From assembly GCA_951406725.2 (NCBI GenBank), contig OX597815.1:173042001-173106000 (forward strand): a stretch of 64,000 nt of DNA, given 5' to 3'. Of this stretch, positions 1 through 64,000 are shown piece by piece. Origin of the DNA: Octopus vulgaris (lineage: Eukaryota). A program made the position numbers and the translations under genes. The number at the start of each line of letters is the position of its first letter. The first letter of the stretch is position 1. The notes under the pieces are model-generated. The model was not told where the DNA came from, did no database searches, and saw only the letters and a list, made by a program, of their open reading frames with translations.

Positions 1-8
1 GACAACAC
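1..8 (-). CDS. Second coding exon (partial, runs off window) of an unrecognised minus-strand gene
   Basis: Acceptor cctctttttcag at 9-20 (minus). Phase 1 matches the donor of the 129-303 exon, giving G|GT GTT GTC (GVV). Confidence 0.5.
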
Positions 9-128
9 CTGAAAAAGAGGCATCATCTGAAGAGCTTTAAATCTTCTTTGCTACAGAGTCATTACCTTCATTATTTTCATCATCATCGTCTTAAATAAAT
101 ATCATTCATTATTGATGAGTCACAGTAC

Positions 129-303
129 CTTTTACTTTATTTTTTATTAAATTATTATTATCTATACATATAAATTTGACATGGGCGATTCTTTCTTGGG
201 ATTCACGATCAAATGGCTGGGTGAAATTGTACGAAAAATTACACAGATGTGTAGAATAATCTGGTGGTGATGCTAGGCTTTGTATTTTTTGCATAGCTCC
301 CAT
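129..303 (-). CDS. First coding exon of an unrecognised gene (MGAMQKIQSLASPPDYSTHLCNFSYNFTQPFDRESQERIAHVKF...)
   Basis: Acceptor ttatctcag at 309-317, Kozak-like accATGG, 58 open codons, donor AAG|gtactg at 127-128, then a 120-bp intron with a phase-compatible acceptor. Confidence 0.6.
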
Positions 304-714
304 GGTTACTGAGATAATCTACTATAATAATACTCTTGTGTTTATGAATGAGAAAAGAAAGAGTGATAGAGGAATAAGGAATGAAGGGGTAGTGGGATGA
401 TGAAAATTGTACTCTAAAAAAATAAATCAAACAGCGTTTCAATTCTGTGAATATATATGTGTGTATGTAAAAGTGGGATGTGAATGTGTGTGTGTGTGTG
501 TGTGCGCATGTGCAGTGGAAGTGGGATGGTTTATCTTTGTTTGCTTAGTATTTGGGTTTATTTTTTGATTTCATTGAATCTTGGTTGGTTTTTTTTTTTT
601 TTTGGTGGTCAGTTATTTTTAATGTTTTGACAGAAAAAGTCATTCTAAAATTGTTTTTTAATGTAAGCGTGCCCAAACAAGTTGAATGCTTACACGAACC
701 TTAGCAAAGGCATG

Positions 715-1250
715 AGTAAAAGCAGCAGCAAAGTACAAAGAAAAGAGAGTTGGGGCAAGGATGTCACCCTGCTTGACACCATTCTCTACAGGAATGGGTC
801 CCTCCATGGCACCACCAACGTGACCCAAGCCTCCATCCCATCATGAAATGATTTAACTATAGATACAAAGCGATCCGGACATCCAAGTTTGCCAAGTATT
901 TTCCATAGAAAGGCCCTATTTACAGTATCAAAGGCCTTTGTTAATGAATACCTGGACAAGATCCATATTCTGCTCATAGCACTTCTCCTGCATCTGTCTT
1001 GCTGTGAAAATCATATCCATTGTCCCTCTACCAGATCGGAAGCCACATTGAGATTCAGAAAGGACATCATTTACGAGACACCCATTCAGATGGGTAAGAA
1101 GAATATTTGCCAGAACCTTGCCAGCAGCTGATAGTAGAGAAATACCTCTGTAGTTACCACACGTTGTTCTGGCTCCTTTTCCTTTATATAGAGGAAGAAT
1201 AATTGCATCCTTCCAGTCCTTAGGGATTGCACCATCCCTCCAGACTGCAC
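715..1250 (-). mobile_element. RTE/BovB-like LINE reverse transcriptase fragment (degenerate)
   Basis: Translates to LTKAFDTVNRAFLWKILGKLGCPDRFVSIVKSFHDGM...GVKQGDILAPTLFSLYF, i.e. RT motifs of the BovB type; frameshifted. Confidence 0.85.
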
Positions 1251-1452
1251 TAATAATTATATGTGGTAAGTAATAATTAAAATCAAACTAAAGTATAATA
1301 TAATCGTAACATAACAAAAGTAAAAATAGCAATTGGTATAAAATTGCATCAATGACTTGAACTTGAATAAGTGGTTTCACATGAATGGGAATAAATTAAA
1401 AATAAAATTAGTGTGCAGAAATGGAATAGTCCAGATGGAGGTGTGCACATAC

Positions 1453-1634
1453 CGTTTACTATGGCTTTTACATTAGATTATCTGCTAATTAGCTAGCATT
1501 AAGTATCTATATGAAGTTCGGCTGTATGTAATGTCTGTTTTCTCAAACAGCCGCTTCTACTGAGTACTGCTGTTGGTGTATTTCTTATACATAAAGGACT
1601 ATAGCTTCAACTGCGTACTGCTTTTTGATTCACC
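1453..1634. promoter_or_regulatory. Candidate bidirectional promoter with divergent non-coding first exons
   Basis: Minus-strand donor ACG|gtatgt at 1451-1452 and plus-strand donor ACC|gtaagg at 1635-1636. CpGs are locally retained. Both flanking genes have an acceptor upstream of their ATG. Confidence 0.45.
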
Positions 1635-1857
1635 GTAAGGTTTGTTGTTATTATTATTACTGTTTAACTATTGTTATCACCTTTGTTGGTTCCTCGTAAG
1701 GGAAACGTTGTTGTGTTGCATTTGTTAAATAATTGTAAACTGTAACCCTCCCCATTTGGGAGAAGGAGCTTTGGTTATTGTTTAAAAATTGAATTGTGTC
1801 CCTGTTTGGGGAAATTGACAATATTTTCACCGTTTACACGGAAGCATTTTTGTTACA

Positions 1858-2385
1858 ATGCCTTCGATAGAAGAAAGTCCAAAAATGAATTTTGCTGCAG
1901 CTGTCGGCGGGTGCAAACTCATTAAAATTAAAATGGAAGAAACACAAACCTATTTCGGATTGGTCATCGACAAAGACGGTGAATCTAGGATAACATCACC
2001 AAACGAAATAAAAAATTAAATTAAAGTCTATTGTCTATAAAGTATACAATGTAGAGAAAAAAAAATAGATTTGAACACCTGGAGGAAAGCACCATCGAAA
2101 AGGGTCTTGGTGCGACTATGAAAGATATCTAACCAGAGGCGGTAAATTCGCCACAATAGAGGCATGGTTCGAGTCAACGGAGCATGCAAGGGAGTACTTG
2201 ACTCGAACCTTTCAAAGTGGAAATATTTTATTTTTACCTTTATATCTGGGACGTAGGACGTCCCAGATAAAAATTTTAAATGTCACCCCAGTAGTAGATG
2301 TAGGCTGGATTGTAGCCACACTTCTATACAAAAGGGAGGACAAGATACAATTGATCGAAATTGCAAGAGACGGGCCTACAATTCC
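1858..2385 (+). mobile_element. Degenerate ORF1-like remnant of an L1/Tx1-type LINE
   Basis: Broken reading frame MPSIEESPKMNFAAAVGG...FATIEAWFESTEHAREYLTRTF...YLGRRTSQIKILNVTPVVDVGWI; resembles RRM-type LINE ORF1 (pattern recognition only). Confidence 0.4.
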
Positions 2386-2502
2386 AGTCTGTTATATATT
2401 TTGAGTATTGTTATCACTAGCGATATCAAGATATAACTTCGTATTTTATGTGTAGATGTATATATATAGATGTACATGTAATATGTACACATATATACAT
2501 GC

Positions 2503-2543
2503 ACTAGCACTATGACCCGGCAACGCCGGGTCATAATGCTAGT
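2503..2543. mobile_element. Helitron-like 3' terminus (GC-rich hairpin ending CTAG)
   Basis: actagcactatgacccggc-aac-gccgggtcataatgctagt is a near-perfect palindrome with CTAG at both ends. Confidence 0.55.
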
Positions 2544-2559
2544 ATATATATAATTGATT

Positions 2560-2712
2560 TCTTTCAGTTTCTGTCTACGAAATCCACTCACAAGGCTTTG
2601 GTTGGTCTGAAGCTACAGCAGAAGACACATGCCAAGTTACCACACAGTGGGACAGAATCTAGGATGATGTGCTTCAGAACCAAGTTTCTTACCAAACAGC
2701 CACACCTGCACC
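2560..2712 (-). mobile_element. tRNA-derived SINE, family A
   Basis: Minus strand has an A-box-like tggctgtttggt, a degenerate B box and the body aaagccttgtgagtggattt..agacagaaactgaaag, which recurs at least 7 more times in the window. Confidence 0.8.
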
Positions 2713-2764
2713 TATACACACACACACACATATATATATATATGTATGTATGTGTGTGTATGTA

Positions 2765-2797
<33 letters not shown>

Positions 2798-2923
2798 ATG
2801 TATGTGTGTGTGTGTATATGTATGTATGTATATATATATGTATGCATGTGTATGTGTGTGTGTATATATATAATCATGTATATATGTGTATGTATATGTG
2901 TGTGTGTACATATTACACCTACA

Positions 2924-2959
<36 letters not shown>

Positions 2960-2968
2960 CATATATAT

Positions 2969-3014
<46 letters not shown>

Positions 3015-3086
3015 GTACACATATATACATACATATACATACATATATGCAGATGTATACATTATATATATATATATATATATATA
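2713..3086. repeat. Compound (CA)n/(TA)n/(TATG)n microsatellite
   Basis: Directly visible; the source of spurious YIYI/HTHT ORFs. Confidence 0.95.
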
Positions 3087-4336
3087 GATGGGGGTTGGAC
3101 AAAATAATGGAAACACCTAGCATTATATTTTTGAAATATCTATAAAACCATCGAAAGCTTGTTTATTTTTATGTTTTTTATTTATTATTAGTGTTGCTTA
3201 ATATGTTTTGCTAAAATTTCTGTTTGTTTTCAGATATTATCAGAAAAAGGTAATTAGAATTCATTAAAATGACAGATCTATCAGACTTTCAAAGAGGTCA
3301 AATTGTTGGTGCTCATATGGCAGGCGCTAGCATAATAAAAACAGCTAAAATGTTTGATGTATCAAGAAGTACTGTGTCAAAAGTAATGACAGCCTTTGAG
3401 AGTGAGGGAAAAACCTCCTTGTCGAAACAAAATCTGGAAGAAAACCAAAACTTTCAGATAGGGACCGTCGGACTCTTGTGCAAATTGTTAGAAAGCGTCA
3501 CAGTGCAGCTCCCAAAATTACTGCAGAGCTTAATGATCATTTCGACAACCCAGTTGCCACAAAAACTGTTCACCAGGAGCTGCAATCAGAAAACCATTAC
3601 TTTCAAACACAAACATTGCAAAGCATTTAGAGTGGAGTAAAAACCTACAGAATTGGTCCCTAGAGCAGTGGCAGAATCTTATTTTCTCAGACAAGTCATC
3701 CTTTATCTTATTTCCGACCACCAGCCGAGTATACATGTGGAGACAGCCAAAAGAAGAATTTGACCCAGACTACCTTCTTCTAACTGTTAAACATGGAGGA
3801 GGATCTGTGCTGATATGGGGGATTATATCTTGGAAATCTGCTGGCCCAATGGATTCCCTTCATGGCAGAATTAATAGTCAAGACTATTCAAGCAGTTTAT
3901 CTTATCAAATTCATCCTATGGTTGCGGAACTGTTTTTTTTTTTTGGGGGGGGGGGCAATCTTTCGTTGGTGTTACTGAATGGCACAAGGAACATTCTAGT
4001 GAAGTTGAACATCTTATCTGGCTACCACATTCCCCAGATCCCAATATTATTGAACATTTATCATGCATTTTAGAAAAACAAGTTTATTTAACATTTATCG
4101 TGCGTTTTAGAAAAACAAGTAAGGTGTTGATATCTTCCACCAACATCACTACAAGAACTGGAGACTGTTTTAGCTGAAGAAAAGAGAAAAATTTCTTTGG
4201 AAACAATTCAAACTTTGTATGAGTCATACCTTGTAAAATTCAAGCTGTAATTACTGCCAAAAGTGGTCCTACCCCATATTAAGATATATTTGTTTGAAAT
4301 TTTAAGGTGTTTCCATTATTTTGTCCAACTCCTGTG
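3087..4336 (+). mobile_element. Tc1/mariner DNA transposon with defective transposase
   Basis: TIR core gttggacaaaataatggaaacacct (3094-3118) with its inverse at 4305-4329, in a TA microsatellite. Broken transposase: HTH MTDLSDFQRGQIVGA..., FSDKS, TVKHGGGSVLIWG, PHSPDPNIIEHL. Confidence 0.92.
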
Positions 4337-4510
4337 TGTATGTATGTATATACATGTATGTATGTATATGCATGTATGTATGTATATACATGTATGTATG
4401 TATATATATCTATGTATATATATGTATGTTTATGTATGTATGTTTATATTTGTATGTATGTTTATATATGTATGTATTTTTATATATGTATGTATGCATG
4501 TATATATGTG
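4337..4510. repeat. (TATG)n-type microsatellite
   Basis: Directly visible. Confidence 0.9.
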
Positions 4511-4514
4511 AGAT

Positions 4515-4633
4515 AATAGTTTCAATTTAATTAAGGCATGAGTAAAATTTGAATGAAATCGGTTGTGTAGTTCTCAAGTTTTAGTGATTCACGCAGACAA
4601 ACAGATACACATTCTCATCTTTATATATATAGA
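4515..4633 (-). mobile_element. Helitron-like 5' end
   Basis: Minus strand begins a|TCTATATATATAAAGATGAGAATGTGTATCTGTTTGTCTG, the typical start of non-autonomous Helitrons. Confidence 0.5.
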
Positions 4634-4642
4634 TATAATATA

Positions 4643-4912
4643 AATTAGAGATAAAACCACTATCATGCAACAATGATAGACATAAACCAAATCATAAATA
4701 ACAAATAAAATATATTTTCATGAAACATATAACTAGATCATAAAAAGTATAAAAATGAATAATCAATATATAATAAGTATAATATTGATTATTCATTTTT
4801 ATACTTTTTGTGATCTAGTTATGTTTTATAAAAATATATTTTATTTGTTATTTATGATTTGGTTTATGTCTACCATTGTTTGAGTTGCATGATAGTGGTT
4901 TTATCTCCAATT
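4643..4912. repeat. Long inverted repeat (~125-bp arms, ~10-bp spacer)
   Basis: aattagagataaaaccactatcatgcaac...aatcaatat pairs with atattgatt...gttgcatgatagtggttttatctccaatt. Confidence 0.9.
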
Positions 4913-5179
4913 GATATTTTATATATTTATATTGTGAAATTTGATTTAATACTAAATTGAATTTTTTCCTGTAAGTTTGGAGTTATACTCCCTAATATTA
5001 TTATTATATATAGATATATACACACGTGTGTGTGTGCATTTTTCATTTTCTCTCGTTTCTGTCAATCCACGGTTATGCTTTTTAACAAAGAATATGAGGA
5101 ATATTATTTCTGTATAAAATATGAAAATTTACAAGTTACATGAAATCCATACATGAATGATAACCATTTGTGCACACTA

Positions 5180-5650
5180 GCCACTTATATTTGTACTTAG
5201 TCTACTCTTGGTTTGTTGTACAAATATCAACTCATTTTCTGAATATAATTTTCATTATAAAAACTGTTTGCTATACAATTTGTTCACTTAATGTACTGTT
5301 TGTATATACTCTCCAAGTACTTATACATATGTGTAGTCTATTTGTGGTTTGTTCTTCAAATTTCACCTCACTAAACAAATTGGCACCCAACACTTCTATG
5401 CATGTGTAGTCTATTTGTAGTTTGTTCTTCAAATTTCACCTAGCTAAACAAACTGGCACCCAGCACTTCTATGCGTGTGTAGGCTATCGATTGCTTGTTG
5501 TTCAAATTTTAGCTTACTAAGCAAATGGCTTTCCAGTCATTTGTATCATAGTTCATTGATCAAATTTCAGCTCATTATGCATATTTAATTTTCTCTGTGA
5601 AAACTGTTTGTTATTCAGTTTGTTCATTTAGGGAACTGTTCATATATGAG
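5180..5650. repeat. Degenerate ~72-bp tandem repeat
   Basis: Units cacttctatgcatgtgtagtctatttgtagtttgttcttcaaatttcacc...ggcacccag at ~5319, 5391 and 5463; a further piece at ~6791. Confidence 0.75.
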
Positions 5651-5664
5651 TATCCCACTGGATA

Positions 5665-6580
5665 ATCATCATCAACATTTAATGTCCCTTTTTCATGCTG
5701 ACATGTGATGGATGGCTTGAGAGGAACTTGAAAGGCCAGGGGCCACACCAGGTTCTACAGTCTATTTCGGCTTGGTTTCTACGGCTGGATGCACTTTCTA
5801 ATGTCAAACACTTTTCAGAGTGTACTGAGTGCTTTTTATATGACTCCATCACTTGTGCTTTTTATATGACACCAGCACCATTCCTTTTTATATGGCACAA
5901 GCACCCACACCAATGCTTTTTACATGACACCTTGGTTTTAGGATCTCAACTCTGTTGTGGTGGGTGGGTCTTCTTGGGTACAACAATGCACTACATATGG
6001 TCCTTTGTCATCTTTGTAAGACTTGGTGTTTTGAGATCAGCCATTAACACTTTGTCCCATGTCTTCTTAGGTCTCCCTCTTCTAAAACTTCCTTCCACTA
6101 TAAGTGATCAACACTTCCTCATCCATCTGTATTACATGGCCAAACTAGTGCAGTCTTGTCTGTTGCTCATTGCATATAATTCCTCTTATGCCCAACTTCT
6201 CTCTCAATACATCATTGCTCTGTCACACATGCACACTGACATTGCCCATCCAGTGGAGTATACCAACTTTGTTCCTTTCCAGCCTTCATATAACCTCTAC
6301 ATTCAGGGCCCATATCTCACTATCAGGCAACATAGTAGTTTGTATGAATGTATAATACAAACTTCTTTTTACTTGGAGAGAGAGACCTTTGATTGCTGAC
6401 AGAGGTAAAAGCTCTCTGAATTTTCTCCAATCTACTCTAATTCTAGCAATTACACACTCTGTACAACCTCCTCTATTGCTAATTAGGTCACCCCGGTAAC
6501 AAAAGTTATCTACAACTTCCAGAGAGCCACTGGGATATTTGGGGAAATCAGTTTCTTGCATATCAGTGGTCTTTATATTT
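5665..6580 (-). mobile_element. 5'-truncated RTE LINE copy (same family as 27570-32603)
   Basis: SLEVVDNFCYRGDLISNRGGCTECVIARIRVDWRKFRELLPL, the shared 3' module and a (gat)n tail. Confidence 0.9.
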
Positions 6581-7104
6581 GATGTATACACACACATGCA
6601 TATGTATAAATTATATCACATGCACACTCATACAATGTCTGGTTGAGTTGTGCATCCTATCCCATTTAGTGTTGAATAAACAAATGTATAGGAGATGGAG
6701 GTTATAATTGTCAACCAATTCCTACTTACTATTCTCTGAAGTGTACTTAGTCTGTTTCTCTAGTTTGTCTATACATTCAATGATTCTAATACACTTCTAT
6801 GTGTGAGTAGTCTATTTGTAGTATTAAACTTATTGTGTATTAAACTTACTGTGTATTGTTTTAAAATAATTATGTTTTTAATCTTATCTTTATTTTTTAC
6901 CTTTTTTTTTTATATTGTCTTTTACTGCTGAACCAGCATTGATTTTGTGTTATAAATATTTCTGCAGAGCACAAACAGTTATTTATGACTTCATCAGCTG
7001 TCAAAATCATTTGATGATGTCATGAATGAGCTACTTTGATGCACTTTCATTGAAGTATCTTATCTGCAAAGGTGGAATTTCGAACAAAATAAAATTTCGT
7101 AAAA

Positions 7105-7163
7105 ATGGTCGTTAGAAATAATGAAAATTTATATTCCAAAGCACCTAAATCTCATATACCTGG
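7105..7163 (+). CDS. FAM166B: FAM166/CIMIP2-family protein, coding exon 1 (MVVRNNENLYSKAPKSHIPG)
   Basis: ATG at 7105, donor GG|gtaaaa (phase 2); splices to give the HIPG-YTGFCP family motif. Upstream acceptor tctgcag at 6961-6967. Confidence 0.8.
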
Positions 7164-7730
7164 GTAAAACATTTATTTCTATATTCTCAAAATTTTGTTT
7201 GATTTTTTTAGAGATTTTTAAAAATATATTTCAAATTTATTTCTTATATAGAGTCATTATAAAATCCTTGATCAAATTTAAATTTGAAGTTTTTTTTAAT
7301 TTTTAAAACCTAGTGTCTATAATATGATTGAAATAAATTGTAAAGAATACTTAGGAGCCTGATACATCTATTTTGTCATCATCTATTAAAAAATTTTATT
7401 GTTTAATTTTTAAAAATTTAATAGTCACTTGAAATTTATTCTATGGGGATATGCTGATGATTACTATTTATTCAATGAAATTTTGTCCTATGGATGACAT
7501 GCATGCTTGGATAACTAATGTGATTTACAGTATAACTGAAAATCAACTGATGTGTATGTATGTATGTATGTATGTATGTGTATATATATGTGTGTGTGTA
7601 TGCAACAAAATATGTAAACAACCTTTTTTGTGTTTTGGATATTTAAGTAATATTTTGAATTTAGTATAGCCATGAAGACAGCAGAAAAACTGGGTATTTT
7701 ACCCTTATATGATGGAAAAAGTTGTTTGCA

Positions 7731-7800
7731 GGCAGCCCTGGGACTCAAACCCACACCTCTCAGATACCGGCTGAGTACTTTATCATTAATCTAAACTGCC
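7731..7800 (-). pseudogene. tRNA-like sequence (GGT anticodon), probably a pseudogene or repeat head
   Basis: Acceptor stem GGCAGTT/GGCTGCC, anticodon stem CTCAG/CTGAG with loop CCGGTAT, T arm TGGG-TTTGAGT-CCCA. Degenerate D arm and non-canonical T loop. Confidence 0.55.
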
Positions 7801-8359
7801 TCCTGATAACAATTTCCATCAAATTAAACCCTAAATAGATATTTTATTTGAAATGCAACAACATATGTAAACAAACTTTTTTTGTTTTTGGAAGCATTGA
7901 ATGTGTATTGTATTATACAGACAAGAAAGTAATATTTTGAACACAGTATAGCCGTGAAAACAGCAGAAAGATTGGGTATTCTACATATGTTGTTGCATTT
8001 CAAATAAGCTATGTATTTAGACTTTCTTATCTGTATGATATGATATATATATGTATTGTGATGGTGAACATATTAACAACCTACAATTTTGAGAATAAAT
8101 TTGTTTAAAAATGTAATAAACTTTCATTTATCCTTTTCACAGATCAGTTCTACCACACATAAAATTCAAGCTATTCAAATTAAAAATTTTACAATGATTT
8201 TATAATGATAATGTATTTAAACTAGAAATAGTTGATTTACTTTAAAATCAAAATTTGCTTTCAATTTATTAAATCAATATATGCATAAAATTAAAACATT
8301 TCTTTTTACTATAAACTATTTTTATGCATTGAATATATTTTGTTTGCTTCTTTGTCATT

Positions 8360-8910
8360 ATCATCATTATTTAATGTCCACTTTCCATATTGGCATGGGC
8401 TAGATGGTGTGACTGGAGCTGGTAAGCCAGAGAGCTGTACCAAGTTCCAGTATGATTTGGTATGGTTTCTATGGCTGGATTCCCTGCCTAATGCCAACCA
8501 CTTTGGGAGTGTAATGGGTGCTTTTTACATGCCACTGGCGCAGGTGCTATTTACATGACACTAGTTAAGGCCACAGCTAAGATTTCACGGATGCTATTTA
8601 CATGACACTGGCAACAGTCACAACCTCCATGAGATTCAACACTCAAAGATCATGTTTCACCACCTCATCCAATGTCTTCTGAGTCTATCTCTTCCATAGG
8701 TTTGCTTCACAGTTTGAGATCAGCATTTCTTGACACAGCTGTCCTCGTCCATACACCTCACATGACCACAGCAGGGCAGTCATCTCTCTTGCACACCACA
8801 TTTGATGCCTCTTATGCCCAGTTCTACTCTCAAGACATGTTCTGTTGCTCATGTATACTGACACTGCACATCCAGTGAAGCAGACTAACTTCATTTCTTT
8901 CAAGCTTTTG
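8360..8910 (-). mobile_element. RTE LINE 3' fragment
   Basis: Shared 3' module (gttggcattaggcagggaatccagccatagaaac) plus degenerate C-terminal ORF sequence. Confidence 0.85.
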
Positions 8911-9451
8911 CATGTCCTCTGAGGAGTGTTCTTTTTCTCTGTAGTTGTCTCCAAAGCAGCTTTTTAATTGAATAAATTGGTGTCACTAAAGTGGCAAAAT
9001 CTATAATTATTTACCATAAGGGAGAATCCATTAAGATTTTTAAGAAGTCAAGATGCCTTTGAACATTGAAAGGGAGCCTCTTCCTGTCAGATTGCTGAGA
9101 GGTGAGGCCTTCCTGTATTGAGTGCTAAATATCCTTTGTAGCAGGGCCCGGGGCAAATCCCCCCCCACACACACACACACAATGAATTTGGCCCACCTTG
9201 CATGTCCTATCCTGTAATGACTATAATATAAGAAATTGTAAGTTTGTCCTTCATAAGTAGAATATTTTGCTGGTATGATGATGAACTAATTTGTTCAATG
9301 AATATTGGTTATAAAGTAATTTTGATGAAAGTAGGTAGATTCTGTTAGAAATAACATATTTGTGAAAAATATAAAATTAATTTTTCAGATTAAATCTTTT
9401 TTTCTTGTTTTTTCCTAATTACATATTACTTGTTTTACTTTTGGAATTTAG

Positions 9452-9693
9452 ATATACTGGATTTTGTCCACAATTAAAGTTTACTATAGGAAAAACTTTT
9501 GGGCATGCAACAGAGAAAACATTGAAAGATGATGATATTAATCCTTACCTTACAAATACAGAGAAATCTTTGTTGAGACGGAAATATCCAACTTTTGAAG
9601 AAAGACTTCAAAATAACAATGACCAAATTTTGGAAAAGAGACGAAATTCTCCAGGAAACATATTTCAAGAAAATATGATCTCTGGTTATACAG
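9452..9693 (+). CDS. FAM166B: FAM166/CIMIP2-family protein, exon 2 (YTGFCPQLKFTIGKTFGHAT...MISGYT)
   Basis: AG/GT boundaries, phases 2->1; GYTGxxP...GxTFG motif (DUF2475-type). Confidence 0.88.
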
Positions 9694-11855
9694 GTATATA
9701 TATAAAATTTGTTTCTCCCTGCTCCATTTTCTTGTTTATTTGTTCATGTTATAAGTTTTGTGATATTTTAGAAATTTTCTTTATTCTATATAATAAAAAA
9801 TGTCATCTTAATAAAATCAGAATGGCAGGGGTGCATAATGATCAAAAGTTAGATTCAGTTTTGTATTCCCGCTTGAAAATTTGTTTATTGTTCATAAAAA
9901 AAAAACATATGAAATATTTATGTTTTAATGTTATGTTCATTCAAAGTATCAAGATTTGAAAAGAATTAATGAGCTTAGTCTCTTATTGATAAATAGTTCT
10001 TAATTGAATTCTCATAGTTAAAGGTTTTGGAGTATAGTTTGCTAAAGTTATCGTTTAATTGTCTGAACATCTTTTCGCCTCACTAAACAAATTATGTAAA
10101 ACTAATACTTAGTTCAGGACACACTAGAACAGGTTTGCTAGAACTGGCAGGTACACAATATCTGATGTGCTAGAACTGGCCTGTTAGACTTTTCAGGATC
10201 ATATGGAGAAAGATATCACCTTTTATTGTTTTTTTCAATAACATGACAATTGGTGAAGAATGAATTTGAAAATAACTTGTGATCTCTTTAAAGTTAACAG
10301 CAACCAATTTTTTGTTTTGTTTATCTACTCTTTGCTTCATATATAACGTTCCTCTTTTAAAATCTTGTCATAAACATTACATAAGCTTCCATTACAAGTA
10401 AAGTGCTGAAACTGAAAAAGTTCATGATGGCTTCAAATATTATGGTGAAGAGGAACTATAAACACCCAATAAATTTATGATGATTATTGATTCTACTTTT
10501 AATTTCCTCACATTTGACAAACAGATATTTCCAAATTAGCATTATGTTATAGAAGACTATCCCTTTTCAGAAGCTTTTAGGTCACAATAGTGTGTGGTTT
10601 TTTTGGGGCCATATACTTCCTTTTGCAAATGTCTTACCAGAAAACATAACATTTGCAGCTTCTTGTTCCAGTACCTACAAAAGCTATTCTTTCTTCGTTC
10701 TCTGTATGTCATTGATATCATAATTTGTCTTGATGTTTACCTTTCTATGCTGGCATACAACATATCAATATTTTTTTAATTGTTCTCTTCTTCTAAATAA
10801 TAATAAATTTTCTTAATTACATCAGCTTTATATAACTGTATTTAAACCACATCATCATCAATCATCTAAGGTTTCCACCATCTTATCTATGAGGTCCAGG
10901 ATCCTGTGATCTGGCCATTACTTTCTTTCCCTTCTTCTTATTTTGGTACCCTCATCTGGTGTCACACATTTGTTTTACACTCAGCATTCATAGATATGCA
11001 ACTACATGTCAATTTTAGTATAGTCATTCCTGTATACTTTGGTTAATGGTCATCTGTTATCTCAGTTCATATGTGCATTGTATTTCTTGTAGTTTGTCTT
11101 ATTTCTGTGCAGCCACTCACAGAACATTTGCATTCAATGTCCATGTTCATTATTAAGTTGTTTCATTCTTCTTACACAGGTTTCATACTGTTTGCCTTTT
11201 GCACAATATAGAAACTTTTTGATGCTAAAAGAGGCAACAGTTCTCTGAGCTTCTCCTAGCCCTTCTAATTACTACTCTTGATTGTCAGAATTTTCTTGCC
11301 ATATTTCCTTAAGTCATAACTCTTGTTAGGCAAAAACTAATAACTGTCTCATTAAAATAGCCACCTCACAGAGTTAATTTCTTAGACAGGCCACAGTTAT
11401 CCTGATTTTGCAGAGGAAATCAGCAGTGTAGGGTCTGAGAACACCTGAGGTTTCCAGCTTATTTACAGGTCATTCAGCAAGTTCACATTGAACCAACAAA
11501 TGAAAAATCTATATAGTTGCAAGAAGTACCAGTTAAATCTTTCCCAAAGATAACTGTCTCATTTAAAAAATAGTATGATAATGTAGTCATAGACACACTA
11601 TATCATAATAAAAGAAACAGCTGGAATGCCTTCCATCATAGGCCTGCTCTATCAGGCCTGGCCATGAGCTAAACAATAATATCATACAGTAGCAGTAGTA
11701 TTTGTGATAGACAAGAAAATGCAAAAGAGTTATTTAATAACTCATGTTTTCCTGTCTGTCACAAATATTGAGTACAACAGTGTTGAGAATAAAAAACTAA
11801 TATTGTCAAAAGTCAAACAAATTTTATGACTAAACTCTTTATTGTTCCATTTTAG

Positions 11856-11992
11856 GCTGTATTCCTTGTCTTCAAAATTATCACGGGCAAACCTTTCGAA
11901 ATATTTGGCGAGACAGTCTGACAGAATTTGAATATAACCAAATAAAGAATAATTTGAGAAGGCAACAACTGGGTTTTGAACCAAGCTCACAA
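11856..11992 (+). CDS. FAM166B: FAM166/CIMIP2-family protein, exon 3 (GCIPCLQNYHGQTFRNIWRDSLTEF...)
   Basis: Acceptor ttttag, phases 1->0, donor CAA|gtttgt (the weakest boundary); second family repeat. Confidence 0.75.
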
Positions 11993-12904
11993 GTTTGTGA
12001 TGTAAAGTGTCATTCTGGTTTTCTGGTAATTTTCATATTCCATACTTTATTATTTCTGTTGTATGCCTGAGCTGTAGTTTATAATTAGTTAGCAGAGGAA
12101 CCCAGTGATGGTTGGTTGTTGTATCAAAATAATATATTTCTAACATGTCTAACTATTTTATAGAGGTTTCATTCATTGCTTCACACATACATATGATATG
12201 ATGGCTTCAACTCAATTTTGATTGTTCTCTTAAACATGGGAAACATGGATATAGCATTTCAGTCCTGTCAGAGATTAGACTCTTTTACACAGGAGCAGCT
12301 GAGACATGCCTTCCTTCCATCATGGGATTTTTCATTCAGCGTTTTGCATTTTTTGGCTATGGCCAGCCTTAGTACACAACATATGAGATATTAAAAATCT
12401 AGCAATGTCTGTGCCTGAGGCTTTTGAAAGTGAGGAAAGATCTTACACAGGACCAATCTCACTCTCTGAATAACGTATACACATGTATATAAAATGACTG
12501 AAGGGTTTGATTCAAGGGAAATTTCACTGCTATTTCTGGATACATTTAGCTACGATGTAGAGACCTCACATATCTATGAACTAACATTTATCTATATAAA
12601 TTACATAGTATTGTATATATAGTCACATCTTACTTGGTATCAGTCAGTATAATGTCTGTCTCTCACATTGTGTGGTGAACCCTAATATTGTATTTCTACA
12701 AACTTATTGTTGATTTTTATTTTGATTTGATTATTCATTGACATTATGTATTTACTTGTCATAGTTTATATGTGACCTTACTTGTTCAGATTCTCTCTCT
12801 TACACATAGCAATTGTCTTTAGTGTTATATTGTCACTAAATCATCTTAATAGAACCTTTAGATTTTCTTGGGTTTGGTTATATTCAGTAAGAAATATTAT
12901 GTAA

Positions 12905-13715
12905 TATGCAAGAGAGACGACTGCGCTGGTATGGTCATGTAGTGAGAATGGGTGAGGATAGCTGTGATAAAGTGTCACACCCTGTGAGGGAATCTGTGGA
13001 AGAGGTAGACCCAGGAAGACCTGAGATGAGGTGTTGAAGCACAACCTTCAAACATTAGGCCTCACCGAGGCAATGACTAGTGACTGAGACCTTTGGAAAT
13101 ATGCTGTGCTTGAGAAGACCTGGCAAGCCAAGTGAGACTATAACCTGTGACCTATGCCAGGGGTGTAACCAGCCCACTTATGCATACCTTTCCCTCATTG
13201 GACACTAAACACACCTTGCAAAGACCTGTTGAGGCAAGTGAAAATGAAATCAAATTCAATGACTGCCCCACATGACTGGTGTCCATGCTAGTGGAGTGCT
13301 AAGAGCATCATCCGAGCATGATTGTTGCTAGAGCAGCTGACTGGCTTCCATGCAGGTGGCACATAAAAAGCACCATTCGAGCATAGTCATTACCAGCATC
13401 ACCTTACTGGCACGTGAAAAGATTACTCGAGCAAGATCGTTGCCAGTGCCGCTGGACTGGCTCCTGTGTAGGTGGCATGTAAAAAACACCATTTGAGTGT
13501 GGCCATTGCCAGTACCACCTGACTGGCCCTCGTGCTGGTGGCACGTAAAAGCACTCACTACACTCTCGGAGTGGTTGGCGTAAGGAAGGGCATCCAGCTG
13601 TAGAAACTCTGCTAGATCAGATTGGAGCTTGGGGCAGGCATCTGGTTCGCCAGTCCTCAGTCAAATCATCTGACCCATGCTAGTATGGAAAGCGGACGTT
13701 AAACGATGATGATGA
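12905..13715 (+). mobile_element. RTE LINE 3' fragment with 3' UTR tandem units and (gat)n tail
   Basis: ERRLRWYGHVVRM...GRGRPRKT, about 4 tandem units, the terminal module and ggacgttaaacgatgatgatg. Confidence 0.9.
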
Positions 13716-14448
13716 CACTACTGATGCAATGTCATCATCTCCAACTGGACATTAGATGAAAAGAACTCTAGCTGTGACCATTGTGTCTCTTTCTCCAGTC
13801 AGAGCACAGTGCACTGAGAACCACATCATCCATTCTTGTTTTTGTTTTTTTTCTGCCTGTGATATGAATATGCAATTGCTGTCAACAACATGACATCACA
13901 CTATGACTTGGATCCTTTCATGGCAGACTATACCCAGGATATTTTTGTCTGTGTTGTAGTTGTTACTTCACCCCAAATCAGTCAGCTGAACAAACCAATG
14001 GTTAAAAAGCTTTCCAGTTTTGACCATTCTTTTTTTTTTTTCTATTAGCATACTATTCAGTTCCTAGAATCTCTATGTACATCCCATTCTATCTTCTGTT
14101 ACCAACTCCAGTCCACCATCTCAATTTTTATCCAGTAAATGTATATTTTTGTACAATCCTTCCTTTCCAGATAAATGAGCAAAACTTACAAATTGCAGAG
14201 TGAAAACTTTTCCACATGGTGATTTACATATATCAAATAAATTTAAGCTTTGTAAAATTTCAGTTAAAGAATTAAGACTAGGTCCACATTTAAGTAACAA
14301 ATGAGATCATAATTCAACATCTTATTTCAGTAATGGTTCTTGTCACAATTCATTTACACTTTTCCCTAATTCTTTCAAATATCAGTTTTTGTGTGTGATT
14401 AATGGAGAAAGTAGTCTTTGTGTGTGGTAAATGTGTGGGTACAATAAG

Positions 14449-15575
14449 CACTAAAAATGCAGAGACAGTAGACTCTTTCAAGTGCATTGGGTCATTAGAA
14501 GTAGTAAATAACTTATATTACCTAGGAGATCAAGTTAGCAATGGAGGAGGAAGTTCTGAAAGTGTAGTTGCCTGAATAAGAACGGGCTGGATAAAGTTCA
14601 GAGAGCTTCTACATTTGTTAGTAACTAAGAGCCCCTCCCTCAGAGAGGAAGGCAGATTGTATGATGTTTGTGTATGTACAACTATGCTACATGGCAGTGA
14701 AACATGGGCTCTGACTACAGAGGACTTGTGAAGGCTTGAAAGAAATGAAGCTACCATGCTTCAATGGATGGGTAATGTCAGTGTGCACACATGGCAGGGT
14801 AGGTGATTTAAGAGAAAAACTGGGTATAAAAGGCATTAGTGTGCAAGAGAGAAGACTGCACTGGTTTGGTCATGTGATGTGTATGGATAAGGACAACCTG
14901 TGTAAAGAAGTACCAAGCTCTAATTGTGGAGGGAACTTGTGGAAGAGGTAGACCTAGGAAGTCAAGGGACAGTGTTGAGAAAGGATCTCCAGGCACTGTG
15001 TCTCATTGAGTAAATGACAAGCAACCAGGAGTTGCGACGATTTGCTGTACTTGAGAAGACATGTCAAGTCAAGAAAAATCACTGCCATCTATACATTTAG
15101 GCTTGTCCTTAACAGGTGCCAGTGCTGCATAAATGCTCCCATGCTAGTAGCACTTAAAAAAACACCCAGCACACTCTGAAAAGTGCTTGACATCAGCAAG
15201 GATATCTAGCTGTAGAAACCATGCCACAACAGACAATTGTAGTCTAGACATCTCCTGCACTAAAAATACAGAGACAGTAGACTCCTTCAAGTGCAGGGGG
15301 TGGGATCATTAGAAGTAGCAAATAACTTATATTACCTAGGAGATCGAGTTAGCAGTGGAGGAGGAAGTTCTGAAAGTGTAGTTGCCTGAATAAGAACGGG
15401 CTGGATAAAGTTCAGAGAGCTTCTACATTTGTTAGTAACTAAGAGAGGAAGGCAGATTGTATGATGTTTGTGTATGTACAGCTATGCTACATGCCAGTGA
15501 AACATGGGCTCTGACTACAGAGCCAACCCATGCCAGCATGGAAAATGGACGTTAAACGATGATGATGATCATCAT
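14449..15575 (+). mobile_element. RTE LINE 3' fragment with an internal ~260-bp duplication
   Basis: VQERRLHWFGHVMCMDKD; 14449-14721 is repeated at ~15257-15522, just before the tail. Confidence 0.85.
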
Positions 15576-15850
15576 CAGTATTTTTTTTTTTTTTTTTACT
15601 TGTTTTGGTCATTTGACTGCAGCCATGCTGATGATTGGTGACAAAAAGCAGCATCAAAATTACTCTGCAGTCACAAGTATTGATTGATGAAAAATCACAT
15701 CTTTTAATTTAAAGTACTTAGAATGTAGATACCACCAAACAGATATAACAATTTCCGCTGTCATACAAATCTTTTCAAAAAATTGTTGCTTATACAATTA
15801 TATATTTTTTCTCAATTAAATTCAAATCTACTACTTTCTTATATTTTTAG

Positions 15851-15989
15851 AAACTCCCAGAAGTTCCCACCCTAAGTATGACACAGACCGCACCTGACTT
15901 TCTTCCTTTTTACTCTAAGACTCAAACCAGACCACATATATCAGTTTTACAGAGAGATAATATTGATCCACAGAAATATCATATACCTG
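15851..15989 (+). CDS. FAM166B: FAM166/CIMIP2-family protein, exon 4 (KLPEVPTL...DPQKYHIPG)
   Basis: AG/GT boundaries, phases 0->1; KYHIPG motif. Confidence 0.85.
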
Positions 15990-16268
15990 GTAATGTAATA
16001 TTATTTAGAGTTGAATATTTACTTAACATTCCATAACTAAAGATTTTTCTTTAAAATATTTGAAAGAGAATGGGAATTGTACTAAAATGTATTTTTATGA
16101 ATTATTTTGTAAGTTAAGATTGTCAATACATCTACCTTAAATTCAGATAACTAGGTAAAGATTGTGAATCATGCAATAATTTTGCTTTCTTGATACCATT
16201 CACAGTAAAGTCATAGAACTGGTTTACAATTCAGTAAAAGCTAAAACTGAATTAACTTCTAATTTCAG

Positions 16269-16484
16269 GATATGCCGGATTTGTACCTCGTTATCGACCA
16301 TTGATAGGAAGGGTATATCCAGAGCTGACACATCAAGCTTTGTGCCAATTTACTGATGAAATGGAAAGAAGAGAAATGAAACCTACAACTGCAGCTGCAA
16401 GTGAATGTAAGAAAGGCCTTGCAGACACATATATTTATCCAGAAAAAAGTTCCATTGTACCAATGTATACAGGACATATTCCAG
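16269..16484 (+). CDS. FAM166B: FAM166/CIMIP2-family protein, exon 5 (YAGFVPRYRPLIGRVYPELTHQAL...VPMYTGHIPG)
   Basis: AG/GT boundaries, phases 1->1; GYAGFVPR and YTGHIPG motifs. Confidence 0.9.
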
Positions 16485-16514
16485 GTAAAGTTTTACAGTA
16501 ATGTCAACATAAGC

Positions 16515-16650
16515 ATAGACATGGCTGTGTGGTAAGAAGTTTGCTTCCCAACCACATGGCTTTGGGTTCAGTCCCTCAGTCTACTGTAGACTTGGTCTGA
16601 CCAGAGCCTTGTGGGTGGATTTGGTTGACTGAAACTGAAAGAAGCTTTTT
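16515..16650 (+). mobile_element. tRNA-derived SINE, family A
   Basis: tggctgtgtggtaag A box, ggttcagtccc B box, shared body. Confidence 0.8.
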
Positions 16651-17027
16651 GTATGTATATATATATATGTATGTGTCCCACCACAACTTGACAACTGATG
16701 TTGGTTTGTTTATGTTTCATAGTTAACAGAGATAGTCCAAGATAGTCCAGTACCTTCTCCAAGAGAAAATGTGTCATCTACCTAATGCTATAAAACTGAA
16801 GCATTGTCCAGGAGATCAGAGAGAACATTTAAGTGCTATGAAAATGTAGAAGATTCTTGATATTTAACAATATAAAAAGTTTTTCATAGAATCTTGTTTC
16901 CAACAATTTTTCAATTCCTTTGAGACTACTTATCACATATTCTTTGCATTGTAGCTTTTCTGCAATCATTTTTCTTGAAGTATATCCCTTTATGCATCTA
17001 GTATACATTTTCTTTCTTCATTTGTAG

Positions 17028-17116
17028 GTTTACGAGATTCTTTTGGGAAAACATTAGGCAACAATACTTATGATATAAGAAACCAACTAATTAATGAGGG
17101 AATCATAAAATACTGA
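17028..17116 (+). CDS. FAM166B: FAM166/CIMIP2-family protein, last exon (LRDSFGKTLGNNTYDIRNQLINEGIIKY*)
   Basis: Acceptor tttgtag, phase 1; FGKTxG motif; TGA at 17114-17116; AATAAA at 17318. Total CDS 882 nt = 293 aa. Confidence 0.85.
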
Positions 17117-17679
17117 ATACAGAAAGATGTTGAATGGTTTGGTCATTTTGCAAGGAAAGTAAAGAGTTAATATTTAAGCTGTAAAGAACACTAACAAATC
17201 CAGTATAAAATCATTTTCCTTTAAAGAGTAATTCCTTTTTCAAACAAAGCTGTTATTTTAGTATGGAGGGGAACAATTTGTAAGAGTATGTTATATATCT
17301 TTTATACAATAGTGACAAATAAAATATATTGAAGTGTTATATTTATTATCAACATGTAGTATGACAGTAAATCCTATAATTGATTGCAAGTGATACATCA
17401 GAAGCTCTTATTTTATCTTCCTTTTGCATTCATGAATGTCTTAATGTATGCACTAATTTTTTTTCCTTGCTGCCAATCAACTTAGAAAGCTCTTACAGTA
17501 TCACCCCTTTACAATAGCCAATATGTCTACTTATTTATGCTACTCTTTTGTGATAAATACTCTTCACCTATATATATTGACAAGCATGAGGATTATTTGT
17601 AAGATTAACAAAGCAGCTAAAACTTGTAAGATTAACAAAGCAGCTAAATTTAGAGAGATCTGAGCCATCACACCCAAAT

Positions 17680-17942
17680 AGTTCCCACCAAGGTTCAATC
17701 CTCAGCCCCCTCCTATTTATCGTAGTCCTCCAGGCAATAACAGAGGAATTCAAGACAAGTTTTAGGTGTGGAAGCAAGGATAAGAATCGAAGGGCCTTAG
17801 AGTCAACCTACCTAAAACCAAAGTCCTAATAAGTAGGAAGGCAGACAAACCACAAATCCCTTCAGGTAGATGGCTCTGTCCAATCTGTAGAAAAGGCATA
17901 GGTAGAAACTCTATAAGATGTACCCAGTGTAAGCTATGGACC
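17680..17942 (+). mobile_element. RTE internal fragment (RT to PHD finger)
   Basis: HQGSILSPLLFIVVLQAITEEFK...CPICRKGIGRNSIRCTQCKLW. Confidence 0.85.
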
Positions 17943-18183
17943 TGATGAATGTCATGCTTGCATTACTGTCACTTACCTTCACTATTACCAATACCATCAC
18001 TACCAATGTAGGAAAGCCCAACGCAGTCCCTCAATTTATTATAAATAGCAGTCAACTCTCTGTAATTATAAGATAGTCATGGCAAAAACTCCTTGTGAAG
18101 AAGTATGTACTGCTACCTTAGGATACAAAATAGTAAATGAACAGGAAAAAGAAATTAAAGAAACATTTAAATGTGAAGCCAAT

Positions 18184-18353
18184 TTATTTTGAAACTAAAA
18201 CTGGTGTAGGAAAATATCGATTTGATGCAACATGTTCTATTAGATATTCACCACCCATTTCTTCATACATAGCTCTGGTAACACTGCAAGAATGAACCAA
18301 TGGTGAAAGAGCCCACTGTCTTGCACCATGCCAAGCATCCAAAATAGGATCAG
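18184..18353 (-). CDS. ACTR5: ACTR5 last exon ([14 protein letters not shown]...[27 protein letters not shown])
   Basis: Diagnostic Arp5 C-terminus; acceptor ttttcag, phase 1. Confidence 0.95.
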
Positions 18354-18934
18354 CTGAAAATAGGTAGAAAAAACAAAGGTATCCAAAAATAATCAAAGAC
18401 ATAAAATTCTGACAATCACAAAAGAAAAAAAGTAAATATATGTATATAAACTAAACTGATTAACTTATTTCTTTGCAATATCTCATAAGAATGAGAAATA
18501 TGGTTTCCAAATGTTACACACTCATTTGCCAGAAGCAATAATTTTCATAATTAAAATTAAGAAAACAAATTAATCCATTACATAGTTATACAGTATCCTT
18601 ATAGACTAAATTTTAAGAATTAAATATCTGTTACAAACATAGTGTAGCACTGGCAATAGGATATGAGATCTTGAAGCCTTCATGTGGCTGGACAGTACTA
18701 TTATCATAGTCATCTGTGGCTCCACTGATGGACATCACAAACCGTATACAAATACCTTTTAATATTTAAGAAAGTTTGGTGGAATATTCTAATTTAAACT
18801 GACTCATGCATAATAAGAGAGAGAAAGATTATAAAACACATGTACTATTATGGGATTTACTTAACTGGTGATTGTAAATCCCTCCTCTCTGTTAGGAGAC
18901 ACAAACACTTTCACACACATGATAGGAATTTACA

Positions 18935-19050
18935 CTTGCCAAATTCAACCACAAGCAAGGCTATAGCAGAAGACACTTGCCCAAGGTGCTATGCAGTGTG
19001 ACTGAACCTGAAACCATGTGGTTGAGAAGCAAGCTTCCTAACCACACATC
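18935..19050 (-). mobile_element. tRNA-derived SINE, family A
   Basis: Reverse-complement match to the other family A copies. Confidence 0.75.
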
Positions 19051-19824
19051 CACACTGAGCAGTTTCTACAAAATCATTTAATAGTTCTAATAATCATCAG
19101 TGCAGTTTATAATGCTAAAAGCAGTACTACTTTTAGCAACATATCAAATGCACTGCTCATAAATTTCTTCTTTTTTAATGCATTTAAATAAAATATTTAC
19201 AATCACCAATAAAATAAATCCAACAATGTGCACTCTCTCATTGTGCTTACATTTGAAGAAATATTTAACAAAACACTGAACTTTATGATAAAAGGTATTT
19301 ATAGTTTGTGATTTCTATCCAAGATAGTCACAGATGACTATGGTCCTTGTGTTGCACAACCCTCTAGAGGCTCAACAGTTTGTATTTCAGTTCACCTAAC
19401 TGTAAACAAATACAGTTAGTGACTGGAACAAGAATACCAGTTCTCACTATAAGCTGCCTATGGCAGTAAATATGCAACCATATCATTAAACCTATATGTT
19501 AACATCTAGTACAAGGTGAATATTTAATCTTGAAGGATTTCACAATAAAATTTTCAAAAATGACATTATATACAGTTCTATTCAATATTCTGTCCCGTAA
19601 GAAAATGGCTTGATATTTTGAGGTATACATAGCTGATATTCTTCACAAATATTTCCTACCATCTTGGGAACTCAGTGCAAATACTGTGTGTGTGTGTGTG
19701 TGCACGTACGCGAGTGTGCGTACATGTAAATGAATGTGTGCTATTCTAAATTGTCCACAAATAAATTAAGGTTTCAAATTATTAAACACTGAAATAATAT
19801 CTGAAGAATTTAAAGTTTTTTTAC

Positions 19825-19936
19825 CTGCACGATAGACAGAGAATGTGGTTTGAAATGGACGTATGGCAAGAAGATCTCGTTCCATTCTTTTATTGAAATT
19901 ATTAAACATGGCATTTGATCCTGTCAGGAAGACACA
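19825..19936 (-). CDS. ACTR5: ACTR5 exon (CVFLTGSNAMF...RDLLAIRPFQTTFSVYRA)
   Basis: GT-AG, phases 0->1; VFLTG and RPF Arp5 motifs. Confidence 0.93.
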
Positions 19937-20214
19937 CTGAAAATAAAATAGCTTTTATTAAATATGTATTGTTACCTTTTTTTCCTTTCTGATAAACATA
20001 AAATATGATTTCTGTCCTATCAAGTCATGTATATCCCATAAATTGCATTTTAGGTACCCAGGAAAAATAATTAAAAATAAAATTTGAAGGTTAAAAAACC
20101 CCACCTATTCTGATAAGAGTTTGAAACTAGAAAGTATGTTAAGTGAAAATATGTAGTTCATCTCCATTTGATCACAAAGTTACTTAATAAGATACGTAAA
20201 AACACCTTTTTTGA

Positions 20215-20426
20215 GCGCGAGCATGGTCGTTGCCAGAACCGCCTGATTGGCTCTTGTGCTAGTGGCACCCACTACAATCTTGGAGTGGTTGGCATTAGGA
20301 AAAGCATCCAGTTGTAGGAACTTTGCCAGACCAGATTAAGCCTGGTGCAGCCTCTGGCTCACCAGTCCTCAGTCAAACCGTCCAACCCATGCCAGCATAG
20401 AAACGGACATTAAACGATGATGATGA
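20215..20426 (+). mobile_element. RTE 3' terminal module (truncated copy)
   Basis: ggagtggttggcattaggaaaagcatccagttgtag...ggacattaaacgatgatgatg. Confidence 0.85.
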
Positions 20427-21653
20427 TAAACATTGTCTCCTTAGATCTAAGGAGCTATTTAAGACAAATGATTGATGATTTCCTATCCCAGGTAACATTC
20501 CCAGATGACTTGGTAACTATTCCTGGCAACTAGTTGAACTGAGGCACACATGACTGAGTGTATTATACAGACACGCAAAATATCTGTAGTTGATTTTAAT
20601 GCAAAGACAATGAGCTAGTTGGTTATCCATCAAGTTATCTACAGTTACAGTTCTTGATTGTTCATACAATTAGTTGCACTAAGTTCCATGTTCAGACTTC
20701 TGTTAGTAATATGATTGAGATGGGGTGCATGGATGGGTCTCCCAGTGTGGGCTTGAAGGCTTTACGAAACAGGCTTTCTACAAACTTGCATGATTTACTC
20801 TGACGTTCAGTTATGTCAAATGTAATGATTTTCTATCAAGTCTTCCTACACCTATGCTTACAACATGAACCTTTACCTCAATACATTCTCTACTAACACT
20901 ATATATACCTGCTGAAACTGTTAAACATATTCACAAACTGCTTGCACTCACTCTACTCATGCACAGTTATCAGCTCATAATCATCTCGTTCTTCTTCAGG
21001 TTTCAGTGTACACTACATATCATGCAATTTATCCTTCATTCAAAGTCAGAAACCTTCTATCAAGTCATGAAACTTTTTATCTTATCTAACTTAGCCATTT
21101 TGCTATTACCAAATATATCCAGCATTAATCATGGTCACTTAGAATCTCATATACTACTTATAGCAAACTGTCTAGGGGGTTCAAGATCTTTAGATTATGT
21201 CTCATGTTGCAAGATTTCTTGGTTGCAGCTAGCATATCTTTTGCTGTACAACACTGTCAATCCAACAGCAGTCATCTCACTGTATTGGTAACATTAAATT
21301 TTTGCCTACTTCTTACATATACATCAGTAAACTTTCATTTGGTTGTTATTTTAAAAGTTTCAGACTTATTCTGCAGTTCTTTGATAGAATTTTTGTTATA
21401 TAAATCTTTTCATTTACATAAAGGAGTTTCCATAAGAAACCATGTCCGTACTCTTTTGTGATTGTCTGCAGGAAGATAATGAATAAAAAAATGGCTAAGA
21501 ACAGAACCTTGCTGCATACTAAATTCCCTTGCCTGTACAAACCATTACTACATTTTCTTGTTGCCACCACACTGATAATCATGAATCAATGTGTACAATA
21601 TGCCACAGACTACAAAAAATTTGTAATGTAAAAGTAATTTTACAGGGACTTAC

Positions 21654-21771
21654 CTGAACCAAGGCATTCTGTTCAGATGGAGAACATTTTTTCAATACAT
21701 AATCAACCATTTCTGAAAGACCAGCCTGTTCAATTCCAATCATAGAAGGCTGGAATAATAGCTCTGGAACT
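21654..21771 (-). CDS. ACTR5: ACTR5 exon (RVPELLFQPSMIGIEQAGLSEMVDYVL...)
   Basis: GT-AG, phases 2->0; actin-fold PE.LFQPS motif. Confidence 0.95.
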
Positions 21772-22069
21772 CTGAAGTAATTTCAATAAATAAGATGTAT
21801 AAGTTCAAAAATGTAGTAAGTAATGTCTTTGTTGAGGAGGAAGATGAGATAGGAAACAGAGAGAACTGGATGTTTCAAAATAAGCTAACAGACACAGCCC
21901 ATACCTATAGATAAAGCAAGATTCTAGCAAGACTGAAGGTGACATGGTGGTGAATGGTGCATTAGATACAGCCATAAAAGCTATACATCAAGTATACTTA
22001 GAAAGAAGAGAGTTTTCAGTTGTAAAGCAGTACATCAGCGTAAATTAAGATGTTACTGATGAAAAATAT

Positions 22070-22470
22070 GTAATTGCATATGGACAGAGACAGTGGCTTA
22101 AAGAAGTACCAATCTAACTGTGGAGGGAACCTGTGGAAGAAGTAGACCCAGGAAGATATGGGATGAGGTGGTGAAATATAATCTTCAGATGTTGCTCAGA
22201 GGCAATGACAAACGCTGTGCTTGAGAAGACATATCAAGCTAAGTGAAATTGTAATGGCCAGTATCAGTGACATGGAAAAGGCACCTACACCAGTGACACA
22301 TAAAAAGCATCCACTACACTTTGTGAAGTGGTTGGCATCAGGAATGGCAACCAGTCATAGAAACCAAACCAAAACAGCCTGGTGCTGCTCTCCAGCTTAC
22401 CAGTTCCAGTCAAGCCGTCTAACCCATGCCGTTATGGAAGATGAATGCTAAATGATGATGATAATGATAG
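22070..22470 (+). mobile_element. RTE LINE 3' fragment
   Basis: EGTCGRSRPRKIWDEVVK plus the terminal module and (gat)n. Confidence 0.8.
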
Positions 22471-23217
22471 TAACATAGAGCTAACAAATGACATAGAAAT
22501 GTTGGTATGAAAAGCTGATGAATAAGGAGAATGTATAGAAGAGAGAGTACATCAAGTAAACTCAAAAGAGCTATTGAGGTTGAGAGTTGTACAGTCAAAT
22601 GAATCATTAAAAATATAAAGGCAGAGATTATCTGGAACAGCCACTGAGTTGCAAAAAAATATATGACAAATTATGTCACTCATATAGTCAGGCAAAGAAT
22701 GGTGTTATCTGCTATGCATGGCTCAGTATTCAACCCACTCCTGTCTACTATAGTTTAGCTGCCCACATGAAATCCTGTATCCTTGCAACCCATTTCTTAT
22801 AGGTAAACAAATCAAAGAATAGAGAAAAAGTTCCAAATGTAAAAGAAGAGGTTTAAAAGAATACCTAGAAAAAATATAGAACTTTGCCATATGGGAAGTG
22901 TCTATGCTTCATATGCCAAAAAGAAAGAAAGAGTAAGCAAGAATTCTATATAGTGTATCTATTGTAAAAGCTTAGGTGCACAAGAGATGAGGTAGCATCA
23001 TTTGTAAGCTAAAAGAAAGGCTTCATGTGTTGCAGGTGTGCAGGAGCAGTCAGCAGAACATTCATGAAATCAAGTCTTCCAAATACTTGGAAGGTTCTTT
23101 TTTAAAACTACTAGACATCTTCAGTTACCTATGTCACCTAATTAACCGTGGAGTGAATATTTTGAAAGCATAACAGCTTGAGAAAGAACAAAGTGGAAAT
23201 AGTTCAGGGAACTATTG

Positions 23218-23362
23218 GAAGCACTCCGTCGGTTACGACGACGAGGGTTCCAGTTGATCCGAATCAACGAAACAGCCTGCTCGTGAAATTAACATGTAAG
23301 TGGCTGAGCGATCCTATGACCGCAAGTCCGCTGCCCTAACCACTGGGCCATTGCGCCTCCAC
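23218..23362 (-). mobile_element. Internally deleted CORE-like SINE (tRNA head fused to tail)
   Basis: Minus strand ggaggcgcaatggcccagtggttagggcagcggact head; the tail matches 44855-44943. Confidence 0.7.
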
Positions 23363-23429
23363 CTTCAGGAGCTATTATCTATATTGGCAACAAAAACTTT
23401 CAACAAGTGAAGAGTAGATTGTATGATGT

Positions 23430-23680
23430 TTATGAATGAAGTAGGATATTTCGGTCATGTTATGTGGAGAAAATCCCTGGAGAAGGACATCATGCTCGGA
23501 ATGGTCAGTGGCAAGAGAGGAAGAGGCCGACCAAGAACCCGCTGGCTTGACACCATCAAGAGGGATACCGGAATGGACATAGCCAATCTGAAACAACCGG
23601 CCCAGGATAGAACTGACTGGAGGACACTGTTCCAACGAGTAACCGAGAGTCGACTTCGACTGAGCCGATAGATAGATAGG
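23430..23680 (+). mobile_element. BovB-type RTE LINE 3' end
   Basis: YFGHVMWRKSLEKDIMLGMVSGKRGRGRPRTRWLDTI...DRTDWR...VTESRLRL*, then a (gata)n tail. Confidence 0.88.
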
Positions 23681-23870
23681 ATATTGCATGGTAGTAAATT
23701 ATGAGCACTGACAATGGAAGATATGCAAAAGGTAGTAAAGAAATGAAATGAGCAGGTACTACTGGATGTGCAAAGCTAGCAAATGAAAGATAAGACATAT
23801 ATGAAGAAGAAAGGGCAGTGCTCATGGCCTACACAAGCCCTGAAATTATTATAGGAGGAAGAAAACTAAC

Positions 23871-23951
23871 CTGATTCTTTCTACTCCCAAATGGAGACGG
23901 TAATATTCAGCAATATCAAATTCTCCAATTCCAGCATTTTCCTCGAGTTCC
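23871..23951 (-). CDS. ACTR5: ACTR5 exon (ELEENAGIGEFDIAEYYRLHLGVERI)
   Basis: GT-AG, phases 2->2; LHLGVERIR motif. Confidence 0.93.
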
Positions 23952-25569
23952 CTAATAATAAACACAGAAATTTCAACTTGAAAAAAAATGACTAAATAAA
24001 TTTCAAGACATTTGCTTCATTCTAATAAGACAGGTTTTAATTTTCTTAAAATTATTAAACATTAACTGCATTGAAAATTTTAAAAAAAATTTTTAATGAG
24101 AGAAAAACAAATCATTATATCAACCATAAGCAGTAATGAATCAGAAAAATATTCACACACACACATATATATAGTCACAAAAAGGGGATTGTGAATTTAA
24201 CCTACAAAAGAAAGGACACAATGGGACAAATGTGAGGATAAAAAAAATCTATCAAAGAAGCAATATTAAGGGGAGATTAATAGTTCAATTTTATAAACAT
24301 TGTGCATTTACCTGCTTTCACAACACACAACTTAAAACGAAACTAAAATATTAGATTCACTTAATATTATCTTCTGGAATTCAGAAACTATTATTTAATT
24401 CCAGTTATTTCATTTCTAGACAACTCTTTTTCAGTTAACAGTAGAATTAAGCATTGTGGACAAACAAAAATTTGTCTACAGTGTTGTTGTTTATACAATG
24501 AAGGAGCACGGCCAAGTGGTTGAGTTCATAATAATAAGGTCATAGGTTTGATATCTGGATTGGGTGGCACCTTGTTTATAACCAATTATACTATATTACA
24601 GCAAAATGATTTGGGCTGATGAGAACAAAGTGTATAGGCTAAAGACACAAAGCATCCATCACCAAATGATTTATCAATCCTTTATTTGAATATCTTATGA
24701 ATATGGTTATTCATAACCCTCATAGTTCAATTAATGAGATATTCAATTCTAAAATGAAGGAATCAATTTCAAATTTAAATTGCATTAATAATCTAAATTT
24801 ACTTGCCAGTAATGTTGAAATAAAAACATTCTATTTAATCACATACCAATGTTTATAATATTTTTTAACAGACAATTACACTCAAGTTTTTAAAGCTTAA
24901 GATACATTTATAATAAGTTTAAACTAATTGTACCAAGTACACTACATCCACCTTCTCCTTCTGTTCTGCTGTCATCACTCTCATGCTGTCTACCATAATA
25001 TTCTGGCTTCTTTTCTCCCACACATCCTGTACCTCTATCATAGATCTTATCTCCTGGGTCTTGTTGACTTCTAATCTTTTGGACATTATGTTTTGACTAT
25101 ATGTACTCTCTAACAATACTCTTCCTCCCATTATGCATCCCTCTTACTACTGTCATTCATGCCACATTACTGTAAAAAGACTAACCAGCCAGCAGACACG
25201 TGAAATCCCTTTAGATATGTTAAGGGTGTTAGGAAGGGCATCCAGCCACAGAAATCAAGCCAAAAATGAAGCATATAAGTGAGATGTGGTCTTCTGACCT
25301 GCTTCAATGGGCAGACTGGAATATGTACTATTACAACCCATATAACCTATGCCAGCATGAAAAACAGACATAAAACAATGATGATGATGATGGTGGTGGT
25401 GGTGGTAAATTTCTCAAACTGAATATGTTTATCCAGTTCTATAATTATTTTTCTTTTAATTTTAAATTTTACTCTTGTACCTGTATGAATGATATGATTT
25501 TTGTCAATTTCTTTCTTTTACAGCTAGTTATACTTCCTATTACTTAACATTCAAGCATGAAGTAAGAAT

Positions 25570-25745
25570 TGCTTCAAAATTTGGCACAAGGCCAGTAATT
25601 TCAGGAAGAGATGTTAGTTAAATACACTGACTCTAGTACTTTTTATTTTATTGATTCTGAAAGCATGAAAAGCAAAGTTGATCCGGTTGGAATTTGTACT
25701 CAGAGTGTAAAGCATTTTGTCCAGCACAATAACGTGTCTGCCAAT
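25570..25745 (-). mobile_element. SINE with Meta-like core (family C)
   Basis: Minus strand tcaactttgcttttcatgctttcagaatcaataaaat; related copies at ~33645-33790 and ~37895-38000. Confidence 0.6.
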
Positions 25746-25808
25746 CAAACTAAAGACATATGTACCTTGCTCAAGACCATTACATAATAGTCTTTAACCC
25801 AATTCTTA

Positions 25809-26145
25809 AGGTGCATGGCTCAGTGGTTGGAGCATCAGGCTCACTCATGAGGTAGTGAGTTCGATTCCTGAACCAGGCAGTGTTGTGTTCTTGAGCAAGA
25901 CATTATCTCACACTGTTTCAGTTCACTCAGCTGTAGAAATGAGTTGCAATGTCACTGGTGTCAAAGTGTAATGGCCTTTGCTTTTCTCTTGGATAACATT
26001 GGTGGCATGGAGAGGGGAGATTAGTATATATGGACGACTGCTGGTCTTCCATAAACAAGCTTGCCCAGACTTGTGTCTTGGAGGGGAACTTTCTAGGTGC
26101 AATCCCATGGTCATTCATGAGTGAAGGATGTCTTTACCCTTTAAC
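25809..26145 (+). mobile_element. tRNA-derived CORE-like SINE (family B)
   Basis: tggctcagtggtt A box, gagttcgattcc B box, core tgtgttcttgagcaagacatt...ctcagctgtagaaatgag. Confidence 0.75.
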
Positions 26146-26193
26146 CCCATTAATATACAAAAAGGGGGGAAAATTGTAGAGACAGGTACTTAC

Positions 26194-26288
26194 TTAAGAA
26201 ATTCAGGGTCATGTTCCCTCAACATTGTTTCAAGTTCTTCTAGTTGTTCCTCCTCAACCTCAGAATCAGTATCTCCACCATCAGGATT
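26194..26288 (-). CDS. ACTR5: ACTR5 exon (NPDGGDTDSEVEEEQLEELETMLREHDPEFL)
   Basis: GT-AG, phases 0->2; HDP.F motif. Confidence 0.93.
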
Positions 26289-26451
26289 CTAAAAAAAAAA
26301 TATAATCATTCACACAAAACAAACTCACAAAAAATAAAAAAAAGACCCAAAGAAATATGAGGAGTCTATAAACAAGATATTTTTTTTCTGTATGTTTATA
26401 CATTATGTAGATATTTAGAAAAACAGTAAAAAAAATTAAAAACATAAGCAT

Positions 26452-26602
26452 ATGCATGGCTGTATGATTAAGAAACTCACTTTTCAACCATATGGTTTCA
26501 GGCTCAATTCCACTGCATGGCATGTTGGTTGTCTTCTATTATAGCCCCAAGTTGACCAATGCCTTGTGAGTTAATTTGGTAGACAGAAACTGTTTGGAAG
26601 CT
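26452..26602 (+). mobile_element. tRNA-derived SINE, family A
   Basis: Shared head and body. Confidence 0.75.
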
Positions 26603-27018
26603 TATGTGTGTGTGTGTGTGTGTGTGTATTATTGATATAAGAATTTAGATTCTTTTGAGAAAATATGAAAATTGTTTTTTTGGAACAGTGCATCTCGAAG
26701 CACATAAAGCTTTAAATAATAGTGTGTAAACAATCGAATACAAAAATCCTTGCATGTGATGTGGGTTCGTGTCCTCCATGTAGCTTTCAACTTTTTCTAT
26801 CCAAGGATATTTTTTATTCTTAAACCCAATATTTACACATGATTATTTATAGCTTCCTGTGCTTTGAGATTCACTGTTCTGCAAAAGTGTTTTTGTGTTT
26901 GTCCCTCATCACCACTTGACAACCTTCACAGTGGTGCCCCAGCATGGCTTCAGTCTAATAGCTAAAACAAGTAAAAGATGTCTGTGAAAATTTCATTTTC
27001 TTCCAGAATAATACTCAC

Positions 27019-27086
27019 AATTTCCTTGTACACATCCCAATCAGCATCATTCTGTCCAAAATTATCATCCTTTTGTTTTTTGTTAT
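27019..27086 (-). CDS. ACTR5: ACTR5 exon (NKKQKDDNFGQNDADWDVYKEI)
   Basis: GT-AG, phases 1->0; DxFGxxDxDWxVY motif of Arp5. Confidence 0.95.
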
Positions 27087-28754
27087 CTGAAAGATGAAGA
27101 GAATTTTTTTATATATGAATTTACAATTTACTTTTCATGACCTTCAAGCCGACAGATAATTACAAAAAATAATTCAATACTATTTGTTTCAGGATATTTT
27201 TTTTGATCTTTCAAATAATTATTTAACACACTTTTTACTGGTCTCAATGCAAGTTTTGTAATGATCTGTTGTAGGTTTCAGTATGTTGAGACAATCTATA
27301 ACAAAAGATTTATTTAATTTCCATGCCCCACCACCAACACTTTTTTACAGCTGACATTGCAATCACACACACACACTATATTCACAGTGAGGAATATAGT
27401 CCTAAGAACTAAGTCTGGTCGCTGCAACATTTGCAGATTCATCATAAGGAAAGAAGTTAAAACAGGAAAAAAACAAAAAAAAACAAAAAGAGAATATAGT
27501 GAAAAGTATATGATAAAGTTGGAAGGTGGAGAAAGGGATAACAAAAAGAAATGATTAATGCTGAACATAAATCTTCGCCATTACTGTCCTCAATCAAAAC
27601 TTCTGTCTTTCTCCAACTCACTTCTTCCGGTCAGTCTACTTAAATATCACCTTGTGCTCCTCTTCTACTCATTCTTTCTTCGACCACAGCGATGTCCAAA
27701 GCAAGCTAAGAATTCTCATTTCATTTCTTCCGATCCTCATACTACATACATACATTTGCCGCTAACGCTTAAATGTTTGAATCTATTCACTAATCTGCTT
27801 GTTCTTTTCTTTCATGAGCTAAATGTTGATACGATTCCCCACAAAATATAATCCTTTAATTTTTTTAACCCCCCCGGTATGAAGTTAATTCGTTCGTTTC
27901 TCTATGTTACCTTCTTCAACCCCGATTGCTTAATTCTTCTCACTATTGTCCCCAATCAAAATCTTCGCCATTCGCGGTGCGCCCGCCCTTTCCCACCCCC
28001 ACCACCAATACCGGAGAACACTCTGTTTACACCATCTACACCAGATATCCCTTCTCCCACCACCATTACATGTATCTATTCCTCCAACCCCTCCTCCTCA
28101 ATATGCTATTTCACTATGTATTACCCCTACCCCTGCCCCTCTCCCCCAAGATAGAAGCAGCTAGCGCCGCAGCTCATCAACCGTCCCACTTAACCAGTTA
28201 TCTTACGTTTCCTCCTGTTTTGAAATCTGTCACTGCCTCAACCGGCTATCTCCTTCCAGTCCCCTCCCCCACTCGTGATATCCTACGTTTTATTTCCTAC
28301 GTTTCATTCTGTCTAGAACCTGCCACCAACCCTACCTGTCATCGTTTCTCCTTACCCCAACCCTCCCTACTGGTGCTCCCCTATATTACCTACACAATCC
28401 CCCCCCCCACTTTCTCTCCCTCTCTCTCTCTTCTCTCTGCTGGAACCCTTCCCCGCCGCAATGCAACCAAAAATTTTTCTCTCGGCTGGAACCCCACCCC
28501 CAACACTAGAATATCCATGTTTCTGCTACGTTGCTTAAACTACATTACTCAGTGACCATAATGCTTGCTTAGAATGCTACTAACACCTAGAATTTCAGTA
28601 TTTCTGCCACAGAGCTTACATCTACATCATCAATGACCTTAATGTTTATGCTTACAACGCTGCTGACACCAGCTCCTGCCTACGGCAGGGGCCACAACCT
28701 TATCATGCCTAAATGCTTGAATGTTGTCAGGTTGGAAGAGAGATCAGATGAAAA

Positions 28755-31700
28755 ATGCCTAAAAAACGATCACCACCACAACAACCCTCTTCTTTTCAGG
28801 CGCTGAATTGCTCCCCTCCTCCCCACATCTCCTTCCCAGTTTTCAGAGTTGACACTGTCAATGTTGGTACATTGAAAGGTAGGTCTAGTGAGATTGTAGA
28901 GATGCTTGAGAGAAGACGGGTTGATGTATGCTGCATACAAGAGGTAAGATGGAGAGGTGCTTCAGCTAGGGTCCTCACGGGCAAGGCACATAGGTATAAA
29001 GTCTTCTGGCAAGGTAACATGGATGGTGTAGGGGGTGTAGGCATTCTCCTTGCGGAGAAATGGGTGGATAAGGTCATAGAGGTTGTCAGGGTTTGCGATA
29101 GAGTGCTTAAGCTCAGGTTAGTCCTACAGAGTGGCACAGCTATGATTATCTCTGCCTATGCCCCACAAGCGGGACTATCAAATGATCAGAAGGACCACTT
29201 TTATGATACCCTTCTACAGGCTACCTCAAAGACTAGTGGCAAGGACCTCATCTTTGTGGGTGGAGACTTTAATGGGCATGTTGGACAGGAATCAAGTATC
29301 TTCACTGGGGTACACAGTGGCCATGGTATTGGCACCAGAAATGATGAGGGAACTAGACTACTGAAATTCTGTGATGCATGTAACCTTTTAATCTGCAACA
29401 CTAACTTCAGGAAGCCTGACTGCCACCTTATAACCTATCAGTCAGGAGACTCCGCTAGCCAAATAGACTTCATCCTCACCAGACAGCAGGATGCAGGGTT
29501 GCTCTTAAATACAAAGACCCTCCCAGGTGAAGAATGTATCCCTCGGCATAGGCTAATCATCAGTGACTTTAAGCTTGAGGCCAGAAGGACTCCAAGAAAC
29601 AAACCAATCCAGAAAAGAAGGATTTGGAAGCTAAAGAACACTTCACATGGTCAGAGATTTAGGGACATCCTCATCAAGAAATTTGATGAGAGGGAGGAGG
29701 AGCTTCAGACGTCGAACATAGAAGGTAGCTGGGAATTCCTACGGGACAGCTTGCTGAGTGCCACAGACCAAGTCTGTGGATGGTGCAAAGTCCCTTCCAG
29801 ACCTAGAGTTACGTGGTGGTGGAATAGTGCAGTAGACAAAGCCATTAGTGCAAAGAGACAGGCCTGGAAAGCCTGGAGGGATGGGGGTAGCAGGGAACTG
29901 TACCAGGTAGCCAAAAGGGAGGCTGGGCGGCAGGTATACATAGCCAAAGATGTAGCAGAAAAGAAGAAGTTTGCCAATGTCCAGCGACGTGAGGACCAAA
30001 GAGCTGAGGTATTTCGGATTACCAGACAGTGTGTGAGAGAAAATAGTGATGTTACAGGAGAGAAATGTGTCCGCATGGATGATGGGGCACTTGCTTTTAA
30101 TGTTGGTGAAAAGAAAGAGGCTTGGAGAAGCCATTATGAAAGACTGCTGAATGAGGAGAATGAATGGGAGGAGGAGAGCCTGCCAAATGTTGACCCAGTA
30201 GAGGGACCAGCTATCTGAATAGAGAGCTCCCTTGTAGTTAAGGCAATTAAGGATATGAAACCAGGTAAAGCCCCCGGCCCATCAGGAATCACTGCTGAGA
30301 TGCTTAAAACAGCTGGCTACGTGGGCTATGGCCTAGTCACCCGCATTGTAAACCAGGTAGTTCATAATGGAGTCATACCCAATGACTGGCGTAGCAGCAC
30401 CATAGTCAACTGCTACAAGGGTAAGAGTGATGCTCTAGATAGAAATAACTACAGGGGTATTAAACTGTTGGATCAGGTGATGAAGGTCACAGAGAGGGTC
30501 ATAACCCATCTCATTAGGGAGAGAATTTGCTTAGATGAGATGCAGTTCGGTTTTGTGCCGGGTAGAAGCACCACTGATGCTATATTATTCCTGGTCCGAC
30601 AACTACAGGAGAAGTACCTAGCTAAAGATAAACCCCTCTACATAGCTTTTGTGGACTTGGAGAAAGCCTTTGACAGGGTTCCCCGATCCCTTATCTGGTG
30701 GTCGAAATGGAAACTGGAGATTGACGAATGGCTAATAAGGGCTGTACAGGCTCTATACAGAGAGGCTGTCAGTAAGGTTAGGATTGGCAACGAATATAGT
30801 GAAGAATTCCGGGTAGAAGTAAGTGTACACCAAGGCTCAGCGCTCAGTCCCCTTTTATTCATCATAGTCCTCCAGGCAATAATAGAGGAATTCAAAACAG
30901 GATGCCCCTGGGAGCTCCTCTATGCTGATGACCTGGCTCTCATAGCAGAATCACTACCGGAACTAGAAAAGAAATTTCGGGTGTGGAAGCAAGGGTTAGA
31001 ATCAAAGGGCCTTAGAGTAAATGTAGCAAAGACCAAAGTTATAGTAAGCAGAAAGGCGAACTCAGCACACACCCCATCGGGCAGGTGGCGCTGCTCGATC
31101 TGTAGGAAAGGTGTAGGTAGAAACTCCATAAGATGCACCCAATGTAAGCTATGGACGCATAAGAGGTGCAGCAACATCAAAGGGAAATTAACTGATAAGA
31201 TAGCTTTCATGTGCGGCAGATGCACAGGGACAATAGACACCACAGACACTCAGAAAACAGATTCCATCACACTCCAGGGGAGAAACTAGAAGTAGTTGAT
31301 AGTTTCCGCTACCTGGGTGACCAAGTTAGTAGTGGAGGTGGATGCTCAGAGAGTATCACCACTAGAATACGAATAGCCTGGGCAAAGTTCAGAAAGCTCC
31401 TACCCCTACTGGCGACAAAGGGTCTCTCGCTCAGAGTGAAAGGTAGGTTGTATGATGCATGTGTGCGAACTGCCATGTTTCACGGTAGTGAAACATGGGC
31501 TGTGACTGCAGAGGACATGCGTAGACTTGAAAGAAATTAAGCTAGTATGATCCGCTGGATGTGTAATGTCAGTGTGCATGCACGACAGAGTGTAAGCACC
31601 CTGAGAGAAATGCTGGACATAAGAAGCATCAGATGTGGTGTGCAAGAGCGACGCTTGCGATGGTATGGTCATGTACTGCGGATGGATGAGGAGAGATGTG

Positions 31701-31891
31701 TGAAGAAGTGCCACTCCCAAACAGTTGAAGGTATCAGGGGGAGAGGTAGACCCAGGAAGACATGGGATGAGGTAGTCAAGCATGACCTCAGAGCGTTGGG
31801 CTTCACTGAGGCAATGGCGAAGGACCGAGATCTCTGGAGATATGCTGTGACTGCAAAGACCCGGGCTGCTTCCTGCACCAGTTCCGCATAG
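28755..31891 (+). pseudogene. RTE polyprotein (endonuclease/reverse transcriptase) with three lesions
   Basis: ORF pieces 28755-30218, 30255-31289, 31211-31540 and 31547-31891 join into one ~1040-aa protein. The TGA at 30216 is CGA in the copy at ~39692. Confidence 0.92.
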
Positions 31892-32010
31892 CCCCTGCCC
31901 ATTCAAAGTACCCTGGATTCCAGAACGTCCCGCTGTGCTTGAGGAGACCTGTTGAGTCATGAACATGAACATCGAAATAAAAATCAATGGAAATACTAGT
32001 TGTGATACCT

Positions 32011-32433
32011 GTGCCGGTGGCACATAAAAAGCACCATCCTAACGTGGCCGTTGCCAGCGCCGCCTCGACTGGCTTCTGTGCCGGTAGCACATAAAAAGCG
32101 CCATCCGAACGTGGCCGTTGCCAGCGCCGCCTCAACTGGCTTCCGTGCCAGTAGCACATAAAAAGCACCATCCGAACGTGGCCGATGCAGCGCCGCCTCG
32201 ACTGGCTTGTGTGCCAGTGGTACATAAAAAGCACCATCCGAACGTGGCCGATGCCAGCGCTGCCTCGACTGGCTCCAGTGCCGGTGGTACATAAAAAGCA
32301 CCTCCTGAACGTGGCCGTTGTCAGCGCCGCCTTGGCTGGCTTCCATGCCGGTGGCACGTTAAAAGCTCCAACCGATTGTGGCCGATGCCGGACCCCCCCT
32401 GGCACCTGTGCAGGTGGCACGTAAAAAGCACCC
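32011..32433 (+). repeat. Tandem array of 63-67-bp structured units in the LINE 3' UTR (6 full plus 1 partial)
   Basis: Units start at 32011, 32078, 32145, 32211, 32278, 32345 and 32408. Consensus gtgccggtggcacataaaaagcaccatccgaacgtggccgttgccag-N11-ctggcttc. Confidence 0.95.
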
Positions 32434-32975
32434 ACTACACTCGCGGAGTGGTTGGCGTTAGGAAGGGCATCCAGCTGTAGAAACTCTGCCAGATCAGACT
32501 GGAGCCTGGTGCAGCCCCTGGCTTCCCAGACCCCGGTTGAACTGTCCAACCCGTGCTAGCGCGGAAAACGGACGTTAAACGATGATGATGATGATGATGA
32601 TGATAACAGACAGGGGAGGAGTCAACGATAGGAGAAGCCTATTCTAAGAGTACTGAGATAGGTAGATTTAATTCTGTGTCTGAATGCAATAGAAGGAGTG
32701 AAGGCGATGTCTAATTTTAAATGTATTTTCCATGAGCCCAATATACTTCTTTTTCTATACCATCTGCTGGTGTTATTTTTCCTGAGTGCGTAAATGCTTT
32801 TGTGATACATTTGCCATTAAATGGACAAAAATGTGGCATATATGCTGCCTGCTCAACACAAGATGTCATACTGCATAGGTGACAACTGCAATTACTAAGA
32901 TAAAATACATTACAAAGAATCAGTGCAGAGAGAAAAAACAACTATTTTAAATAACAATCAGAAAATAAAACCTAC

Positions 32976-33084
32976 TTTGTGCGAGTTGGGAGATAATTTT
33001 CATCCTTTGCTGAGAGGCTAGTGTCCTTCGTTTGGCCATGTCTATTTTGCGTTGTCGTCGGTTGGTTCGAGATTCCAATAAGTT
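32976..33084 (-). CDS. ACTR5: ACTR5 exon (NLLESRTNRRQRKIDMAKRRTLASQQRMKIISQLAQ)
   Basis: GT-AG, phases 0->1; ASQ.RM..I..LA motif. Confidence 0.93.
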
Positions 33085-33186
33085 CTAAATGATGTAGATA
33101 TAAGAAGCATGTAATTAAGAATTCTTTAGGCAGTTGATACATATCCTCGATAGAAATTGGCTTAAGTTGCCAAGAAAATACTTTAC

Positions 33187-33270
33187 CTTTCGCTTCTGCC
33201 TGACTTCATATAACCAACTGTCAAAATCAGTCAGACGTTTTTGCTCCATAAGTAATTCTTCTGCCACTTC
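33187..33270 (-). CDS. ACTR5: ACTR5 exon (EVAEELLMEQKRLTDFDSWLYEVRQKRK)
   Basis: AAG acceptor, GT donor, phases 0->0. Confidence 0.88.
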
Positions 33271-33960
33271 CTTGAAAAGTTAAAAATAAATAAATGAGTT
33301 TACATTAAAAAAAAAAAAAAAGGAAAAAATAATGTTGAAATGACATTAAATTTAGATTAATAAGTAAGATTTATGGAACAGTCTTAGTTTTGTTCTAACA
33401 TTAGTCAATAAATTTAGATATGACAAGCATGGAAAATAAACAGGGAGTAAATATAAATAATAGGCAACACATTGCAATAAATTGGGGCAGAATAGTAACA
33501 GGAAAGTTAGTATAGAATAGAAAGAAAAGAAGAGTATAATCCTAAGTGATAAAAATTTGATATAATTAAATTATATCTGTTCTATCAGCAATATTTTATT
33601 GTAATTTATGTTGAAGGTAATTCTTATCAGGTGATAATATAGGGATTGGCAGAATTAGTAGAGAGACAGATAAAATGTTTTGTAGCATTTGATATGTGCC
33701 TTTATGATAAGTTCAAATTCCATTGAGGTTACTTTGCCTTCCTCCTCGGAAATCAAAATGAGTACCAGTCAAACACTGGTTCAAAATAATCATCTATATC
33801 CTTATCGATAATTGTATGAAGAATCAACAATGATATATATTACTTGTCATTAGATAAAAAAAATATGTTGAAAAAAACACACCTATATACAAGATATAGA
33901 AAGATATGCAGGAATTAATTCCGTACAACATGTTAGAAAAAAAATAAAATAAAACCATAC

Positions 33961-34120
33961 TGTTTGGATTTTAGCTTGTTGTAAAGCCTGTGCCTGTGCC
34001 TGGCCTTCTTGAGCAGCCTTCAGAATATGCTGTTTCCTCTTAGCTGCTTGTTGTTCAATGGTAAGCATTTCATCAGGAATATTGAGAAGATCAAATTTAG
34101 ATTCTTTATTCTTCTTTATT
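33961..34120 (-). CDS. ACTR5: ACTR5 exon (IKKNKESKFDLLNIPDEMLTIEQQAAKRKQHILKAAQEG...)
   Basis: Acceptor ttcaacag (phase 2), donor ACA|gtatgg; LL.IPD..L...Q...KRKQ..LKA motif. Confidence 0.88.
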
Positions 34121-34407
34121 CTGTTGAAGATTTAAAAGATAATTTCAAAATTAGCAGATAATTTCAGAATTTGGATGTTAAGAATAAAGAAAAGTACATA
34201 GAGAAATCTCTTACACTAACAAGTCTTTTTGCTTTTCATTTCATATCTAAAACACTTTGACTAGTTATAATGATATGTCAATTCAATACACCTACCAATT
34301 ATTCTCAGTTAAAGTAAGGGATTGGTAAATTAAGATGCTGACATTCATAATAAATTTAGCATGACTAAAATTGGTATATATGAAAAAATAAACAGATATC
34401 ACAGTAC

Positions 34408-34415
34408 CTACTGCT
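34408..34415 (-). CDS. ACTR5: Candidate 8-nt ACTR5 microexon (AGC AGT AG|A = Ser-Ser-Arg)
   Basis: tttgttgcattttag|AGCAGTAG|gtactg; bridges a phase-0 donor to a phase-2 acceptor. Confidence 0.55.
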
Positions 34416-34771
34416 CTAAAATGCAACAAAATTGTAGAAATGCAATTCACTTCAAAATAACTTACCAAAAATCATTGAGTCTAATTCTTCATTTTTATTT
34501 TTTGAAAATAAATACCCTTTAAATAAGTAGTGGCTATGTTAAAATTATCTAAACTGTACCAGCATGACTCCCACCTCTCAAAAAAAAACAAAAACAACAC
34601 ACTAAATGAACTATATCAGGATTGATAGCATGATATGGTTCATTTAGCAAACAAACAATTTTTTAGAGTTCAGCTTTATTTTATTCAAATGTTGAGCCAA
34701 ACTTGATTTACGCTTTCTTAACATTTTAAAATCTATACCAGTTTGTGCAAAATTTATTTTCAAAAAAATAC

Positions 34772-34897
34772 CTCTGGTTCTTCTGTAAGTTCTTTTCCAT
34801 GGATTTTTGCCCTTGTGCGCTGTATATTAGCAGAAAGTTTATTCATAGTAGCAAGGAGTTCATCACTGGAGTGGAATCCCATGTCCTTCAGAACTTG
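34772..34897 (-). CDS. ACTR5: ACTR5 exon (QVLKDMGFHSSDELLATMNKLSANIQRTRAKIHGKELTEEPE)
   Basis: GT-AG, phases 0->0. Confidence 0.9.
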
Positions 34898-35774
34898 CTG
34901 AAAGAAAATAAAAACCAAAAATTTTTAAAAATGTACCTTCCACAAGTTTTATAATAATAGCAGAGAGATGGATGACTGAACTAGTGATAGTTGAGCGTTT
35001 GATGGCTTCAAATACTGAATTTACATTCTGCTGGAAAGGTTATAAAGCACACAGAAATAAGTAGTAAAAACTAACACATAATGTAACTCAGATTAATACC
35101 AAAAATAATATAACATTTGAATGGTTATTAGTACAATATCTCCTTAATATTACTTTTGTCAAATCCATCTGCTTGTTTCTGTTGAGACACTCAAGAATGT
35201 GAACTAGACTAAGAAATATATTAATAGGTTAGTTGTTGATCAGCTATAATACATGTAATTATTATGAGCCAACAAGGAGACCTTTAAATTTAGTTGTTAG
35301 GAATAGCAACTAAATTTCCCTAAAATAACAGTCATCTCAAAAAGAAAGTTGTGGGAAAGCAACATTAGTTAATGTATTCCTAGAAAGATGAGATGGTCAT
35401 GACTGGCAGGCCTTTTTTATAAGTTTGCTCAATCTGACACTAAACTTGTAAATTGTTAATAAATCTACTGTACAAGCATTTTCTATTTTTAAGTTATTGC
35501 ACTTGAAATTTAAAAAAACCCCCACAATTTGGCCTCTTAAATAAATTATTTTCTACTTCAAACAAAACACACACACACAAGTTTAGTGTCAGATTGAGCA
35601 AACTGCTATTATTATAAAACACACACAAAGTGTAAATGTAAAAATGTAAGCATTTATTGTTTTTTTTTATTTTTTAATGTAAACAGAAAACCATAAATTA
35701 TTGGAAGCGAAATATTGTCAAGTAGGTCAATATTTGACAGGTATATTTATTGCATAGATTTCAAAAAGACATCG

Positions 35775-35930
35775 GCTTGGCTGTGTGATTAAGAAACTTG
35801 CTTCCTAACCATGTGGTCTTGGGTTCAGACCCACTGTGTGGCCCCCTTGGGCAAGCATCTTCAATGATAGCCTCGCACTAATCAAAGCCTTGTGAGTGGA
35901 TTTGACAGACAGAAACTGAAAGCAGCCTGT
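35775..35930 (+). mobile_element. tRNA-derived SINE, family A
   Basis: Shared head and body. Confidence 0.8.
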
Positions 35931-36855
35931 CACATATATATATATATATATATATCATCATCATCATTTCACGTCCGCTTTCCATGCTAGCATGAGGTGT
36001 GTGTATATATAACTAATAATTATGTGCCTCCATGTGTGTGTGAGTGTATAATTAATAATTATGTGTCTCCGTGTGTGTGTTTGTGTGTAACCTTGTCTTG
36101 ACATCATGTGACAGTTGTAAATGAGCATAACCATCAAACAATGAAAACATGCCTGGCCAAGGGAATAGATGAGGCAATAGGAAGGGTATTTAGTCATAGA
36201 AAATTTGCCAGAATAAATTCTGTCTGACCAAACAAGCATAGAAAAGTGGACATTAAATGATAACGATAAATAACTATGATGACTGCAACAGGATTTGTAC
36301 CTTAATACTACAAGTAATTTTTACTGCGGCTCAGCTGATTCTGCCATCTGCTACTCTTAGTATATTGATAGCTAATATTGTTTGTTGGTAATTTATTTAA
36401 ATGTCACTTGAAACAGTAAGGTGGGTGAAAGTTGGTACATATGAAGCGGAGAGTTGATATTCATTTAACATAAATTAGGACAAACAGGTAAAGGTGTGGC
36501 AAATAAAGACAAATATATGGTAGATAATAGTTATTTAAAAAAAAAAAAAATCATATATTCATTATTATAGCTTTTATAGAAGAATATTCTTCTGAATACC
36601 ATTCAATGCTGAAGAAAGAATCATACTTTTTCCAGCTAATTTGATGGTAGTATTCAGAGTAATCAACCTTGATTAACAATCTTGACTATAAATAAACCTT
36701 TATTTCTTTTGTAACAAAAGAAGTCACATAAAAGAAAACTTATGAATAATTCTTTTTCCTTTAAATTGCACATCTCAAAGTCAGCCATGAGGGTAAAAAT
36801 TGGAAACCATAAACTGACAATTTAGTATGCTGTTTAAACAGCTGTGGGAACTTAC

Positions 36856-36945
36856 ATGATACTTTTTCAAAGCATCTTCATCATCTTCTTCCAACAGCAG
36901 TTGAATACGCTTCAGCTGCAACAAATGTTCTTCATTCTCTTGTAG
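36856..36945 (-). CDS. ACTR5: ACTR5 exon (LQENEEHLLQLKRIQLLLEEDDEDALKKYH)
   Basis: GT-AG, phases 0->0. Confidence 0.9.
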
Positions 36946-38220
36946 CTGAAATAAATATAATAACCCACTGTGGTGAATAAAGAACAAGCATAGTATTACA
37001 GTAAGCAAAAGCACAATAAACATTCTGAAAGTCTAGTAATGAGTGAACAACAGAATCTTTAAAACATTGTACAAAATACCTTGTTGTAGTATTTGGCTAT
37101 GTCCTGGCATAACTATTGATTTCTGCCCTACCCTGACTTTGGATGATCATAACTTTCAGAAAAATGGAAATTTTTTAATGAAATTTTCAACGAATATGTG
37201 TTATGTCATGTAGATTCTGAATATACAAAATTTTGGCGGGGAAAGTGTTTAGGAGAGGGTGGGCTAGGGAACTTCGGAAAATTCACTGGAGTCCACTTCA
37301 ATTCCTTTTAAGTTTCAAGAAAATGGATATTTTTTTAACAAAATTCTTTACAAATATACCTCGGACTATGTAGATTCCGAGGACATAGGGATTTTGGGGG
37401 AAAACAATTGGGGGTTATTTTTGAGAACCGTTCCCCACTCGCGGGTGTTTCGGAACAAGTTCACTTTTGTTTCACTTTTTCCATTTTGTGGGTTTGTACA
37501 TCCATAGATTTCTACCACCCACCCATCTATACACACACATGTAATTAAAAAAGTTCAAATGTGGAATTATTCCATTCAATATCATGTTTATTATAGATAT
37601 TATGTAACAAATTATACTTTATACTTCTATATTTAACTGTGCATGTATATTCCTTATTTTTGCTTCTGGTGTCTTTTACCTTTCTATTAGAAACGTTTAC
37701 CTGGGAATTTACTTAAAGTGGAAAAAAATCGTATGCGACAGCTAAGTCGTCATAATAACATACTTCTGTGTACCAGCTGTTATTTTTAGCATAACGAGTT
37801 TTCTGGTGAGGGCTTCATTTAGCTTCATTGCCTGTTTGTTACGTCAGTAGAAATCTACGGATGCACAAAGTTATCATCCAAAGTCAGAGGTGGGGGGCAG
37901 AAATCTGTAGTTATGCCTGTGTCCCTTTACATTCTGAGTTCAATTCTGCCCAGGTTTACTTTACCTTCATTATTTTATGGTTAATAAAATAAGAACCACA
38001 ATATAAACATCTATACTCTAGTAATATCACAGTTCAAAGATTGAAGCAAGTAAATGACTACAAAAGAAAAACTATGGAAAATAATGTGAGAAATGATATG
38101 TAATCTTCTGAAACATTTTCTTGCTATTGAAACTAAGCAAATTCTTCCAATAACAATAAATCAAAGAATTTTAAAATTATTTCCTAATTTTTCATTTTTT
38201 CATTTTAAAAGTGTCATGGC

Positions 38221-38245
<25 letters not shown>

Positions 38246-38252
<7 letters not shown>

Positions 38253-39015
38253 GATCTTGCATACATGAAGTGGATTCGATCCACCATAGCCAAATTTAAA
38301 TTAACACTGCAACAGAACTTTTCCTATGGTGGAACAATGGTTTTTCTCTGACAGCAGTTTTGCATTTTCTAGATGCCTCTAGCTAGGCCGAAATAATGTC
38401 TTTACTACTTGACCCTTTCTAGATGCCTTTAGCTAGGCCGAAATAATGTCTTTACTACTTGACCTCTTCTACTTCACCAAAAGCTGGAATAGAGATAACA
38501 AGACCACCAACTATTGTTCTCAATGATATATCTATCCTAGATAGTTATAAAAGCAAGAACACCCCAAGCAAAAATTAGTCGGTGATGACTCAACGAGTCC
38601 AGTCACATGGTGACGACTAAACGAAGTCTGGCTGACCAGCTAGAACCTTGGTCAGAGGGAGAAATGAAGTTTATTGTCAGCAACTGTGAGACATCGTCCC
38701 ACACCCTACAACTCTCACTAGCTCTAATTCTGTTCTCTTGCAACATCATTCTATCTCTCTCTGTAATTACTACTAAACAATGAAGAGGACAAACTTTGCT
38801 TTGCATGCTTTTGGATTTATCATAACCTGCCCATCGAGGCAAGGTATTGTAACTTAACAGTAAATAAATATTTCCTTAAAACTTCATGCATTGTTCATCT
38901 TTCACATCCTACAGTATGCAATTATAACAACAAATTTTTATAGTTACAACTGCTGACTCCGACATTTCATAATATTGTGTAACTAATCAATCTAGCCCGC
39001 TACAATTGGTGACCC
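38246..39015 (+). mobile_element. LTR (~759 bp) plus primer-binding site of a Gypsy-like LTR retrotransposon; internal region missing
   Basis: Termini TGTAGTGG...CCGCTACA, followed at once by attggtgaccc (PBS-like). TATAAAA at ~38546, AATAAA at ~38863; internal 50-bp tandem duplication at 38365-38464. Confidence 0.75.
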
Positions 39016-39035
39016 TTGACTTCAACTAAAAACTT

Positions 39036-41958
39036 TATCGCGACTTCAGGATCAGAGCTAAATGGTTGCCCAGAAGAAGACCAGCTTGGAGGAGAAGGGT
39101 CTGGAAGCTTAAAGATCCTGCAAATGGACAGAGATTTAGAGACATACTACTCGAAGCCTCTGACGAAATAGAAGGGGATATAGCTTCACTTAATGTGGAA
39201 GACAACTGGAGATTCCTACGGGACAATCTGCTGACAGCCACTGACCAGATCTGTGGATGGAGCAAAGTACCATCTCGACCCAGAGTTACATGGTGGTGGA
39301 ACACGGTGGTTGACGGGGCTATTAGACAAAAGAGACAGGCTTGGAAGGACTGGAAGAACGGTGGTAGCAGGGAATTGTATCAGACAGCCAAAAGGGAAGC
39401 TAGGAGACAGGTTTATTTAGCCAGAGGGGAAGCGGATAAGAAAAAATTTGCCAATGTTCTGAGCCGTGAGGATGAAAGACTTGAGGTATTTCGTGTTGCA
39501 AGACAGTGTGTGAGAGAGAATCGTGATGTGGTAGGAGAGAAGTGTGTTCGCATGGATGATGGTTCACTTGCGCTAAATGAGGATGCAAAGAGAGAGGTTT
39601 GGAGATGCCACTATGAAAGTTTGCTGAATAAAGAAAATGAATGGGATAAAGAGAGTCTGCCAAATGTTGACCCAACAGAGGGACCAGCTATCCGAGTTGA
39701 TAGTTCCGTGGTAGCTAAGGCAATTAGAAGCATGAAGACAGGGAAAGCCCCAGGCCCATCAGGAATTACTGCAGAGATGCTCAAAATATCTGGCAGTGTC
39801 GGCTATAACCTAGTCACCCGTATAGTCAACCAGGTGATACACGAAGGAGTCATACCCAGCATACTAGTCAACTGCTACAAAGGTAAAGGTGATGCCCTGG
39901 ATACAAATAATTACAGAGGTATCAAGCTGTTGGATCAGGTAATGAAGGTTACGGAGAGGGTCATAGCCCAACTAATTAGAGAGAGAGTTAGTTTAGATGA
40001 GATGCAGTTTGGGTTTGTCCCAGGGAAAAGCACCACTGATGCTATATTCCTGGTAAGGCAGCTGCAGGAGAAATACCTAGCCAAGGATAAGCCCCTGTAC
40101 CTGGCTTTCGTTGACATGGAGAAAGCCTTTGATAGGGTCCCCCGATCCCTCATCTGGTGGTCAATGAGGAAACTAGGGATAGATGAATGGCTGGTGAGGG
40201 CTGTGCAAGCCATGTACAGAGATGCCGTAAGTAAGGTTAGAGTTGGCAACATGTACACAGAAGAATTCAAAGTAGAGGTTGGGGTCCACCAGGGTTCAGT
40301 ACTCAGCCCCCTCCTATTTATCATAGTCCTCCAGGCAATAACGGAGGAATTCAAGACAGGTTGCCCCTGGGAGCTCCTTCTATGCTGACGACCTCGCTCT
40401 AATCGCTGAGTCACTATCAGAACTGGAGGAGAAGTTCCAGGTGTGGAAGGAGGGTTTAGAATCGAGGGGCCTTAGAGTCAACCTAGCTAAAACCAAAGTA
40501 CTAATAAGTAGAAAGGTAGAAAACCCACAAATATCCTCAGGAAGATGGCCCTGCTCGATCTGTAGAAAAGGTGTAGGTAGAAACTCTATAAGATGTACCC
40601 AGTGTAAGCTATGGACACATAAGAGGTGCAGCAATGTCAAAGGTAGGCTAACTGGGAAGATAGTTTTTGTATGTGGCAGGTGCTCTGGAGCATTGACCTC
40701 CGAAAATCTGCAGAAAACAACTTCTGTCACTTTCCGGGGGAAAAACTAGAAGTAGTTGATAGCTTCCGCTATCTAGGTGACCAAGTCAGTAGTGGGGGTG
40801 GGTGCGCTGAAAGTGTAACTGCTAAAATAAGAATAGCCTGGGCAAAGTTTAGGGAGCTCTTACCTCTGCTGGTGACTAAAGGCCTCTCGCTCAGAGTAAA
40901 AGGCAGACTGTATGGTGCATGTGTACGAACAGCTATGCTACATGGCAGTGAAACATGGGCCGTGACTGCTGAGGACATGCGTAAGCTCGTGAGTAACGAA
41001 GCCAGTATGCTCCGATGGATGTGTAATGTCAGTGTACTTACTCGACAGAGCGTTAGTACCTTGAGAGAAATGTTGTACCTAAGAAGCATCAGTTGTTGTG
41101 TGCAAGAGAGACGATTGCGCTGGTATGGTCATGTGGCGAGAATGGATGAAGATAGGTGTGTGAGAAAGTGCCAATCCCTAGCAGTTGAGGGAACCCGTGG
41201 AAGAGGTAGACCCAGGAAAACCTGGGACGAGGTGGTGAAGCACGACCTTCGGACGTTAGGTCTCACCATGGAAATGACTAGAGACCGAGACCTATGGAAG
41301 TATGCTGTGCGTGAGAAGACCCGGCAAGACTAGTGAAGCCATAATCCGTGGCCCCTACCTGGGACGTAGTCAGTCCACCTGTGCATACCTTCCTTCTTGT
41401 GACACTTGTGAAGACCTGTTGAGGCAAGTGAGAATCGAATCGTATCGAATCAAATCGAACCAAATCAAAATAGATGAACATCAATGGAATTTGTATCCTT
41501 GTGGTACCAGTGCCGGTGGCACATAAGAAAACCATCCGAACGTGACCGTAGCCAGTACCGCAATGACTGGCCTCCGTGCTGAGGGCACGTAACAAACACC
41601 ATCCGAGCGTGGCCGTCCGCCAGCCTCGTCTGGCACCTGTGTCGGTGACACATAAGAAAACACCATCCGAGCGTGGCCGTCTGCCAGCCTCGTCTGGCAC
41701 CTGTGTCGGTGGCACATAAAAAACACCATCCGAGCGTGGCCGTCTGCCAGCCTCGTCTGGCACCTGTGTCGGTGGCACATAAAATCACCCACTACACTCT
41801 CGGAATGGTTGGCGTTAGGAAGGGCATCCAGCTGTAGAAACACTGCCACATCTGACTGGCCTGGTGCAGCCTTCGGGCTTCCCAGACCCCAGTTGAACCG
41901 TCCAACCCATGCTAGCATGGAAAGCGGACGTTAAACGATGATGATGATGATGATGATG

Positions 41959-41960
<2 letters not shown>
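39036..41960 (+). mobile_element. 5'-truncated RTE LINE, second subfamily (RT + PHD + thumb + 3' array)
   Basis: ORF pieces 39066-40388, 40441-40749 and 40671-41333 are collinear with the 28755 copy. Units at 41510, 41576, 41639, 41703 and 41766; (gat)n tail. Confidence 0.95.
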
Positions 41961-42009
<49 letters not shown>

Positions 42010-42869
42010 ATAATTAATCAAACTTCAGATTTACTAACAGTATCAGATAAAAACTGGAGCTGATAACAGCCATAGAAGGTATTACATTTTGAGTACATTC
42101 ATTTTGTTTTTTCATGCTGGCATGGATTAGATGGATGATAATAAAATGTTTTATACCAGTGAACAAAAGTTGCAGTGAAATTTCATTTCCGTTGTGAATG
42201 AAGAATAACCAATTATATTAAAATAATCTCCCTTATCTTCATCATTTACCTTGTGTATGACTTGATACCCTGTCACCACCATCTTCATGTCCCTTCCAGC
42301 TGCTCTTATCCACCCCACATAATGCAGTGCAGTCATGTATTTCCCCTATAGCAAGACACCTGTGCATGTCACACTATCATTCTTTAGACTTCAACACCTG
42401 GTATAAAGCCACCTCCCCCATAGTCAAAGAAGCCTTTTTCTTTCTTCTCTCTCTGTCTTGCTGGTGTCACAAAGAAGGACCCAGCACATACTATTAAGTG
42501 TTTGGCATTAGGAAGAGCATCAGCCATATAAACCATGCCAAAGCTAACATTGGAGCCTGATACAGTTCTGTGGCTTGGAACCTGTCAAACCATCCAGCCA
42601 GTACAAGCATTAAATGATAATGATGAAGTGAATCTTGGTTCTGGTCTCAGACAACCTAAAATGATATGTTAATGTTGCCTATGAAAGAAAAATTAGGCAG
42701 TCAAATTTTTCACAAACTAAATCCAAACTGCAACAAGCTAGAAACTGAATGAGGTGAGAATTTATCAACATCATATGAAAAAATATCCATATTTAAACTA
42801 TGCTTTCTAAATACTCAAGAGAAAAATAACTACATGAAGCAAAAAGTAGTAATAAAGAAGAGATTTTAC

Positions 42870-42968
42870 CTTATCTAGTCTTCTTTTGGCATTTATTTCT
42901 TTCAGTCTTCGAATATGTTGTTCACGGCGTTCTTTTTGCTGTTCAAGAGTTATTTGAGCTTCTGTTGT
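42870..42968 (-). CDS. ACTR5: ACTR5 exon (TTEAQITLEQQKERREQHIRRLKEINAKRRLDK)
   Basis: GT-AG, phases 0->0; RRL.E.NA.RR motif. Confidence 0.93.
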
Positions 42969-43442
42969 CTGGAGAAAAAAAAAAGCAATAGCATTTTATC
43001 AAAGACTTTTATAATGCTGAACAATTTAAAAAAATTTTTTAGTATCAACTAGGGCAGTATTTATTTTCAACTATTTTGACTCAGACAAATAAGTTTAATG
43101 CACTATGTTGTTCTCATTCCCAAACTTCAATTGAATTTTTTTTCTATTTATGAGAGTATCAAAATAAACTACACATTAGGTACAATATGATAAAACATTA
43201 TTAATTATTAGAATGTTTTGGTTTACCTCCAACACTTATGACAGTGATTATCATCACCATTGTCTATTTAATGTCTATCTTCCCATGCTTTCATGGGTCA
43301 GATACCCTTCTTATCACTGTCCCTCTCCATTTTCCAGGTAAGGTAATATTTCCCCTTGGCCAGACATTTTTCACAGAAGACTTGAAACAAATGATAACTA
43401 TCTCATAATGTCAAGACAAGGGAACACAAACATTCACATACA

Positions 43443-43592
43443 AGTTTCTTTTAGTTTTCATCAACCAAATGTGCTCATAAGGCTTTGGTCAACCCAGGGC
43501 CATAGTAGAAGATACTTGCCCAAGGTATTACACAAGGAGACTGAATTAGTAAACCATGTAGTTTGGAAGTGAACTTCCTGACCACACGCCAT
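43443..43592 (-). mobile_element. tRNA-derived SINE, family A
   Basis: Reverse-complement match to the family. Confidence 0.75.
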
Positions 43593-44636
43593 GTGCAATC
43601 TTTTTTACTTCACATAAATATGTTGAACTTTTGAAAGTATTCATTAGTAAATATTTTCTTAACCATTATCTATTTAATCAAAGCTAAAGTCTATCTCATG
43701 GATGAATGCTTGTAATTTTATTAAATTGATTAAAAAACATTTCTTCTAAGCATAATTTCTTCCAAGTACATGAACAGTTTGTTACATTAAATTGAGAACT
43801 TCATTTGCTATTCTGCTTCATTAATTAAAAGGGGGTGAAACCTAGTAGAAAATAACAATAGTCTACATTGCCAATAAAATGTTGCTAAAACTTGTAAAAT
43901 AAATTTGCATGCAAGATGTAAATTTATTACAATATTTATTTGTATATATTCTGATTCAAGGTATTGTTGTCATCGTTATTTAACATCTGTATTCCATGAT
44001 GGTGGGTGGGTCGTTTGGTTTGACAGCATTCAACTAGCCTGAGGGTTACACTGGTCTACAATGTCTGCTTTGGCGATATTTCTACAGCTGGATACCCTTA
44101 ACATGAACTGTTTTAGAATGTATTGGATACTTTTTTCAAGACACCAGCATAAGTGAGGTCACTGAATAACTCACAAGACTCTTTGACATAGTAGAGGAGC
44201 AGAATTGAAGGAGGTGGCTTTGTGCTAAGTGTAGAGCAGTTAAAAGTAGGAAAGAGGGACAGGAACTGGTGTCTTGCTGTAGAAGAGATGCATAACTAAC
44301 TCAGCAGGAAAGGGAGAAAGAATGGTGGAAATGGGGTATCAAAGTGTACCCTCAAGGTACAAAATGAGAATCAAGGATGGCTAGGTAGGTTCACAAGAGC
44401 GTGAACAACATTTTCAGCTTGTGGCTATAGGAAAAGACACTCGCCTAAGATGCCATGCAATAAGATTAAATCCCAAACTATACAGTCACAAAGCAGACTT
44501 CTTAACCACACAACCATGTCTGCACCTGTAATGTAATACAGAACCATTCTTATACTGCAAAGCACAATGTTCTCTTCAAACACTGTACTGAAATGCATAT
44601 AACAGAAACACTGCACTGCTATACATGTAACCAGTG

Positions 44637-44944
44637 AAGGCATATGACTTAGTGGTTACGAGTATTCACTCATGATCGTATGGTTATGAGTTTAATTCCA
44701 AGTGGTGTGTTGTGTCCTTGAGCAAGACACTTTACTTCATGCAGCTCCAGTCCACTCAGGTGGCAAAAATGAGTAGTACCTGTATTTCAAAGAGCCAGCC
44801 TTGTCACACTAAATTTCCCTGGGAACTATGTTAAGGGTACGCATGTCTGTGGAGTGCTCAGCCATTTGCACGTTAATTACATGAGCAAGTTGTTCCATAG
44901 ATCAGATCAATTGGAACTCTTGTCATTGTAACCGACTGAGTGCT
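44637..44944 (+). mobile_element. tRNA-derived CORE-like SINE (family B)
   Basis: tRNA-like head, core tgtgtccttgagcaagacactttac...ccactcaggtggcaaaaatgag, tail shared with the 23218 copy. Confidence 0.75.
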
Positions 44945-47559
44945 AGTTATATACAAAACCAATAATAAAAAAATATAAAGAATATACACAATGTTCCTAC
45001 TTAAGCCATAACAGTTATTTAGTACCTACAATGCAGCAAGTATCTAGGTGTTGCAGATGTTTTAGAAGTATAATTTAAGGCTTTAGAAAATCCCTGCTCA
45101 TGCTTGAGGGTTTTGAAAATATATTATAATATTGCTATATACATGTAGGTTTAGTAAAACCAGTTAACCACCATATATATAAACTATCAAACATTCCTTC
45201 ATAACTAGCCATGTGAAGTGTGCCAATAATTTTTTTTATATATGACATTCTGTACACCTCAAAGTCAAGAACACTGAGAATCTTTCATCTTCAGGAACAG
45301 ACTGCTAAACAGCACCTTCCCCACACCATAAATCACCGTATGCCGGAATGATGAGGAAGGTATATTTGGAAAGCTGGATCCTATGACTCACATCCAGTCA
45401 TTCGACCGTTGGTTGATCAAAGCTACAGAATGACAACGGCGCCAGTAACACCCGACCAGAAATACCCTATCTTTTTTATTGACCGAGTCTTCGATATTAA
45501 AAAAAAAAAATTTTAATGTTGAAACTCTTGCGAAAATGGAATTTATTTCACTTAAACTGGGCAAAATATATTTAAATTTACAAACCTATTCAACGAAAGA
45601 CATAAGATGTAGTCTAATGATTATAGTGTCGAAACTAAAGTATAATTAGAAAACAGTTTGTGAGAAAGACATAGAAAAAGGAGATCGCGAAAAACTATCA
45701 ACACCGCTAATAGGGGGATGTGAGAATATTTTTCAAAGCAAAATATAAACGATGTTTATATCTTGCGGCTGTTTTGTCACTAAAATAAACAACATATTTA
45801 ATTGGTGGACCAACGAGAGTGCTACCACATGGTCGTTCAGCCTAATACAAATAACGAAAACTCTTCCAATTTATGCCCTAAAGGGACAGATACGCAAAGC
45901 TTAAGAGAGGATGGGTATGTCTGGAACGCCTTTGAACGCAGATCTCCTCAGAAGATAAACAATAAGCCATTCAAAATTTGAAGAAATGGTATTTCAATAT
46001 GACTGGATAATTAATATAATATTCATGACATATCGCTTGATTTTACACTGTCACCACAAAGACCTAACATTTGATGTTCGCATATTGTTCTTTCACATTT
46101 TTTAATTCTTCAAATGAATATATTTTACAATAGTAGTAATAAATAATTTTGACTTCCCCTACAATACTTAATAAGAAATAAAGATAGTTTTTTTTAAAAT
46201 ATTCATTAAAGAAGCCATTGTTTAATTATTCAAGCTTTTATTTTGGAGTTGTACTTGATTTTAAGTAATTCATCATTTGCATGTGTGGGTAGCGGCGGCA
46301 CTACTTATATAAAATGGCCATAACCGAGAATCGAAACCATGCTGCAGGCTCAGCAGCTCGATGCAAGTTCATCTCTATGAGGAAAATCACAAGGGTTGAG
46401 GTGGGGGGAGAGCCATATGTATTTTTTACTGATTTGAATTTTGTTGTAAACAAAAGCGAATCTTTTTCGATCTAACTATAAACAGCGACAAGCTAGTTCC
46501 CTTCTGTTCAATTAGAAAAAACAAAATATTTTATTTTGAGAATTATAATAAAAACCGTTAAAGCCATGATTTCGGACGCTAACTAAAAAAGGGATACGGA
46601 AATCTTATCGCGTACACGGAACATATGGACTACTTTGTTTATTAATCTTTCGCGCACTGGGTAATAAATCTCCTGATATATGAAATATAAAAAAACGTGA
46701 TGGTCGTTATGGAACGACTCTGATCAGGATAATGTAATGTAGAGAAAAAAAATAGGGCACTGAAAATGAAAATAAACGACTGAATCTATCTTTATAAACG
46801 AAATAAAAAATGAGGATTTAGTATACAAAGCATTTAATCCAATGGCTTACATATGCGTGTGTTTACATTTATCAAACAGACTTTAGTGCTGATTATAAGG
46901 TGAAATTTAAATGAGAATCTAGTTTACTATGACTAATAATGGAATAAAATCTAGAGAGTTGATAATATTCTAGTACCAAACTGCAAATTCAACTTGAATC
47001 GTATAAAGTCCTTCCACGAGGAAACAATTCAAATTTATTTAGGCCAAAAAAATCAAATAAATAATATATAAAACGGTCTGCCCGTGTTTCGAATACAACA
47101 GCTTTATATATATATATATATAGCTCCAGCATGACCGCAGCCACATGGCTGAAATGAATAAAAGGATTATAACAATTGTTTATGTTTTAATTTAGGTAGA
47201 GTCATCGTAATAAACACTATAAACACTAATCAGTTTTTATCGACTATTTCCGAAATATAATAATATTAGTTTCAACAACACACGGTTTCAGATTGAACCA
47301 CAATTCTTGGAAAACAAATTTCCAAGAGATGTTTATGTGTGCGTGCGTGCCTGATTTCACGAAACTCCCGACCCTTGAGTAACTGTGTGAAAAATTACAT
47401 ACATACGTACATACATACATACGTATATGCATGCACGCACGCTCGCACGCACGTCCGCACGCACGCGCGCGGACACACGCGCACACACCTACACACATAC
47501 ACAATTTTAAAAAAGAAGTTCGATAATGTTGATCTTAGCAGCAGTGAAGGAAGAAGCCA

Positions 47560-47720
47560 TTGCTGCGCGTATGTATGTGAATCATTCATTGACTTGCTAG
47601 CCTTTAGAAGCAAATAATTGACATTTCTTCAACAAGCTTGTGTGCCATCACAAAACTTCCATCATTCGTATCAAGACTGCTGCTACTCACAATTAAGTGG
47701 AAAATATATATTTATATAAA
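47560..47720 (+). promoter_or_regulatory. Candidate TSS and non-coding first exon of the nested plus-strand gene
   Basis: Follows a CpG-rich (CACG/CGCA)n tract; donor-like AAA|gtaagg at 47721. The nested gene has an acceptor at 51576 upstream of its ATG. Confidence 0.3.
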
Positions 47721-50361
47721 GTAAGGTTTCTTCTTATTCTGTTAACGGAATTGGGGTTTCTCCATCAGGTCTTTTCTTTCCATGTTCTGGTAATTTGGTT
47801 CTAACGCCTTTCAACGAAGGGATTAGTCATGGGCGTTTTAAACATCAGAAAGGGGGTTTTAATTTCATTTTCTTGATTTTAAAGTGATTTCCTTGACATT
47901 TTGGAAATAAAATATAATGAATAGCACAGTATAAAATCATTTACTGACGTCCTTTTCCTAAAATATACATCGTTGCTGCTACAATCCTACAATGGCTTTT
48001 TCCAAATTCTAATGGCCATTATTTTTATTTTAAATCGATTTAAAAAGGTAATATACATAGAACTGTGGACCAAAAATCTAATATTAGCTCTAATTTATTA
48101 AAGCTCCATCACCATGTGAGGAAATATCGAAGTATACCTACTAAATTTTTGTTTTCGAAATAATTTCGATATTCCCTCGACATTCTTCCCATTCAGTGAA
48201 CTCACAGAATGGCTGGCTTGGTTGACGTGCATTATTTTTATCTGTTATTAATAAGATTTTACAGCCTCTCTCTTTAAAACTTCCAAATACCGAAATTAAT
48301 TTCAATATATAGCTAAAATGTTTTAAACCTTTTTTTTTTTTAACCATTTATTGTAAATTCTTTAGGTGGACTCATATTTAACGAGGCCCATATCATCCAT
48401 CCCACTCAATCCGCAAAAATGGAGAGATGCTTCTGTCAACTAATGCTCAACTATATCAAAATTAAATATTAGAATGACGATAAAAAAACACATTTCTTTT
48501 GATAGTTAAAAAGAAAAACAGTTTCAACTAAAGAATTGATGCAATATCTTGGATTTTTTTAAACATAAATACAGAACAAAATTACTTCATTTATATAAGT
48601 AAAAATTTTTTAGTGAAATTTGTTTAAATAACAAAAATTTTTTGGGTTAAATTTGTTTAAAAAGCAAAAAATTTTGAGTTAAATTTGTTTAATTAGCAAA
48701 AATTCTTCAAACGTCAATTTTTAGAACAAAGCAAAAATAGGAAGGGATTTTAAAAAAGATGAAGTGTAACTTTACTGTTTTATATAACACTCAATCGTGA
48801 CCCCTTCAGTGGTTGATATTTTTATTTAAAAAAAAAAAATTAGTAAATTATTTCAGTTATGAAATGAATCCAGTTTTTAAAGAGTCAAATTTAAAAGATA
48901 ATTGAATCAGAACTCGCTATTATGAAGAGGGTTGTGGAATGTATTTAATGATGGAAGTTGGATTGAAAGAGCTAAATAGTACATAAATTAATTTTTCAAT
49001 GAAGGTCTTTACAGAATGCTTTTTCTTTATGGATTCGACTTTATAAAACTTCATTTTCGTTGATAAATTTTTTACAATTACACCCGTAATTTTCCCATCT
49101 TTCTGATCATCAGAAGCGTCGGAAATTATTCGTTCTTTTAGGTAAACCACCCCTCAAAATGAGACGAGTGTAATAAAAATTTACCGGGAAGTTACCCCTT
49201 ATCAGACTAGCATCTGAACCTGTGTCTCACATAGATATAAACACTATAGAACTATAGAAAACATTTAAACGGTATGGATTTACAATTGTACTCGTTTGGT
49301 TTTGAAAGTGAAATTTATACCCGTCGTATTTTGGGTAAATGTATGCTTTTGATGTATTTTGAGCGACTGATCATCAAAATAGTCGGAAATCACTCATTAT
49401 TTATGTAAACCACACCTTCAAAATGAGACTGGTGTAATGGTAAAAATTTACCTTTTCGTTTTCTCGTATCGTAAATAAGACTTTTTTTTAATTTGATTAC
49501 AAACATGACGGTTTATTTCTTAACCTCAGCCCATCATAAATATGCCTTAAAATTACCAGCTCCCTTGAAGTGGAATATGATGCCGTTTACCACATGTGAG
49601 CTTGTTTTCATTTAGCTCTGCATTTCTGCTTATCACTACAAATTAACTTGTAATTATTTGTAAGATCCAAAATCAATTGCATATATACTACATCCTTATC
49701 TTCATTTTCGATTCTTATTTCAAATGAGTGGATTTTAGATCAATTTCCTCTAATTTTTCCTCTGTCCAAATTAAAAAAAAAAAAATACGAGTATCCACTT
49801 ATCACGTTATAGTTGATATTAATTCTACAAAATTGTCTCTCCACTCCATCATTATTTTCAGCATGCATCTCACAAGACAGCGTCTAATTCTCAGTAATTA
49901 ACTAAATAACAGATTTACAGTTTGTACCGAAAAAAAAAGTAAAACGTATTTGTTTTGTAAATAAGTGTAAGTTTTGTAAGTGTTTATCTCTGCCATAAAA
50001 ACATTGCATGTAGTCACTACACTTCGCAAGGTTCATAGCAAATATAAACTGCTTTAGATTTTTTTTCCCTAACATCCTTAGACATTCAGTTTCTTTAACT
50101 GATACTCGAAACGTTTGTTTTGTTATTAATATCACTAACACTTTTGCAAACCCGAGCCGTCCTTTCTTTGCTAATTCTGATACACAATTTCGCTTCTTTC
50201 GAGCTAATTTTATCTTGAGTCTCATCTGTATTAATGTATAAATCATGTTTAATGAACTCCCTTCAATGCATTGGCTTTTCATTTGTAGACTGGACTTTTG
50301 CATTTCTCACTGCTAAGTTGTTGGTTTTCTTCTTACGTCTTTGTCATATTGAAGTTATTTT

Positions 50362-50890
50362 AGCGGCGAAATTCCGGTTTAAGCACCCCATATAACCCCT
50401 CATAACTTTTTTATTTTTTGGAATTTTCAGAAAGTCTTAGTGAATTTTTGTTCTGCACACAAGAATACATTCATACGATTATGGAAAGATAAAAATTCCT
50501 TTTTAAATTTTACAAACCCCTTCCTTTTTAAATCCTAAAGGTCCCACTTTTTGAATTTTAAAAAAAATATGAATAGTCCGAATTTTTTGCTTAAATCCCG
50601 GCAATATAGCATCTTTAGGTGCATCAGCATTCCATTAAATGTGTTCATATGGAGAAAAATATTGAAAAACATACGTGTCAGAGTGACAAAGACACGAGGT
50701 CAGTATCAGGTGGTTGTGATATGTGCTAAAAATAACAGCTAAATTGCCCTTAAATCATACTCCAAAAAAATATTTTTGCATAATCGTATGAATTCTCATT
50801 TGTAGAACACAAATTTGCAGAAATTTTATGAAAATCTCCCACACCACCACATAAGGTTGTATGAGGTGTTTAAACTAGAATTCTGTCATT
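50362..50890. mobile_element. MITE-like element with imperfect ~35-bp TIRs
   Basis: aattccggtttaagcaccccatataacc is matched by the inverse ggttgtatgaggtgtttaaactagaatt. Confidence 0.6.
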
Positions 50891-51243
50891 CTAGCTATTT
50901 ATTTGTATTATGCATAATATAAAGTGACTGCTAAAACTAATAAATTGATGATGTTGGTTGGTTATAAATGTTCATTAAAAATCTTATACAAATGGTAATG
51001 ATTAAAAATTGGAGAGCAGTAATCCCAATAAAAGAAAATCAAGTTAACTTCATAGAATATGCTTAACATTTAATTGGCATAAATAAGTTTTAATTTCATC
51101 AATTTGAATTTTCATCTTTATACCAGGTCTTAAACAATTTATGAAATCCTACTTCATAAAGAACTTCAAGAATTAATTACTTCATATGACCATTCAAATC
51201 ATAGTAGCATTAATGATATAAATTTAAAGGTAAGATAACTTAC

Positions 51244-51360
51244 CAGAGTGAATGGCAATTGGATTTTATGAACATTAGCTTCATAATACTCATAGTCAGC
51301 CCATTTTGCTAGCTCTTCATGGTAGTTTACTGCCATATGTGTGTGGTGTTGTACTAACTC
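51244..51360 (-). CDS. ACTR5: ACTR5 exon (ELVQHHTHMAVNYHEELAKWADYEYYEANVHKIQLPFTL)
   Basis: GT-AG, phases 0->0; NVHK.QLPF motif. Confidence 0.95.
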
Positions 51361-51642
51361 CTGTAGTAAGGGAAAATTTGGTTAATTACACTCTACTACA
51401 CATGTAGAAATCATTAAAAAAAAATCAGCTCAAGACTGAAATTTATTTTAAGAGGTTAATATAGAAGCAAACCAAGTATCAATTGCATAACAAAGACATT
51501 GTACATTTACAGTAACAAAAACTTGTCACTGCTTATAATTTTCTTTTCTTTTTCTTTGTCTCTTTGAAATTTCAAGTTCTGAAAGGATTTGAATATCAGA
51601 AAGGAACCTAAACTCAGCAAGTTTGGAAACTGAACCGGAAAA

Positions 51643-51865
51643 ATGTCAAAAGGTTATGATACATCAAAAGCATATGATGCAACAAAACAATATGTCACTA
51701 AATCACAAGACTGGTCAGTAGGTTCCGGTATGGTGTTGCAGCCAGCACAGGGGGTAGCAGTCACTCTTCCAGGAATCATGTATGGTAGCGGTTCTCAACA
51801 AGGTATCAGTGTAAATACTGGTTACCCTTATGGTCAGCAAAGCATGTTTGTTAATCAGACACCAG
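51643..51865 (+). CDS. Nested unrecognised gene, coding exon 1 (MSKGYDTSKAYDATKQYVTK...QTPG)
   Basis: Long pyrimidine tract and acceptor at 51575-51576, aaaATG, donor CCAG|gtatgt (phase 1); higher GC than the flanks. Confidence 0.8.
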
Positions 51866-53657
51866 GTATGTTTAAGTTTCTAAATTTTGAAATACTTTCT
51901 TAGTGAAGCCATTGTGAAAACATTTTGACCAAATCCAATAGCTTTTAATGGTTTATAAAGTTTTTTTTTTTTTTGACCAATTTTCAGAGATTTATTGAAG
52001 AAGAAAAAAAATTAAGCTATTAAATATTTGATTAACAATATTCTCAGTTTTGACTGCATTTTTTCAATATTAATTATATGAAAACATTTGTTTTCAACAT
52101 TAGAATGCATTAGATTACATAAAAAAAAAAAAATTAGCCAGTTTATCTTGTGATAAATATTTTTAATTTTAAATTTATTTAACTTTATTTCAAGTAAGTC
52201 TATAAATATATTGATGTTTGTCAGAAATTATTTCTGAAAAATATGAGTAAATCCTCCAATTATATTTTTTACATCATTAAAATCTCAAATATACTTGTGA
52301 TAAAATTCCTTCTTCACTATGTTAAAAAAATTTTTTTCTTTTTTAGTGTTAGCTTAATTTTTAAAAAATGTAAATAACCAATTATTTTTTGGAAATTCAT
52401 AGAAATAGAATCATGGTAAACTGAACAATGGAAATTTGGCTTCTGTAGGATTTTCATGTTAAAGTATTAGAAAACTAAATTGTAATTCAATTACATTTTT
52501 TCTTTTTTTGAGATAAGAATTTTGATGCTGTTATAAGCTTAGATAATTAAAGGTTTTCATTATGTTATAATTAGTTAATCAGGAACCATAGTAAAATAAG
52601 AAATATGTAACTAATTCAGATGCTTGAATGATTTTAATGAATTACACAATTTTTTTCATAGCTTTGAATAAAAGTATTTTTAAAATATTACTCTAAAAGT
52701 TGCCCTAGGACTTTATATGAAATAAAGATACTTTTTCATTAAAAAAAAACATCCAAAAGTGAGATTAAAGAAGTAAACTTATAAAAAAATGCTAGTAAAA
52801 CCTCTCAAAAAGAGGTGAGCTTCTCCAAGTAGCAATGTTTTCTTTCATTGTTTATCATGGATGTTGTTTTGCAGTGTATATTGTGCTTTATCACTTTCCA
52901 CACAGATGAGATATCGCACACACATAACAGATAAGTATCTTTCTTTTTTTTTTTTACGTTTTGCTTGTTTTCTGCGTTTTTATACTTTTCCATAGAAAAG
53001 CATAAAATTGCAAAATATAAAACTAATACACAACTTATACAAAAATATATAAACTTATACAAATGCACATGGTTCACAAAAATGATATTCACTGAATTAA
53101 CAATCATACATAAGAAATAAAGTAGACTATATTTGCAAAAGCAAAATCAATCAGAAGGGCACAATATGTGTATATACTTGACAAAATTTCCAGAGATATC
53201 ACCTCTTGTGTTGTGTTAGTGTTTATATTTCAGGTGTATTTACAACTTACATCAGAAGAAATTTATATATTGGTGACAACAGATTAAAGTTGTAAATCAT
53301 CTGAATATGTAGGTTAAATTTGTACCACACCTATTGGATGTGAATCCGGAATTTTAAAAAAATATTTTTTTAATTCATCATGCATATACAGTTTATGTAC
53401 ACTATAGACATTAATTATATTTCATGAATGATTGTTTAGTTGTGTAATAAATACTTCAGTTTTTTCTTGTTACACTTTCAATTATAATTTGAGAAAATAT
53501 TTGGCTCTAATTTTCTTCTGGATATCCTCTATTCAGGCAAAATTTTCTTGTATTTAGAAAATATTAGGTAGAGTACTATGTAGATATTTACAAACTCTGC
53601 TCCACTTTTTTTTATTCATAGACAAATGTACACAAATTTATTTATTTCTTATTCTAG

Positions 53658-54034
53658 GTATGATGTCTGTTGGACTTCAGAATTCTACCTATCCAAACCT
53701 CATGCAGATGAGTTCTGCACCGTTGCCCCAGTATCAGATGTATGGAGCTGCTGCAGTACAACAGATGCAAGCAATGAATATGTCAGGAGCAAACTATAGC
53801 CAATTGCCCTACTCACAGCAACACAAATACTTAGACAAAGACCTAAAGTATTCAGATGTCTATATGATGTCAGCAGCAAATGCTTCTAACATGCCAATGG
53901 TTGGAAACCCAATGACATGCATGCAAGTGAAGAACAACCCCAGTGCTCCAATGTACACCTACAACAGCCAGGGTATGCCTGTTGCTTATTCATCAGCCAG
54001 TAAGAGTAGCAACTTGTCAGGTACTCGTAAGTAA
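53658..54034 (+). CDS. Nested unrecognised gene, coding exon 2 (Met/Gln/Tyr/Ser-rich); total 199 aa
   Basis: Acceptor ttattctag, phase 1 compatible; 124 open codons of the same biased composition. The 3' end could instead splice at gtaagt (54027). Confidence 0.8.
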
Positions 54035-55981
54035 AGGCATATTGAGATGGAGATAAACTCTGCCTATAATTCAGTCTCATTGGAAAATTTACAAATCCAA
54101 TTCATATTTCTTTAACGTCTGTAATGGGTTTTCCGTGACTTAATTTTTTATACTAAAGTGTTGATTAATTTCATTGTCTTTGTAGTATATTTCCATTTTA
54201 AGTAGATTTCAACCCAGACATATTTGTCTTATTAAAAGAAAACAAAAATGTACAGTATCTGTATTAACATAGTTAATTAAATATTGTTTTTAAAATTCTT
54301 TGCCATTTCTTTTCTTTTTTAGTGCATATGTGTATGTATCTACTACATTATTTAGAGCTAAATCTTCATTCTATTAGATGATTGAACAGTATCTTTCACA
54401 CTAATAAATATAGTATTTTTTAATGACAATACGATGTATTCACTAACAAACATAGCATTTTTTTAATGAATGCGAGCCAATGACACCTCCAGCCTGATCT
54501 AAAATTTCACCTAGAACAAGCTTATAGCACTTGTTCTCCCAGAAATTTCTTCAAGTATCTTGTCAAGATGGCAGCCACCGTGACCTTTGAAGGTTCTCCC
54601 AGATTGATGGGTGGCTCTAAGCAGATGGCCAAATTATTCTAGAGTGCTGCAGTTCTGGAAGCAATGATTTGTGTGAAAATCTGGGGGGAATGACAACAAA
54701 CAGAAGATAAGTGAGCTGAATCAAGAGAATATGCTAGTTCAGAAAAGAGACAATGGCTATCTCTGGATCAGAAGTCATTATGTTGGAACTTTCGTCAGTT
54801 TGTTTTTAATACAGTACTAGATATTTGAATATGCAGCAGTAGTCATGAGCTTTGTTATAAGTTAGCAATTGCTCTGAAAAAGAAAGCTAGTTTTCAAATG
54901 GAGTTTTAGTAATGCTTTGGATGTGAAGTCAGATTTTATGTCTTTGTCTTTGTGGTAGCTTCTGAGGGTTTTAGTTATTTTATTCATACATATGTAGAGC
55001 TTGGTACTAGACTTCCTTTGATATTTGTATGGAAAAATTCTTGCTCTAGCAAAAAGATGAAGTTCATGTCTGGATTTTAGAATACTAGCATGAAGTGTCA
55101 AGATTGCATGTAATAGATTGAAGTGTAATTGATACTATTTGAATTAAATTGTTCAATTAGAAATAACTAGCCAGTCAATGTACTGAAGGAAGCATGTAGG
55201 TGACAACTAAACCAAGTACATTAAAGAGAGCCTACATGGCAAAACAACATTGGTAATGGCAGGCAATGACTTCACTTTGCCAGAATTCTTAAAGATATGA
55301 ACTATAGAAATCTCAAATCTGACTATGGAAACTGGATCAAAAAAGAGAGATAGGAGATTAAAAAGATTACCACAACCATCTCCATTTGAGATGTTGCAAT
55401 TCATGGCAAGACACCTGTATACTCAGTGATGTTACACTACTTGGAAATAGGACACACCAGATCTTTGTAAAGAAAGGAAGATCAAAGAGTTTGGCAAAAA
55501 TAAAAGAAGGTTTTTGAATGCAATGCTTAAAGGTGTGTAAGTAATGGAAAAAATGATTTCCCTCAGTAACTGTGTATCTTGTGGTGAATCTGGGAAGCAT
55601 ACAGTGTACTTTGTCAAACTTGACTAATACCAAGAATTTTTTTTATTTGCTCCCTTGCAATCTGCTAATGATTTAATTGAAGATCCATTAGCTCATTTCT
55701 TTACACTTGCTGTGAGTCTGTCTTTATTATGTTTCATTACTGATACATCTTAGACATATGATACAATGCTAGTATATCAATATAGTCCTTAATCCCAGCT
55801 TTCTGGCCAATAAGCCAAAAATCTTTCAGTTGATTAATATGGAAGGCAATAAGAGCTGGTAGGAAAAAGAAAAAAACTGAATCCAGCATACATTAAGAAA
55901 AAATATAAACTGCTTTAACAATATGTTCAGTTTGCAAAGAAAAATGTAAATTCTGATAAAATTTTCAAGAATTATACTTAC

Positions 55982-56175
55982 TTCAGCACGGCTAAGAGTT
56001 ATTGCAGCCAAATGATTGGGATATTTTAACTGAAGAAGTCTGTGTAGGAATGAATCAAGATGTAAACCACCTAAATTTAGACGGCGACAATTCTCAGCAA
56101 CAATTTGACCATTTATAAAGGGAATGACATGAGTTGTTTGATAACCACAGTCAACTATTAAAGCATTTGCTGATT
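55982..56175 (-). CDS. ACTR5: ACTR5 exon ([19 protein letters not shown]...RRLNLGG...LLQLKYPNH...ITLSRAE)
   Basis: GT-AG, phases 1->0; LLQLKYP and ITLSRAE motifs. Confidence 0.95.
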
Positions 56176-57038
56176 CTGATAATAAAAGAAAAAGAAAACT
56201 CTTGCTAATGTATAGAGTACATTTTAAAATTTAACATCTGTATGGAAAATTATCAATACAAAGATTGTCGTTAAGCCCCAGATAGACAGACATTATCAAA
56301 TTTAACAGTTCTGACCATTCTATATTTGTCTCAGATCAGATTGTGTTTTTCCTTTAAGAAAGTAAAATGTGCCAAAGGACATTTGGCTGGTATGGACTGA
56401 TACAATTAATAATATAAAACATATCTAGGGATTTATTAACTAAAAAAAACAGCTTTGTCTGTGTCAAGTGAAAAATGTAAAATTGGGCTTGCATAATGTA
56501 AAGAGAAGATGAGTAAAGGAAGGAATTACATTATCTAAAAAAGTGATTTCATTTAACATGTAGACGATAAAAGCTGTTATAATGCTGTTCAATGTCTGGG
56601 GCAATAGAAGGAAAATAACAGGAGTTAACATGAGAAAGATTATCAACAATTTGCAAACTTTTATAACTTTCTAATATTTTATTTTTTTTGTTTGTCAACA
56701 TGTGCATCATTCATGTTTCCTTTTTTTAAGGAATTATTCCCATCACTAGAGATCCTTCTGTCACCAGAGACAAGTATCTGTAGTTGAGGCTATCAGCTCA
56801 GCAAAAATAGAACTAAAATTCATAAATAGAAAGATTTCACAAATTAGATCCACCCTAAGCTATTCAATGCAGGATACACCTATTTTAAAAACAATTTTCC
56901 AAATTTCCTATTTTCATTTGAGAGATGGATACAAACGAACACGTCTGTCTTTTTTTCTAATTTACCTGATGAAGAAAAATTGTAACAAAGAAAGTCAATG
57001 ACATATTTGAAAGGATTTTAAATGAATTATGAGAATAC

Positions 57039-57134
57039 CTGGTTTTGGATGATTTTTGTACAAACTGAATAATGCATCATTGCCATAAGCAACTTTAGGG
57101 ACATGGTAACATTCAAACAACAACTCAGACATTT
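57039..57134 (-). CDS. ACTR5: ACTR5 exon ([25 protein letters not shown]...)
   Basis: GT-AG, phases 1->1; MSELLFECY motif. Confidence 0.95.
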
Positions 57135-57284
57135 CTGGAATGAAAACAAAAATATCATTACAAATTTGTTATAAACAAGAAACCAACAGTTTGCTCTCCA
57201 ATACAAACACCCTTTATGATAGTTTAGCTAGCTAAAAATGCACAAAGAAATTCAAAGACCCAGCACAACTGATGCTATGCTTCA

Positions 57285-57525
57285 ATCATCATCATTTAAC
57301 GTCCGTTTTCCATGCTGACATGTGTTGGACGGTTTGAGTGAAGTCTGTAGAGCCAGCAGCTGCACCAGGTTCCAATCTGATCTTCCGATGTTTCTACAGC
57401 TGGATACCCTTCCTAATGCCAACCACTCCGAGAGTGTAGTGCATGCTTTTTACATGCCACCAGCACAGGGGCTAGTCAGGTGGGCCTGGCATCGATCATG
57501 TTTGAATAGTGCTTTTTTACATGCC
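57285..57525 (-). mobile_element. RTE 3' terminal module (truncated copy)
   Basis: Reverse complement of the terminal module, with (cat)n on the plus strand. Confidence 0.85.
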
Positions 57526-57889
57526 AGTTTTTTTTGCCAAGAGGTTTATAATGAATGAACTGCAACTCTTTTGGATTCATTAGAATAAGTTTTATGGGTG
57601 TTGACTTGTGTTAATATGTTAAAAGTTATTTATGTTAGTGAACTATTGTTATGATGTATGTGTAGAAACACATGCAGTAACCCAGAAAAACTTAATTTTT
57701 CAACTTTTTGCAACTATTTACTTAAGTTCTGTGCAAAACCTGTCTCTTTTCCTCTGTCACTCTAAGCTTTAGCAATTAGAATTAATATTACTGAATAATA
57801 GGCTGCCTTCATAGCTTTTCCTCTAAATAAAATACAATTTTTAAAAAACATAATTTAAATTGGTAATATGAAAAAAAAAGCCGATGATA

Positions 57890-58006
57890 ACTTCTGCCTA
57901 CCAAATTCAATCACAAGGCTATAGCAGAAGACACTTGCCCAATGTGCCAAGCAGTGGGACTGAACCTGAAACCATATGGCTAGGAAGCAAGCTTCCTAAC
58001 CACAGC
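57890..58006 (-). mobile_element. tRNA-derived SINE, family A
   Basis: Close match to the 18935 copy. Confidence 0.75.
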
Positions 58007-58044
58007 TATTAGAATAATAAATTGATTAATCAAATATTTCTTAC

Positions 58045-58156
58045 GTTGTCTGCAATAATTTGGATTACTCAGAGCTTCAGACATGACAATGGGATGATCC
58101 ACACAACTTTCAGTATCAATACCCAAATGGTTAAAAATATAGTCAAACACTTGCTC
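58045..58156 (-). CDS. ACTR5: ACTR5 exon (EQVFDYIFNHLGIDTESCVDHPIVMSEALSNPNYCRQ)
   Basis: GT-AG, phases 0->1. Confidence 0.95.
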
Positions 58157-59039
58157 CTGAAAAAGGAATAAAGAAAAGAAAATTACTTTAACCCTTACAC
58201 AACCAATCTGTCTGAGACACTTTTGTTTCTATGATGCAAGACTGTCTATTTTAAAATGTGCACATTTAAAATAAACCTTTCATCATAATGTTACATTTCA
58301 AGGCCAGTATGATATAAAATATAAAAGAACAAACAGAACTATGCTTTCATTTACTGAGGACAACATCTACATAGTTGCTCAACTTGCTAGAAAACAGCCA
58401 AGTTTCCCTGCTATACAACATGTCTTGAAGGCAAAAACACAGACATTTAATCCTAGACATACAAAAGACAAGATGATTCTGCTTTATCAGAGTAATCTTG
58501 TTACTATAAAGCAGTCATTGTAGACAACACTGAAATGTTGATTGATGATCTCCTTTGTGACTTATCAGACACAACAGAAATTTAGATAAATGTAGACATT
58601 ATAAAAGTAAAATTATTACAACTGCTTCTACTTCTGTCTTATCTCTATCAAATATTTCCTTTTTCTCCTTTACATAAAACAATCTATTTTTGTAATTTTT
58701 TTTATAGGAAGCTTTAAACTAATATTTGTAAAATGTTTGCTGAATTAGCTAATGACAATGAAACAAACTGCAGATGAATATATTTGTGAGGTAGCTGACT
58801 TTACTGTAGCTACTGGATCTTGTACAATGAAAAAACAAAAATAACCACTGTTTGAGAATGATGGTCATTTATCATTTAATAGTTTCAAAGATATGATTTA
58901 AAGAGGAACAAATGTTTCTCTTTGACATTATTCTTATGTATGTGTGTGTAACCATTAATTGGTTTTATTCTGACTCTTTGATTTGAAAGATGAAAAACAG
59001 GTTTTGTTCATTTTGTTTTTAGTTATCTTGAGTTTGGTT

Positions 59040-60080
59040 GAAGTCCATTCTCAACTGAAAGGAAGTAGCCACACTTGTAGGACAGTATTCTTCACTCTAT
59101 GAGATGTCATCTGGTGTACAGCAGGGATCTATTCTTGATTCCCTTTTATTTGTTACATACATCAATAACATAGATGCCAACTTAAAGAATGCCAGTGCTG
59201 AAATATGCAGATGACATCAAGCTATACCTTGAGATCAAAAAGATAGATCCTGAGCACTATAGATCTTTCCTGCAATTGGACCTAGACGTAATGGATCATG
59301 GTGTGGACAAATGTACCACCATGCATTTTGGGAGGAAAAACCCAGTTTCCACATACTCCCTCCACAACACTAATACCAAGAATTCTTCTTGTGAACATAA
59401 CCTGGACATTACTATCAGCAACAATTTGCACTGAACAAAGCACATCTCTAAAATTGTCAAGAAGGCCAAGGGTGTCTAGGCATCACTCAACAGAACCTTT
59501 GTCAGCCACTCTCTAGCTATCTATTTAAGGTTGTATATGACTATGGTGTGGCCACACTTGGAATTTGCATTACCAATCTGGAACCCCTATCTTGCTGAGA
59601 ACATTGACCTCCGGGAACTTTCCCAAGATATGCAACCAAGTGAATACCCTCCATCAGGCATCTACCATACTCTGAATGCCTTGCTTCCCTAGCATGGACA
59701 CATTGAAGCTCCAACATCTGGCAACTGACTTGGTAAACACCCACAAAATTATTAACCATTGTGCCAACAACAACCATGAGCATCTTTTTGAATTCCAAGT
59801 GTCTGACACACGTGGGCAAGCCTACAAAATCAGAAAACAGCACAGCTCCCATGACTTTCAGAAACATTTTTTCACATGCAGTGTTGCTGAAGCATGGAAC
59901 AAATTACCTTCATTAATTGTTAGCTGCCGAGATATTGCATCCTTTAAATCCTCCAGGCTTCTTGAAATTCACCAACACTACACATGATATCCCCTACCTC
60001 CATACGCATGTACATATCATGACTCATACACTGTTCACTTTCCTGACATTTTGCACCTGAGCACTGAACACAATAATGTT
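59040..60080 (+). mobile_element. CR1-like LINE 3' fragment (degenerate RT)
   Basis: SGVQQGSIL..LLFVTYINNI...LKYADDIKLY...VDKCTTMHFGRKNP...TRGQAYKI...FFTCSVAEAWNKLP. Confidence 0.88.
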
Positions 60081-60179
60081 ATTATTTACGTGTAAACATT
60101 TTACACAACTTTTGCCAGAGTCGTTTCCCTTTGTTATCAAATCATTTCACGTTAACTCTTTATTCAACAATATACTTTT

Positions 60180-60420
60180 TTAAATGGTTTTTTTCCTTTC
60201 TTGAGCAATGTTTAGCTTTGTGAACCCCATAACGTTTTTTTTAACATTTTGACTCAGCCTATACACCACTTGACAAACGCCCATTGCCTTCACATCCTCC
60301 TCTATTATCTTTAGCCAAGTCTTTCTCAGTTTCCCCCTTCCTCTGCTTCCTTCTACTTTCATTTCCTTCACTCCTCTTAACCAGTTATCATCATCCTTTA
60401 TGCAAACCATTTATTCATCA
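60180..60420 (-). mobile_element. RTE LINE 3' fragment
   Basis: VEGSRGRGKLRKTWLKIIEEDVKAMG. Confidence 0.7.
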
Positions 60421-61963
60421 TGTAATTTTACGTTTATTGGTTTGAAAATGTCATTTTAACTACTTTTATTTCATCTTGGTTCATTTACCATCAGAATAAC
60501 TTGGTAATGCCACATCAAACAATACTCCTAATTTGAGACAAAAAATATCTTAATTTTTACATAAATTGTCAAAATGTTTAGGACTCAGAAATCACAACTA
60601 TATTTTTTCATACAGTTTACTCGACTTTAAGTCATTGACATACTGGATTACCACCTTCAAAGGTATTAATTGAACACATTGAACCAGGACTTATTTTTAA
60701 GTCTGGTACTAATGAATTGATATTTGCTAGATTATAGGGTATAAACACAGAGCACCATCTTCCAAGCAGTATCAACAGATGAAAATGGAAACAGATACAC
60801 ACACATATATAAGTATGATGGCCTTTTAAACACTCACAAAGCATTGGTCAACAAGGCTATAATACAATACATGATGTGGTTGTAAAACCAAATCCATAAA
60901 GCCATGCCTGTTTTAAATTGTTTCATCATCATTTAACATCCATTTACCAAGCTAACATGGATAGGATGGTTTGATAGGATATCAGGCAAGCCACTGGGCC
61001 ACATTGAACATCTTTGTCTGCCTTGGCATGGTTTCTATAGCTAGATGCCCTTCCTAACACCATCCTTGTGAAAGAATAATACAGGATATATACAAATCAC
61101 AATGAATAAAGTAATGTCCCTCCTCAGGTTCCATAAATTCAAATCTGCATCTAACAAATCACGTTTTGGCACAGAACACTTTATTCCATTTATAATTAAC
61201 CTAGCTATCTGCCTGAGATATTTTATCTGGGAATTTTGTTTTCAGAAGAGAGGCATATCATCCAACAGTAGATATCTCATTTGCTTCATGCAATAAAACC
61301 AGAGCTAAGCATTGGCTTCAAAGGAACATCTCAGGTAAAGGAGATGTTTCTTCCAATAACTAAAATATTAATTGCAGCAAGGACACTGTATTTCATTGTG
61401 CAACCATAATATACTACCAAGTGTATTAAAGGTTTATAAGTCAATATCTTGCCTTACGTTTGCATTAGCAGTGCAATGTTCTCATTTTAAAGTTTATTTC
61501 TACAGATTTTTACAAATTTTTTTGGCTCTGGATTCCAAAGAAAATTTGTAGAAACTCAAAAATAACCAAATGATCTAGTGGATTATTAAATGCATTGATA
61601 CTTTTGATTGAATATGATATATTTAAAAAAACTGTAATTTTAATTTTCTCCTCTTTGATTTCATTTCTCTGGCTAACAAAGAAAAATATATGATTAAAAC
61701 ATACCAAGAACACAAAATTTTATGTAATTTCTAAAAATGATGCATCTTCATTCAACATACAACTCCAAAAAGACACTGAAGCTTTATCTGGTACCCAAGA
61801 AAGTTGAGTGGCTACAGATACTGGCTGTGTGTACTACTTCTAAACATTGAATCAAAAAACTTTTTAACACAAGTTCACTTACCAGAATTGATTTTAGAAA
61901 TGAAACAACATAGAATAAAAAACACAAGTATTTGTGTATGTATACACATACGACCCAATTTAC

Positions 61964-62068
61964 CTGGACATCATACTGTGTAACCACATTTCTGTCAAAC
62001 TGAGTCCGAAGAATCCAACGCACAACTTCTAGATTACTGATATCATTTCCTACTTGCAGTTCAGATTC
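61964..62068 (-). CDS. ACTR5: ACTR5 exon 3 ([35 protein letters not shown])
   Basis: GT-AG, phases 0->0. Confidence 0.95.
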
Positions 62069-62544
62069 CTATGTACAATTGAAAATAAAATTTTTTGAAA
62101 ATGTATTTCTATAAAATAAAACACATAAGTCAAAAATGTGTGCGTGTGTGTGTATATGTAGATAGACATGTGTGTGTGTAGGAAAACTCAAATCATTTTT
62201 CATCAGCAAGAATATATTATTGATGTTTATTTATACTTTTTGTCAATTTGTCACTGGAGATTTTGAATTCAAAATATATAAGGTGCCAAAACAGATTATG
62301 TAAGTAATATTCTCTATTTAGAGATACTTAAGGGACATAATGATACCAACTAATAATATTGAATCTATTTCACAACTGCCAACGATATATTATAGTTAGA
62401 GCACAACATATATTTAGATGTGATTGTTATAGAGATAAAAACTATTGTTTTGAACAGATACTAAGATATTTTGTCTTCTATAAAATCTTAGTTTTTGAAA
62501 TTTAATGAAGTTAAAAAAAAAATTATAGTTTATATAAAAAATAC

Positions 62545-62633
62545 CTTTTTCCCTCTCTGCTTAGCAGTCACGTTTTTGAATATTAACTGAGGTTTATCCA
62601 TTGAGGCCCAGCCAGCACGGCATTGATAAGAAC
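62545..62633 (-). CDS. ACTR5: ACTR5 exon 2 ([29 protein letters not shown])
   Basis: GT-AG, phases 1->0; completes the DNG|SYQCRAGW phosphate-loop motif. Confidence 0.95.
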
Positions 62634-63728
62634 CTGAAATATACATGAAAAAAAAAATGCAATTCTCTTTTAGATTGTTCTTTAAATTTCAAAACAATTT
62701 CATTTAGCTAATTTTGTATAATGAATAAATCAATCAATAATTATTTATTTCACTCTGATAGGAAAAGTGTCAACTAAACATTAGTCTTTTTCTAAATCTG
62801 AGGTATCTACTTTATTGACTCAAAATACAGTAAATTGAAAGTTTATGAATCAAAACAGCTATTCATGAAGTTAAGGAATAATTCTTGCCACTTAGGGAAC
62901 TATTTTAGCAAAACAGTGTGACAGTTCAAACAATAGAAAATTTCTCTAAAAAGTTGTGATTTACTGGTAAGTATGCAGCTGCTCAGGAAATTTATGTTGT
63001 TTATTGAAATAAATGCCTCAATCTAGACAATCAGTAAAAAAAAACATACTTAAACATATTTCATTTTGTAAAAGTAATTTTTCAATTATAAAACCAACCA
63101 GTTCACTCACAAGTTTTTTTTTTAAATACTGCTAAACAGAAGTAATCACTGAATTAAAAAAAGCATAAATTATATTAAATCTCAACATAGCAGGAATAGC
63201 GTCAAGTGAGTAGATTCTAACTACTACAAAAATATTTCACTGTTCAGTCCTTCCTTATTTTAAAGATAGAGTATTGAAAGTATAGTAGCAATGTTAGATC
63301 AGAGATTACAAAATTTAGTGTTATAAATATGTGTACAACAAGCCATTGTGACCTGTGTAAGCATGATTAAACAATGAAGATAATGGTGAAAAGAAAAAAC
63401 ACAGAGAATGATGCAATTCATATAACTTATTTTGAGTGAGATTAGCTGTTTGCTTTATTCATTAAACAATTCCTCAAAGATCTAGAGTTTCTACCATTTC
63501 AATGGAGACCTATTTTTCTTCCGGTATATTTATGGTTTTGCAAAAAGGAAAACTGGAAGAGTGTACAGTGAATAAACATTTACAAGTTTAACCGAAGGAC
63601 TGTCAGAGAGATAATATTCATAGAAACACCAAGTCATCTAGTATGTAATGGATTGGTTGACTCGAAAAATTCAGTTTATATCAAACCAGATAAAAGGAAA
63701 TGTTTATAAAATTAAATTGAAACCATAC

Positions 63729-63858
63729 CATTATCAATAACCAATGGAATAGCACTTTCTCTCAATCCTGAAGGATATGTGTAAACAGAGTCTGGTACTG
63801 GGCGATCATCTTTAAATGAAAAAACATTCTCTTCCTCCTCTTCTTCATCAGCAGACAT
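63729..63858 (-). CDS. ACTR5: ACTR5 coding exon 1 (MSADEEEEEENVFSFKDD...AIPLVIDNG)
   Basis: ATG at 63858, donor G|gtatgg; PLVIDNG motif. Confidence 0.93.
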
Positions 63859-64000
63859 TCTCAGTTATAAGCTTAAAAAGATATTTGAACTAATCAACAG
63901 GGCATAAATTTTTACAAACTTATAAAACAAAAAAATGAATTAAAAATATACAATTAAAGTAGTATATGTGATAACAAGTTTTACAGTACAGAAGTAAATG

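Follow-up and report, generated by a model that had tools for sequence, protein, structure and literature searches.

The described elements closest in architecture to the one analyzed here are the RTE LINEs, with their bipartite elements and SINEs (Kojima 2018, PMC5786205), which share with it a single APE-RT ORF and a microsatellite tail. In the bipartite elements, a conserved 5′-UTR domain, twice repeated in some, is joined to the 3′ tail, whereas in the LINE described below a domain of this 5′-UTR type lies in the 3′ UTR of an autonomous element and is multiplied there; the supplement text of that report does not contain the word GGCATCC, and its available parts propose no structure. Vertebrate R2 elements of the A clade (PMC12180492) offer a second parallel: close to the 3′ end of their non-LTR RNA, a stem comes after a small pseudoknot, which provides a model of how recognition might work. 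R2, however, is a site-specific RLE element with a single motif of about 65 nt that abuts the 3′ end, whereas the present module ends about 100 nt before the tail repeat, and the likeness noted is one of geometry. Twister ribozymes (RF03160) are found at the 5′ ends of RTE-type elements such as Perere-3 (PMC8501958), and a twister also fills the slot before one of the hairpins described below in the locus L254. The words TGCCGGT and ATAAAA shared by twisters and the module are superficial likenesses: the module gives no twister match, lacks P1, P2 and the loop residues, is located at the 3′ end, and occurs in copies without a common starting phase. In Octopus, RTE-2_OV (PMC9115989) is likewise an RTE-clade LINE with an ORF of about 1100 aa, but it is described with a C2H2 finger and a mostly microsatellite 3′ UTR, whereas the present LINE has a PHD-like finger and a structured 3′ UTR; the two are set apart by description only.

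For the conserved SINE domains (V/Vhc, Meta, Deu/Nin and Ceph), the words of the module are absent from the searchable supplements of PMC4758252, PMC4824008 and PMC5786205, although a word interrupted by alignment gaps would escape such a search; in EbuSINE2, one word of the Deu domain is similar to the core. Families are described by class only in the available parts of a 2026 repeat annotation (PMC13282606). Our search of the literature and Rfam found no description of the array, the module or the PHD insertion; Repbase and Dfam, outside this search, probably hold consensus sequences of these families.

Here, we analyze a window of 64,000 nt of the Octopus vulgaris genome (contig OX597815.1, positions 173,042,001 to 173,106,000, forward strand). 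A first-pass annotation of its sequence had described a variable-number array of covarying structured RNA units in a LINE 3′ UTR and had read it as a selected, multimerized RNA, of particular interest in combination with an RT bearing a PHD finger.

The LINE and its 3′ array

The principal copy in the window (copy A) opens with a pyrimidine-rich 5′ UTR at 27560..28751 (+), a stretch common to other genomic copies, with an approximate start and probably 5′-truncated, which lacks the pseudoknot module. It is followed by a decayed single ORF at 28752..31891 (+), comprising an APE endonuclease, an RT, a PHD-like finger late in the RT region and a C-terminal region, with frameshifts near 30218 and 31289 and matches to PF03372, PF14529, PF00078 and, at its cut-off, PF00628. 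Six internal units at 32010..32406 (+), five of 66–67 nt and one of 63 nt, each consist of a core (hairpin or pseudoknot), a linker and a second hairpin, GCCAG/CTGGC. The last, partial unit of the array (32010–32432) is the core only, at 32407..32432 (+); this terminal core has a homologue in L178, and its predicted parts are S1 (TGTGC/GCACG), a 1-nt loop, S2 (GGTG/CACC) and a 7-nt A-rich linker. Next come hairpin H2 at 32433..32453 (+), CACTC/GAGTG with a variable loop, in which an A-U pair corresponds to C-G in L178, and hairpin H3 at 32454..32478 (+), bearing the near-invariant word GGAAGGGCATCC, which is common to the 5′ UTRs of related LINEs and to non-autonomous elements of other animals. 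A spacer and the LINE 3′ tail, with the end GGACGTTAAAC and a (GAT)n microsatellite, complete the copy at 32479..32604 (+).

Two further copies carry related arrays. The copy at 41509..41960 (+), of young subfamily B, has four internal units, a terminal module and a tail (array 41509–41789, four internal units and one terminal), with an inherited broken pseudoknot stem in unit 2 and an inherited U-A compensation in unit 3; this subfamily is very young, all 40 scored places being 100% identical over 146 nt. In the copy at 13284..13716 (+), of older subfamily C, about four decayed units (array 13284–13555), one of them shortened by a deletion between two TGGCAC words, precede the terminal module and tail. 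TRF reported a period of 67 with 6.4 copies and 84% matches at 32009–32432, a period of 63 at 41584–41784, and the decayed array at 13313–13527. In an 864-kb sample (the window plus 80 stretches picked regardless of repeat), a unit HMM gave 117 matches, 114 of them chained with the 3′ end of a LINE, whereas shuffled DNA gave none; the units therefore belong to a mobile element rather than to a free satellite, and the array, its coordinates and the unit geometry were as first described. Unit number is indeed variable, from 0 to 45 internal units per element, with truncation lowering the counts in some subfamilies. The same sample contains 98 LINE 3′ ends, about 113 per Mb, which extrapolates to roughly 3 × 10^5 in the 2.8-Gb genome.

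The element encodes the APE endonuclease and then the RT in one ORF, has no ORF1, ends in a 3′ microsatellite, (GAT)n, and is frequently 5′-truncated. We take it to belong to the RTE clade, a name assigned from this anatomy, as its homologues are unnamed. Young copies of a subfamily other than B have a non-coding 5′ UTR and, in 15 of the 20 stretches sampled, open frames of 1051–1123 aa; many near-identical copies with such frames occur (L373–L388), so the LINE was probably active recently. Tandem repetition is found in both UTRs and at the ORF end. A variable 19-nt tandem repeat at the ORF end (L373–L388) alters the C-terminus, with the stop in or near its first unit. The youngest subfamily (L378:1–1360, L379, L520, L521) has a 5′ array of pyrimidine-rich monomers of about 347 nt, like L1 promoter monomers, with eight overlapping matches per 3-kb upstream stretch, as well as a 26-nt repeat; its 5′ boundaries lie inside the monomer array, beside (AT)n. 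Across families, the core recurs with periods of 26 nt, 62–67 nt and about 100 nt.

Elsewhere in the window, old copies at 5662–5931 (−) and 8355–8620 (−) contain either the pseudoknot core alone, repeated every 26 nt, or a degenerate copy of it that resembles an ancestor of the unit's second hairpin. A weak tRNA match at 7730–7800 (−) is perhaps a SINE head, a Q/M/Y-rich open frame at 53558–54034 (+) may be a host exon, and a frame at 3537–4073 (+) looks like a Tc1/mariner transposase remnant.

The PHD-like finger group is wide (3511 matches), the named members coming from Hydractinia and Mercenaria. The finger in the RT region (window 30219–31289; P0002, L393–L398) has a PHD family in about 83 of 120 listed homologues, and several PHD-bearing homologues occur in bacterial MAG records that likely reflect contamination with animal DNA. 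Four PHD-RT relatives could be read to the 3′ end, and in all four the tail is short and no array is present. Since these relatives are widespread and 4/4 lack the array, the finger and the array are not coupled, contrary to the special link proposed at first.

Inherited and private change in the internal units

Near-complete, de-duplicated 3′ modules (n = 391) were collected, most of them by similarity searches, so that the sample is not random. We also gathered 831 internal units, 730 of which (the first seven per array) were clustered, giving 18 types present at five or more loci.

Covariation among the units stood in part. Among 14 units (13 from the window and one from L373), pairs with double changes were no more frequent than in shuffles (121 of 500 reach the observed value), and the pseudoknot stem was 80% paired with no double change. 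The earlier remark that the GGTG/CACC pairing is broken in some units is accurate: only 3/7 cores of the focal array (32010–32432) keep all four pairs, and the stem is complete in 2/6 of its internal units. The single loop base also varies as freely as had been stated, taking C, A or T in units and G as well in terminal copies, and thus all four letters. Two of the stem changes listed at first are inherited. The GTGT/ACAC variant occurs at 29 loci and its U-G intermediate in 30, giving in subfamily B an S1 path from C-G through U-G to U-A with 29–30 loci per state; TGCCGG/CTGGCA leads to GCCGG/CCGGC in the youngest subfamily, the path in the second hairpin running from A-U through G-U to G-C. 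The other changes did not hold up as inherited compensation. GTCAGC/GCTGGC is private (0/124 units of that type), and the outer T-A/C-G pair falls on CpGs, where in one C-G type T-A was seen 3 times against 3.9 expected from independent decay. Neutral single changes produce a G-U pair in 138 of 575 cases. The middle segment, thought to be conserved, is not one word but several (GTGGCCG, GTGATCG, GAGGTCG). On this sequence comparison, only two of the listed changes are inherited non-CpG compensation paths, and the rest fit neutral decay.

Among the 18 internal types, stem columns differ in 4–7% of types compared with 20–30% for linker and loop columns (Mann-Whitney p = 5e-4, distinct alleles, 23 versus 24 columns), a contrast that is inflated by the choice of units for their likeness to the core, by the kinship of the types and by loose alignment of the loops. 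Rates of private substitution are flat across columns (0.018–0.040). The lower variation of stems among inherited types suggests constraint, and because stems are kept better than loops, the internal units are either not wholly neutral or refreshed from the terminal copy.

A selected multimer, in which several structured units bind the ORF protein or a host RNA-binding protein with avidity, making the RNA more stable or transposition more frequent, would account for this contrast (3- to 7-fold lower variation in stem columns, against flat private rates), for the location of both stepwise compensations in internal units, and for multiplication of the pseudoknot segment with three different periods. 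Yet S2 is broken in 8 of the 18 inherited types (intact in 10/18, with S1 intact in 15/18), the youngest subfamily with an intact ORF has a single internal unit with both stems broken, one old subfamily has no internal units in 35/35 copies, and 35 of the 44 units in the largest array carry a change that breaks both stems; the biases just named inflate the stem contrast in addition. Selection for multimerization is thus unsupported by the broken S2 types, the lone broken unit of the youngest subfamily and the mostly broken 44-unit array, and we consider a selected multimer unlikely. What stands of the proposed selected RNA is a structured and apparently undescribed terminal module. As judged from these comparisons, the internal copies appear dispensable, and the selected object is the last copy with the two hairpins that follow it (~70 nt), not the multimer.

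The terminal module and its 5′-UTR relatives

Across eight subfamilies, the ~70-nt module (core, H2 and H3) is 93–100% identical at non-CpG columns, compared with 50–90% at fourfold-degenerate sites of the ORF end (22 subfamily pairs). Variable non-CpG columns number 3/20 in the core, 2/17 in H2 and 0/21 in H3, against 19/48 in the following spacer. The spacer, at 0.76–0.96 identity, also exceeds silent sites, so selection may look stronger than it is if lineages have exchanged 3′ ends; within the same copies, the module is better conserved than both the flanking spacer and the array. These values place the terminal module under strong constraint.

The predicted fold of the module comprises a small pseudoknot and, after it, two hairpins. 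In the eight terminal modules, 93% of cells are paired and four pairs show double changes, which 3 of 500 shuffles equal. The geometry of an H-type pseudoknot, with interleaved S1 and S2, a short L1 and an A-rich L3, is possible in all terminal copies, and S2 is 97% paired, its departures lying on CpG sites of old subfamilies. Compensatory change is present in S1, as two double changes in L178 and the path of subfamily B. No alignment scored contains a double change in the four core pairs of S2; outside them, S2 shows G-U variants and a possible fifth pair, read by eye, that is C-G in family Z and U-A in L178. Since the four core pairs of S2 lack a double change, a simple hairpin followed downstream by a conserved word may also fit; a loop base that takes all four letters favors a pseudoknot or open loop over the triloop hairpin preferred by energy minimization. 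In the older family Z, one junction pair has shifted from S1 to S2 and the outer pair is A-T. Folding energies are unremarkable (z from −1.6 to +1.2), and folding predicts the first hairpin in only 5 of 8 pieces.

The H3 pattern was found at no fewer than 122 metagenome loci, most of which, among the matches listed, look like non-autonomous animal elements. It lies 219–356 nt upstream of the APE start in L178, L179, L207 and L224, and about 210 nt before it, in the 5′ UTR, in L394, where the ORF leads directly into a short tail resembling the last 45 nt of the focal LINE; in L246 and L184, H3 is joined to a similar tail. In L178, a locus of a related LINE in another animal, the 5′ UTR has a core of the same length 45 nt before H3 (47 nt in the focal LINE). 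This core differs at 10 of 26 positions, six of them in stems, while all nine pairs are kept, with two double changes (P = 0.0013 under random placement), and H2 is compensated there too. A core before H3 in this geometry was present in 1 of 123 real flanks; among 18,450 shuffled flanks, strict criteria found it in 2 and loose criteria in 11. Deep covariation hence rests on one homologue, since among the matches listed 1 of 123 adequately flanked metagenome H3 matches has the pseudoknot upstream.

The unit HMM gave nothing better than E 3.7 on the 122 metagenome loci, and a loose pseudoknot descriptor matched 7 of 126 H3 matches, six of which are not homologous by eye. Viral contigs contained no H3 pattern, and protein scans of viral contigs gave no confirmed match; scans of genome contigs returned none at first and then 14 loci, nine of which were examined. 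In other loci, different segments occupy the slot before H3: L224 and L193 have a candidate pseudoknot of another A-rich kind and then a GTCGTAA-GGCGAC hairpin, and L185, L219, L244 and L280 have another structured-looking segment, with no ribozyme match among those scanned. In family Z (L500–L519, L117:1100–1530), which has a pyrimidine-rich non-coding upstream region and the same tail, the whole module is duplicated with a period of about 100 nt; it is a candidate non-autonomous partner, and the sequence preceding its module could form a long-range stem.

In L520 and L521, the module is missing from the LINE's own 5′ UTR all the way to its 5′ boundary; of five stretches taken farther upstream, two have monomer arrays lacking the module and three have no monomers. 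The element's own GGAAGGGCATCC motif is absent before 56 APE starts: in 3/56 the word occurs within 900 nt, each time from a separate neighboring copy. A loose twister word in L524 is flanking DNA. As H3 lies in the 5′ UTRs of relatives and the LINE's own 5′ UTR lacks the module, a move of the 5′-UTR domain to the 3′ UTR through capture of a partner's end would be the simplest history.

Explanations and significance

Our preferred explanation, to which we assign a probability of about 0.5, is that the module is a cis-acting recognition module of an RTE LINE and that the array arose as a by-product of duplication; the by-product part taken separately is probable, and binding of the module by the element's own ORF protein, argued by analogy, is put forward tentatively. 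The module would be an old 5′-UTR domain of PHD-bearing RTE LINEs. The LINE would have captured, by template switching, the 3′ end of a non-autonomous partner consisting of the 5′-UTR piece and the tail, and pyrimidine-rich monomers in tandem would have taken the place of its own 5′ UTR; both bipartite derivatives of RTE elements and the exchange of tails have been described (PMC5786205). The pseudoknot segment would then have been duplicated several times independently, in periods of 26 nt, 62–67 nt and ~100 nt; slippage of the RT at recurring GGCAC words is the probable cause, and further expansion at the DNA level may have followed in some inserted copies. In the last and weakest step, the terminal module would owe its retention to binding by the ORF protein, either as the RNP assembles or in target-primed reverse transcription. 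Proteins of stringent LINEs bind 3′ tail stem-loops, as in L2 (PMC4176376), vertebrate R2 binds a 3′-UTR pseudoknot-hinge-stem (PMC12180492), and RTE 5′-UTR pieces persist in bipartite SINEs (PMC5786205). A 3′ role of the module is not required in the clade, since relatives transpose with a short tail alone at the 3′ end.

The boldest rival, because a twister fills the same slot, is that the module is a self-cleaving ribozyme or 5′–3′ nuclease block of the RTE 5′-end slot which, once in the 3′ UTR, frees short 3′ RNAs mobilized by the LINE protein. In L254, a type-P1 twister (E 4e-7, below the gathering score) immediately precedes the same H3 word, and another RTE-like family of the same genome begins with one: type-P1 twisters, also below the gathering score, are found at its apparent 5′ ends (L497:1501–1555, L498:1501–1556). 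The A-rich linker and compact fold are reminiscent of the P1/A-minor part of pistol ribozymes. Against these stand the Rfam scans, in which no family matches the array or the module. At the gathering threshold, the whole window gave one tRNA alone; at E ≤ 10, 31850–32620 gave three chance matches and no twister (RF03160); and at E ≤ 0.5, 11 loci gave the twisters of L497 and L498 and microsatellite-driven miRNA matches only. Twister was not found at E ≤ 0.5 on the module in L373, L378, L500 and L503, although the same scans do find L254, L497 and L498. The pistol, HDV-like, hammerhead, hatchet, twister-sister and viral xrRNA models had no match, the only matches being the tRNA and weak miRNA and snoRNA chance matches, and HDV-, pistol- and twister-like folds sought by eye against the consensus folds had helices missing. 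A fixed starting phase was not found in the small sample of 29 hand-called 5′ truncations, which spread over the unit with at most three per phase and 16 in the 26-nt core (p = 0.07); the sample was drawn from 50 in-array breakpoints by removing by hand those with upstream element sequence, at locus ends or in terminal cores. In L178, moreover, 300 nt or more of upstream contig sequence precede the core, which is not evidently located at the end of an element. Self-cleavage or a nuclease block, raised in the first-pass annotation, thus receives no support from Rfam or truncation phases and is improbable, and its fullest form, a novel kind of RNA-processing element that can trade places with twister in the RTE 5′-UTR slot and that, moved and multiplied in the 3′ UTR, would cut short mobile 3′ RNAs out of LINE transcripts at some 300,000 sites, is a longer shot still.

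Two other explanations dispense with a function of the RNA fold. The whole could be neutral, a palindromic minisatellite carried along with the tail, the likeness of the modules being kept by recent exchange of 3′ ends between LINE lineages. Most of the changes cited as structural fit CpG or C-to-T decay, the window units lack covariation beyond shuffles, the element is repeat-prone in general, and its spacer is fairly conserved too; but H3 is kept across distant animals, stems are compensated in L178, and the module is more conserved than the spacer and the array on its two sides in the same copies, so we regard neutrality as unlikely. Alternatively, it might be the DNA of the module that acts, as part of a promoter or enhancer in the RTE 5′ UTR, multimerized in the manner of promoter monomers. 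Its 5′-UTR origin and the 5′ monomer arrays of the same LINE would agree with such a role, and PMC5786205 speculates that conserved RTE 5′-UTR domains bind transcription regulators; the compensated stems and the register shift, however, point to an RNA fold, and the core sequence itself has changed at 10 of 26 positions in L178, which leaves a DNA-level role improbable.

Under the preferred recognition-module reading, RTE elements contain a cis-acting RNA module that is apparently undescribed and that, in this LINE, was likely transferred to the 3′ UTR and duplicated. Structured UTR signals of non-LTR retrotransposons and conserved RTE 5′-UTR domains are known kinds; a pseudoknot module that has been relocated and multiplied is apparently new. 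Neither a selected multimer nor the PHD finger gave evidence of a new system. Part of a 5′ UTR is retained in bipartite SINEs derived from RTE elements (PMC5786205), and current engineering of RTE-1 for inserting genes uses templates that carry the two UTRs at their ends (PMC13708176). The finding gives a short predicted fold for such a 5′-UTR piece and bears on how RTE proteins choose their RNA, with natural compensated variants, young open-ORF copies and a natural experiment that places the piece at the 3′ end as usable material. At roughly 3 × 10^5 copies, the module would be among the commonest structured RNA motifs in the transcripts of this genome.
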